From the NCBI RefSeq assembly GCF_963921235.1, contig NC_086108.1, positions 68,078,001-68,142,000 on the forward strand: a stretch of DNA of 64,000 nucleotides, in the 5' to 3' direction. The stretch's first letter is position 1, and every line of letters begins with the position of its first letter. Below the pieces are notes generated by a model. It was not told the DNA's origin and made no database searches. It saw only the letters and a list, made by a program, of their open reading frames with translations. The translations under genes were made by a program, and so were the position numbers. Origin of the DNA: Mobula hypostoma. Lineage: Eukaryota. Shown piece by piece: positions 1 to 64,000 of this stretch.

Positions 1-1416
1 TACTTCCTCCACATTGCATTGAGGGTGGGGATGGGAACCCCAGCTCATGCTCCCCCAGGACCCCAGCTTTGAGCAGCACTGAAAACATTTCTTTATGGGA
101 CATGTAGGATCCCCCACTCAACATCTGCAATCCAACTTCCATACCCGGCTATGCGCTCCCTCTTCTACATACTCTAAACCTTATAATAATTGAATCGCTG
201 TACTTATAGAACGGCCAGCAGCTGGTGCTAGTAAAGACAGCAGTATTCCCTCAGGTGTAACCACATGTCTTATCAAACCAGAAGTTAATTCAACATCCTT
301 TGGTGGGCTAACACTATTCTGGTATAATTCTGTGATGAGATCCCACTCGCATAGAACTTTAGTATCCTCCTCTACTGCAGTCCATTCTGCTTGGAATTTT
401 AAATTCTGTTCAGAAAGAGCATGATACTTGAATTTAACCACTGCCATTACCAAATCCAATTGTGATACATAATGCTCAGGGGAAGCAAGTAGCATTCTCC
501 AGGCATTATTGATCAAGCATTAGGACTATAGGCTCTCTGAAGCACCCACCCATCTGTTTGATAGGCTCACTCCAGTACACCCCTCGTCCCACATCCTCAA
601 TAAACACACAGCAAAGATTCCCAGACTTTTGTCTGCAGCTGTCCCCTAAACTCGATAATTCCTTAGCGGGAACTCCCTGAGCTCTGTTGTCTCAAAGGTA
701 CCCACCTACCATCCCCCACACATTCCCGATCCCTCTTCCCGCACCACCCCCCCCCCCGAGAGGAAGAAGCTGCGGGTGTGGGAACACAGGATTTCCATAT
801 TATTTTGGATACGCAGGGGAGAGGGCGATCATTTTTAGAATTGAACCGAGTGGTCCACGATACCCTCTCTCCTTTATTTTCATTATCCACCCAGACATTC
901 CCATCCCCCAGCCCCACAGTAGGATCATCGCCCCACCTCATCATGGCTTGAACTTTAACAGGGTTGGGTTGCCAACCAGCTCGGGGCACAGCACCTAAGT
1001 GCTGTATCTTCATTAGCTGACGAGCTATTTCTATACTCTTATCCTCTAACTTCGCAGCTCGAGTCTGGGCCATCAGCAATGATTCTCTCAGAACAATACA
1101 GTGCTGATTGAGGCTCACAACCTTGTCCTTCACCATTTTATACTGATGCCTTACGATCACTGAAAACAGTCAGAAAGCATCCTGACAGCTATCCTTTCTC
1201 CTGGGATGACCCAGTGATTTAAATATGGAAACAAGGTGCTGTCCTATTTCAACCCCAGTGAAATCTAACTGGTCTGACCAACCTCCTGGCATCCCATAAT
1301 CTATCAGTAGGTTTAGCGAGACTTCCAAAGCCCTTTCTGTTATCTGTCCACTCTGGGACTCTGCTTCTCTCAGACAGGGCTCCCTCTCTTTTAAAGAATC
1401 TTTTAAAGAAATGCAT
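1..1416 (-). pseudogene. gag: Decayed gag of an ERV-L-like (class III) endogenous retrovirus; runs off the left edge
   Basis: Minus-strand translation across stops and frameshifts gives DAF*LFSVIVR, AQTRAAKLEDKSIEIARQLMKIQH, VKVQAMMRWGDDPTVGLGDGNVWVD, KELSSLGDSCRQKSG/IFAVCLLRMWDEG (580-650), WTAVEEDTKVLCEWDLITELY, PKDVELT and MSHKEMFSVLLKAGV. These are colinear with remembered MuERV-L/HERV-L Gag motifs (VKVRALIGKEWDP..WDGDVW; QKSGE..WILRVWDNG; PEDxPFT). Confidence 0.8.
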
Positions 1417-1434
1417 TTCTACTCAAGTAGCCAT

Positions 1435-1452
1435 ATCCTGCTGGCAGCACCA
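1435..1452 (-). promoter_or_regulatory. Primer-binding site, tRNA-Ser-like
   Basis: TGGTGCTGCCAGCAGGAT on the minus strand, 3 nt after the LTR-terminal CA. Resembles the complement of the vertebrate tRNA-Ser 3' end (TGGCGCTGTGAGCAGGAT, from memory). Confidence 0.7.
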
Positions 1453-1455
1453 AAA

Positions 1456-1841
1456 TGGAACGTTGAATCATCAGATTCACCTATCTGGAGACTTAGACAG
1501 AAAACACTGACTGTGAATAAGTACGTTAATCATTTCTTTACAACAGTAAATATTCAACCAAACATTCATGTTCCCCAACTTAGAGAAACTACAAAGCTGA
1601 ATATTCAACAAACATACTTAGTTAAGAGCACACACAGAGCATACATTCCCAATGGCTATGTGAACCGCCTGCCTGAAGGAAAGCAAGAGAAAGAAAGCCT
1701 CTTCCACTTGTTATTTTATACCTGAGGTATTTGAAACTGGGCACCAAGTGGTTTACCAATGGGAAAAGCAGTTGCAGTTTCTAAACTAACCAATCACGAC
1801 AGAAGTGACTCTCAACAATCAAAATAAGGCACTGACCCACA
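1456..1841 (-). mobile_element. 5' LTR of the provirus (about 386 bp)
   Basis: Minus strand runs TGTGGG...TTCCA. TATAAAA at 1714-1720, with CCAAT boxes upstream (about 1756 and 1791). Abuts the PBS on one side and CR1 sequence on the other. Confidence 0.75.
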
Positions 1842-1990
1842 GAACAATAGGTTCCTGATTAGTCAGGACATCACAGGTTATGGGGAGGAGGCAGGAGAGT
1901 GGAATTGAGACAGATAATAAATCAGACATAATGAAATGGCGGGGCAGACCCAATGGGCTGAATGGCCAAATTCTGCTCCTATCTCATACA
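1842..1990 (+). mobile_element. CR1 LINE 3' end, cut off on the left by the provirus
   Basis: ttcctgattagtcagg...ggctgaatggccaaattctgctcct matches the 3' ends of the CR1 copies at 9470-9618 and 27530-27680. Confidence 0.8.
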
Positions 1991-1999
1991 ATTTAAGAC

Positions 2000-2410
2000 A
2001 CGGGGTCGCCTGTTGCAGCCACCCAGTGGAGACACTGAAGGCTGTATGGGTGACAGCAGAGGTGCAGGTGTGCTGGAGTCCATGCTGGCTGAGGACTGGC
2101 CTCCTGTCAGAGCTGCTCTCCAGTGTTCGCATGGTGGAAGACAAGCTGGATTACGTTCCTCTGCAGCTGCTGCCAGCTTCTTCCTGCCAACAACATCCAG
2201 GCACCATCAATCTACAGGAAATGACACTCGGGGACTTGGGCTGTATTTTTTTGTGTGACTGAATGTTTACTGCTATCTTATATCTGCTATATGGCTCCTG
2301 AGCTGTGTGTAACTGTTGGTACAGTGCTTTGCACTTTGGCCTCAAGGGAATGCTGATACATTTGGCTGTATTCATTTATTGTTGAAATACAACTAAACTT
2401 TAACTTGAAT
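2000..2410 (+). mobile_element. Short internally deleted Rex1/L2-group element (endonuclease start joined to a 3' tail)
   Basis: LLSSVRMVEDKLDYVPLQL resembles the APE N-terminal motif LLANVRSLENKLDEL. It is followed within about 100 bp by a 3' tail ending aactaaacttttaacttgaat. Confidence 0.5.
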
Positions 2411-3204
2411 GTGAAGTTGAACAAACTATTACTTTTCAAAATTGGTGTAATCATCAAAACAGAACATTGGGATTAAATTTTATCCTTCTTAGAAAATTAA
2501 ACCATATTTTTCCATGTTACACATTGAAGCTACATAACCAAGAGATTAGAAGTCTACATCTTTTTCTAAGGATAAAGGACAAGAAAAGAATACGGAGGAA
2601 CGTGAAATGGTTTACGAAAAAAATCATTCATCAACGAATAATAGTCTGGAAAGCTGATCTCACAAAATAATCTTATAATCATCTTGCTTCTACACCTATT
2701 TCATTTCAAGATGTTGAATCAAATCACTCCTTGCCTTCATTACCATTCCCACATGCTTTGCATCATAATTAGCGATTAAACATCCTTTTAAACAATAAAA
2801 CAGGGCTTTGAGGGCCAGCTAGATATTTTACTGTTTGAAGCTCATATTTTGCGACAATTTTGGCTTACAAAGATGCCATAGGGTGTGTATTGTTAATTTC
2901 TTCTTTTTTTTTGCTCCTTGTATGTGCCATCTCAATGAAATGCTTAAAAATATTATTTATGAGGCATTGTTCTTCAGTACAAACCTTATGATTTGCCAGT
3001 GGTAGGTGCACTGTTGCTGCATGGTAAACAGTATTATTGCTGCTAGCAAGCACTTCAATGTCCGTGAATGGATAAGGACACATGTCGCGTCACTATGTTT
3101 TGGCAGATTTTGCCCTTTAGTTTTAGACCCCATATCAGGTTGGTATGTTTTGATTGTTGCCCATAATCAAAGGTTCAAAGAGACTTTGGAGTCCAAGGCA
3201 GGAT

Positions 3205-4990
3205 TTTGTAAAGGTTAACTTGCAGGCTATCAAGAAAGACAAATGCAATGTTAGCATTCATTTTGAGATGACTACAATACAAAAGCAAGAATATAATGCT
3301 GAGGCATTATTTGGTGTTGGTCAGACCACATTTGGAATATTGGGTCCGTATCTAAAGAAGGATGTGCTGGTGTTGGGGGGGTTCAGAGGAGGTTTACAAA
3401 TTCAATCTCAAGAATAAAAGGGTTAAGATATAAGGAGCAAGAAAGTAAAATGGCAAGCTAACCTCGCTAGCTGTACCTTACAGAGTCTGTCAGTGGATTA
3501 CGAACTTCCGTACAGCGAGGAAGCAGTATGTAAGGCTGTGCTCTTATTTGTCCATCCAGTTTCTACAGAGCACAGGCTCTCCCTAAGGTAGTGTTTTTTC
3601 ACCCTCCTGTTCTCACTTTATACAAATGACTATACCTCCACAGTTAAATAGAAATCCATTTAAATCCTCAAGTTCACGGATGACATGACTGTAATTGGTC
3701 TCATTTCTAGTAATGATGTGACCTGCAATCAAAGAGAGGTAAACTGTCTTGTAACATGGTGTGCTCATAGCAATGTGGAGCTTAATACGATCACTATCAA
3801 GACAGTGGAAACTGGATTGACTTCTAACAACCCCATACCTGCTCTCTCTCCGACTTGGAAATTAATGGTTTGGCTGTGTCTGTGGTCAAGTTATCCAACT
3901 CCTAGGGACTATCATGACCAATACGTTGAAGTGGGACATGCATCTGATGCTCATCACTAGGAAAGCCCAGCAGAGATTGTTCTTCCTACACCAGCTTCGG
4001 AAATTTAACATCTCAGGGTGTACCCTCATGATTTTTTTTTAACTCAGTTGTCATTGAGAATGCTGTGACCACCTCTATCACTATTTGGGTTCCCACTGCC
4101 TCTTCACTCCCCAAGTCCAGGCTGCAGTGAGTGGTCCACACTGTGGAGAGGATCACTGGCTGTCAGCTGCTGACATTAAAAGACCTGTTCACTTCCAGAG
4201 TGAAGAAAAGGGCTGGAAAAATAACTGCTGACTTTACTCACCCTTGCAGGCACCTATGCACCAAATTGCCATCAGGGACACACTCCAAGTCCATCACCAC
4301 CAGGACACGACCACAAGGATCTCCAAAGCTTCTTTCCTGGGGCTATCCAGCTTTTCAACAAAGCCCAAGCTGTTCCTGCACAATATCTATTAAGTGGTCT
4401 TTCCTGTTCTCATTATTCTGTTGATGATTATTGAGTCTGTTCATATGTTCACATTTATTTAAAATGATTATTGGTGTTTTTGGATGTGACCATTCTGCTA
4501 ATTGTTGATTGCTCATGACTGTTTGCACTATTATCTTGTAAATTGTTGGTGGCTATTGTGTTGTCTGTCATGGGATGGTATGTGTCATATACTAGCATTA
4601 AAGTGATTCTGATTCTGAGAGTTTGATGGTTCTGGGCCTAAATAGAATGGGCAGAATGAAAATGTTTCGAGCAGTAGGACTGTCTGGAACCAGAGGGTAC
4701 AGCCTCAGGATTAAAGGATGACACATTAGAACAGAGATGAGAAGGAATTGCTTTAGCCAGAAGGTGGCAAATCTGTGGGATTCAATGCCACAGATGGTTG
4801 TGAAGGCCAAGTTTTTTAGCATATTGAATGAGCAGGTTGATAGGTTTTGATTAGTAAGGGCATCAAATGCTAGGGGGAGAAGGCAGGAGAATGGGGTTGA
4901 GATGGAAAAGTAAATCATCCACGATTGAATGACCGAGCAGAATTGATGAGCTCAATGGCTTAATTCTGCTCATACATTATGCCAATGGCC
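3205..4990 (+). mobile_element. Old CR1 3' part, split by the insertion at 3440-4618
   Basis: CR1 text stops at gggttaagatataaggagc (about 3438) and resumes at tttgatggttctgggcct (about 4622), as in the uninterrupted copy near 27230-27260. Confidence 0.75.
3440..4618 (+). mobile_element. Rex1/Babar-type LINE fragment (RT region and 3' tail)
   Basis: LKFTDDMTVIGLI at about 3667-3705 and KAQQRLFFLHQLRKF at about 3961. Ends in attaaagt(gattct)2. Confidence 0.75.
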
Positions 4991-5997
4991 ATTATTACTT
5001 CCTGGATAGACCCCCTTTTCTGATTCCTGGAATACAGTCTTCTATTCTGTACCCACAATTATTTTTATCATTTGACATTTTCTTTTTTTTAGTATACTAT
5101 GGGTCAGTCAATCAATTTATCTTAGAGCTCAAAGTGTCCTTTTATTTACAATTATCTTCTGAATCCACCAAAATCTTTACTTATCAATCTGAAGTTCTGA
5201 ATCGATTGTGCATTCAAAGTGCCAATGTCTCTAAATCAAAGATTTAGAAAATCTGTATTTCTGTTTCTTTTAAAAATTTGAAGTTAGTCCATCATTTACT
5301 TAAAAGGAAACTTTGAAGTATCTTATCATCTACTGTCTTTTATAATAACTATGTGGCTCTAACATATTGAAATTTAGTTATTTCTAAAATGATTGCACTT
5401 TACTATCACAACTTCAAACTAAGCCTCTTCAATCACTGTTCATGTTGGCAACATCCTGTGCTTTGGAAGTTAATTGCTGCAAATGAAGCAGCACAAAAAT
5501 GATATAGAAATGTATTGATTGCACTAATAGTCTATTAGCAAAGTCAACTAGCTCTTAAATGACTTCTGGTATCTTAACAAGCAACCTACAGTTTAATATA
5601 ATACGGAATACACTGTTAGCTGCTTTCGGGAACACTTAAATACAAAACACTAACTGTACTATCATTCTGGCGTAGCTAGAATGAGCACTTTAGTTTTTCA
5701 AGACACTAAAGTTCTAATATCCTAGCAATGTTAATAAGCAATCTTATTATTTTCAGATCAATTTACCCATGTACAGCAAAAGTTATGTAGCAGATATAGA
5801 AATTCTGCTTCAGATGAATCCAATGTTATCTAAATTTTACATGTTATCTTTACATCAAAAGTCAACTAATTTATATTTTATACTTGTTTTCATGTCTTAT
5901 TTCTATCTGGACATAGACATTACACTGCAGAATGGAATAAAAGTTAAACCATGTGATGTGATGTTAATTAGGTGTACTTAACCTCACTGTATCACCT

Positions 5998-8900
5998 CCA
6001 GAGAACCAGGACTTCTGTGCAAAAATTTAGACTAGGATAAATGGGTAACTGTCAGGATAGGGAATGGGGAATGTCAGATAATGGAGACCACCCCTGTGGC
6101 CACCCCCCTCAACAATAAGTACTCCATTTTGCATACTGTTGGAGTTGGGGGGTGGGGAAGGGATCTACCTGGGGGAAGCACTAGTGGCTGCACCTCTGGC
6201 ACTGAGTCTGGCCCCGTGGATCAGAAGGGTAGGGAACGGAAGAGGATGGCAGCAGTAATAGGGGACTCTATAGTTAGGGGGACAGATAGGCAATTCTGTG
6301 GACACAAAAAAGAAACACAGACGGTAGTTTGCCTCCCAGGTGCCAGGGCCCGTGATGTTTCTGAACTCGTCCACAATATCCTGAAAAGGGAAGGTGAGCA
6401 GCCAGAAGTCGTGATACATAGTGGTACTAATGACGTAAGTAGAAAAATGGAGGAGATCCTGAAAACAGAATAGAGGGATTCAGGAAGGAAGCTAAGAAGC
6501 AGGACCTCAAGGATAGTAATCTTGGGATTGCTGCCTGTGCTATGCCAAAGTGAGGTTAGGAATAGAATGAGGTGGTAGATAAATGGGTGGCTGAAGAATG
6601 GGATCAGGGAGCAGGGATTCAGATTTCTGGATAATTGGGACCTTTTCTGGAGCAGATGGGACGTGTACAAAAAGAATATGTTGCACTTGAATCTGAGGGG
6701 GGGGGCCAATATTCTTGTGGGCGGGTTTACTAGAGCTGTTGGGAATGGTTTAAACTAATATGGCGGGGGATGGGAACCAGTATGATAGAGCTGAGGATGA
6801 GCCAGCAGGTTTACAAGTAGATGGGTGTAACATGAATATAAGGAAGGTCAAGCCAATGATTGGGTACAAATGCAGAGAGAGCAAAGAGGTAAATTGTACC
6901 ACAAAGTCAAAATTCAAAAGGGCGAAGAATGCAGGATTGAAGGTGCTGTATATAAATGCATATAGCATTCGGAATAAGGTGAACAAATTTGTGACACAAT
7001 TAGAGATTAGTTGTGCCACAAAGGACAGGCAGGAAGGCATAGGCAGTGGTGTGGCTCTGTTGGTATGAGTTGGAATTACATCTTTAGAGAGAGGTGACAT
7101 AGAGTCAGAGAATGTTGAATCTTTGTGGGTGGAGATAAGAAACTGCAAAATTTTTTTTTAAGTGGGAATCATAAGTAGGCCTACAAATAGTAGCCATGAT
7201 GTGAGGCTGACATTGCAAAGGAAGCTGGAAAGGGCATGTAATAAGGGTAGTGACACAATTGTAATGGAGGACTTCAATATGCAAGGGGATTGGGAAAATC
7301 AGATTGGTGTCAGATCGCTAGAGAGGGAATTTGTTAAATGCCTATGAGATGGCTTTTTCGAACAGCTTGTGCTTGAGCCTACTCGGGCAAAGGCTACCTT
7401 AGATTAGGTTTTGTGTAATAACCCAGATCTTATTAGGGAGCTTAGCGTAAAGGAACCCTTCGGAGGCTTTGATCATAATATGATTGAATTCATAAGGCAA
7501 CTTGAGAGGGAGAAGCACAAGTCACAGGTATCAGTATCGCAATGGAATAAGGGGAATTACAGAGGCATGAGAGAGGAGCTTGCCCAGGTGGATTGGAGGA
7601 GGATACTGGCAGGGATGATGGCAGAAGTTCCTGGGAATAGTTCACAAGGTGCAGGATAGCTATGTCCTACAGAAGTTGTTGTTCTCAAATGGCAGATGTA
7701 GGCAACCGTGGCTGACAAGGGATGTTAAGGATTGCATAAATGCCAAAGAAAGGAGATATAATATAGCAAAAATGAGTGGGAAGTTGGATGATTGGGAAGC
7801 TTTTAAAATCCAACAACAGGCAACTAAAAAAGCTATAAGAAAGGAGAAGATGAAATATGAGGGCAAACTAGCCGATAATATAAAGCAAGATGCTAATTTT
7901 TTTTCAGTTATATAAAGAGTGAAAGGGAGGTCAGAGCCGATATTGGACCACTGGAAAATGATGCTGGTGAGGTAGTAATAGGGGACAAAAAAAATGGCAG
8001 ATGAACATAATGGGTACTTTGCATCAGTCTTCACTGTGGAAGACACTAGCAGTGCCCCAGAGGTCTGTGACTGTCAGGGAGCAGGAGTGAGTGCCATTGT
8101 TATTACAAAGGAAATAGTGCTAGGCAATTTCAAAGGTCTTAAGGTAGATAAGTCACCTGGACCAGATGGACTACATCCCAGAGTTCTGAGAGAGGTTACT
8201 GAAGAGATCACAGATGCATTGGTCATGATCTTTTAAGAATCACTTGATTCTGGCATGGTCCCAGAAGACTGGAAGATTGCAAATGCCACTCCAGTCTTTA
8301 AGAAGGGAGGATGGCAAAAGAAAGGAAAATCTAGGCCAATTAGCCTAACCTCAGTGGTTGGGAAAATGTTGGAGTCTGTTATTAAGGACTAGGTTCCAGT
8401 GTAATCTTGCCTGACAGATCTGTAAGAGTTCTTCGAGGAAGTAACAAGCAGGGTGGACAAAGGAGAGGCAGTGGTGTCAATAACTTGAATTTTCAAAAGG
8501 CATCTGATAAGGTGCTTAACAAGATAAAATCCTATGGCGTTACAGGAGAGATACTAGCATGGAAAGAGGAGTGACTGACAGGCAGGAGGCTGTGAGTGGG
8601 AATAAAAAGGGCCTTTTCTGGTTGGCTTCTGGTAACTAGTGGTGTTCCTCAGGGGTCAGTATTGGGACCGCCACTTTTCACATTGTTTGTCAATGATTTA
8701 GATAGTGGAATTGATGGCTTTGTGGCCAAGTTTGCAGATGATATGAAGATAAGTGAAGGGGTTGGTAGTACTAAGGAAGCAATGCGATTGCAGCAGGACT
8801 TAGACAAATTGGAAGAATGGGCAAAAATGTTGCAGATGGAATACAATGTTAGGAAATGTATGATCCTGCATCTTACTAAAAGGAACAATAGTGTGGACTA

Positions 8901-9618
8901 TTATCCAACTGGGGAGAATGTTCAAACATCAGAGGTGCATAGGGAGTTAAGAGTGCTTATGCAAGACTCCCAGAAGGTTAACTTACAGGTTGAGTCTGTG
9001 GTAAAGAAGGCAAATGTAATGTTGGCAGTTATTTCAAGGGGAATAGAATTTGCAAGGAGTTAATGCCAAAGCCACAATTGGAGTATTGTTTAACAGTTTT
9101 GGACCCCATATCTCAGAAAGGATGTGTTGTCATTGGAGAGAGTCCAGAGGAGGTTCACAAGGATGATTCTGGTAATAAAGGGGTTAACATGTGAGGAGCT
9201 TTTGGCAGTTTTTGGCCTGTGCTCACTGGAATTTGTGGGGGGATCTCATTGAATCCTTCCAAATGTTGAAAAGACTAGATAGGGTGGATGCTTCCAATGG
9301 TGGGGTTATCCGGAACTAGAGGGCACAGCCTCAAACTTGAGGGCTGACCTTTTAGAACAGAGGTAAGGAGGAATATTTTTTAGCCAGAGAGTAGTGAATC
9401 TGTGGAATGTTCTGCCACACACTGCAGTGGAAGCCAGGTCCATGGGTCTATTTAAGGTAGAAGTTGATAGATTCCTGATCGGTCAGGGCATCAAACGATA
9501 TGGCGAGAAGCCAGGTGTATGGGGTTGAGTGGGATCTGGGATCAGCCATGATGGAATGGTGGAGCCCACTTGATGGGTTATATGGCCTAATTCTGCGCCT
9601 AGGCGTTATGGTCCTATA
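5998..9618 (+). mobile_element. Long decayed CR1 LINE (ORF1 SGNH esterase, ORF2 APE and RT, 3' UTR)
   Basis: ORF1 VIGDSIVRG...VCLPGARARD...GTND (6081-6473). ORF2 LKVLYINAYSIRNK, KSPGPDGLHPRVL, SGVPQGSVLGP, KFADDMK. Many stops and frameshifts. Confidence 0.93.
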
Positions 9619-9799
9619 ACAAAGCTCATAGTAATTACAATCTTGTCCCTTGTGTGTGCACACAGTATATGTTAGCAAAGTGAATCCAGAGGCTTATACA
9701 AGATACTTTTCTGGGATGTGTAATATCATTGATATAAAGCCTTTTGTATGTTCAAGAATTCCAAATAGTGTGGATCACTTAGACTGAATCAGGCATGAT

Positions 9800-12700
9800 C
9801 TAGAGTCAAAGTTCGAAGTAAATTTATTATCAAAGTACATATGTGACACCATATACAACCCTGGGATTCACTTTCTTGTGGCCATACTCAATATATCTTA
9901 GAATTATAACCACAACAAGAGTGTAGAAGACAGCAAACTGTGCAAGTGAAAATAGAAAGAAATAAAAATAAAAAATAAAAGCAATAAATATCAAGAATGT
10001 TGGATGTGAGTCCATTTGTTATGGGAGCATCTCAATAATGGAATTGAATTGACTTTATTTCTTACATCCTTCACATACATGAGTAAAAATTTTTACATTA
10101 TGTCTCCATCTAAATGTGTCATGTGCAATCATAGTAATTTATAATAATTTATAATAAATAGAACAGTCAATGTAACATAGAAATACACTCAAATCAGTGT
10201 GAGTTAATCAATCTGATGGCCCTGCTGGAAGAAGCTGTCCTGGAACCTGTTGGTCCTGGCTTTTGTGCTGCAGTACCGTTTCCCAAATGGTAGTAGCTGC
10301 AATAGATTGTGGCTGGTGTGACCTGGGTCCCCAGTGATCCTTCGGGCCCTTTTCTCACACCTGTCTTTGTAAATGTCCTGAATCATGGAAAGTTCACAAC
10401 TACAGATAGGTTGGGCTGTCTGCACCACTCTCTGCAGAATCCTGCGATTAAGGGAGGTACAGTTCCCATACCCGGCAGTGATGCAGCCAGTCAGGCTGCT
10501 CTCAATTGTGCCCCTGTAGAAATTTCTTAGGATTTGGGGGCCCATACCAAACTTCCTCAACTGTCTGGGGTGAAAGAGGTGCTGTTGTGCCTTTCCCACC
10601 ACACAGCTGGTGTGTACAGACCACGCGAGGTCCTTGGTGATGTGGATGCCAAGGAACTTAAAGCTGTTTACCCTCTCAACCCCAGATCCATTGATGTCAA
10701 TAGGGGTTAGCCCATCTCCATTCCTCTGAAATCCACAACCAGCTCCTTTGTTTTTGTGACATTGAGGGAGAAGTTACTTTCTTGACACCACTATGTCAGA
10801 GAGATGACTTCTTCCCTGTAGGCCACCTCGTTATTGTTTGAGATTAGGCCAATCAATGTAGTATCATTGGCAAATTTAACTAACAGATTAGAGCTGCGGG
10901 TGGCGACACAGTTATGGGAAAACAGGGAGTAAAGGAGGGGACCTAGTACACAGTCCTGAGGGGCTCCTGTGTTGAGGGTCAGAGGGGTGGAGGTGAGGGA
11001 GCCACTCTTACCACCTACCAGTGATCTGACAGGAAGTCCAGGATCCAGCTGCACAAGGCAGGGTCAAGGCCAAGGTCTGTGAGCTTCCAGTCGAGCTTGG
11101 AAGGAATTTTGGTTTTGAATGCCGAATTGTAGTCCAAGAATAGCATTCTCATATAAGCATCCTTCTTCTCCAGATGTGTAAGGACGGTGTGTAGAGCAGT
11201 AGCTACTGCGTCGTCTGTCTATCGGTTGTGTTGGTAGGCGAATTGTAGGGGGTCCAGTTTGGGTGGCAGCATGCTGTAGATGTAATCCTTGCCCAATCTC
11301 TCAAAGCATTTGCTTATTATTGAGGTGAATGTGACAGGACACCAGTTGTTCAGGCATATTACTTTGATCTTTTTTGGTACAGGGACAATGGTGGATAATT
11401 TGAAGCAGGAGGGCACTCTACACAGGGAGAGGGAGAGATTAAAAATGTCTGTAAACACATCCTGAGTACTCACCCTGGGATGCTGTCCGGTCCCACAGTC
11501 CTGCGACTGTCCACTGATTTGAAACATCTGCATACCTCAGCCTCAGAGATGACCAGGTTGCAGGTTGTAGCAGTGGCTTTCCTTGGAGGCTCAGAGTTAG
11601 CGACATTGAACTGAGCGTAAGAGCGATTGAGCTCATCTGGGAGAGAGGCCACAATGTTGGCAGCACCACAACATTTGGCTTTGAAATCTGCAATGGTATG
11701 CAACCCTCGCCACAAGTCACATGTGCTATTCGTTGTGAATCTTGATTCAATCTTGTCCCTATATTATTTCACAGCCTTGATAGCTTTCTGCAGATCTTAG
11801 CTGCTTTCCTTGAGCTCCAACTGATTGCCGGCAATGTAAGCTCTATGTCGCATGGTAAGTACTGCTCGCACAGAACTATTGATCCAGGCTTTCTGGTTCG
11901 ACAAGACCCTGACTGACTTCTGGAGGACATCTTCTATGCACTTCTGGATGAAGCACATGAATCCATCCATGAACTCAGAGAGTTCATCGTGGAAGACATT
12001 CCAGTCAATGTCATCAAAGCAGTCCTGCAGCATGCAGGCTGATTGGTCGGACCAACAGTGGACGGTTTTAACTATGGCCACCTTTTGTTTCAGCTTCTGC
12101 CTGTACGTCGGCAAAAGCAGGATCGAAGAGTGATCTGATTATCCAAAATCTGGGCGAAGGAAAGCTTTGTAAGCATTGCGGAAGGGAGTGTAATAGTGGT
12201 TAAGTGTGTTATCTCCACGAATGCTCACTTGGATGTGCTAACAAAACTTCAGAGAGACTTTCGTCAGCGACGCTCGATTAAAGACACCGGTGACAGTGAA
12301 GGCAGCCTCTGGGTGTGCAGTCTCCAGCGTGTTGATGGTCTCGTACAGTTCCGTGAGAGCCAGGTCAGCATCAGCCTGCGGCGGAATGTACACCGCTGTG
12401 ATTATAACAGCCGTGAACTCCCTAGGCAGCCAGTAGGGTCTGCACAGCAACACCAGGTACTCCACATCCGGGAAAAAAAAAGATTTGAGGGTATGCACTT
12501 TCTGGGTGTCGCACCAAGCATTGTTGGCCATAAAGCAGCCCCCTCCTCTTTTACAGTTCCCGGAGAGGTTTTTTGACCTGTCCGCCTGGAACAGGGAGAA
12601 CCCAAAGGGCTCGTTAGTGTGGTCTAGTATCTCCTCCATCAGCCAGGTCTCCACAAAGTACAAAATGTTACATTCCTTTGTTTGGAGCAAGTGAAGTTGA

Positions 12701-14175
12701 GTGAACTTATCCCCTTTGTTCAAGAGCTGACGAATGAGGTGTACTAACTGTTCTTGAACCTGGTGGTGTGAGTCCTGTGACTCCTGAACCTTCTTCTTGA
12801 TAACAGCAGTGAGAAGAGAACATGAGCTGGATGGTGGAGGTCCCTGACAACAGATGCTGCTTTCCTGCAGCAGCATTTCATGTTGATGTGCTCAATGTGG
12901 GAGGGCTTTACCCAGAATGGACTGACCCTATCCACTACCTTTTGACAGGACCTTTTGTTCAATGGCATTGGTGTTTCCATACCAGGCTGTGATGCAGCCA
13001 GTCAAGAGGTTCTCTACTACACATTTATAGAAGTTTGTCAAAGTTTTAGATGTCATGCAGAATCACCACAAACTCCAAAGGAAGTAGAGAGGCTGCTATG
13101 CTTTCTTTGTAATAGCACTTGCATGCTGGGCCCAGGACAGATCCTCCAAAATAATAACACACAGGAATTTAAGATTGCTGACCCTCTCTACCCATGATCC
13201 TTCAATGAGAACTGGCTCATGGACCTCTGGTTTCCTTCTCCTGAAGTCAATAATCAGCTCGACGCTCTTGCTGACATTGAATGAGAGGTTGTTGTTGTGG
13301 CACCATTCAGCCGGATTTTCAATCTCCCTCCTTTATGCTGATTCATTACCACCTTTGATTTGGCCTCCAGCAGTGGTGCCATCATCAAACTTAAATATGG
13401 CATTGGAGCTGCACTTAGCCACATTGTCATGTGTTAAGTGAATAGAGCAGGGGGCTAAGCACATGACCTTGTGGTGCACCTCTGCTGATGCAGATTGTGG
13501 AGGAGATGTTTTTGCCAGTCCAAACTGACTGGGATCTGCAAGTAAGGAAATGGAGGACCCAACTGCATAAGGAAATATTGAGACCAAGATCTTGAAGCTT
13601 ACTGATTAGTTTTGAGGGTATTGAACACTGAGCTGTGGTCGATATTGGGCATCCTGATGTATGCATCTTTGCTGTCCAGATGTTCCAGGGTTGAGTGAAG
13701 AGCCAATGGGATGGATCTGCTGTGGACTTATTGCTCCAACAGGCAAATTGAAGAGAATCTGAGTCACTTCTGATGCAGGAGATGTTTCGTTACCTACCAC
13801 TCAAACACTTCATCACTGTAGACAGAAGTGCTACTAGGCAATAGTCACTGAGGCAGGTCACCATGCTCTTCTTGGACACCAGCATAATTGAAGCCTGCTT
13901 GAAACAAGTGCGTACTACACACTGGCAAACTGAGAATTGAAAGATCTCAGTGATCCCAGCCAGTTGATTAGCAGAGGTTTTTAGTACTTGGCCAGGTACC
14001 CTGTGTGGGACGGATGCTTTTCCTGAGTTCACCCCCTGAAGACTACTCAAACATCAGTCTCCGAGACTGATATCATAGAGTCTTTGGGGGCTGTGGGAAT
14101 TAGTGCTGATGTCTCCATATTCTGACAGTCAAAGCGAACATAGAAGACATTGAGCACATCTGGAAGTGAAACCCT
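9800..14175 (-). mobile_element. Outer Rex1-type LINE (3' tail at 9800-10041, body at 12685-14175), interrupted by a second LINE
   Basis: Body encodes GAPQGHVLSP, FKFDDGTT and CFKQASIMLVSKK. The tail at 9800 matches the tails at 30828-30980 and 33825-33865. TGGA occurs at both junctions (10039-10042, 12683-12686). Confidence 0.7.
10042..12684 (-). mobile_element. Rex1/Babar-type LINE with nearly complete decayed APE-RT ORF
   Basis: CNILYFVETWL, CRPYWLPREFTAVIITAVYIPPQA, LDPLQFAYQHNR, GAPQDCVLGPLLYSL, KFANDTTLIGLI, KAQQHLF. Tail aataaagtcaattcaatt. Confidence 0.9.
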
Positions 14176-14199
14176 GCAGTTACCAATGTTTTTCTTTTC

Positions 14200-14348
14200 T
14201 TTTTTTTTTCTCTCCAGTCCTAATGAAGGGTTTCAGCCTGAAAAATCCACTATACTCTTTTCCATAGATGCTGCCTGGCCTGCTGAGTTCCTCCAGCATT
14301 TCATGTGTGCTGTTTGAACACCAGCATCTGCAGATTTTCTCGTTTGTT
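14200..14348 (+). mobile_element. Penelope terminal-repeat fragment with a degenerate hammerhead
   Basis: cagtcc-taatga-agggtttcagcct-gaaa, then atagatgctgcctggcctgctgagttcctccagc, matching 35905-36045. Confidence 0.8.
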
Positions 14349-14719
14349 ACCCGAGTTGCTTGATTTAACTTTACAAAAGTCAAGACTTGTTTTATCATTT
14401 ATTAAAAGACCAACTCTAGTTGGAAATCACAATCCCTCTTGTAGGTAGTTCCTCCTTTAACTATTTTCCTTGGTGAACTCACCCCCTCCCTCATTCTCCC
14501 CACCCACTGCAGCAGGTTTGACTCCAGCTTCAAGTCACAGCCCATAACAAAGTAGCACATTTCACTCCCACTTGGATTTGGGTCCAATTGCAGGTCCACC
14601 TCTTAACCCCTACCCTTCAAAATCCTATTGCATGTCTGAACTCAGTCTTAACTTAATCAGCCTCTACTAGAAAGACTGATCTTTCTGCTGAAGATACAGT
14701 ACCACTGGGGATTTAAACC

Positions 14720-15350
14720 CATGAAATAAAGGCAATTTATTTCCAATTCAAAGTGGAATTCAACTTAAAGAACATATTTGGTTGTGTTTCTATATATCTG
14801 GGATATTGCACTTCTTGGTAGTAGAGAATAGGCTCAGGGAGTGGCTATAAGAGTCACAGAGATGACTAACTGCAGTGAATTCTGTAGCTGGTACATGCAA
14901 GAGTCACTGTGTGCTGCTGACAGAGGGAGTGAATGCACAGGAAGGTGAATGGAGGACCAATGCAATGGGCTGCTTCGTCCTGGATATTGTTAAACTTCTT
15001 GGGGTTGTTGGAGGCACACTCATCCAGGTGTGAGCGAAGTGTTGAGTGTACCATCACTACCTTGCATATGGTGGGATGTCAGGAAATGAATTATTCCTAC
15101 TTGAATAGCTGGCATCCAGTCTGAACTTATTGACACAGTTCTGTGTGTTTCTGGTTGATACATATCCCAAAGATGTTGATAGTGAGTGGGTTGTTCCACT
15201 CTCTTTTGATCAATGTGATCTTTGCCAAGCAGTTACTTGGTATGAAACTTAATAACATTCATCAGTTGACGCTCAAACGTGGCCTTGGTATTGCTGAATG
15301 CAGACATGGACTGATTCACTCATTGAGGAGTTGCACATTGAATCAACCAA
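14720..15350 (-). mobile_element. Old L2/CR1-group LINE, ORF2 C-terminal fragment
   Basis: ORF 14866-15057 NNPKKFNNIQDEAAHCIG...IHSLCQQHTV...YRIHCS resembles the LINE C-terminal motif TLKKLDTIQDKAARLIG..IHSLHHRR. Confidence 0.6.
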
Positions 15351-15583
15351 CTTCATGGTAGCATTTCAAGTGTAAAGTCATGGAGCCCCAGCAAACTTAG
15401 TGAACTTAGAATGAAGAAAGAATAAATCACTCCTCTATCTGAAGTATATCTCAAACAAAGAAAAATAGTTAGAATGCGGTTTCTCCAGGGTAACATAACA
15501 GACCGGTCATAGTCAGCTGTTTTATGTGTGATTTTCCATCTGTTATAAAGGACGCAAGTGAAGATATAATAGACTGCAAATAA

Positions 15584-15744
15584 GACCATAAGACATGAGT
15601 AGAATTAGGCTATTTGGCCCATTGAACTGCTCTGTCATTCAATCATGGCTGATTTATTATTCCCTCTCAACCCCATTCTCCTGCCTTCACCCTGTAACCT
15701 TTGACACTCTTACTAATCAAGAACATATTAAACTCCACTTTAAA
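15584..15744 (-). mobile_element. CR1 3' end
   Basis: agaccataagaca tail; reverse complement of the CR1 3' UTR. Confidence 0.8.
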
Positions 15745-16490
15745 TGCTGGAATCTTGCTCCAGAAGAATGTAGTTGTATGTTTTATGACAGTGTATGAGA
15801 GTGGTGTAACTGTAGGTGTGGGTACTTGTCTAAGTGTGGTTATGTTTGGAGCTTCGAGCACATGTAAAGGGAACAAGGTGTACCAGAGGGAGCCAGTGTA
15901 TTTCTGTTCATGTGATTGTATCTCAGGTGTGTGCTAGAAGAGTAAATAAAGTCTTCTCTCATTGAATATAGTGTTTAGGTGAGCTCATTAACAGCAATAA
16001 ACAGTAGGGATCTTCAGCAGCATGCTAAAAATAACCTCAAGGCTAGAAGATAAAACTGACCGAGACTTTGACTTAAACTGGTAAATAGTCCAGACATGTT
16101 TGAGGCTGTGTTTTTTTTTGGTCACAGATCTGATTGGGGAGATCACAAGTGCTGGCACTTCTAAGGAGCACAATTTCAGGAGTAAGAGCAAAACCAGATT
16201 GTCCTCTGAATAAATTAAAAAGTCACTCTTCAAACCAGCAAGGTTTAAAATTATGCTGCAGATACAGAACTGGACTGCAATATTTTTTGAAGTAATTTTA
16301 AGGATTACTAGGCTATTAATAGGGTGGATTTCAAGCAGGAAGATTCAGGGTACACTTTGCTTGTCTCAGCTAAAGCGCTGCCAGACAAGAAAACATGCTA
16401 TGTAGTTGCCCTCAGATGTGAAACAAAACACACTGAGATGAACCTGCAGGAGCTCACCATGCTCTAAAAAAAAATTAATGAATTTCTAAT
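15745..16490 (+). mobile_element. Possible Copia-like LTR (15745-15993) followed by a decayed gag-like remnant
   Basis: TGCTGGAAT...AATAAA (about 15945)...TTAACA, starting exactly where the CR1 tail breaks. Downstream frame DFKQEDSGYTLLVSAKALPDKKTCYVVALRCETKHTEMNLQEL weakly resembles Copia Gag. Confidence 0.3.
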
Positions 16491-16559
16491 GAAGTTGTTA
16501 AATTCTTCACTGTTTATAGAATTCCTCCATTTTTCATTTCATTGGGAGAAAACACTTGA

Positions 16560-16665
16560 TAATCTAGATTTATATAAAATTATTTTTTTAACTGTATTAA
16601 ACTGCTGCTACTAAGTTAACAAATTTCTCATCACATGCCGATGATAATAAAACTGATCCTGTTCT
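16560..16665 (+). mobile_element. Short Rex1-type LINE 3' tail
   Basis: actgctgctactaagttaacaaatttc...gataataaaactgatcctgttct, similar to the tail at 52980-53037. Confidence 0.6.
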
Positions 16666-17749
16666 CTTTGTTTTCTTTTTAAGTTTGGTAAATCTCATTG
16701 CCTGAGATACTGCCAGCTCTTCACTGAAACCAAAGTAGATTATCTTATAGCTTCACGAATGCTGTGTTTGGGTGAGCTACCTGACAGCAATCAGCAACAT
16801 ATCAGGAGACATGGCTGAGAATAGCTTGGACACATAGAAAGCCCCTGTAACTAGGAGATTGAGGGTGAAGAGCAGTCAGGGCAAAGTGCAGGGCTGAAGA
16901 CCTTCATACAAAGTGATGACAGCCTTAGAAATCTTTAAGTCAAAATAGAATGTTGTGTCCCTGAAGACCTTCTTGGAGATGATTCTTCTCTGATGGATAT
17001 GTCTATTGCAGCAGAGAAGATGTCTTTAAATAGTAAGAAAATCAAATACGAACAAAGTGCCCTTAACTTTACTGAAACTGTCCCACAATGATCATGATGT
17101 GGAGCTCTGAGCTCTGATTTGTGTTAGTACAGGTGAGAATTCACAGAGCAGACTGGTGGTGTCTTTAGGTATGCACTTGACACCAGGAAGAAGTTAGACA
17201 TGCTAATTAGGCATGGTAATTGGTTCAATCTGGCTTGTAATTTGTTGTTCATTCAATTTACTTCCAATAAAGCTGAATGTTGCATAATTAGCACCTAAAA
17301 TGCAAATTCCAGTAATCCAATTTCTAGGCTTATTGTTCTGCTCAAATATAATAATCAAACAAAAATGTAAGTAGAACTTTCTACCAATTTGAAAGAAGAA
17401 CTTTCTACCAACTTATTTTAGCTATTCTCCAAGAGTAAGAACTCATCTGTTCATTTTGATTCCACACTGAGTGGCAGTCGTTGTAGGTGCACTTTGACTG
17501 ATCCCAGAACTCTTCACCCTGGTGGTCATAATCAGATACATACTCACAGTTGCAATAAATCCTTCAAGTTTATGGATACTATATATTCTTGCTATAATCT
17601 GTCACCATTATTTTTTCCTCATTCTTAAATAACAGTCAGTTGAATAAGGTACAGAGGAGGACCAACTCTCATGGATTATTTTCAACCAATAATCCAGCAC
17701 CTCAGAAAAATTGATATACCGACATGAACAGTTATTGCTGGCTATATTA

Positions 17750-19105
17750 ATAGAAGTGTAGACATCTGCAGCACATTACAGGCCCTTCGGCCCACAATGT
17801 TGTGCTGACCATGTAACCTACGCTAGAAACTGCCTAGAATTTCCTGACACATAGCCCTCCATTTTTCTAAACTCCATGTACACTTCTAAGAGTCTCTTAA
17901 AAGACTCTATTGTATCCACCTCTACCACATTCGCTAGCAGTGCATTCCACGCACCCACCACTCTGTGTGAAAAACTTACCTCTGATATCCCCCTTGTATC
18001 TACTTCCAAGCACCTTAAAACTGTGCCCCCTTGTGTTAGCCATTTCAGCCCTGCGAAAAAGTATCTGGCTATCCACACGGTCAATGTACCTCTATTATAA
18101 TGCAATTGTATACACCTCTATCAATCACTTCTCATCCTCCATTGCTCCAAAGAGAAAAGGCCAAGTTCACTGAACCGATTCTCATAAGGCGTGCTCTCCA
18201 ATCCAGGCAGTATCCTTGTAAATCTCCTCTGCACTCTCTCTATAGTATCCACATCCTTCCTGTAGTGAGGTTACCAGAACTGAACACAGTACTCCAAATG
18301 GGGTCTGACCAAGGTCTTATATAGCTGTAACATTACCTCACGGCTCTTGAACTCAATCCCACGGTTGATGAAGGCCAACACACCATACGACTTCATAATA
18401 ACACTGTCAACTTGTGCAGCAGCTTCAAGTGTCCTATGGACATGGACCCCAGATCTCTCAGATCCTCCACACTGCCAAGAGTTACCATTAATATTATATT
18501 CTGTCTTCAAATTTGACCTACCAAAATGAATCACTTCATATTTATCTGGGTTGAACTCCATCTGCCACTTCTCAGCCCAGTTCTGCATCCTATCAATGTT
18601 GCACTGTAACCTCTGACAATCCTCCAGACTATCCACAACCTTTGTGTCAGCAGCAAACATACTAACCCACCCTCTACTTCTTCATCCAGGTCGTTTATAT
18701 TTAAAAAAATCACTAAGACGAGGAGTCCCAGAACAGATCCCTGCAGAAAACCATTGGTCACCATCCTCTTCACAGAATATGAACCATCTACAAACACCTT
18801 TGCCTTCTGTGGGCAAGCCAATTCTAGATCCACAAAGCAAGATCTCCTTGAAACCCATGCCTCATTACTTTCTGCATGAGCCTCGCATGGGTAACCTTAT
18901 CAAGTAACTTACTGACATGCATATACACTACATCCGCTGCTCTTCCTTCATCAATGTGTTTTGTTACATCCTCAAAGAATTCAATCAGATTTGTAAGGCA
19001 TGACCTGCCCTTGACAAAGCCATGTTGACTGTCCCTAATCATATTATGTCTCTCCAAATGCTCATACATCCTTCCTCTTAGGATCTTCTCCAACAACTTG
19101 ACCAC
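17750..19105 (-). mobile_element. CR1 LINE 3' half
   Basis: SQHGFVKGRSCLTNLIEFFE, QGSVLG, MFAADTK, EKWQMEFNPDK, LVRPHLEYCVQFW. Confidence 0.92.
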
Positions 19106-20049
19106 ACTAAAGAAAGAAATGTATATTAAAAGGACCTAAAACCAAAGGAACTATTTTTTCATAACATCTTCATTAACATGGGGTAAATTGCATTAGTAAC
19201 TACTTCCAAGACATATTCATACCAACAGGTAAACTTGACCATGTACTTAATGTTTTGAGCCAACTTTGCAACCCAACTTCTTTGTCAGTGCGTATGGAAA
19301 GATGACATTACCTAAATTAGTGGTAACTCACAGGGGACAATTAGCCTTCAAATTTTATATATCCATTGTACAATGACAGGAAAGGGGAACATTTTTATTT
19401 TATAACTACCCTATTTATCCTTAATAATGAGGTGAGTGTGAAAAATAGCCATGCAGTTTGTCATTGTAATATCTTATTGCAGCATTGAGAACTAGGTTAA
19501 TGTTGGAGCATGTTTGCTTCCTAGCAACTGAAACTACTATTGGAAACCAAGAAAATCCGAATCTATGTTTGCATTTAGGATCAAATGGCACAATTAAGTC
19601 TCCAGAACATTTGGTCTCTGCCTGTATAATTATCATCTTTTCCCATTCACACCTGCCAAACTGAGGCTATTCCAGTTGGAAAGTAGCCAGTTCTAGCAAT
19701 AATTCAATGGAAAGTCTCAGCTTTTCTTCGGCAGAACTGGATAGAGGTTTGGAAGACATCTTTTTTCTGGCACACAACTGAAGTTGAGGAATCAAGTCCT
19801 TCTGGAATAATATGTAGATCCTGCTGCAAGCACCAAACCCCATTGGAAAGTGATGCACGGTGCAGCTAAAAGCATTTCAGTTTCTGGGGCTGATTTAGAC
19901 TTGGCATATGCACTTTCCCCCACATTTAAATATACTGTACATCTGCAAATCGGCAACCTGTGCAATGGGGTTCGTCAGCTTGGGATTGCTTTGTAATAAC
20001 ATAGCTGGTTATATTTTATTCAGTGAGTGCAGTCCACCTCTATTTAATC

Positions 20050-20325
20050 AGTTTTCCACCATCATTCTGGTAGAGATGTACATTCCACCTTAGGCAAACA
20101 CCAGGCAGGCACTGGAGGAGCTAAGCACTACAATCAGCAGGACTGAAACAGCACATCCTGATACCTACCTTATTATCATGGGGGATTTCATCCAGGCTAG
20201 CTTGAAGTCTCTGAACAATTACCAACAACATAACACTTCTGGAACCAGAGGAACCAATACACTTGACCACTGTTATACCATTATCAAGAATGCTTACCAT
20301 GCCATACCACACCCACACTATAAAC
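20050..20325 (+). mobile_element. Rex1-type APE endonuclease fragment
   Basis: YIPP...GDFIQASLK...TRGTNTLDHCYTIIKNAYHAIPHPH. Confidence 0.8.
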
Positions 20326-20328
20326 CGG

Positions 20329-20650
20329 AAAGGGAGCGAGCAGGGCGGAGCTCGGGTGGGTCTGGGAGGGGGCGAGCAGGGCGGAGCTCGGGTGGGTCTG
20401 GGAGGGGGCGAGCAGGGCGGAGCTCGGGTGGGTCTGGGAGGGGGCGAGCAGGGCGGAGCTCGGGTGGGTCTGGGAGGGGGCGAGCAGGGCGGAGCTCGGG
20501 TGGATCTCGGAGAGAGAGAGCAGGGCGGAGCTCGGGTGGATCTCAGAGGGAGAGAGCAGGGCGGAGCTCAGGTGGATCTGGGAGGGAGAAAGTTGGGTGG
20601 AGCTCGTGGAGGTGAGAGGGAGAGAGCAGGTGGAGCTCGTGGAGGTGAAG
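20329..20650 (+). repeat. 36-bp G-rich minisatellite, about 7 good copies then degenerate ones
   Basis: Unit GAGCAGGGCGGAGCTCGGGTGGGTCTGGGAGGGGGC starting at 20338, 20374, 20410 and 20446 (identical), then diverging at 20482, 20518 and 20554. Confidence 0.95.
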
Positions 20651-21928
20651 TGAATGTCATGCAAGTGTGAAAGGGAGATGGCAGGATGAAACTGAAATGG
20701 ACCAGAAAGGGTGACAGCAAGGAGGAATAGCAAACCTGAAAGGATGATATCCTAGCAGACTGTGTAGAGTGAATTAAGAGCAGAAATAAACAGAGTAAAG
20801 AGTTTATGTCTAGGGTTTCCTCTAACCTATCTTGCCAGAACACACACAAGAGGCTCCGTTGCTACACAGGGTCTTGAGAATGAGGATTTGGTCAACCAGC
20901 ACACTGTAGGAAATTGGCTAAGTGGATCTAGGGATTTACTAAAAGCAAGTCTAGCAATGTGTTTACCATGAGCAGAAATCTGGTGATATTAATCCAAGAG
21001 ACTCTTTCTGCTAATGCCAAGGAATTTCATTGTTAGGTCATAAATCAGATTTGGCTGTTCATTAACATCAATTGAAATTTTCCTCATAGACCAGAGACAT
21101 ATTAATATTGCACTTCTTATGGGATACCATTGACTTCTGTTTTATTTGTTAATTTCCTTTAGGGAATGAAGACATGGTAAATTAAAAGCATGCATTAGGC
21201 ATCAGAGACCCCACAGATTTCCAATTAATGTTATAACCCAAAAGCTTTCTCAACTTTTAATTATTATCAGTAAATCCTGAGCTAACTAATAAGGAGAAAT
21301 AAAGACACAGATATTAAACTGTCAATACTCATTATCATATGGCTATTTTATGAGTCCTGGTGCTTGTCTATCTGTTTCATGCTGGGAGAGGTTTCGTTGA
21401 ACCATAAATTAATTATTAATATAATAGATAGGAAAATAAAATAGGTGCTTTTGTTAGCTAACTGAAAACTCTGAACTACAGAGCCTAATTTAAGATATAA
21501 TTAATATCTGCAATACCCCACTCTGTTTAATGGAAAAGGACCTGATGGGATTTGCATAACAAGCTATCACAGTACTAAATCTAGTGATTGTCATGTGTCT
21601 TTTCTAGTTACGCATTCTGATAATGTTTGATACAAACAACACAATGAGAAAAATAGCCTGTTCTTAAGTCAAGTGTAAAGCTCTTGGTCTGGAATAACCT
21701 GCTTTTGTATAATAAGGACCATCAACATGTGCAAATGTTCAACATATTCAACTATGCTAAGGAAATAAAAATGTCTAAAAATTGGCATTTACCTTTTTTT
21801 TAAGAACAGGCGCTGCACAAATGCTAACATGCAATCAAGTGAAACACAAAATAGTAGGGAGAAAACTCTTGGTACAAAACAGAACATCAGTGTGGTTTCC
21901 TCTCTGTATCATGTTACAAAACTTTATC

Positions 21929-22588
21929 TACAAGGAACACACATCAAAGTTGCTGGTGAATGCAGCAGGCCAGGCAGCATCTGTAGGAAGAGGTGCAGTC
22001 GACGTTTCAGGCCGAGACCCTTCGTCAGGACTAACTGAAGGAAGAGTGAGTAAGGGATTTGAAAGTTGGAGGGGGAGGGGGAGATCCAAAATGATAGGAG
22101 AAGACAGAAGGGGGAGGGATAGAGCCAAGAGCTGGACAGGTGATAGGCAAAAGGGATACGAGAGGATCATGGGACAGGAGGTCTGGGAAGAAAGACAAGG
22201 CGGGGGGGACCCAGAGAATGGGCAAGAGGTATATTCAGAGGGACAGAGGGAGAAAAAGGAGAGTGAGAGAAAGAATGTGTGCATAAAAATAAGTAACAGA
22301 TGGGTACGAGGGGGAGGTGGGGCCTCAGCGGAAGATAGAGAAGTCGATGTTCATGCCATCAGGTTGGAGGCTACCCAGACGGAATATAAGGTGTTGTTCC
22401 TCCAACCTGAGTGTGGCTTCATCTTTACAGTAGAGGAGGCTGTGGATAGACATGTCAGAATGGGAATGGGACGCGGAACTAAAATGTGTGGCCACTGGGA
22501 GATCCTGCTTTCTCTGGCGGACAGAGCGTAGATGTTCAGCAAAGCGGTCTCCCAGTCTGCGTCGGGTCTCGCCAATATATAAAAGGCC
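21929..22588 (-). mobile_element. Penelope-like element 3' end (GIY-YIG C-terminus and terminal repeat)
   Basis: Begins at GLLYIGETRRRLGDRFAEHL. Colinear with 35325-36010 and 43738-44390. Confidence 0.9.
21996..22033 (-). ncRNA. Minimal type-I hammerhead ribozyme motif, intact core
   Basis: TAGTC-CTGACGA-AGGGTCTCGGCCT-GAAA-CGTC^GACTG: stem I AGTC/GACT, core CUGANGA...GAAA, palindromic ACGU stem III, GUC cleavage triplet. Confidence 0.8.
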
Positions 22589-24314
22589 TACAAGGTCCTA
22601 GATTGCAGCTGCCTTCAGAGATCAGAATTACTGCACATTTGCTGCACTGACCACAAGCAGGTTAAGCCTTAAGGAGCATTCTCCATGACAGCTGTAGTAC
22701 AGCAGCATAAAAGACCGCATGGACTTGGGATAACATCGAGGCTTGAGGAGTGTACACAACCCTTGTGTATTTGAGCACCTCATACTTGATGATCTGGCTG
22801 ATGGACGATCATGCTGTGAGTGGCCCTGAATCAAGGAATGGCTTTAGCAACTTGTACTGAAGAGCATAACATAAAGACACCATGATTATAGTTAGTGGAC
22901 AAAAAAAAGTCAATAAAATTAAGCTGCAGAAGCTGAGGACAAACTGATGTTGTAGTGAGCTCTTAATTCACATCTCTTTTAACAGATAACTGCTTTTTTT
23001 ATCTACGAGTGAGAAACAGAGGTTATACCTTTACCAATTACATGGTAAATCTAATCTGGAGCCTTTGTACACCAGATGACATCATCACCTGCACATCTAG
23101 GCAAACATCAGATGATCCATGATGACAATGCTTGGAAGTGTCTGGTGAATTTCCCCAATAGTTGCAAATCGTGCTGAAAATGCTCCTTAGCATTATATAA
23201 CATGTAATGTGATTTTCAAGTACAAATAATACTGTTGGTTTGTCAGCTAACAAATCACATTTATTTTCTGAATACCATTTCCTCCACACATGTTAAAAAG
23301 TAGAGATGGAAATTTGAATTCACTAAGTTGTCGATAAAAATGGCCAAAAACTTGTTGATTATAATAAACTCATTAATATTCTTCCTTCAGGGAAGGAAAC
23401 CTGCTACTTTATGTGGCATTGTCTATCAACTTCACCAAACTGGCCCTACAATCATCTTTAATTAGGGATGGAAAGTACATTATGGTGTTTTCACCAAGGC
23501 TCATATCTTGAGAATGCTGTTATTCAATTAAAGGAAAAAAACGAAATCATGGTTTATGAGAGTTAGAAGCATTCAGATGCAGATATCAACAAGGAACAAA
23601 ATTAAGAACTGAAATTAAGAATATAGATGCAGTACTGTTTTATAAAAACCATCATGATGATTTGATGGCCAAAAAAAACCAAAATTTGGTCATTCTACGA
23701 GCCTTGCAGCATGAAAACTCACAGAGCCTTTCTCGTTTTGGTACATTTGGCCTGTGCACTGTGAAGCCATGCATTTTATAGATGCTCACTTGAAACATTG
23801 TTGGTTTAAAGTGGGTTATGTTCTCCAGCTAAAAAAACCTTGCCACTCACAGAGATCCACTGCCTGGAATTTAACTCCTTACTGGCATTGTTGAAAGGCT
23901 GCTACATAGTACACGGTTGACTTTCTCAGTGCTACAATTTGGAAGTGGATATGGAATATGATAATCAGTTTCTTCTATGAGAATCAGATCTCACGCAATA
24001 TTTGATCACATAGGAATTCACATATACAATTCACCTACACAGTGCTCATTTAAGCAATACCTAGTTCCTGATACTGTATTTGAAAAGCTTTGCTCTAGTT
24101 GTGTTATACACTGTTGTTCTGGATTCTCAGGTACAGACATACAAATTAGGAGCAAACATAAATTGCGGCCAGATGCATCATTCAATAAGGTGCTGTGTGA
24201 CCTGACTGTAACCTCTTTTCTGCATTCCCCTCTACACAGAATAACCTTTCATCCTCTGCACCCCCTCTTACCTTTATTAAGAATATCTAATCATTCTCTT
24301 TGCGTGGCATTCTC

Positions 24315-27300
24315 AAGAGTGAGGGTGAGCAGACAGAAGTCTTGGTGCACATTGGCAAGATTGGCATAAGTAGATAAGGGGGGTGAGGAGGTCCTGAAGA
24401 GAGATTTTAGGGAGCTAGGAAGAAAGCTGAAAAACAGGACATCCAGAGTAATAATCTCCGGTTGCTGTCTGTGCCACGCGCCAGAGAGGGTAAGAATAGG
24501 TGCATTTGTCAGATGAATGTGTGGCTGAGGAACTGGTGCAGATGCCAGGGGTTCAGATTTATGGATCACTGGAATCCCTTCTGGGGAAGGTACGACCTGT
24601 ACAAAAGGGATATCCTTGCGGGCAGGTTTGCAGGAGTTATTCAGAAGGGCTGAAACTAATTTGACAGGGAACTGGGTAATGGAGTGATAGTGCTGAGGAT
24701 GAGGTAGTTGGTTTACAAACAAAGGCGATGCGTACTGAGATTCCTAGCAAGGAGAGGCTGATGATAGGGCAAAATTGCAGTCCACACAATGAGCTGCAAT
24801 ATAAAAGGCGGACAAAAATCAAAAATGGTAAATTCAGGACTAAAGATGTTATATTTGAATTTACACGGTATATGAAATAAGGTAGATGAACTTGTAGTAT
24901 AGTTACAGATTGGCATGTATGATGTTGTAGGCATCACTGAATCATGGCTAAAAGAAGATTATAGCTAGAAGCTTCATGTCCAAGGATACAAATTGTATCA
25001 ATAGGACAAGCTGGTGGGCAGACGGGATGCTGTGGCTCTGTTCACAAAAAATGAAATCAAATCATTAGAAATTAGTGGCATAGGGTTGGAAGGTGTTGAA
25101 TCGTTGTGGGGAGAGCTAAGGAACTACGAGGGTAAAAAGAGCCATATGGGAGTTAAATATAGAACTCCAAACAGTAGTAAAGATGTGACCTAAAAATTAC
25201 AATGGAAGATAGAAAATGCATTCCAAAAGGGCAATGTTATAATTATCATGGAGGATTTCCACATGTGGATTGGGAAAATCAGGTTTGTGCTGGATCCCAA
25301 AAAGGGAAATTTCTAGAATGCCTAAGAGATGGCTTATTAGAGCAGCATGATTGGGCCCATTTGGGGATCAGCTAGTCTGGATTGGGTGTTGCACAATGAA
25401 CCGGTATTGGTTAGAGAGCTTAAGGTAAAATAACTCTTAGAGGAAAGTGATCATAATATGATAGAATTCACCCTGAAATTTGAGAAGGAGAAGCTAAAGT
25501 CAGATGTATTGGTATTACAGAGGAGTAAAGGGAATCACAGTGGCATGAGAGAGGAATTAGCCAAAATTGATTGGGAAAGAACACGGGCAGGGATGACGGG
25601 GGCACAGGGGTAATGGCTGGAATTTCTGGAAGCAATTTGGAAGGCAGAGGATATATTCTGTACATCCCAAAAGGAAGATGTATTCTAAAGACAAGATGAC
25701 ACAGCTGTGGCTAACAAGAGAAGTGAAAGCCAACATAAAAGCCAAAGAGGGGGCATATAATAGAACAAAAATTAGTGGGAAGTTAGAGGATTGGGAAGCT
25801 TTAAAAACAGCAGAAAACAACGAAAAAGTTATTAAGAAGGAAAAGATGGAATACGAAAGCAAGCTAGCTGATATTAAGATGATACCAAAAGTTTCTTTAG
25901 ATACATAAAGTATAAAAGAGAGGCAAGAGTGGAGATCAGACCACTAGAAAATGATACTGGAGAGGTAGTAATGCGGGATAAGAAAATGCTGGATGAACTG
26001 ATTGAGTATTTTGCATCAGTCTTTACTGTGGAAGACACTAGCAGTATGGTGGAAGTTCCAGAGTGACAGGAATCAAAAGTGTGTGAAGTTGACATTACTA
26101 GGGAGAAGGTCCTTGGGAAATTGAAAGATCTGAAGGAAGATAAGTCACCTGGACCAGATGATGTACACCCCAGGGTTCTGAAAGAGGTGGCTGAGGAAAT
26201 TCTGGAGGAATTAGTAATGATCTTTCAAGAATCACTAGATTCTGGAATGGTTCCAGAAGACTGGAAAATTGAAAATGTCACTCCATTCCTCAAGAAGGGA
26301 GAGAGATAGAACAAAGGAAATTATAGGCCAGTTAGTCTGAGCTTAGTGGTTGGGACGATGTTGGAGTCGATTGTTAAGGATGTGGTTTTGGGGTACTTGG
26401 AGGCACATGATGAAATAAACTACTGTCAGCATGATTTCCTCAAGGGAAAATCTTGCCTGACAAATCTTTTGGAATCTTTGAAGAAATAACAAGTAGGATA
26501 GACAAAGGAGAATTGATTGATTTTTAGAAGGACTTTGACAAGGTGCCACACATGAAGCTGCTTAACAAGGTACGAGTCTATGGTATTACAGGAAAGATAC
26601 TAGTATGGATAAAGCAGTGGCTGATTGGCAGGAGGCAAAGAATGGGAATAAGGAAGCCTTTTCTGGTTGGCTGCCAGTGACTAGTGGTCTGTGTTGGGAC
26701 TGCTTCTTTTTACATTATATGTCAATGACTTGGATGATGGAATTGATGGCTTTGTTGCAAAGTTTGCAGATAATATGAAGATAGGTGGAGGAGCAGTTCG
26801 TTTTGAGGAGGTACAGAAACTACAGAAGGACTTAGACAGATTTGGAGAATGGACAAAGAAGTGGCAGATGGAATACAGTGTCAGGAAGTGTATGGTATGC
26901 ACTTTGATAAAAGAAATAAAAGGGTAGACTATTTTGTAAATGAAGAGAAAATCCAAAAATCTAAGGTGCAACGGGACTTGAAAGTACTTATGCAGCCTTC
27001 CCTAAAGGTTATTTGCAAATTGAGCCAGCGGTGAGGAGGGCAAATGGGATGATGGCATTCATTTCAAGGGGACGAGAATATAAAAACAAGGATGCAACGT
27101 TGAGGCTTTATAAAGCACTGGTGAGGCCTCACTTGGAGTATTGTGAGTAGTTTTGGGCCCTTATCTGTACTGACACTTACAGGTTTCAAAGGAGGTTCAC
27201 AAAAATAATTCCAGGATTCAACAGCTTGTCTTATGAAGAGCATTTGATAGCTCTGGGCCTGTATTCACCAGAATTCAGAAGAATGAGGGTGTGACCTAAT

Positions 27301-27680
27301 TGAAACCTATCAAACATTGAAAGGCCTCAATAGAATGGATGTGGAGAGAATGTTTCCTCTGGTGGGAGAGTCTAGGACTAGAGGAACAGCCTCAGAATAG
27401 AGGGGTGTCATTTTAGAACAGAGAGAGGAGGAATTTCTTTAGCCAGAGTGTGGGACATCTGTGGAATTCGTTGCAACAAGATGCTGTGGAGGCCAATTTT
27501 TTAATGTATATTTAAGGCAGAGATTGATAGATTCTTGTTTGGTCAGGGCATGAAGGGAATACGGGGAGAAGGCAGGAGATTGGGGCTGAGAAAAAAAATG
27601 GATCAGCCATGATGAAATAGCAGAGTTGACTTGATGGGCCAAATAGCCTAATTCATGCTCCTATATCTTACAGTCTTATG
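24315..27680 (+). mobile_element. Long decayed CR1 LINE (ORF1 esterase C-terminal part to 3' UTR)
   Basis: NVWLRNWCRCQGFRFMDHW, KSPGPDDVHPRVL, KFADNMKIGG; CR1 3' tail. Colinear with 6400-9618. Confidence 0.92.
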
Positions 27681-27999
27681 CTCTTTCCCCTTCTCTTTGA
27701 TAAAGACCACCTTTGTAGCTGAGAGAGCAATTTCTTTAGGCCAAACCCTACCACAGTAACTTTTCAGTACAACCTGAACCGTCCTACCCCACTTATAAAT
27801 AATATTTACCTCTGCCTCCCTGATACCTCCATCTTTTGAGAAAGAGATTCAAAAACTTAGCACCCTGAGAGCAGAACCTTGTAACCTCTTAGTTTTAAGC
27901 AGTAACTTGGGATTCCAGATGTTTCCACAGAACAAACAAGTTACCTCTCACTCTACTTCAGATGCCAATCTAGCTTTACTAATCCTCTATCCCTTGCTA

Positions 28000-28340
28000 T
28001 TTATGATGGAGGGCATGGAAGCTATTCAATTCAGGAGAGGGAAGAGTGATATTATAGAGCTCATCAACATTAGAGAGAAGGTAGGAAAGAAGGCCTTAAA
28101 ATGCATAAATATGAATTAATTCCTGGGACCTGATCCTGTGTCTAACGATGTGACGGGTAGCAAGAAGAGAGTGAGGAGCCTTGGCAGAGATTTTTCTAAC
28201 TTTGTTAGTTACAGGTGAGCTACCAGAAGACTATTAGGAAGGGCTGCAGGGATAGGCCTGTATGCCTTACATCAATATACGGAGAGTTATTGGAAGGAGT
28301 CAAGGGGCAGAATTTACTTGCATTTCGGAAAGCAAATGGA
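28000..28340 (+). mobile_element. Highly decayed CR1 ORF2 fragment
   Basis: Remnants of KSPGPD (tcctgggacctgat) and RPVCLTS motifs. Confidence 0.5.
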
Positions 28341-28869
28341 CCAAAAGGACTGGTGATTTACTTAACTGATACCACATGTATAATTGTGAGGAACGCAATA
28401 TCATTAAAATAAAGCACTGAGTTAATTAATACTGTTTTTTAAAATCACATTACCCATAGTATGTAAACAGCATGAAGTGTTTATAACAAAAGCTCTCCTC
28501 CTCCAGGGCATAATGTGCAGACAGAATAAAATCAATCAAACAGTTCTGAGACTGAAGGCCTAGACTGCAGCCACAAAAACGTTAATGGATTGGGCTAAAC
28601 CATCTCCAATGTAACCGGCAGTTAATAATAGAGTATAAAATTTAACAGGTAAGCATCGTGTTTCATTAGTGTCAGAGAAAATCCCAAATGTAGCTTTTGA
28701 ATAAAGCAGAGAAGTTTAAACAACATTGGTACTCAGAGTTTACTAATCTCTCTTCTACCTAAGTATTTTAATAAATAGTGAAACTATCCTTTACAGTTAA
28801 AATAGCAGAATTATTAACAAACGCTAATGCCTGTCCTAACAGGTGCAAATAATTGGAATTAGAGTAGGA

Positions 28870-29350
28870 AATGGAATAGCTTTATTATTGTCACATGTAT
28901 TGAGGTACAGTGAGAAGCTTGCCTTGCATCCTGTTCATACAGATCAATTCATTACACAACACATTGAGATAGAATCGAGGTAAAACAATAATGCAGAAGA
29001 AAGAGTAACAGCTAAAGAGAAAGTGCAGATTAGGGAGGCAATCAGGTGCAAGTTTATAATGAGGTAGATTGTGAAGCCGAGTCCATTCTTAGCATACTAG
29101 GGAATGATTCAATAGTCTTATAACAGTGGGGCAGAAGGTGCACTGAACCTGGTTGTGCGTGCTTTCAGGCTTTTGTATTTTCTGCCTTGTGAGAGAGGAG
29201 ACAAAAGAAAATACACTAGGTGGGTGAAGTCTGACTACTTTAACCTGATGCAGCAAGAACTAAAGACAGAATCCATGGAGGGAAGCTGGCTTCCATGCCG
29301 TGTTGCGGTCATAGACAGAGCAGTTGCCATACAAGCTGTATTTTGGGCTT
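28870..29350 (-). mobile_element. Rex1-type LINE 3' end, decayed
   Basis: tttattattgtcacatgtattgaggtacagtg tail followed by a typical body (aatagtcttataacagtggggcagaag...gaacctgg). Confidence 0.65.
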
Positions 29351-29999
29351 TTTAGCAGGGTGAAAGTTAAAGCAGGTTCATTTGGATCCGCAAGATAGAG
29401 TTAACTATCATGATTTCTTTACAACACTTAACATTCTGGACAGTTCACTCTCATTCCTAAAACTGTTTTGATTGCAAAACAAACAGCTTAAAATGATAAT
29501 GCTCATTTACTATGACATTCAACATCTCTTTCACTAAGCAGAAAGTAGTCACAAAAATGAAGAAATATATCTAGTTGAAAGGCATAATTTTGAGGGAACT
29601 TCTAAATGAATGCAAACAAGAATCAAACATGGCATACCGTCATTAATAGATCTCTTCTCATTGCTGAGCCACAGAGAAAATTGCCACATAGTTAGTAGGT
29701 AGCCCTGAACTTCTGCTCAAAAAAATTTTAAAGCACGGCATAGACAATATTTACAAATTGGCTTTTGCCTCACAAGTTTATGAACAAAATGAGTATTTCT
29801 CTCAGTTCATGCAACTAAGGTTTAAAATGACATCTGCTCTGTTTTACAGTATACAATATACAATATATAAAAGGTACTTCATCTAAGTGAAACAAAACTT
29901 GCCATTCCTGAATCAGACGTTTTTTGCTAAAAGTCACATAGTATGGAAGCAGGCACTTCTGTCCAACTGGCCTACGTTAACCAAGATTTTCATCTAAAG

Positions 30000-30590
30000 T
30001 TAGACCATAAGACATAGGAGCAGAATTAAGCCATTCAGCCCATCAAGTCTGCTCCACCATTCCATCATGGCCGCTCCTGGATCCCACTCAACACCATAAT
30101 CCAGTGTTATCGCTGTATCCATTGATGCCCTGACCAATCTGGAAACTATCAACTGTCTTAAATATATCCATAGACTTGGCTTCCACCTCAGTCTGTGGCA
30201 GACCATTCAATAGGTTCACTAATCTCTGGCTAAAAAAAAAAATCCTCCTTACTTCTGTTGTAAAAGGTCACCCCTCAACTTTGAGGCTATGCCCTCTAGT
30301 TCTGGATAACCACCCCACCCACCCCCACTCCCCAGCCATAGCAAACATCCTCTCCACATCCACCCTTATCTAGTCCTTTCAACATTCGGTAGGTTTCAAT
30401 CACTCTCTCTGACAGCTCAATCCGTATACTGACCACTCTCCAGGTGACCAAGTTTCCCTGTAGATTCCTTATTAAAACTCTCCCCCTCCATCTTAAAACC
30501 ATGGTATCCAGGCCTTCACCTAACCTTGAGTAAAATACTGTTTGCAAATTCACCCTAAAATTATGATTTTCTAAATGTTTATAAGATCAT
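30000..30590 (-). mobile_element. CR1 3' end plus an adjacent older CR1 fragment
   Basis: agaccataagacataggagcagaatt tail; IETYRMLKGLD. Confidence 0.8.
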
Positions 30591-30599
30591 CTGTCGTTT

Positions 30600-31270
30600 A
30601 GTCAAGAGAGTTGAGAGCTTCAAGTTCCAATAGTCTGTCCTGATCCAACCAAGGAGTGCCACGGCCAAGAAAGTGCATCAGTGCCTCTACATTTGGCATG
30701 ACCCCTCTGACCCTCACTATATCGATGCACTGTCGGAAGCATCATCCCATCCAAATGCATCACAGTTTGGTACGGCAAATATTCTACCCCTAACTACAAG
30801 GAACAGCAGTGTTGTGGACACAGCTCAAAGTCAAAGAAAATTTACTGTCAAAGTACATATATGTCACCAGATACTACCCTGAGATTCATTATCTTGCAGG
30901 CATTTACAGGAAAATAAAGAAATACAACAGAATTTAGGAAAAACAATACATAAACAAAAACTGACAAACAACCAATGTAACACACACAAAATGCTGGAGA
31001 AACTCAGCAGGCCTGGCAGCATCTTTGGAAAAGAGTAAACAGTTGACATTTCAGGAAGAGATCCTTCATCAGGACTTGATGTGCATATCACAGAAAACAC
31101 TTTTCCCTCCATGCACACTGTCTGCACTTAGACTTCTGGCAGGCTCCAGAAAGTTGCCAACATAATCAAAGACCCACCCACACCAAATATTCTCTCTTCT
31201 CCCCACTCTTTTACCTTGTACCACCTCAATGAACAGTACAAGTTTTTCAGTGTACCTTGATAAATGTGCC
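30600..31270 (+). mobile_element. Decayed Rex1-type 3' part carrying a minus-strand LINE tail (30828-30980) and a Penelope terminal repeat (30980-31078)
   Basis: gttgagagcttcaagttcc...ccaagaaagtgcatcagtgcctctac, resuming at 31085. Hammerhead-like AAGTC-CTGATGA-AGGATCTCTTCCT-GAAATGTC-AACTG at 31040-31077 (minus). Confidence 0.65.
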
Positions 31271-31689
31271 AACAATATATCAATTTACCATTCTCTTACA
31301 CTGTGATGAAAGAATCGTGACCTGCTCTACTTCCCTCTATATGCAGTCCCTCACACATCTCCTCTGCACTCTTTCAAGATTAATGGCATCTTTCCTATAG
31401 CATAGTGAACAAATCTCAGAATATTCGAAATATGGCCTCACTATCATCTTATACAACTGCAAAATAACAGTCCACTGCTATATTTAATGCCCTAACTAAT
31501 TCCGAGCAAAGTGCAAAAGCCTTCTTCACCACCCTGTCTACCACCCAAGTTGGTCTGGTCTTTGACTCTACTATGATTATTATTCTACTATGCATTTATT
31601 GAATATGCCTGCAAGAAAATTAATATCAGGATTGTATATGGTGACAATACTGATGTGAGATGTTGCTCTGTGTTTCGATGTTTGGTGGT

Positions 31690-33822
31690 GGTGGTGGTCG
31701 TGAATAAAGGGTGTTTGCGGAATCTTGCCCCTCTGCCCAAGTCATGGAGAATGCAGTAATGGATGGGGAACTGCCCATTCCTTTACTGGACACCACTGAA
31801 GTTGTGATGAGGATATAAATGCAGCTGAACTGAGCACAAGTCAAGGAGAAGCACAAGTCACATGTATCAGAATCACAGTGGAATAGAGTGAATTACAGAG
31901 TCACGGGAGAGGATCTTACCCAGGGAGGTGAAGGTTGATATTGGACTACTGGAAAATGATGCTGGTGAGGTAGTAATTGGGGGCAAAGAAACGTCAGATG
32001 AACTTAATAAGTACTTTGCATCTGTCTTCACTGTGGAGGACACTAGCAGCGTGCCAGAGGTCCATGAGTGTCAAGGAGCAACAGTGAGTGCCATTAATAT
32101 TAAAAACGCAAAAGTGTAAAGCAGATTGAAAGGCCTTAAGGTGGATAAGTCACCTGGACCAGATGGTCTACATCCCAGAGTCCTGAGAGAGGTTGCTGAA
32201 GAGATAACATATGCATTGGTCATGATCCTTCAAGAAACACTTGATTCTGGCATGGTCCCAAAGGATTGGAAGATTGCAAATATCACTCCACTCTTTAAGA
32301 AGGGAGGAAGGCAAAATAAAGGAAATTATGGGCCAGTTTGCCCAACCTCAGTGTTGGAGTCTATTATTAAGGATAAGGTTTTGGGGTACTTGGAGACTAA
32401 TGATAAGAAGTCAAAGTCGGCATGTTTTCTGTCAAGGGAAATCTTGCCTGACCGACCTGTTAGAGATCTTCAAGGAAGTAGTAAGCAGGGTGGACAAAAG
32501 AGAGACAGTGGATGTCATTTACTTTGATAAGGTGATGCACAAGAGGATGTTGAATAAGATAAAATGCTATGATGTTCCAGGAAAGATACTGGCATTGATA
32601 GAGGAATAGCTGACAGGCAGGAAACAGTGAGTAGGAATAAAATAAGCCCTTTCTGGTTGGTTTCCATTGACGAGTAGCGTTCCTTATGGATCGGCATTGG
32701 GACCGCTACTTTTCACATTGTTTGTCAATGATTTGGATAATAGAATTGATGGCTTTGTGGCAAGGTTTGCGGATGATACAAAGGTAGGTGGAGGGATAGG
32801 TACTGCTTAGTAAGTAATGCAATTGGAGCGGGACTACAAGTTGGAAGAATGAGCAAAAAAGTGGCAGATGGAATACAGTTTTAGGAAATGCATGATAATG
32901 CATTCTGGTAAAAGGAACAATAGTGTGGACTATTATCTAAATGGGGAGAAGGTTCAAACATCAGAGGTATAAAGGGACTTGGGAGTTCTTCTGCAAGACT
33001 CCCAGATGGTTACTTTACAAGTTGAGTCTGTGGTAAGGAAGGTAAATGCAGTCACAAACAAGAGAAAGTTGGCAGATGCTGGAAATCTGAGCAACACACA
33101 CAAAATGCTGAAGGAATTCAGCAGGTCAGGCAGCATCTATGGAAAAAAGAAAGTACAGTCAACGTTTCGGGCCGAAACCCTTGAACATGCAATGTTGGTA
33201 TTTACTTCAAGGGGAATGGAGTGTAAAAGGAAGGAGAAAACCCAAGACTTTATAAGACACAAGTCAGGCTGCACTTGGAGTATTGTCAACAGTTTTGGGC
33301 CCCATATCTCAAAGAGGATGTGTTGTCATTTTAGGGAGTCCAGAGGAGGGTTACAAGGATGATTCCAGGAAATAACGGGTTAGCATATGAGCAGCATTTG
33401 GCAGCTTTGGGCCTGTACTCACTGAAATTTAGAAGAATGCGTGGGGATCTCATTGAAACCTACCAAATGTTGAAAGGACTAGATAGGGTGGATGTGGTGA
33501 GAATGTTCCGTATGGTCAGGGTATCCAGAACTACGGGGCACAACCTCAAAAATGAGGGGCGATCTTTTAGAACAGAGAAGGGGAGGAATTTTTTAGCCAC
33601 AGAGTAGCGGATCCATGGAATGCTCTGCCAGAGCCTGTGGTGGAGGCCAAGTCTGCGGGTATATTTAAGGTGGAAGTTGATCATTTCCTGGTCGGTCAGG
33701 GAATCAAAGGATATGGCGAGGTGTTTGTTGTTGAGTGGGATCCAAGATCAGTCATGATGGAATGGTGAAGCGGACCCAATGGGCTGAATGGCCTAATTCA
33801 GGTCTTATGTCTTATGGTCTAT
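31690..33822 (+). mobile_element. CR1 LINE with internal deletions and a Penelope-repeat insertion
   Basis: ELNKYFASVFTVED, KSPGPDGLHPRVL, ARFADDTKVGG, RRMRGDLIETYQML; 3' tail tcttatgtcttatggtct. Confidence 0.9.
33051..33186 (-). mobile_element. Solitary Penelope terminal-repeat insertion with a 5-bp TSD
   Basis: ATGCA at 33046-33050 and 33187-33191. Removing the insert restores the CR1 text aaggtaaatgcaatgttgg. Confidence 0.85.
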
Positions 33823-33974
33823 GGATTTTATGTACTTTGATAATAAATTTACTTTGAACTTAGAACCTGCGATACCACTTTCAGAGAAAATGTACTAGAA
33901 CTCCTAGGTCCTACTATTCAAACATTTGTATTCCTGGATATTCCTAATCAAATATTTATTTTGAATTACAGTCA

Positions 33975-34105
33975 CAGAATCATAGAAAAATGCAGCACAG
34001 AAACAAACATCTAGTCCATGCCGAAACCATTTAAACTGCCTACTCCCGTCGACCTGCACCAGGAATATACACCTCCATACTTCTACTATCCATGCATCTA
34101 TTTCA
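33975..34105 (-). mobile_element. CR1 3' tail fragment
   Basis: catagaaaaatgcagcacagaaaca...tagtccatgccgaaacc, like the tail at 62260-62400. Confidence 0.65.
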
Positions 34106-34894
34106 GAGGACTTCATTAGAATTCTTATCAGTAAAGGTTTTGTTAGACTAGTTTGTAATTTTGTGCTGCTAGCATATGTGAAATTAGTTAACTTGAAAAC
34201 ACAGCTATTATCTACCTACATATACAGATTGTTAGTATCTTAGTTGCTGTGCTTCAAAGAGATGTTTCTGTTGAAAGTATTGTTTATTGCTGAGTAAAAA
34301 TAAACTGAGTTTTTCATTTATCCTGGATCTTATATATCATAAAATTGTAAAGTATCTATGTTCCATCAGTTATTATTTGTGTAAGTGAAACTAAGCTATT
34401 GCACCCCTGAAAATCCATGAATCTCTGAAAAGCATGGCAGATAACATATTTGCAACTGTCCAGCACCAATGTCCTCACTAAACTGTGGAGTGTAATTATC
34501 TCATGTGTACAGACTGGCAGGCACACTCACTGTCGTGAGTTCATTGAAAGTACATGCAAGCTTCGTATCCTCACCATTGCCATAAGTCAGGGGCACCACT
34601 CTGCTGCTTCACCCACCCTCAACAAGAAATGCTTATAATAAACAAAATTCATGTTTCACACTGCTTATGGCTCAGTCTGTTCACCCAACAATCACAAAAT
34701 AAAAATATTCAGACCCACACTTAACACCATAAACAGGAATCAGAAGCATTAATTACTTACATTGAAACCAATTTACAACTTTGCTCAAGTCTTGTAGGTT
34801 GTGATCAGTGGTAGTGATTTCTGAAGATGGGTACTTATGATTGGATGTGGGTGTTGGAATGCAATATTGCCTTCTTTAGCACAGATTAAACCTG

Positions 34895-36045
34895 CAAATT
34901 CTGCTCTCAAATGCATTTCTCACATTTCACACACATCTGCTCTCACCCCATCCTCCTGCCACCCCACTAGGAATAGGGTTCCCCTTGTCCTCACCTACCA
35001 CCCCACCAGCCTCTGGGTCCAACATATAATTCTCTGTAACTTCCGCCACCTCCAACGGAATCCCACCACCAAGCACATCTTTCCCTCCCCCCTCCCCCTT
35101 CAGCTTTCCACAGGGATCGCTCCCTACGCAACTCCCTTGTCCATCCGCGCCCCCCCCCGCCAATTCCTTCCCACCGCTCTCCCTCCCGGCACTTATCCCT
35201 GTAAGCAGAACAAGTGCCACACATGCCCTTACACTTCCTCCCTCACCACAGTCCTTCCAGGTGAGGCGACACTTCACCTGTGAGTCGGCTGGTATGATAT
35301 ACTGCATTCGGTGCTCCAGGTGCAGCCTTCTATATATTGGTGAGACCCGACGCAGGTTGGGAGACTGTTTCGCTGAACACCTACGCTCTGTCCGCCAGAG
35401 AAAACAGGATCTCCCAGAGGCCACACATTTTAATTCCACATCCCATTCCCATTCTGATATGTCTATCCACAGCCTTCTCTACTGTCAAGATGAAGCCACA
35501 CTCAGGTTGGAGGAACAACACCTTATATTCTGTCTGGGTAGCCTCCAACCTGATGGCATGAACATTGACTTCTCTAACTTCCATTAATGCCCTTCCTCCC
35601 CTTCTTACCCCATCCCTTATTTATTTCTTTATTATTTTTTATTTTTTCCCTTTTCTCCTCTCTCTTTTTTCTCCTTCTGTCCCTCTCACTATAACTCCTT
35701 GTCTGCTCTCCATCTTCCTCTGGGCTCCCCTCCCCCTTTCTCTCTCCCTCGGCCTCCCATCCCATGATCCTCTCCCTTCTCCAGCCTCGTATCCCTTTTG
35801 CCTATCAACTTCCCAGCTCTTAGCTCCATCCCTCCCCCTCCTGTCTTCTCCTATCATTTCGGATCTCCCCCTCCCCCTCTCAAATCTCTTACTATTTCTT
35901 CTTTCAGTTAGTCCTGACGAAGGGTCTCAGCCCGAAACATCGACTGTACTTCTTCCTATAGATGCTGCCTGGCCTGCTGCATTCCACCAGCATTGTATGT
36001 GTGTGGCTTGAATTTCCAGCATCTGCAGACTTCCTCGTGTTTGCT
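34895..36045 (+). mobile_element. Penelope-like element 3' part with GIY-YIG endonuclease and terminal repeat
   Basis: ORF 35261-35587 FTCESAGMIYCIRCSRCSLLYIGETRRRLGDCFAEHL...HFN...EQHLIFCLGSLQPDGMN. Hammerhead motif at 35909-35946. Confidence 0.93.
35909..35946 (+). ncRNA. Minimal hammerhead motif, stem III mutated (ACAT)
   Basis: TAGTC-CTGACGA-AGGGTCTCAGCCC-GAAA-CATC-GACTG. Confidence 0.7.
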
Positions 36046-36396
36046 TCTGCAAATTAATCTTATGGGATTCTTGCACGAGGACTTCCAAGTCCCTTTGCAC
36101 TACTGATGTCTGAATTTTCTCATTTTAGATAGTTGTCTGCACTTTTGTTTTTTTTACCAAAATGCATTATCATGCATTCCCCAACACTGTATTCCATCCA
36201 CCTCATTTTGCCCATACTTCCAATTTGTCCAAGTTCTTTTACAATCACGTTGCTTCCTCAGAACCACCTACCCCTCCACCTATCTTGTATCATCTACAAA
36301 CTTTGTCACAAAGCTATCAATTCCATTATCTAAATCATTGACAAACAATGTGAAAAGTAGCGGTCCCAATACTGACCCGAGGAATACCGCTAGTCA

Positions 36397-37029
36397 CACT
36401 CACAACACGCTGGAGGAACTCAGCGGGTCGGGCAGCATCCGTGGAAATGATCAGTCAATGTTTCGGGCCGGAACCCTTCATCAGGACTGAAGAGGGAAGG
36501 GGCAGAGGCCATATAAAGAAGGTGGGGAGAGGGTGAGAAGGAGAAGGCTGGTAGGTTCCAGGTGAAAAACCAGTAAGGGGAAAGATAAACGGGCGGAGGA
36601 GGGGAAGCAAGGAGGTGATAGGCAGAAAAGCTGAAGAAGGAATAGGGGAAAGCACAATGGGAAGTAGAAGGAGGTGGAACCATGAGGGAGGTGATAGGCA
36701 GCTAGGGGAGGGGGCAGAGTGAAACTGGGTTAGGGGAAGGGAGTGGGGAGGGAATTACTGGAAGTTGGAGAATTCAGTATTCATGCCAAGGGGCTGGATA
36801 CTACCCAGACAGTATATGAGGTGTTGCTCCTCCAACCTGAGTTTAGCCTCATCATGGCAGTAGAGGAGGCCAGGTATGGACATATCTGAATAGGAATGTG
36901 AAGCAGAGCTAAAGTGGGTGGCAACCAGAAGATCCTGTCTGTTGTGGCAGACGGAGCGGAGGTGCTCGACGAAGCGGTCCCCCATCTGCATCGGCTTTCA
37001 CCGATGTAGAGGAGGCTGCACCAGGAGCT
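36397..37029 (-). mobile_element. Penelope-like element 3' end (second subfamily)
   Basis: LLYIGES../GDRFVEHL...EEQHLIYCLGSIQPLGMN. Hammerhead motif TCAGTC-CTGATGA-AGGGTTCCGGCCC-GAAACATT-GACTGA at 36451-36490. Confidence 0.9.
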
Positions 37030-37625
37030 GACTAATAAAATCTGAGTTATTACATAACCCCCAATCTAAGATAGCCTTTCCCCAAGGAGGCTCAAGCACA
37101 AGCTGCTCTAAAAAGCCATCTCGTAGGCATTCAACAAATTCCCTCTCTCGCGATCTGGCACCAATCTGATTTTCCCAATCCCCTTGCATATTGAAGTCCC
37201 CCATTACAATTGTGTCATTACCCTTATTACATGCCCTTTCCAGCTCCCTTTGCAAACTCAACCCCACATCTTGGCTACTATTAGGAGGCCTATATATGAT
37301 TCCATTATGTTTTTTAACCCTTTCAGTTTCTTTACTCAACCCACAAAGATTCAAATACCCCTGACCCCATGTCACTCCTTTCTAAAGATTTCATTTCATC
37401 TCTTACCAACACAGCTTCTTCACCACCTATGCCTTCCTGCCTGTCTTTTTGATACAAAGTCCATCCTTTGATACTAATCTCCCAACTCTGACCTTCTTTC
37501 GGCTCTGACTCAGTGATGCCCACAATGTCATACCAACTAATCTCTAATTGTGCCACAAGTTCACCTACCTTATTCCAAATAATACATACATTTAAAAACA
37601 GTATCTTCAGTCCTACATTCGTCAC

Positions 37626-38010
37626 TATTATGGTCCCTTCTGGCAATCCCCCACCTTGCTAGCTACCTCAGGAATTGGGCCTCAATCCCCTCGTTGAATT
37701 TCCAATCATTCCCAGGTTCCACTAACTACACACACCTGCTTTCCATCAGGAAATGCAGGATAAAGACCCTGTGATCACACCAAGGAGTTGCCAGTTCAAT
37801 GGTTGACTCTAGTGTGAGTAAACCTGATTCCTGAGAACTGTCAGTTCTAAGTCCTGCATCGTTTCCTGGATACTCTATGTGACCCTTGTCTCTGTGTAAA
37901 GACTCTCCTGGATACCAGTTCCCTGTTCGTGGTGGTGCTAATGCCTCACGATTCTGCCTTAGTGCCTGTGTCCTGCACGTGGGTTCATTCGCAGCCACAT
38001 CCTTGCAAAA
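37626..38010. mobile_element. Solo LTR (385 bp), probably Gypsy-type, with a 5-bp TSD
   Basis: GTCAC at 37621-37625 and 38011-38015. Termini TATTATGG...TTGCAAAA are each one change from TG...CA. Removing the insert restores the CR1. Confidence 0.75.
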
Positions 38011-38117
38011 GTCACCCTTTGAATTTTGCCTCTGTGGTACAATTTAACTCTTTACACTGTCTGCACTTGTACCCAGTCACTGGCTTGGCCTTCCTTACAT
38101 TCATATTATGTAATCTA

Positions 38118-39730
38118 CAATGCCTATAAAAAGTTTTCACCCCCCCCTGGGAAGTTTTCATGTTTTATTGTTTTACACCATTGAATCACAGAGGGTTTAA
38201 TTTGGCTTTTTTGACACTGATCAACAGGAAGAGACTTTCATGTCAAAGTGAAAGCAGATCTCTACAAAGTGATCTAAATTAATTACAATATAAAACAATA
38301 ATTGGTTGGGCAAGTATTCACCACCTTTGTCAATATTTTGTAATTGCTTCTTTGGCAGCAATTATAGCCTTGAGTCTGTGGGGATAGATCTCTATCAACT
38401 TTGTACATGTAGACACTGCAATTTTTCCTCATTCTTTACAAACCTGCTCAAACTCTGCCAGATTGCATGGGAATCGTGAGTGAACAGCCTTTTCAAGTCC
38501 AGCCAGAAATTCTCAATTGGATTGAGGTGTGAACTCTGACTTGGCCACTCCAGGACAGTAACATACTTGTCTTTAAGCCATTCTTGTGTAGCCTTGGTTT
38601 TATGTTTGGGGTATTGTCTTGCTGGAAAAAAAATCTTCTCCCAAGTTGCAGTTCTCTTGCAGACTGCAACAGGTTTTCCTCCAGGAGTTCCCTGCATCTG
38701 GCTACGTTCATTTCATGCAAGTTTTTTGAACAATGGTTTCTCTTTGCCACTTTCCCATAAAGCTGCGACAGGTGAAGCACCTGGGCAACAGTTATTGTAT
38801 GCACAGTCTCTCCCATCTCAGTCACTGAAGCTTGAAACTCCTCCAGATTTGTCATAGGTCTCTTGGTAGCCTTCCACACTAGACCCCTTCTTGCACAGTC
38901 AGTCAGTTTGTGAGGAAGGCCTGCTCTAGGCAGATTTTCAGCTGTGCCATACTCTCACCATTTCTTGATGATTGACTAAGACCAAGGGATGTTCAGTGAC
39001 TTGGAAAATGTCTTGTATTCATCTCCTGACTTGTGCTTTTCAATAACCTTTTTACAGAATTGTTTAGAGTGTTCTTTTGTCTTACATGGTGTAGTTTTTG
39101 CCAGGATACCGACTCACCAGCAGTCGGCTGGTGGCGCAGTGACATCAACACTGGACTCCGGAACGGAGGTTCCCAGGTTCTATTCCAGTCAGGCTGCTTC
39201 TGAGTACGCTTTCCATCCATGCTGGGTTGTCTGTTGAGCTCGCAACTCAACCTCGTAAAATAAAGTCTATGCGAGGAGTGGCACCCCACACAGCTTTCCG
39301 ATCCGCACCTTGTAAGGCATAAAAATGCCCAACGCTGGCCTCCCAGGCCTGAGTCGACATTATAATCAGCAGTTGGACCTTCCAGATAAAGGTGTTTCTT
39401 TCACTACAATCAACTGAAACACCTTGACTGCACAGGGTGATCTCCATTTAGCTAATTTATGTGACTTCTAAATCCAATTGGTTGCACCAGTGATGATTTG
39501 GTGTGTCATATTAAAGGAGGTTGATACTTATGCAATCAAGATATATTTTATATTCGTAATTAATTTAGATCACTTTGTAGAGGTCTGTTTTCACTTTGAC
39601 ATGAAACAGTCTTTTTCTGTTGATCAGTGTCGAAAAAGTCAAATTAAATCCACTGTGATTTAATGTAAAACAATAAAACATGAAAATTTCCATGAGGGGT
39701 GGGGGTAGTTAATACTTTCTATAGGCACTA
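38118..39730 (-). mobile_element. Tc1-like DNA transposon with about 200-bp TIRs and an internally deleted transposase
   Basis: TA|CAATGCCTATA...TATAGGCACTA|TA; inverted repeats at about 38118-38322 and 39518-39730. FFFQQDN and [16 protein letters not shown] motifs are present. The segment with the first catalytic Asp appears deleted. Confidence 0.93.
39125..39366 (+). mobile_element. tRNA-derived SINE inside the Tc1, 7-bp TSD
   Basis: A-box TGGCGCAGTGAC, B-box GGTTCTATTCC. CAGCAGT at 39118-39124 and 39367-39373. Confidence 0.85.
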
Positions 39731-40260
39731 TACTTGTAAACCTGCTGGCTCATCCTCAGCTCTATCAAACTGGTTCCCACCCCACTGCCATATTGAAAAA
39801 TTACAAAAAAATTATTTCATATGCAGTAATATCACTAAATGGAATTGAACTGGCTTTATGGTAATTTTCTGAGTTTTTCCGATTTGTGCAAGTCAGATCA
39901 GAACTTATTACTTCCTTTCCACATTTTATTGCACACTATTTTGCTGGATCAAATAGACTAACCTTTTCTTAAAATACTTCTTAGATGTTTCTTTTGTTTG
40001 GGAGTAACATTAATTTTTATTCAGATAACTTCTATGTGTGGACTTCACAATACTAATGAAATTATATCAGTGTTTACCAGCAAAAGATGAATGTGAAAAA
40101 CATCTCCTAATTCTTTCATGTGCAACTCAACCTATCAACAAACAAAAATCAGTTAATTTCCCATATTTGGATTAGAAGAGAAATAAGCAAATCATTATGA
40201 TCATCACAACTTGCAGCATTTCCAATGTCATATATATTGAAAATATTTTCAATTATCGTA

Positions 40261-40649
40261 TAGTGGTAGTAGGCAGCCGTCGATCCCAGGGGATCATGGG
40301 TTTATGCCTCTGGTGGACTGTCTCTCTCTAGGGCGCAAGCCTGGGCAGGAAGATTTGAAGAACTGGCTGTTGCCCATGCAGTGGGTTCCCCCTCTCAATG
40401 TCACTGATATAGTCCAAGGGAAGGGCAAGCACTGATACAGCTTGGTACCAGTGTCATCACAGAGGTTGCCAGAGTGAAGTTGTAGTCAACATCAAACTGC
40501 CTTTGGGACGCTGGCTCCAGATTTCTTCCTCAGGGTTTAATCTCGAAACCTTTCCCATAGATGGCTGCAAGGCAGCGGAGGTTTAAAATCAGAGTTTTCC
40601 TTCTCCTAGGCAGGCTGCTGTCCGAGATTGGCAAACCCCACCTGCCTGA
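40261..40649 (-). mobile_element. Non-autonomous RTE-derived element (5' UTR joined to 3' tail), 12-bp TSD
   Basis: GGAGAAGGAAAACTCTGATTTTAAACC (40580-40606, an RTE 5'-UTR motif from memory) and a CTA-type tail. TCAATTATCGTA (40249-40260) versus TCAATTATAGTA (40650-40661). Confidence 0.75.
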
Positions 40650-41399
40650 TCAATTATAGTAAAATATCAATATTTCTAAATAATTTTAGGATTACAAAAG
40701 CATATCCAAACTATTTCACTCATTTTAAAGCTAATCTTTATCTTTATGAAACCGATAGGTTACAGAACAGATTGAAAGTAGACAAATGAGGCACTCTCTG
40801 CCATATTGTTGGTAGAACTGAGGACAATTATTGAAATGAGGGAAACTTGACCGATACCTATTGAAGACATTCATACAATCTTATAGCTAAATTAAGCCTG
40901 GATTTCACTTGCCATTTAATTATTTTCCATCTATCTGAACTCATTCATCATTGCACAAATTAGCCATGCACCTCTTATTAAGGCCACAGAAGTAACTTTA
41001 AATCATTGTAAAGTTATTTGCTTGTTGTTAAATTTTGTACAATCCAGCACTATGTTTGTTCCAAAATAAAACTTCTCAGGTGCTTGGCTGAAAACACTTT
41101 ATCACCTTCCTTTCTGGATGATCCTTTCCAAGATGTCTCATTTGAGCAGGAAGACGAAACATAATTTTTGCTGCAGTTCATTATGAAAGAGTCAATGCTG
41201 TCTCCATCAAGAATCAGTGGCTCACTCTGCACAAATCTTGTCCCGTTATTGAGTACCCAACTTGCTGTCATACACATCCTAGGGTCAAAAGGCAGGCGAC
41301 GGGACCTCAAAACATCTCTAAAACGGTTTTAACAGCCAACAAAAGCTGTGTGATGTTTTGCAGTATGGCAATATTATAACAGATTGTTAGTTTCAAAAT

Positions 41400-41765
41400 G
41401 TAAGACCATAAGACCATAAGATATAGGAGCAGAAGTAGGCCATTCGGCCCATTGAGTCTGCTCCACCATTTAATCATGGGCTGATCCAATTCTTCCAGTC
41501 ATCCCCACTCCCCTCCCTTCTCCCCATACCCTTTGATTCCCTGGCTAATCAAGGGCCTATTTATCTCTGCCTTAAGTGCACCCAATGACTTGGCCCCCAC
41601 AGCCACTCATGGCAACAAATTTCACAGATTTACCACCCTCTGACTAAAATAATTTCTCTGCACCACTGTTCTAAATGGACATCCTTCAATCTTGAAGTCA
41701 TGCCCTCTTGTCCTAAACTCCCCTACCATGGGAAATAACTTTGCCACATCTAATCTGTTCAGGCC
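41400..41765 (-). mobile_element. CR1 3' end
   Basis: (taagacca)2 tail plus 3' UTR and the last codons of ORF2. Confidence 0.88.
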
Positions 41766-42646
41766 AGAATGTCTCTAACATTCAGCAACAAATAAATTTA
41801 TTTGAAAATTATTTTTATAGACACTTAATATTTATAAATCACCAACACAAAATAAATCAAAATAATATATTGTTTTAATATTTTAAATCAATAGTATTTT
41901 GAATCCTGCATCAGGTCCAACTATCAAAGTGTCTGAGTGGTGAATACCCAAATTAATATCAGGGCATCATATCAAAACTGGATGGGGAGCAAGCTGGCAG
42001 ATTTTGCTTCCAAATTAGTCAATAAATTCCAGACTACCGTACATTAGGTGTCCTGTCCTTAAGCAGAGACCATCAAAAATATCCTTAATGCAGCAATAAA
42101 CTGTAACCTCTACCACGAATGCCAGAATCATCCAGACACTAGTTCGGATAGATTCTAGCAGTTCACACATGTGTATATGGTTGGAGGTCGATCTACAGAT
42201 GGTAACAGATTTCTGATAGGACCATTTTTGATCACTTTACTCACCGAATACTTTGCTCTTCAGAGAGTCAGCAGAATGATCATGCCTCCTGTAGAATTGT
42301 GGTGATAAGATCCAGAGTATGAGCTCCTCTCCTTAACATCTGAGATGCTCTGGCAAGCGAACCTTGCATTTGGACCTACCCTTCCTGTAATGTACACAGG
42401 AGGGACAACTGTTGAAGCATCCACAATAAGAGAGATATGGTATTAAAAAAAATTCTCTGCTTTCACCCTATTCGGAATAAATTTGCTGCTACACTTCGGG
42501 TACACCCACACGTAACATATTGCTTTCATTGATTTCTGATGTGTTCCACAATAAGAGGATTCTCTATTTTAAGCACAAAATTACAAGCTGAAAATCAGAT
42601 ACTGGAATGTTCACGAACAACTTGAGTTAAAGAAAAATCAATATTA

Positions 42647-43446
42647 CAGTGGATTACGGTTAATCGGGCAAACCACTTATTTGGAATAATAAAGAACAAA
42701 GGCTAATTGAGAAAATAGCTGGGATTCTCTTTGATTATTTGGGATAGTATGCCGCTTAATTGGGACAGGAGATGGTTGCTGAACAGTTTCTAACTAGCAG
42801 CAGTCACGTGCGCTTATGTAGCTGTTAGACACTACTCAGTGCTTAGAGAAAACAGTTTTTAAATTCTGTCAGTTGTGTATGTTTGTATTCAAAAAGCAGT
42901 GATTTCTGTCATTGATAAATAAGCAGTAAGACAATTCAGAACTGTTTTGCTGATTATGGTTTCAAGCATTCAGGCTTGGAGATCCCAGAAACGATCTTTG
43001 GACGTTACAGAGCAAACAGTTTTTAAATAGCATCAATTGCGTGTGCTTTTGTTATGTTATCTATTTAGGCTGATGGATGCTGATTCAATAAACAGTGATT
43101 TTTGATAATTTTGCTTTTTTATTTTGTCCATGCAGGAAGGCAATGAAAGCAGTCTATTATTTGCAATAGCCATCTGCACTGATTTTGTTCATTTAGTTAA
43201 TCAAAAGAACATGTCAGCGTACACTGGGTGATTACTATCAAGAACTAATATACAGTTTTATAATACTCAGTGGTGTTCTAATGTGTTCTGTACTTCATTT
43301 AAATGCATAATTTGTTACTCAGTTAAGCAGTAGTTTCTTTGTTATGCCTTTTAACTATTTCCATGAAACTGCAGCTAATTGAGGCACCTGCTTAATTGGG
43401 CCAAAACGTACTGGTCCCATGCATTCCAATTAACCAGAATCCACAG
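42647..43446. mobile_element. Non-autonomous Tigger/pogo-like DNA transposon (800 bp)
   Basis: TA|CAGTGGATTACGGTTAATCGG at left; CCAATTAACCAGAATCCACAG|CA at right (imperfect TIR). No transposase ORF. Confidence 0.7.
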
Positions 43447-43737
43447 CAGTACCGAACAGCTACACAGGTATCAAAACAATATCACTGCCTCTAATGCTAG
43501 ACTCCAAAAGAAAGTAATTTAGAAAGCTGCAGTCTGGATCTTACTTGAAAATGCCTATGATTCTGGCAACATTTAGATGGAAAAAGGCACTTCCAAATTT
43601 GTACTTGTGCTATCAAATGCAGAAGGCTCAAAAGACACTAGCATGAGATAGAACAATGACGCAAGCACAAAGTAAAAATGCTTAATGACAAACTTGTGTA
43701 CAAAAATGTCAAAACTTGAGAAACACAAAAATAAGTT

Positions 43738-45015
43738 ACACACATAAAAGTTGCTGGAGAACGCAGCAGGCCAGGCAGCATCTCTAGGAAGAGGTACAGT
43801 CAACATTTCGGGCTGAGACCCTTCGTCAGGACTAACTGAAAGAAGAGCCTGTAAGAGATTTGAAAGTGGGAGGGGGAGGGGGAGATCCAAAATGATAGGA
43901 GAAGACCGGAGGGGGAAGGATGGAACCAAGGGCCGGACAGTTGATTGGCAAAAGGGATATGAGCGGATCATGGGACAGGAGGCCTAGGGAGAAAGAAAAG
44001 GGGGGGGGGAAGCCGAGAGGATGAGCAAGGGGTATAGTGAGAGGGACAGAGGGAGAAAAAGGAGAGAGAGAAAAAGAATGTATGTATATAAATAAATAAC
44101 AGATGGGGTACAAGGGGGAAGTGGGGCATTAGCGGAAGTTTGAGGAGTCAATGTTCATGCCATCAGGTTGGAGGCTAGCCAGACGGAATATAAGGTGTTG
44201 TTCCTCCAACCTGAGTGTGGCTTCATCTTTACAGTAGAGGAGGCTGTGTATAGACAATTCAGAATGGGAATGGGACGTTGAATTAAAATGTGTGGCCACT
44301 GGGAGATCCTGCTTTCTCTGGCGGATAGAGCGTAGGTGTTCAGTGAAACGATCTCTCAGTCTGCGTCGGGTCTCGCCAATATATAGAAGGCCACATCGGG
44401 AGCACCGGACACAGAATGTCACCCCAGCTGACTCACAGGTGAAGTGTCGCCTCACCTGGAAGGACTGTCTGGTGCATGTGTAGCACTTGTTCCGCTTACA
44501 AGGATGAGTGCCAGGAGGGATGGGGGGACGAATGGACAAGGGAGTCGCGTAGGGAGCGATCCTGCGGAAAGCAGAGCGGGGGGGAGGGAGAGATGTACTT
44601 AGTGGTGGGATCCCGTTGGAGTTGGCAGAAGTTACGGAGAATTATATGTTGGACCAGGAGGCTGGTGGGGTGGTAGATGAGGACAAGGGGAACCCTATTC
44701 CTAGTGGGGTGGCGGGAGGATGGAGTGAGAGCAGATGTGCGTGAAATGGGGGAAATGCATTTGACAGCAGAGTTGATGGTAGAGGAAGGGAAGCCCCTTT
44801 CCTTAAAAAAGGAGGACATCTCCCTCGTCCTGAGAGTAGATGCGGCAGAGATGGAGAAATTGCGAGAAGGGGATGGCGTTTTTGCGAGAGACAGGATGAG
44901 AAGAGGAACAGTCCAGATAGCTGTGAGAGTCCGTAGGCTTATAGTAGACATCAGTAGATAAGCTGTCTCCAGAGATAGAGACAGAAAGATCTAGAAAGGG
45001 GAGGGAGGTGTCGGA
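43738..45015 (-). mobile_element. Penelope-like element (RT C-terminus, GIY-YIG, terminal repeat)
   Basis: SLPFLDLSVSISGDSLSTDVYYKPTDSHSYLD, FCVRCSRCGLLYIGETRRRL. Hammerhead motif at 43797-43834 (TAGTC-CTGACGA-AGGGTCTCAGCCC-GAAATGTT-GACTG). Confidence 0.93.
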
Positions 45016-45069
45016 ATAAGCTTTTGTTTTGCTTTCACTAATCCCGATATAGGTCTCAATCCTGATATC

Positions 45070-45395
45070 AAGTGAATGCATGCAGACCTTTTCCCCTCAG
45101 ATTAGGTGAGACTAGACTAGAGGTCAGAGATTTATAGTGTAAAATTAAATATTTAAGGGGAATCTGAGGGGGAATTTCTTCACTCGAAGCGTGGAACAAA
45201 CTGCCAGTGGAAGTAATCACTGCAGGTTCAATTGTAACATGTAAGAGAAGTTTGGAGAGATACCTGAATGAGAGAGGTATGCAGGACCGTAATCTGGATG
45301 CAAGTATATGGGACAAAGCAAAAAAGCAGCTGGCACAGACAAGATAGGCCAAAGGGCCTGTTTCTATGCTAGAGTGTTCTATGATTCTATGACTC
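45070..45395 (+). mobile_element. CR1 3' end
   Basis: ggggaatttcttcactc...tggaacaaactgcca; tail ttctatgattctatg. Confidence 0.8.
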
Positions 45396-46324
45396 CATTT
45401 GAAGCCAATTTCACCATGAGAGGCCCCCAGATGCACAAAGTGATTTTTCTTGATTGTCCGCGGGATGTGCATCTCCCATTTGTAAGTACATCACATGCTG
45501 TGAAGATCAAGATCAAATTTTCAGAAGCCTACCATATTTATACAGCTGGCCCAATTGCTTTTATTGAATGTGAGTAAAACACATTTATGTAGTGCACAAC
45601 AATGCTATGTTACACAAGAAAATTTCTGGCCTTGAAGGTATCCATATAAATCTACTTGGAAACTACTAAAAATGAAAATGATGGAATATTTTCTAACAGC
45701 TTTCCTTCTTACATTGCCAAATTGTACATTTATTCAGACTGCTTAAACAGAAAACCAAAAGCAAACAGCAGAGGTCAGCAACATCAGTGCGGTTAATTCC
45801 AGCTTTTGCATCTTGCTCCTCACTCGAATTTTTTCTTTAGTGTGTTTTTTAAATGTTATCCAGGCCATTCTCTTTGCTAATAATTTGCACTAACAAGAAG
45901 TCATTTTAAGGGCAACTGTAGTTTAAAACTTCGTCATCATTAAGAATACTCAAAATGCAGAAATGCAGTCATTGAAAGTAGAACACATTTCACTGATGAA
46001 TTATATTACAATTAAGCATTTTGTAACAGGAATTATGAATTGTTTCCAGAAAATAATTATTATATGATGAAATACTAGTATCCTTCACCTTAATATTTAG
46101 CTACCTGATATTTCAATTCTTTTTTTCTTGACTATCTTACTCTGTTTCATGCTTTTGTTCCTATAGTACACTGAATTCCAGAGTATCAATCATTATAACA
46201 TTTGCAGCATAAGTTTAAAATTCTTAAATGCTCTTAATCCAGTACAAAATGAGCACAGTGGCTGAAAAAGGAGGCTCAATCATGAGAGGACCTCAGGCCT
46301 TCTTTGAGCTTGATGTTTATAAAC

Positions 46325-47117
46325 CAATGTGAGGTGCTACATTTTGGTAGGACTAATCAAGATAGGCCATACATGGTAAATGGTAGGGCATTGAAGAATG
46401 CAGTAGAACAGAGAGATCTAGGAATATTGGTGCATAGTTCCCTGAAGGTGGAATCTCATGTGGATTGGGTGGTGAAGAAAGCTTTTGGTATGCTGGCCTT
46501 TATAAATCAGAGCATTGAGTATAGGAGTTGGATTGTAATGTTGAAATTGTATAAGGCATTGGTAAGGCCAAATTTGGAGTATCGTGTACAGGTCTGGTCA
46601 CCGAATTATGGGAAAGCTGTCAACAAAATTGAGAGAGTACAGAGGAGATTTACTAAAATGTTACCTGGGTTTCATCTCCTAAGTTACAGAGAAAGGTTGA
46701 ACAAGTTAGGTCTTTATTCTTTGGAGCGTAGAAGGTTGAGGGGGGACTTGATAGAGGTATTTAAAATTATGAGGGGGATAGATAGAGTTGACGTGGATAG
46801 GCTTTTTCCATTAAGAGTGGGGGAGATTCAAACAAGAGGACATGAGTTGAGAGTTAAAGGGTAAAAGTTTAGGGGCAACATGAGAGGGAACTTCTTTACT
46901 CAGAGAGTGGTAGCTGTGTGGAACGAGCTTCCAGCAGAAGTGGTTGAGGCAGATTCCATGTTGTCATTTAAAGTTAAATTGGATAGATATATGGAAAGGA
47001 ATGGAGGGTTATGGGTTGAGTGCAGGTCAGTGGGACCAGGTGAGAGTAAGAGTTCAGCATGGACTAGAAGAGCCAAGATGGCCTGTTTCCGTGGTGTAAT
47101 TGTTATATGGTTATATA
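46325..47117 (+). mobile_element. Fairly young 5'-truncated CR1
   Basis: ORF 46304-46864 CEVLHFGRTN...LVRPNLEY...LERRRLRGDLIEVFK; tail (gttatatg)n. Confidence 0.92.
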
Positions 47118-47289
47118 GTTCACCTAAGCAATAGACCACTCTCTTGTTCCTGGAAGAGGTTTGTCATATTGAGAATTCCAGTGATGGTTCCATGTCTCAG
47201 CATCATGTAACAGCATGATGGAAGAGGAAAAGGAGGAAGAACAGCTTCACAGATCACTATGGAACCAGGAAAACTATTCTCATTTCAAA

Positions 47290-47420
47290 AAGCGAATGAC
47301 TACAGATGCTTTAAATCTGAAATTAAAAGTGAAAATGATTGGAGTGCACAGCAAGGCAGAAAGCATCTGTTAAAAAAGAAAGAACAAATGTTTCAGGCCT
47401 TTTGTTAGAACTGAGAACAA
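47290..47420 (-). mobile_element. Decayed Penelope terminal-repeat fragment, inverted relative to the adjacent element
   Basis: cagatgctttaaatctgaaattaaaagtgaaaatg...agcatctg...tgtttcaggcc resembles 33070-33180. Confidence 0.55.
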
Positions 47421-47479
47421 AGGATGTACCCTTGAAAGGAGGAACTGAAAGCAAATGGGTGATATATATTTTCCTTCAG

Positions 47480-48980
47480 CTCCTCCCACTTTCTCCAAAC
47501 TCAAGGGGTAGCTATGGACACCCATATGGGTCCCTGCTATGCAAACCTCTTTGTTAGCTATGTAGAACAGTCCATGTTCGAAGCCTTTCCCAGTAATACT
47601 CCCCAACTCTTCCTCCGTTACATTGATGACTGCATTGGTGCTGCATCATACACCCATGCTGAGCTCATCAATTTCATCAACTTTGCCTCAAACTTCCACC
47701 CTGCCCTTAAATTCACTTGGTCCATTTCTAACATTGCCCTCCCCTTTCTCGATCCCTATATCACTAAATCTGGAGACAAGCTGTGAAATGATATCTTACA
47801 TAAAACTCCCAATTCATACAGCACCCTTGACTATATCCCTTCCCACCCTATCTCCTGTAAAAATGCTGAAATGCCTTCTCAGTTCCTTCACCTCCACTGC
47901 ATCTGTTCCCAGGATGTGGCCTTCCTTTCCAGGCCTTCTTCAAAGAACGGGGTTTTCTTCTCTCCACTATAGATGCTGCCTTCACCTGCATCTCCTCCAT
48001 TTCCCAAAAAAGGCGCTCATTCCCATCTTCCCACCACTTTAACAGTGATAGAGTTCCTCATGTCCTTACCCCCCACCCGTAAGCCTCTGCATCCATCACA
48101 TCATTCTCCACAACTTCCACTATCTCCTAAGGGATCCTACCATGAAGCATATCTACCTCTCCCACTCTCCGCTTTCCGCAGGGATCGCATACTCTATGAT
48201 TCCCATGTTCGTTTATCCCTCCCCACTATTCCTTGCAAACAGCCTAAATGATACACCTGCCCATTCTCCTCCTCCGTCACTTCCATGCAGGGCCCCAGAC
48301 AGTCCTTCCAGGCGAGATAACACTCCACCTGCAAATCTGTTGGGGTTGTCTATCATGTCCAGTACCCACAATATGGCCTCCATATTGGTGTCACTGGTGT
48401 GACATGTTAAATGCGACATGTTAAAAATTGGGGGGACTGCTTCATCGAGCACCTCCACTCCATTCGCCAAAAGCAAAATTTCCCGATGGCCAAGCATTTT
48501 AATTCAGATTCCCATTCCAACATGTCGGTTCATGGCCTCCTGTGCCAGAATGTGTGCACCCTCAGGACGGAGGAGCAACACCTTATAACCTGTCTAGGTA
48601 GCCTCCAACCTGATGACATGACTATCGATTTCTCCTTCCAGTAAAACAATTTCCCTCCCTCTCCCTTCTTCCTCTGTTCCCCAGTCTCATCCTTTACCTC
48701 TTCTCATCTGCCTATTACTTCCCCCTGGGTCCCCTCCTTCTTCCCTTTCTCCTGTGGTCCACTCTCCTCTCCTATCAGCTTCCTTTTTCTCCAGCCCTTT
48801 ACCTTTCCCACCCACCTCACTTCACCTATCACCTTCCAGCTAGCCTCCTTCCTCTCCCTCCACCTTTTTCTTCTGACGTCTTCCCAAGAAGGCCTCTGCA
48901 AAAAATGTTGACTGTTTATTCACTTCCATAGATGCTGCCTGACCTGCTGAGTTTCTCCAGCATTTTGCATGTGTGGACAT
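47480..48980 (+). mobile_element. Penelope-like element (RT core to terminal repeat), older copy
   Basis: KGVAMDTHMGPCYANLFV...FLRYIDDCIG...NFHPALKFT...LPFLD; WGDCFIEHL...EEQHLITCLGSLQPD. Confidence 0.92.
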
Positions 48981-49399
48981 AGATAATTGTTTGCTTGAAA
49001 TAGATGGTGAACAGTTGATCATGATGTATAATGTATCTGGAGCAATGTAAGCCAGTGGGAGAGGAGAGATGAAACAATATTAAAACTGTGAGAGGACGAG
49101 TACAGCAATTCATGGGAGCTCTGCTATTAAGCAGGATGCTAGGAAGAGCTGGCATGTCAGGCCAATGAAAGAAACACTTAATTAAATCAAAGGCTAGGGA
49201 TTGAAAAGCAAAAAAGACTGCAGGAGTCGGAAATCAGAAATAAAAACAGAAAAGGCTAGAAGCACTCAGCAGGCCAGGTAACAACCACAGAGAAAGAAGT
49301 AGAATTAACACCAAATGTGGTATTAAGAGCAGAGAAGGTAATGGTGCTTGATGGGTTAGAATCTGTGGGGAGGGTGACAGGGTTAATGCTTGGGTGAGA

Positions 49400-49850
49400 A
49401 ATCTTTCATGGTAGGAGCCTTTTATAAGATCTCATACTGAGCATAGTAATTCTCATCTGACTCTACAAATGGAAGAGTATGTCAAGTTGATACTAGGATG
49501 TTAAATATATAACTCTATGATAATTAATTTGTAACTCTCAGAACCCTTGGAACAGTTGGAGTGGCAGTTGGAATATCACAGGCAGAAGGTGTCATAGATA
49601 AAAACTTCAGAGAGGTAGTCACACCACAGGTTCAGCAAGATAGATGGCTGACTGCCAGGAGATAGCGCAGGAGTTCTCTGTCGCTGAGTAATAACTATAA
49701 CAAGAGGTTGGACAAACTTGAGTTGATTTTTCTAGAGCATCAGAGGCTACAGGGTAACTTGAGAGAAGTATACAGAAAGGCATAGATAAGCTAGATTGAG
49801 TCTATTGTCCAAGGGTGAAAATGTCAAATACTAGTGGGCATAGGTTTTTC
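49400..49850 (+). mobile_element. Heavily deleted CR1 remnant (ORF1-like sequence joined to the 3' region)
   Basis: ttcagagaggtagtcacaccac...agatggctgactgccagg (compare 6040-6060) followed directly by gaggttggacaaactt...cagaggctacagggtaacttg. Confidence 0.5.
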
Positions 49851-50759
49851 TCAATTAATTTTTTAATACATTTCTACAGTGAAACTACAAAGAACTCAAC
49901 AACAAAATGGAAATTTATACAGTGCAAAACAAACAAATCCAATATATAGTTCATAACAGTAAGAAAAAAAAGCACTCTAAAGAGAATTATGTAAAGTTCT
50001 CTTTTTACCCAATTAGATTGTAGTAGGAAAAAAAATGGAGTAATGAAAGAGAAAGTCAAAAAAAATTGGACTTAAAGAGTTAAAGTCAAATCAGCTACAC
50101 AAAGAGAAATAAAGAAAAGGAAAGATTTGATAAAAGGAGGATCACCTAATGAAAACTAAGATCACTTGGAATATTTGAAAGCCCCAACAACTACTTACTC
50201 CAAGTTAAGAATGTTATTCAATAGTATATTCCCTTTCTGCAATGAAGAGATTAATTGACATTGCCATTGTAATACTATAATAAAGGAAATTTCATTGTTA
50301 AATTTTAGCCCTTATTTTCTACATCAGCCTAACAAGCAACTGATGTGCTAATTGAACCAGTTCCCAGGAACAATGAAAGTTATGGGGGAAATGCAAACTT
50401 TCTGACTTCAATATATTGTTAGGTATAGTGCAATCAGCAAGTTCTATAGAATCAACACCTCCTGTTAATGTTTCTGAAACACTAAATGTGCTTGCCAATG
50501 TCTACATTAATAATGTTATTAATTGTTACTGTTACAATTTTTAAAGAAATTTTGAACAAAGGTATTTGAAATTATCATCACTGGGAGGGTATCAAGAACA
50601 CCTGCCAGTCATATAAAATTTACTGAAATAATTGACACCTGATATGTACTGCCCAATGTTTGTGAATACATGAAAGAACTATGGATTGGTAAGTGGGTAG
50701 TAACTAAACTGTCCTCAAATCAAAGCACTTTGTGTTGCCTAAAATGAAAAGTGAATGCA

Positions 50760-51720
50760 GTTGCGTAGGTGGTATTCCGCAGCGGGTCACTGTTGAGACC
50801 ATTTATTTTCATGTTATATGTCAGTGAGCTAGCTGCTTTGTGGTCCTTTTGCAAGGGTACAAATATAGGTGGAGCAGGTAGTGTTGAGGAATCAGGGAGT
50901 CTGCAGAAGGACTGAGACAGATTAGGAGAACAGGCAAAATAATGTGAGATGGAATATGGTGAAGGGAAGTGTATGGTTATACACTTTGGTCAAAGAATAA
51001 AGGCAAAAACTATTTTCTAAACAGGGAAAAAATTCGAAAATCAGAGGTGCAAAGGGACTTGGGAGTCCTTGTGCAGGATTACCTAAAGGTTAACCTGCAG
51101 GTTGAGTTGGTAGTAAGGAAGGCAAATTCAACATTAGCATTCATTTCCAGAGGACTAGAATATAAAAGCAAAAATGCAGTGCTAAGGCCTTTAAGGTATT
51201 GGCCAGACCACAAATGGAATATGGTGAGCAGCTTTCCTGATCTTGGAAAGGATATGCTGGCAATGAAGGGTCCATAGGAGGTTCACAAGAATTATCCCGG
51301 GAATGAAAGGGTTAACATTTAAGGAGGTTTGATGGTTCTGGGCCTGTATTCATTGAAACGTATTGATAATTGAATATGGAGAGGATGTCTCCTATAGTGT
51401 GATAGTGTGGGAGTCTAGGACCAGAGAGCACAGCCTTAGAATACAAGAATATCCCTTTAGAACAGAGATGAGGAAATTCTTTAGCCAGAAGGCAGTGAAC
51501 CTGTGGAATTCATTCCTATGGACATCTGTGGAAGCCAAGTCATTAGGTACATTTAAAGTGGAGGCAGATGGGTTCTTGATTAGGAAGGGTGTCAAAGGTT
51601 ACAGGGAGAAGGCAAGAGAATGGTTTTCAGAAGGTTAACAAATCAGTCACATTGGGATGACGGAGCAGGTGCAATAGACCGAACGGCCTAATTTGCTCAT
51701 ACATCTTACATCTTATGGCT
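50760..51720 (+). mobile_element. CR1 3' part, decayed
   Basis: KSEVQRDLGVLVQD...LAFISRGLEYKS; CR1 3' UTR. Confidence 0.85.
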
Positions 51721-52084
51721 TTGAACATAATTTATTTTGCTTGCTAAGTTTTGTATGTCTTATGTTTCAATCTCACTGAAAACAATGTCACAAGCAGACA
51801 AAAAAATCCCGATGTCTACAATCCATATAGTTTTCTTAATTTTTCAGTTTCAGAGCCCTAATAAAAACCCACCTCATTTGCAGACAATAAGTCATACCTA
51901 CTTTCAAAAAGTCTTGAGAAAAGGAGATGGCTAAGAATGAGTAACTCATTAAACAACAAGTGGTAGGTGAGTTTTTAATTAATGAGTCCTAAAAAGGACT
52001 GCTTTCTGAGAATTTTTGACTGTTTATTAACTAGTACTAATACTCTAATTTGATTCTAACATCACACTTTGAAAAGGAGAATAA

Positions 52085-53037
52085 AACTACATCCCTGTGA
52101 AGCCCTGCAGCATCTGGTGACCCTGTGATCTCTGTCTCAGAGGCTGACATCAGAATGTCTTTTGACAGAGTGAACCCTCACCAGGTGTCAGGGTCTGATG
52201 GTGTACCTGGTAGGGTACTGAAAACTTGAGCCAACTAACTGCCAGGAGTGTTCAAGGACATCTTCAATCCCTCATTGCTGCAGTCAGAGGTTCCCACCTG
52301 CTTCAAAAGGTTGACAATCACAACGGTGCCCAAAAAGAGCAAGGTGAGCTGCCTCAGTGACTACCACCTAGTTGCACTCACGTCTACTATAAGTGCTTTG
52401 AGAGGCTGGTCATAGCCAGAGTCAACTCCTGCCTAAGCAAGGACCTGGACACACTTCAATTTGTCTATCATCACAATAGGCCTACAGCAGATGGCTCTCC
52501 ACTGGGCCTTGGATCATTGGGGCAATAGCAATACTTCAAGGATGCATGCTTTGCCCATTGTTCTAATCTCTCTACTCCCGTGACTGTGTGACTAGGCACA
52601 GCTCAAACACCATCTATAAATTTGCAGATGACACAACTATTGTTGGCAGAATTTCAGATGGTGACAAGGAGACGTACAAGAGTGAGGTAATGCCTCAAAA
52701 ATGCGGCATCCATCATTATGGATCCATAACCCAGGACATGCCCTCTTCTCATTGCTACCATCAAGGAGGTGGGACAGGAGCCTGGAGACATACGCTCAAC
52801 ATTTTAGGAACAGCTTCTTCCCCTCCACTGTCACATTTCTGAATGGAGAATGAACCCATGTACACTAACTCAATAATTTTTTGCTCTCTTTTTGCACTAC
52901 TTGTTTAATTTAATTTTTGAAATACATTTCTTATTGTAATTTATATATTTATTTATATATATTTTATTATGTAATGAAGTGTACTACTGCTGCAAAACTA
53001 CAAATTTCATGACATTAGCCAGTGATATTAAACCTGA
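52085..53037 (+). mobile_element. Rex1-type LINE 3' half with internal deletions
   Basis: [32 protein letters not shown]; tail gatattaaacctga. Confidence 0.85.
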
Positions 53038-53089
53038 CACACATTGAAATTAACCCCAATTTTTCTCTTCCTTTCTTGTTGTCTAATTT

Positions 53090-53645
53090 CTATAGGATAA
53101 ATTGAAATGTCAAGCTATAACTGTATAACATATTGGTGAGACTATACTTAAGAGTATTTTGTGCAGTTCTGGTCACTACACGGTAGGATTTAGAATTGAT
53201 TCCCAAGGATGTTACCTAGGAAACTAGAGAGCTTGAGTTATAGGAAGAGACTGGATAGGCTGGAGCTGCTTTTTTTCCTAGAGAATAGTGAGTGTAACCT
53301 TTAGAAGTACATGAAATAATGAAGAGCATAGATGGGGTGAATGGTCACAGTATTTTTCCCAGCGCAGGGGATTCTAAGCCGACGTAGATTTAAGGTGGGA
53401 AGAGAAACATTTAAAGGGCCATAAGTGGAACTTTTTCACACAGCAGTGAGTATATGGAGCTAGCTACCAGTGTAGAAATTGACACAATTACAATAGTTAT
53501 AAGTTATTTAAGAGAGGTACATGGATAGGAAAGGTTTAGAAGGATATGGGCCAAATGCAGGCAAGTTTTACTAGCTCAGGTAAGCAACTTGGCTGGCATG
53601 GACATATTGAACCAAAGGGCCCATTTTCATGTTTATGACTCTGTG
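53090..53645 (+). mobile_element. CR1 3' part, decayed
   Basis: ttggtgagactatacttaagagtattttgtgcagttctggtc...; 3' UTR. Confidence 0.75.
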
Positions 53646-53669
53646 GCACATTGAGTCTAAGTGTCCTAA

Positions 53670-54380
53670 ACAGAAAGGTTTAGCATTGAAGTACAACAAG
53701 AAATTAGGAAGATTAATGGAATGTTAGCTTTTATTGCCAAATGAGTGTAATATAAGAGTACGATGCAACTTTTTAAAAATTTATTCTTTTTTTTATTACA
53801 AACTAACAAACAAAAAAAAACACATCCACAAAAACCACGACCTTAACAAAATCAAATTAAATAGTGAGCAGCAAAAGGGAGAAAAATATAAAGGTAAAAG
53901 TAAACATACACAGCAGAGGTGCACCGCACCAAAAATCCTCAGTCCTCACTCCGTAAGAAAGTCTAATACAGAGCCCCATATCCTTTCAAAGATGTCCCCT
54001 CTGTCCTCATTACCTATTGTCTCAGTCTCTCCAAACGTAAAGTATCTGCCAGTTCTCTCAGCCACAGATCGTACGTAGGCCAAGAGTCCATTTTCCACAT
54101 TTGCAGGATTAACTTCTTAGCAATCACCAACGATGCAACTTTTTAAGGCACATTTCATTTCTGTACTTGGAGTACTACAGTTTTGGTCTCTGTATCTAAG
54201 GAATAATATCTTTGTAGTAGAGGCAGTGTAGCTAAGTTTCACATAGTTAATTTCGGGGATAATTGGAATTAGTGTATGAAGAAGTCTTGAATAGTTGAGA
54301 ATACACACAAGTGAATTTGGAAGAATAAGAGGTGAAATATGTAAGATTTTGAGGAGAATTGACAGAATAAAATCATCATC
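53670..54380 (+). mobile_element. Old CR1 fragment split by an L1 insertion
   Basis: aatggaatgttagcttttattgcc...|...gtacttggagtactacagttttggtctctgtatctaagg. Confidence 0.65.
53777..54129 (-). mobile_element. 5'-truncated L1-clade LINE 3' end with a 17-bp direct repeat (TSD)
   Basis: ACGATGCAACTTTTTAA at 53760-53776 and 54130-54146. Minus frame LVIAKKLILQMWK...WLRELADTLRLERL/DIFERIWGSVLDFL*. AATAAA and an A-rich tail. Confidence 0.88.
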
Positions 54381-54399
54381 CACGTAACAAATAAAAAAT

Positions 54400-55545
54400 A
54401 AGGTAATATGCCTTAATGACTGCTATGGTTATACATATAAGGGTACTGTTCATTAACTACAGCTTAAATACTATTATTCAAGCAATCTAATTTCCAAACT
54501 CCAGGCACTGGCACTCAATACCTTCCTCTGCAATTGGTTCTTGACTTCCTGACTAATAGACTGCAATCAATAAGGAAAGGCAACAACACCTCTGCCTTGA
54601 TTATCCCCGACAATGATGCCCCATCAGGCTGCACCACCAGCCGACTACTCTACTCCCTATACACTCATGACTATATGGCCAGATTCTGCACTAACTCCAT
54701 CTACAAGTCTGAATCTGGAAAAAAACAAAAATAGGAAGGAGACAGAGAGCCTAGTGGCATTGTATCATGACAACAACCTTTCCTTCAGTGTTAGCAAAGC
54801 AAAAGAGCAGGTTAGTGACTTCAGGAAGGGAGGTGGTGCACACACACCTGTCTACGTCAATGGTGCTCAAGTCAAGAGGGTGTTCATCTTCAGGTTCCAA
54901 GGAGTGGACAGGGCCTGTAGCCTGTACTAATCCAACCAATTAGATGCCACAGTCTAAAAAGCTCATCAGTGCTCCTTGTTCTTCAGGAGAATAAAAACAT
55001 TTGGCACATCCCCTTTCACCGCTACCAGTTTATATTTATGCTTTATACAGTAACTGCTCTGCTTGAGACTGAAAAAAAAAGCTGTGTAGAGACACAGCAC
55101 AGAAGTCAGCTTCCACTGCATGGACTCTGCCTATATTTCTTGCTGCCTCAATATAGCAGCCAACATAATCAAAGACACCACCCCACCCAGGACATACTCC
55201 CTTCTCCCCTTTCCCATCGGGCAGAAGATACAAACACTTGAAAGCACATACCGCCAGGCAGCTTCTACTCTGCTGTTGTAATAATATTGATCATTCCCTT
55301 ATTCAAGATGTCCCAGACTGATGGGCACTGGGCCTCACAAATTACCCCATTATGGCATTGCACCTTTTTGTCTACCTGCACTGCACTTTCTCTGTAAGTG
55401 TATCATTTTATTCTGCTTTCTGTATTTGTTTTCCCTTGTCCTATTTCAAAACATTTCTGTGATGAAATGGTCTGTATGGGCGGCATGCAATCCAAAGATT
55501 TACACTGTACCTTAGTACATGTGAAAGTACTAACAAGCCAATTAT
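54400..55545 (+). mobile_element. Rex1-type LINE 3' part, decayed
   Basis: VLDFLTNRLQS...APSGC..LLYSLYTHD; 3' tail. Confidence 0.8.
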
Positions 55546-56548
55546 AAAAATAATTATGTGGATAATAAAAGGATGATCCCCTTAGAATGGTACCTGGAAC
55601 TGAGGGGCAATTTTTAAAAGTGGCGATCTATTTAAGACAGAGATAAGAATGAATTTTGCTTCTTAAAGATTGAAAGTCTTTGGAATTCTCTACCCCAGAA
55701 AGCTGTAGAGATTGACACAGAATGTGTGCAAAAGGACTCAAAGGTTTTGAGGAATGTACAGGAAATAGTGTTGGAGTCAACACCAGATCAAATCAACCAG
55801 CATGTTAGATTTAAAAGGCAGATTGACCTACTCTTCCTCTTTCTTATCTTTTTAAACTGCTAATGAATGCAGTATGTTAAACATAGTGAAGGTGTCTTCA
55901 GATTAGTAAGAAACTTTCAATAACTATATAATATTTTGAAAGTAATTTCAACAATAATCATATGCTCTAAATCATTTTCATCTCAGTACAAAATAGAAAT
56001 TAGTATTTTTACATTTATTAATCATAATTGCTCTCTTCTCTAATATTAATCACATAAACAAAATCATCACATTTCAAACACCAGAAAAGATTCTCTTTAA
56101 TGCTTTTAAAGAGAAATAGAATAAAAGAATTGATAGCATTCTCTCTTTGCAAAAAAAATGTGTGAAATAATAAAATACATTAAAATATGTGTGTGAAGTT
56201 TCAAGTAATGAAGGGCAACAGAAATAAAATTTGGGGGAGCTATAAGAGGTTCCAGAAATTCATTATATTCATGTTACACTTAAGCACACAATCATAAGTA
56301 CCCTCATATCTGAAACTATATTATTATATTGCCCTAAGGCACAAATAGATTTTAAGGGATGTATTGTATTTTCAGTTTGTATATGAAATATTTTCTGAAA
56401 TGCACCCTTACAAGTCATTCTTATAAACAACTTTTCTACCCAATGTTGAGTACACCTTTTACTGACCAATATCCAGATAAATTACAGCATGGGATCATAA
56501 TGAAGCATTTACATAGTTATTCCAATTTCCATAGTTATTCCATAGTTA

Positions 56549-56601
56549 ACCAATTTCCCCCAGGATCAATAAAGTATGACTATGACTATGACTATGACTA
56601 T
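56549..56601 (+). repeat. Ultra-short LINE 3' tail ending in (TATGAC)4
   Basis: aatttcccccaggatcAATAAAg followed by (tatgac)4 at 56575-56598. Confidence 0.6.
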
Positions 56602-59299
56602 TGCAGATCCTCCTTCGTTGCAAAAGGTGCACCTAAAACACGTATTGAGATTATAAATCTAGTACGGGCTGGTTTTAGACATAAATACAGAAACCAAATG
56701 TATTTTTCACAGCGTTAACAGTGCAATTTTGTGCTCTCTGCTTCATGAGAAACCATGCAACTTTATTGATATCCTATCTACATATGACTTGCAATTTCAT
56801 CTATTTCAGAATTTGCTGGTGCTATGCTTCCCAGTACTGGCTGCCAGAGTTCAGATGTGCATGTACTTATTTGCTGAGAAGGAAAGAAAGAGTGAACGAG
56901 CTAGACCTTAATACGGTGGTATTATAACATCCCAGGCCTTAGATGACTATGTTTTGTGTACCACTAAAGAATCAGTCCCATAGTTTGCTTCCTTTTTCTA
57001 GAACTGTGAATATTTTTCACAGGTTAGCACCATGACTTAATCATTTCAAACAAACCCACAAATATCAGCCCTACAATTTAATGTAATCAATAAGCAACTT
57101 ATTTTACGTTAATTCATGGATAAGGCAAATTAATAACCATTATATATAGTTAATGAATTATCTTGGTCTTAGGTCTTATTTAGTGTCTAGTATTATAAAA
57201 TACTCAGGTACATTAAATGGTATCATTTCTCACACTCTAAAATCAATGCTATTTATGTATTCCTCAAATACAAGATTTATTAATCAAGGACTTTCCAATT
57301 TTTATCATAATTTTAATAAAAACATACAAATTAATTTAGTATTTATATTATAAAACTTCAAAACCATACTATCAAACTACATAACAGATAATAAATTCAT
57401 TAGACCAAGGTGACAAAGCTTGGAAATCAGAAATAATGTTCAAATATGTCAATGGAATATAAGATTGTATACAGTATTAATAGGCCTCCTAGTTGTCTCC
57501 ATTAGTCCTTCTAAAGCTTGGATTAATTACACCCCTTTTAGCTTTAAACAGCTTCCAACCTGTATGCTAGTTAGTCAACAAGAAATCATGCCATTCATTT
57601 AATAAAATGTCACTGAAACACGTAAATAGAAAATTCATCTTTTTTCCCTGGAATAAGATTAATTCCTTTTGAGGAAATTGTATCCCCAGATGGGAAACCT
57701 GACTAAGACACCTGATCAACTTGCAGAATTTTTGCCACAGCATTATTGTGTACAAGACAGGCAAATCTAATAATGCTTTCTTTTTTCAAAGATTCAGCCG
57801 TTGAAAGCTCTGATTGAATTTCATCTTGATTTCATTAAATATTCATAAAGGCCAATTAGAAGGGCATCTAAGTAGGCCACAGGGCATTCTTCCATCATTC
57901 TGTCAAAGACCATCCATCAGAAAACCAAGTTTGCTTAAGCCTAGCTGCTCCATAACTCTTTTCAATCTCAGTGTTGTTTCTTTCTAAGTTATTGCTCCCA
58001 CCTTGCATGCGATTTTATAGACAGATAGGAAAAAGAATCAAATAATTTTCAGTGCAAGATGCTTACTCTGTAGAAAAAACTACAAATGGGAAAAACATCT
58101 TAATCAATTGCTGAATGAAAATTTCTTTTATAATAAGCAGTGACATTGGCTGAGTGATGATTACACAGAAGGCGGCTGCTTTAAATTCAGAACTAATCAA
58201 ACTTGCTTATTCTAACCGTTCAAAATTAAACTACGTACTATTTAAATTTATGTTTTATTTATCATCATTTAAGAATTAGTTAATTACTCTTAATTGTAAT
58301 TACTAGCTTTTCATCTGTTAATCAATTTTAGCAATGTGTAAAAATTATGCATTTTTGTTAAACAATAATTATAATGAACAAATATGTTTTGGCAGGAATA
58401 TAATACTTTCAACCAAAGCTATCTAAATTAATTAGCTATCTAAATGCATTAGTATCAATAATTCGTTTTCTTTTAATTGTCATAAATGTTGAATGAATGT
58501 TATGATATCGGCCAATCTCGCTGTAGGTTTGGCAAAGGAAGGCGAATACTATCACACTAATCTAATGACAGGAACAAAGCACAAAGTTATAACCCAGTTT
58601 TTCATTCAACATATCTTCATTGTTCCCTCAGATTTCTGCTTAACTGACTCTCAGGCCAATCAATAGGGATCCAGATTTTCAATGGTACAACCTTCTACAG
58701 CTCATGGTTATTAAAAAGGTTTAAAACTCCTGTTAGTCCAATAGTTTTACAAATATTTGGAGAAAAACCAGTAGCCAATGTCCCTTTAGAAACCAAAATG
58801 GTGTGTTTTACTTGTATATTTTCTCTATGAAATATAACTTTGACAAAACAGAAAAGTTTGATTTTACTAATGAAGTGAATGTGATGGCACCGAGATTCCA
58901 GCACTTCAGCTGATGCTAAAGGTCTGTGGCAGTAAGGTCAAAGAAAAGTACCAAACAATAATCCAACTAAAATCTCAACTTCAAAGCAGGTGGGTGTGAT
59001 GTTGGCAGATGAAGGCTGCAAATGAGAATCAGTATTTGTCCTGATGGATTCTTTTTATTAATTTAAATTTTCCTCCCCCAAAGATAGTGTGACCACCAGT
59101 GCTCTACAGCTTCATGTATCGTCTTCTTCAATAATGTCAAAGTCTTGTGATAATGAGCACATGGCAACCAGGCTAAGTGAAGTGATCACTGAGAATTTCT
59201 AATCACCACCCAATATGTTGTATGGTTAGTGGGTGTAAGTTGGATTAGGAATGGGCCAGTCAGCAAACCTGATACACTATTCAAAATGACCATGGTTAA

Positions 59300-59860
59300 C
59301 CATCCAAATCAGTTCACTGTTCCTACTTTCTTCCCATATTCCTTACCCTCTTTATTCTTCAGAACTATATTGAACTGCTCTTTAAAATATCTAATAATGA
59401 ATTCATTTCATGGTACAGAATTCCATAGACTCATCAATGTCAGGGTAAACAAATCATCTGCCATCTCAGTCTTCGGGGGTTTACCCTGGTCCTGAACTTC
59501 AAATTGCAATATCCTCTCTGAATCCAGTTTTCTACTCCTTTCATGATTTTGTATGTCAATGTGAGGTCCTATATACTTCTTCCTGCCTCTAGTCCAATCA
59601 CTCCAATTTTTCTTCATACAACAGCACTTCTATCACAGGAATTACTGCTCTCCATCTATAGCCTGAACAATCTTCCTTATAAGGTAAGACTAGACACCAA
59701 ATTCTCAAGATGACACCTCACCAAAGACCTGATCAACTGAAGTAAACCAACCCTCTACGGAAATCATATAAAATGCTGAAGGAACTTAACAAAATAAGGC
59801 AACATCTATAAAGAGAAATGTTTCAGACTGAGGGCTGAGGCCCTTTGTTAGGATATTTGC
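59300..59860 (-). mobile_element. Old CR1 3' part followed by a decayed Penelope terminal-repeat fragment (59760-59860)
   Basis: MSLWNSVP; aaatgctgaaggaacttaac...aacatctat...aaatgtttcag. Confidence 0.55.
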
Positions 59861-59919
59861 TTCTTAGAGAAAACATCACAGCAGAACTCAGACAAACACA
59901 CTGAAGGGCTTATCTTCCG

Positions 59920-61530
59920 AGGCTATATGGGTGGAACTGAGGAATTAGAAACAGATGACCACATTAATAGGACTATATTGTGGATCTCCCAATAGAGAAC
60001 AGTATTTAGAGGAGCAAATGTGTAGAGAGACAGCAGACAGTTGCAGGAAATCTAGAGTTGTGATACAAAGTGATTTTAACGTTCTACGTGCTGACTGAGA
60101 CTCCCATATTGTAAAAGAACTGAATGGGATGGGATTGGTCAAATGTATTCATGTAAGTGTTCTTAATGTAGAGGATGCTACTGGATCTCCTAAAAGGAAT
60201 GAGACAGGATAGGTGACAGAAGTGAGTGCAAGGGAACACTTTGGATCTACTGATCATAATTCCACTAGTTTCAATATAATTATGGAGAAAGCTAGGTTTG
60301 GTCCTCAGATTAATATTCTAAACTGGAGATAGGCCAATTTTGATGACATCAGAAGAGATCTGGCAATTAAGAACAAAAGGATACCAAGGGACAAAATTGA
60401 TCCTCCTATAGATCAATGTGGTCATCTGTGCATGGAGTTGAAAGAGATGGGAGAGATTGTAATTTTTTTCTTTTGCATCTGTATTTACCAAGGGGACAAA
60501 CACAGTCTGTAGAATTGAGTCTATAGAGAGTGGTAGTTGATTGAACACCTGTGACTAGGCCGGTGCTGTATGGATCAGTGCTGGATATGTTGTTTATCAC
60601 TTATATTAATGATTTAGGTGATATGGTAAACTAGATCAGCAAATGTATAGATGACATCAAGATTAAAGGTGTAGTAGAGAGAGAGAGGAAGGCTATCAAA
60701 ATTTACTAAGTGATCTAAACCAGCTGGGAAATAGGGTGACAAAGGGCAGATGGAATCTAATGCAGACAATTGTGAGGTATTGCTCTTTGGCAGGACAAAT
60801 CAGGTTAAGATTTGTACAGTGAACAGTAGGACACCAAGGTATGTAGTTGATAAAAGGGACCTGGGAATACAGATCTATAATTCCTTGACAATGCTATCAC
60901 AGGTTGATAGGGTAATAAACAGAGCTTTTGGCACATTGGCATTCATAAATCAGGACACCAAGTACAGGAGTTGGGATTTTATGTTAAAGTTGTATAAGAT
61001 TCTGGTGCGGCTCAACTAGGAGTATTATGGGCACTTCTGGTTCCTACCTACAGGAAAGATACTAATACGCTTGAAAGAGTGTAGTGGAAATTTTCATGGA
61101 TGCAGCAAGGACCTGTGTACCAGAGTTATGAGGATAAATTGAATAGATTAGGACTTTATTCCCTTGAGCACAAGAGAATGAGAAGAGATCATACAGAGGA
61201 GTGTAAAATTATGAGGGGTATAGATGAGGTGAAAGCATTGCAGGCTATTTCCCTCAGGTTGGGTAAGACTAAAACTAGAGGTCATAGGTTTGGAGTGAAA
61301 GGTAAAGTATTTAAGAGAAATCTGGGGGCTACTTCACTGAGAGGGTGATGTAAACATGGAATGAGCTGCTGGTGGACGTGGTAGATTTGGGTTCAATTGC
61401 AATATTTAAGAGAAGCACATGGATAAGGAAGGTATGGAGGTCAAAGGTCCAGGTAGGACTAGGCGGAAAACTACGCCAGCACAGTCTGTGTGAGCCAAGG
61501 AGCCTGATTCTGTGCTGCAGTGCCCTATGT
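59920..61530 (+). mobile_element. Decayed CR1 ORF2 with large internal deletions
   Basis: APE remnants, then SKCIDDIKIKG, CEVLLFGRTN, LNRLGLYSLE; 3' UTR. Confidence 0.8.
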
Positions 61531-62221
61531 CTCTCTAAGCACTGAAGCTTATAGGGCCCCACTATTTGGAAAAAAAGATGTATTTATTCCTACTCTGTAC
61601 TTCCTGCCTGCTAATCCATTCTCTTTCTATCTTAGTATATTACGTCCAATTCTTTGTGCTTTAATTGAGTACAATAATCCCGTATGTGGGACTGCGACGA
61701 AATTCTTCTGAAAATCCAAAAATGCCACATTACTCGTTCTTAAAAACCACACAACTGGTTTTTGAAATTGAACTAATCCTACCACACAAAAATCTCTTGG
61801 AAATTTGGTAAGCATGATTTCAGTTTCATTCATCTATATTGACCTTGGTAGTCACTTCCTTTTAGGGCTTGAAGCAGAACTGCTATTTGGCAACAATGAG
61901 CAAGAAGGAGCAGCCTTCTCTTCCATTCATTCCACTTGAGAAAGTGCCCAGAAAAGGTGCCCTAAATGTAACGTCTTTTTTATGTCAGGGTGGCAGACTA
62001 CTGCAAGTAAAATCACTTTCAAAGCAACGATCTGAAAAAAAAAATCCATGACTTTGACTCCCTGAAATATTGGAAGTTGATGATGATGATGATGATCTGG
62101 ATTAGTGATAAACCAGAACTAAGACTATTATCATTGTATGAAAACTTTCATGATAACACACAGATCCCCACGAGTGAGAAAAGGAGTGCAATGAAGATAA
62201 TTAACTGAAAGTTATTAAAGC

Positions 62222-62258
62222 TGGGCATGTGGCCAAGTGGTTAAGGCATTCATCTAGT
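62222..62258 (+). mobile_element. Head of a tRNA-derived SINE, truncated by the CR1 to its right
   Basis: gggcatgTGGCCAAGTGGTTAAGGCattcatctag: A-box and D-arm of tRNA type; no B-box before the CR1 tail. Confidence 0.6.
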
Positions 62259-64000
62259 TAGAAACCATAGAAACAATAGAAACTACAGCACAGAAACAGG
62301 CCTTTTGGCCCTTCTTGGCTGTGCCGAACCATTTTCTGCCTAGTCCCACTGACCTGCACACGGACCATGTCCCTCCATACACCTCCCATCCATGTATCTG
62401 TCCAATTTATTCTTAAATGTTAAAAAAGAACCCACATTTACCACCTCGTCTGGCAGCTCATTCCATACTCCCACCACTCTCTGTGTGAAGAAGCCCCCCC
62501 TGATGTTCCCTTTAAACTTTTCCCCCCTCACCCTTAACCCATGTCCTCTGGTTTTTTTCTCCCCTTGCCTCAGTGGAAAAAGCCTGCTTGCATTCACTCT
62601 ATCTATACCCATCATAATTTTATATACCTCTATCAAATCTTCCCTCATTCTTCTACGCTCCAGGGAATAAAGTCCCAACCTATTCAACCTTTCTCTGTAA
62701 CTGAGTTTCTCAAGTCCCGGCAACATCCTTGTAAACCTCTTCTGCACTCTTTCAACCTTATTTATATCCTTCCTGTAATTTGGTGACCAAAACTGAACAC
62801 AATACTCCAGATTTGGCCTCACCAGTGCCTTATACAACCTCATCATAACATTCCAGCTCTTATACTCAATACTTTGATTAATAAAGGCCAATTTACCAAA
62901 AGCTCTCTTTACGACCCTATCTACCTGTGATGCCACTTTTAGGGAATTTTGTATCTGTATTCCCAGATCCCTCTGTTCTACTGCACTCCTCAGTGCCTTA
63001 CCATTAACCCTGTATGTTCTACGATGGTTTGTCCTTCCAACGTGCAATACCTCACACTTGTCAGTATTAAACTCCATCTGCCATTTTTTAGCCCATTTTC
63101 CAGCTGGTCCAAGTCTCTCTGCAGGCTCTGAAAACCTTCCTCACCGTCTACTACACCTCCAATCTTTGTATCATCAGCAAACTTGCTGATCCAATTTACC
63201 ACATTATCATCCAGATCATTGATATAGATGACAAATAACAATGGACCCAGCACTGATCCCTGTGGCACACCACTAGTCACAGGCCTCCACTCAGAGAAGC
63301 AATTCTCTACCACCACTCTCTGGCTTCTTCCATCGAGCCAATGTCTAATCCAATTTACCACCTCTCCATGTATACCTAGCGACTGAATTTTCCTAACTAA
63401 CCTCCCATGCGGGACCTTGTCAAAGGCCTTACTGAAGTCCATGTAGACAATATCCACTGCCTTCCCTTCATCCACTTTCCTGGTAACCTCCTCGAAAAAC
63501 TCCAATAGATTGGTCAAACATGACCTACCACGCATAAAGCTATGTTGACTCTCCCAGGTAAGTCCCAGTCTATCCAAATGCTTGTAGATTCTGTCTCTTA
63601 GTACTCCTTCCAATAACTTACCTACTACCGACGTTAAACTTACTGGCCTATAATTTCCAGGATTACTTTTCGATCCTTTTTTAAACAACGGAACAACATG
63701 AGCCACTCTCCAATCCTCCGGCACCTCACCTGTAGACAGCGACATTTTAAATATTTCAGCCAGGGCCCCTGCAATTTCAACACTAGTCTCCTTCAAGGTC
63801 TGAGGGAACACCCTGTCAGGTCCCGGGGATTTATCCACTTTAATTTTCCTCAAGACAGCAAGGACCTCCTCCTTTTCGATCTGTACAGTTTCCATGATCT
63901 CACTACTTGTTTCCCTTAATTCCATAGACTTCATGCCAGTTTCCTTAGTAAACGCAGAAGCAAAAAACCTATTTAAGATCTCCCCCATTTCCTTTGGTTC
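62259..64000 (-). mobile_element. Young CR1 LINE, ORF2 RT and C-terminus with a single frameshift; continues beyond the right edge
   Basis: ORFs 62990-63988 and 62340-63077: KSPGPD, NYRPVSLTS, DFSKAFDKVPH, SGVPQGSVLGP, SKFADDTK. Tail (tttctatgg/tg)n. Confidence 0.95.

Follow-up and report, generated by a model that had tools for sequence, protein, structure and literature searches.

The probable 5' end of a decayed class III (ERV-L/ERV-S-like) provirus in a ray genome

What kind of retroelement lies at the left edge of this stretch of the Mobula hypostoma genome, and what has become of it? The 64,000 nucleotides analysed here, which we call the window, carry on the minus strand of positions 1-1841 an LTR-like block (1841-1456), followed by a primer-binding site (PBS; 1452-1435) and then by a decayed gag that runs past the window edge. 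Together these are very probably the 5' end of a decayed class III provirus (ERV3, clade Huo, ERV-L/ERV-S-like) of a ray family. Class III endogenous retroviruses (ERVs) fall in clade Huo, which is present in all vertebrate groups (Xu et al. 2018, PMC6001957). The class assignment made here is from Gag and the PBS; the usual basis is pol, which lies beyond the window.

Layout of the element and its surroundings

The features of the element, and of the repeat that adjoins it, are as follows.

1456-1841, minus strand: 5' LTR, 386 nt, with a TGT start, two reverse CCAAT boxes, TATAAAA and a CA end; putative 5' border
1435-1452, minus strand: PBS, 18 nt, TGG start, apparently most like a tRNA-Ser PBS
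1417-1434, minus strand: very short leader; PBS start to ATG 36 nt, versus 39 nt in the mouse ERV-L-type provirus L021
1315-1416, minus strand: probable gag N-terminus, basic, no Gly after Met; assigned by eye on the model of Gag starts in frog and killifish
678-1310, minus strand: gag N-terminal half, with a coiled-coil stretch and a VKVQAMM...GDGNVW motif; one stop, at 1172
580-673, minus strand: class III MHR-like stretch, with frame changes near 675 and 615; MHR rows are published in PMC8278194
130-612, minus strand: capsid-like gag region; stops at 528, 522 and 183
1-124, minus strand: C-terminal gag block, with block 103-59 after a further frame change; gag continues past the window edge
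1847-1990, plus strand: 3' tail fragment of a high-copy LINE, outside the provirus; six other copies in the window

The LTR begins with TGT (1841-1839) and ends with CA (1457-1456; ACA in run contigs of other copies), followed by a TTT spacer and then the PBS. The TG..CA termini and promoter motifs of the preliminary description are present, TATAAAA at 1720-1714 and the CCAAT boxes solely in reverse orientation (ATTGG at 1794-1790 and 1760-1756). The 386-nt block contains no canonical AATAAA polyA hexamer. Because there is no second copy of the LTR in the 64-kb window, the position of the 5' border, 1841, is taken from the TGT and from the adjoining LINE fragment, which starts at 1847. A short direct repeat lies inside the LTR at 1549-1614, where two similar TGTT(T)G(G)TTGAATATT-type units can be recognized by eye; in the run contigs, the LTR bin that holds this repeat has the highest LTR depth.

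The 18-nt, TGG-starting PBS reported earlier is where it should be, at 1452-1435, 3 nt past the LTR end. It is identical at 13 of 18 positions, by eye, to the PBS of the frog element XtERV-S, called tRNA-Ser by Yedavalli et al. 2021 (PMC8278194). To the PBS of L021, the start of which resembles an African bullfrog PBS called leucine in the same paper, it is identical at 8 of 18. A tRNA-Leu PBS, as in strict ERV-L (MuERV-L/HERV-L), was looked for by comparison with L021 and was not found beyond those 8 positions. The primer type is, by likeness of sequence, probably nearest to tRNA-Ser. Because the PBS is nearer to the Ser PBS of XtERV-S than to that of mouse ERV-L, 'ERV-L/S-like class III' is a better label than 'ERV-L'. 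The original term, 'ERV-L-related', holds in that the element is class III with an ERV-L/Fv1-type Gag; it does not hold in the strict sense of ERV-L. PBS type is a labile marker (PMC8922424). Phage tRNAs (not host tRNAs) fitting a PBS-derived pattern were found at 21 loci, and were of type Thr at 4, Leu at 3, Ser at 3 and none at 11.

The reading frame that follows is decayed, as was first described, and is interrupted by no fewer than four stops and by several shifts of frame. The first ATG after the PBS, at 1416, opens a frame that begins MHFFKRFFKR, basic and without a myristoylation signal; it is the putative start codon, and the stretch 1315-1416 lies outside the scored profile alignment considered below. 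The lack of a myristoylation signal and a basic Gag N-terminus are class III features (Table 2 of PMC8278194). The Gag motifs reported at the outset occur at their sites and in their order (VKVQAMM, 959-939; GDGNVW, 908-891; RQKSG, 634-620; CLLRMWDEG, 606-580), spread over three frames rather than in a single one. Across all six reading frames of the 64 kb there is a single occurrence of the class III MHR core pattern, at 600. Stops in the aligned frames are at 1172, 528, 522 and 183, and the frame changes are near 675 and 615; two more frame changes, near 1313 and 125, are suggested by eye. No Cys-His zinc finger was found in three frames of 1-1452, the end of gag lying beyond the window. The capsid-like stretch gave an unusable AlphaFold model (pLDDT 58, pTM 0.33), and fold searches with it gave an uninformative best Z of 4.7 and best E of 1.4.

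Repeats of other kinds crowd the rest of the window. The LINE tail at 1847-1990, which we take to be CR1-type, has loose contig ends at 1847 and at 1980-1982, and in three of the four runs its depth exceeds 200,000. Beyond it lies a further multi-copy repeat (2011-2412; depth 3000-7000 in run X1). A 36-bp tandem repeat, with about 7 overlapping copies listed, occurs at 20295-20649 inside a LINE endonuclease-like frame. Retroelement fragments bearing GIY-YIG, presumably Penelope-like, occur at 34825-35587 (PF01541, E 0.0066) and 44129-44990, with related copies near 22000 and 36700. There is a Tc1/mariner-type transposase fragment at 38493-38954 (PF01498, E 1.3e-6), and fairly intact LINE reverse-transcriptase frames extend from 62340 to 64000 and past the right edge (PF00078, E 1e-28). 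This load of LINE, GIY-YIG and Tc1-type fragments is compatible with the LINE-rich pattern of elephant shark, without proving it.

Gag ancestry

Direct searches with the window translation gave nothing relevant. A word-index homolog search with the N-terminal half returned 0 of 708 candidates, and full phmmer with the capsid half returned none at E ≤ 0.001 among 1.84 billion representatives. A PDB sequence search gave weak, unrelated matches only (E ≥ 0.17). IMG/VR yielded no relative; a motif scan there gave one match, L001, with a weak tblastn hit. In Pfam, neither the natural ORFs nor the X-read frames matched a Gag family, and the Ty3/Gypsy, gamma/epsilon and foamy Gag models gave none at E ≤ 10, a negative weakened by the HMMER filters and by decay; L021 Gag itself matches only DUF5535. 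Reference Gags were therefore needed from elsewhere. Gags of this kind are easily missed, because they have no close protein relative in the databases searched.

A motif scan of metagenome contigs gave at least 28 loci. Among the matches listed, 3 of 28 (L013, L016 and L021) are class III ERVs; four more fitted the peptide pattern without looking related, and the others were set aside. L021 is a mouse ERV-L-type provirus, the MHR of which is identical to that printed for MuERV-L in supplement 6 of PMC8278194. Its Pol has the order RT, RNase H, integrase, then dUTPase, and its Gag (570 aa) retrieves 55 ERV-L Gag and Fv1 proteins. L016 and L013 are bird-type class III ERVs; L016 retrieved 379 matches, and the named ones among the best 120 of 379 are almost all from birds.

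The frameshift-aware Gag/Fv1 search proposed in the preliminary description was carried out with three profiles: mammal (54 proteins), bird cores (117 proteins) and the two combined. With the mammalian ERV-L Gag and Fv1 profile the region scored 51.6 bits, above all controls; it scored 35.8 with the bird profile and 50.3 with the combined one. These scores were not matched by any of the 300 dinucleotide shuffles or of the 84 other tiles of the window, the null maxima being 29.2 (mammal, shuffles and tiles alike), 27.2 (bird) and 33.7 (combined), and the opposite strand gave 15-18 bits. Relative to the shuffles, z is 8-13. The path is colinear: 1256-678, 673-617 and 612-229 of the window correspond to residues 55-241, 243-276 and 278-412 of L021 Gag.

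Single comparisons are more variable. In BLASTP, the N-terminal half matches L021 Gag with 25% identity over 140 aa (E 1e-4). The capsid half gives E 0.057 against L021 Gag, which is thin against a single reference, and E 5e-4 (22% over 160 aa) against the bird-type L016 Gag. In hhalign, the capsid half gave 62% (E 7.5e-5) against 46 references, and the N-terminal half only 0.9% against a mixed profile. Per-frame hmmsearch of 252 tile frames placed the region first with three of four profiles (E 0.004-0.6), a weak single-frame signal; the mammal-core profile placed another tile first. The C-terminal block at 103-59 was outside the top 6 of 1231 stretches scored with a block profile of 83 mammal and bird rows. 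The frameshift-aware profile, the colinear path and hhalign nevertheless support the principal claim made for this locus, namely that it is the 5' end of a class III provirus with an ERV-L/Fv1-type Gag.

Some of the reference proteins carry names or labels that call for comment. The parrot AMFR 'isoform X1' models P0148 and P0171 (Lathamus discolor and Pezoporus occidentalis; 895 aa each) hold a class III Gag stretch with 60-63% identity to L016, perhaps because both share an exonised ERV gag, or else through an artefact common to the two gene models. In Buteo and Tyto, isoform models of USP4 include a fused class III Gag. The name 'ubiquitin carboxyl-terminal hydrolase 4' is also given to many bird ERV Gags with no such fusion, which is probably a misannotation that is spreading (P0107, P0132 and many others). 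The species given for P0003, a mouse ERV-L-type Gag, is Trypanosoma congolense, and for P0112, a bird ERV Gag, Klebsiella pneumoniae; in both cases host DNA appears to have contaminated the assembly.

Family copies and the age of the insertion

Run contigs came from 4 of 20 listed runs (X1, X5, X9 and X13) at 80% likeness; X5 is from organism B and X13 from organism D. At least half of the words of the window are shared by four runs, all from one sample of organism A, which may be the source of the window, and the shares of organisms B-E are smaller. In X1, the summed contig depth is 13.4 over the unique flank (2547-3082), 105-852 over the internal region and 1775-7865 over the LTR bins (1475-1742). 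The same rank, flank < internal < LTR, is repeated in X5 and X13. Summed contig depth is not copy number, and we read it only as signifying a multi-copy family with an excess of LTRs; the excess would fit solo-LTR formation.

The insertion itself is shared. X5 bridges the junction of LTR and flank (1776-2147) with 12 differences in 372 nt, and it also covers the unique flank. X13 bridges the junction in one contig (1803-2103; 19 differences, 3 gaps), with 39 letters on the LTR side; this is a weaker case than X5, the unique flank being barely covered. X9 contains relatives only. Because the family is multi-copy and LTR-rich, and because the same insertion junction is present in two other organisms, this provirus is a dead copy, old and fixed. 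No protein comes from it today, and its LTR could at most be a putative local promoter. The locus itself is a dead repeat, and its orthologous LTR-flank junction provides a datable marker for the family.

Whether this copy is the front of a full-length provirus depends on what lies to the left of the window. It might instead be a non-autonomous, internally deleted LTR-gag-LTR derivative without pol (cf. MaLR and deleted XtERV-S), trans-mobilised by a full-length relative. Class III ancestry would hold under this reading too; the difference lies solely in what is found left of the window. Deletion does occur in the family: in run contigs, other members skip most of gag (joint 333-1137) or the PBS region (joint 1426-1495), and deleted subfamilies may have spread. 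Likewise, 19 deleted copies of XtERV-S retain the PBS and 5' gag (PMC8278194), and there is no class III pol within the 64 kb. Against this, the gag-like sequence reaches the C-terminal block, neither a 3' LTR nor a polypurine tract shows in the window, and in X1 the family depth at the left edge of the window is still high (399, versus 13.4 in the unique flank). One X1 contig extends 363 nt beyond that edge. We regard a deleted derivative as the less likely outcome, although it deserves to be taken seriously.

For the class III provirus that we favor, a history can be proposed from the known retroviral cycle. The ancestor would have been transcribed from the TATA box of its LTR, and its reverse transcription would have been primed by host tRNA-Ser. 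Its Gag, non-myristoylated and basic at the N-terminus, would have had a coiled-coil region, an MHR in the capsid and, so far as can be seen, no zinc finger. Following spread in the germ line, most copies would have collapsed to solo LTRs by LTR-LTR recombination. The copy at 1-1841 would have become fixed before the host species split, and would have decayed neutrally since.

Relatives and rival readings

Of the sequences compared, the closest relative appears, by eye and over the first ~400 characters of its entry, to be the Gag of the whale-shark element Rh_ty_ERV3. The printed protein of this element is an ERV-L-type Gag with a class III MHR (PMC6001957). Ungapped, it matches the window at 15 of 31 positions (249-157), 8 of 15 (103-59) and 8 of 43 (387-259). 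The second of these matches supports the C-terminal motif that the block profile missed. Identities of about 20-50%, depending on the block, make Rh_ty_ERV3 too divergent, as far as these sequences go, to be of the same family. It shares an elasmobranch host with the ray element; its printed entry starts mid-gag, and the comparison is of Gag only. Together with the killifish element No_fu_ERV1, it directly precedes HERV-L, MuERV-L and HERV-S in the label order, as distinct from the branches, of S2 Fig in PMC6001957. No_fu_ERV1 resembles the ray element in its basic Gag N-terminus and in a similar motif before the capsid. Five skate entries of the same dataset begin, in the parts shown, in pol-like sequence.

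XtERV-S is similar to the ray element in its LTR end, short T spacer, TGG PBS, basic non-myristoylated Gag start and class III MHR. It differs in being intact, with 705-bp LTRs, a 158-bp leader, a dUTPase and a gamma-type env (PMC8278194), whereas the ray element has an LTR of 386 nt, a very short leader and a broken gag, with pol and env beyond the window. The likeness to MuERV-L/HERV-L Gag and to Fv1 (L021; P0003-P0056) is colinear over residues 55-412 of L021, and extends to leaders of similar length (39 nt in L021, 36 nt here). These differ from the ray element in their Leu-type PBS (8/18 match) and in sequence (about 20-25% identity), and Fv1 is an intact host gene. Bird class III Gags (L013, L016; P0059-P0178) align in the capsid-like region (22% over 160 aa, E 5e-4, 35.8 bits), and in this comparison, which is of the capsid core only, they are no closer than the mammal set.

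Could the element belong to a different lineage of clade Huo, ERV4 or SnRV-like, or combine, by recombination, an ERV-L-type gag with another kind of pol? ERV4, of crocodilians and turtles, shares a 5-bp TSD and the absence of a zinc finger with ERV3, and is separable from it by pol phylogeny only (PMC4299795). SnRV-like ERVs, along with epsilon-like ones, are known in elephant shark (Han 2015, PMC4422223). Identity of the ray Gag to ERV3 references is just ~14-23%, and the competing models comprised no ERV4 or SnRV Gag profile. The best match by eye, Rh_ty_ERV3, is nonetheless listed in the ERV-L/S block, and Rh_ty_ERV2, the whale-shark element on the SnRV side, has a different Gag with a Cys-His box (PMC6001957). 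On this balance, we consider another clade Huo lineage improbable.

Less probable still is that the element is an LTR retrotransposon of some other kind (Ty3/Gypsy), or that its motifs are a chance string. The want of any direct database match would suit such a reading; the z of 8-13 against shuffles, with colinear segments, does not, and nor does the want of a Gypsy Gag family in Pfam at E ≤ 10, weak though that negative is for decayed sequence. Finally, the same Gag type gave rise to Fv1 in rodents (PMC8922424) and the insertion is shared between organisms. For the copy at 1-1841, a domesticated Fv1-like host gene is nevertheless refuted: its frame is broken by four stops and by several shifts, of which two fall in the MHR-like stretch, its LTR and PBS are still attached, and its family is multi-copy. 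'Fv1-type' thus stands for sequence ancestry only, this copy being a broken provirus.

How new, then, is the class III provirus described here? The preliminary description implied that such elements are rare far from mammals. This has not been borne out: a whale-shark ERV with the same Gag type is in the 2018 dataset (PMC6001957), and among cartilaginous fish the most frequent ERV loci, by RT, are those of clade III (2843 in six chondrichthyan genomes; PMC11089739). Frog ERV-L-like elements are also on record (PMC8278194; bioRxiv 10.1101/2024.07.05.601823). The ray element is not, therefore, the first ERV-L/S-related virus from elasmobranchs, a whale-shark relative being already in print. A literature search, with thin coverage of subscription papers, found no paper that names an ERV-L-type family in rays; other papers that it returned have, in the parts available, little bearing on the question (PMC4977317, PMC10699275, PMC12287698, PMC8672886, PMC10435555, PMC5381603, bioRxiv 10.1101/2021.11.23.469661). 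The family is probably unnamed in published papers; Repbase and Dfam were outside the scope of the search and may list it.

What the ray copy adds is structure. Published shark ERV surveys classify by RT, and this copy displays a 5' architecture: a short LTR, a Ser-like PBS, a very short leader and an ERV-L-type Gag. Few ERV-L/S-like viruses are on record from fish, and the family adds to them; from the same lineage come Fv1 and the element of the mouse 2-cell stage. A bolder idea is that the ray family and Rh_ty_ERV3 form a deep shark-and-ray branch of ERV-L/S that predates the elasmobranch split, and that a selected, intact Fv1-like gag exists among the copies. We would call this combination a long shot; were it true, the same Gag would have been domesticated independently in the ray family, far from mammals.
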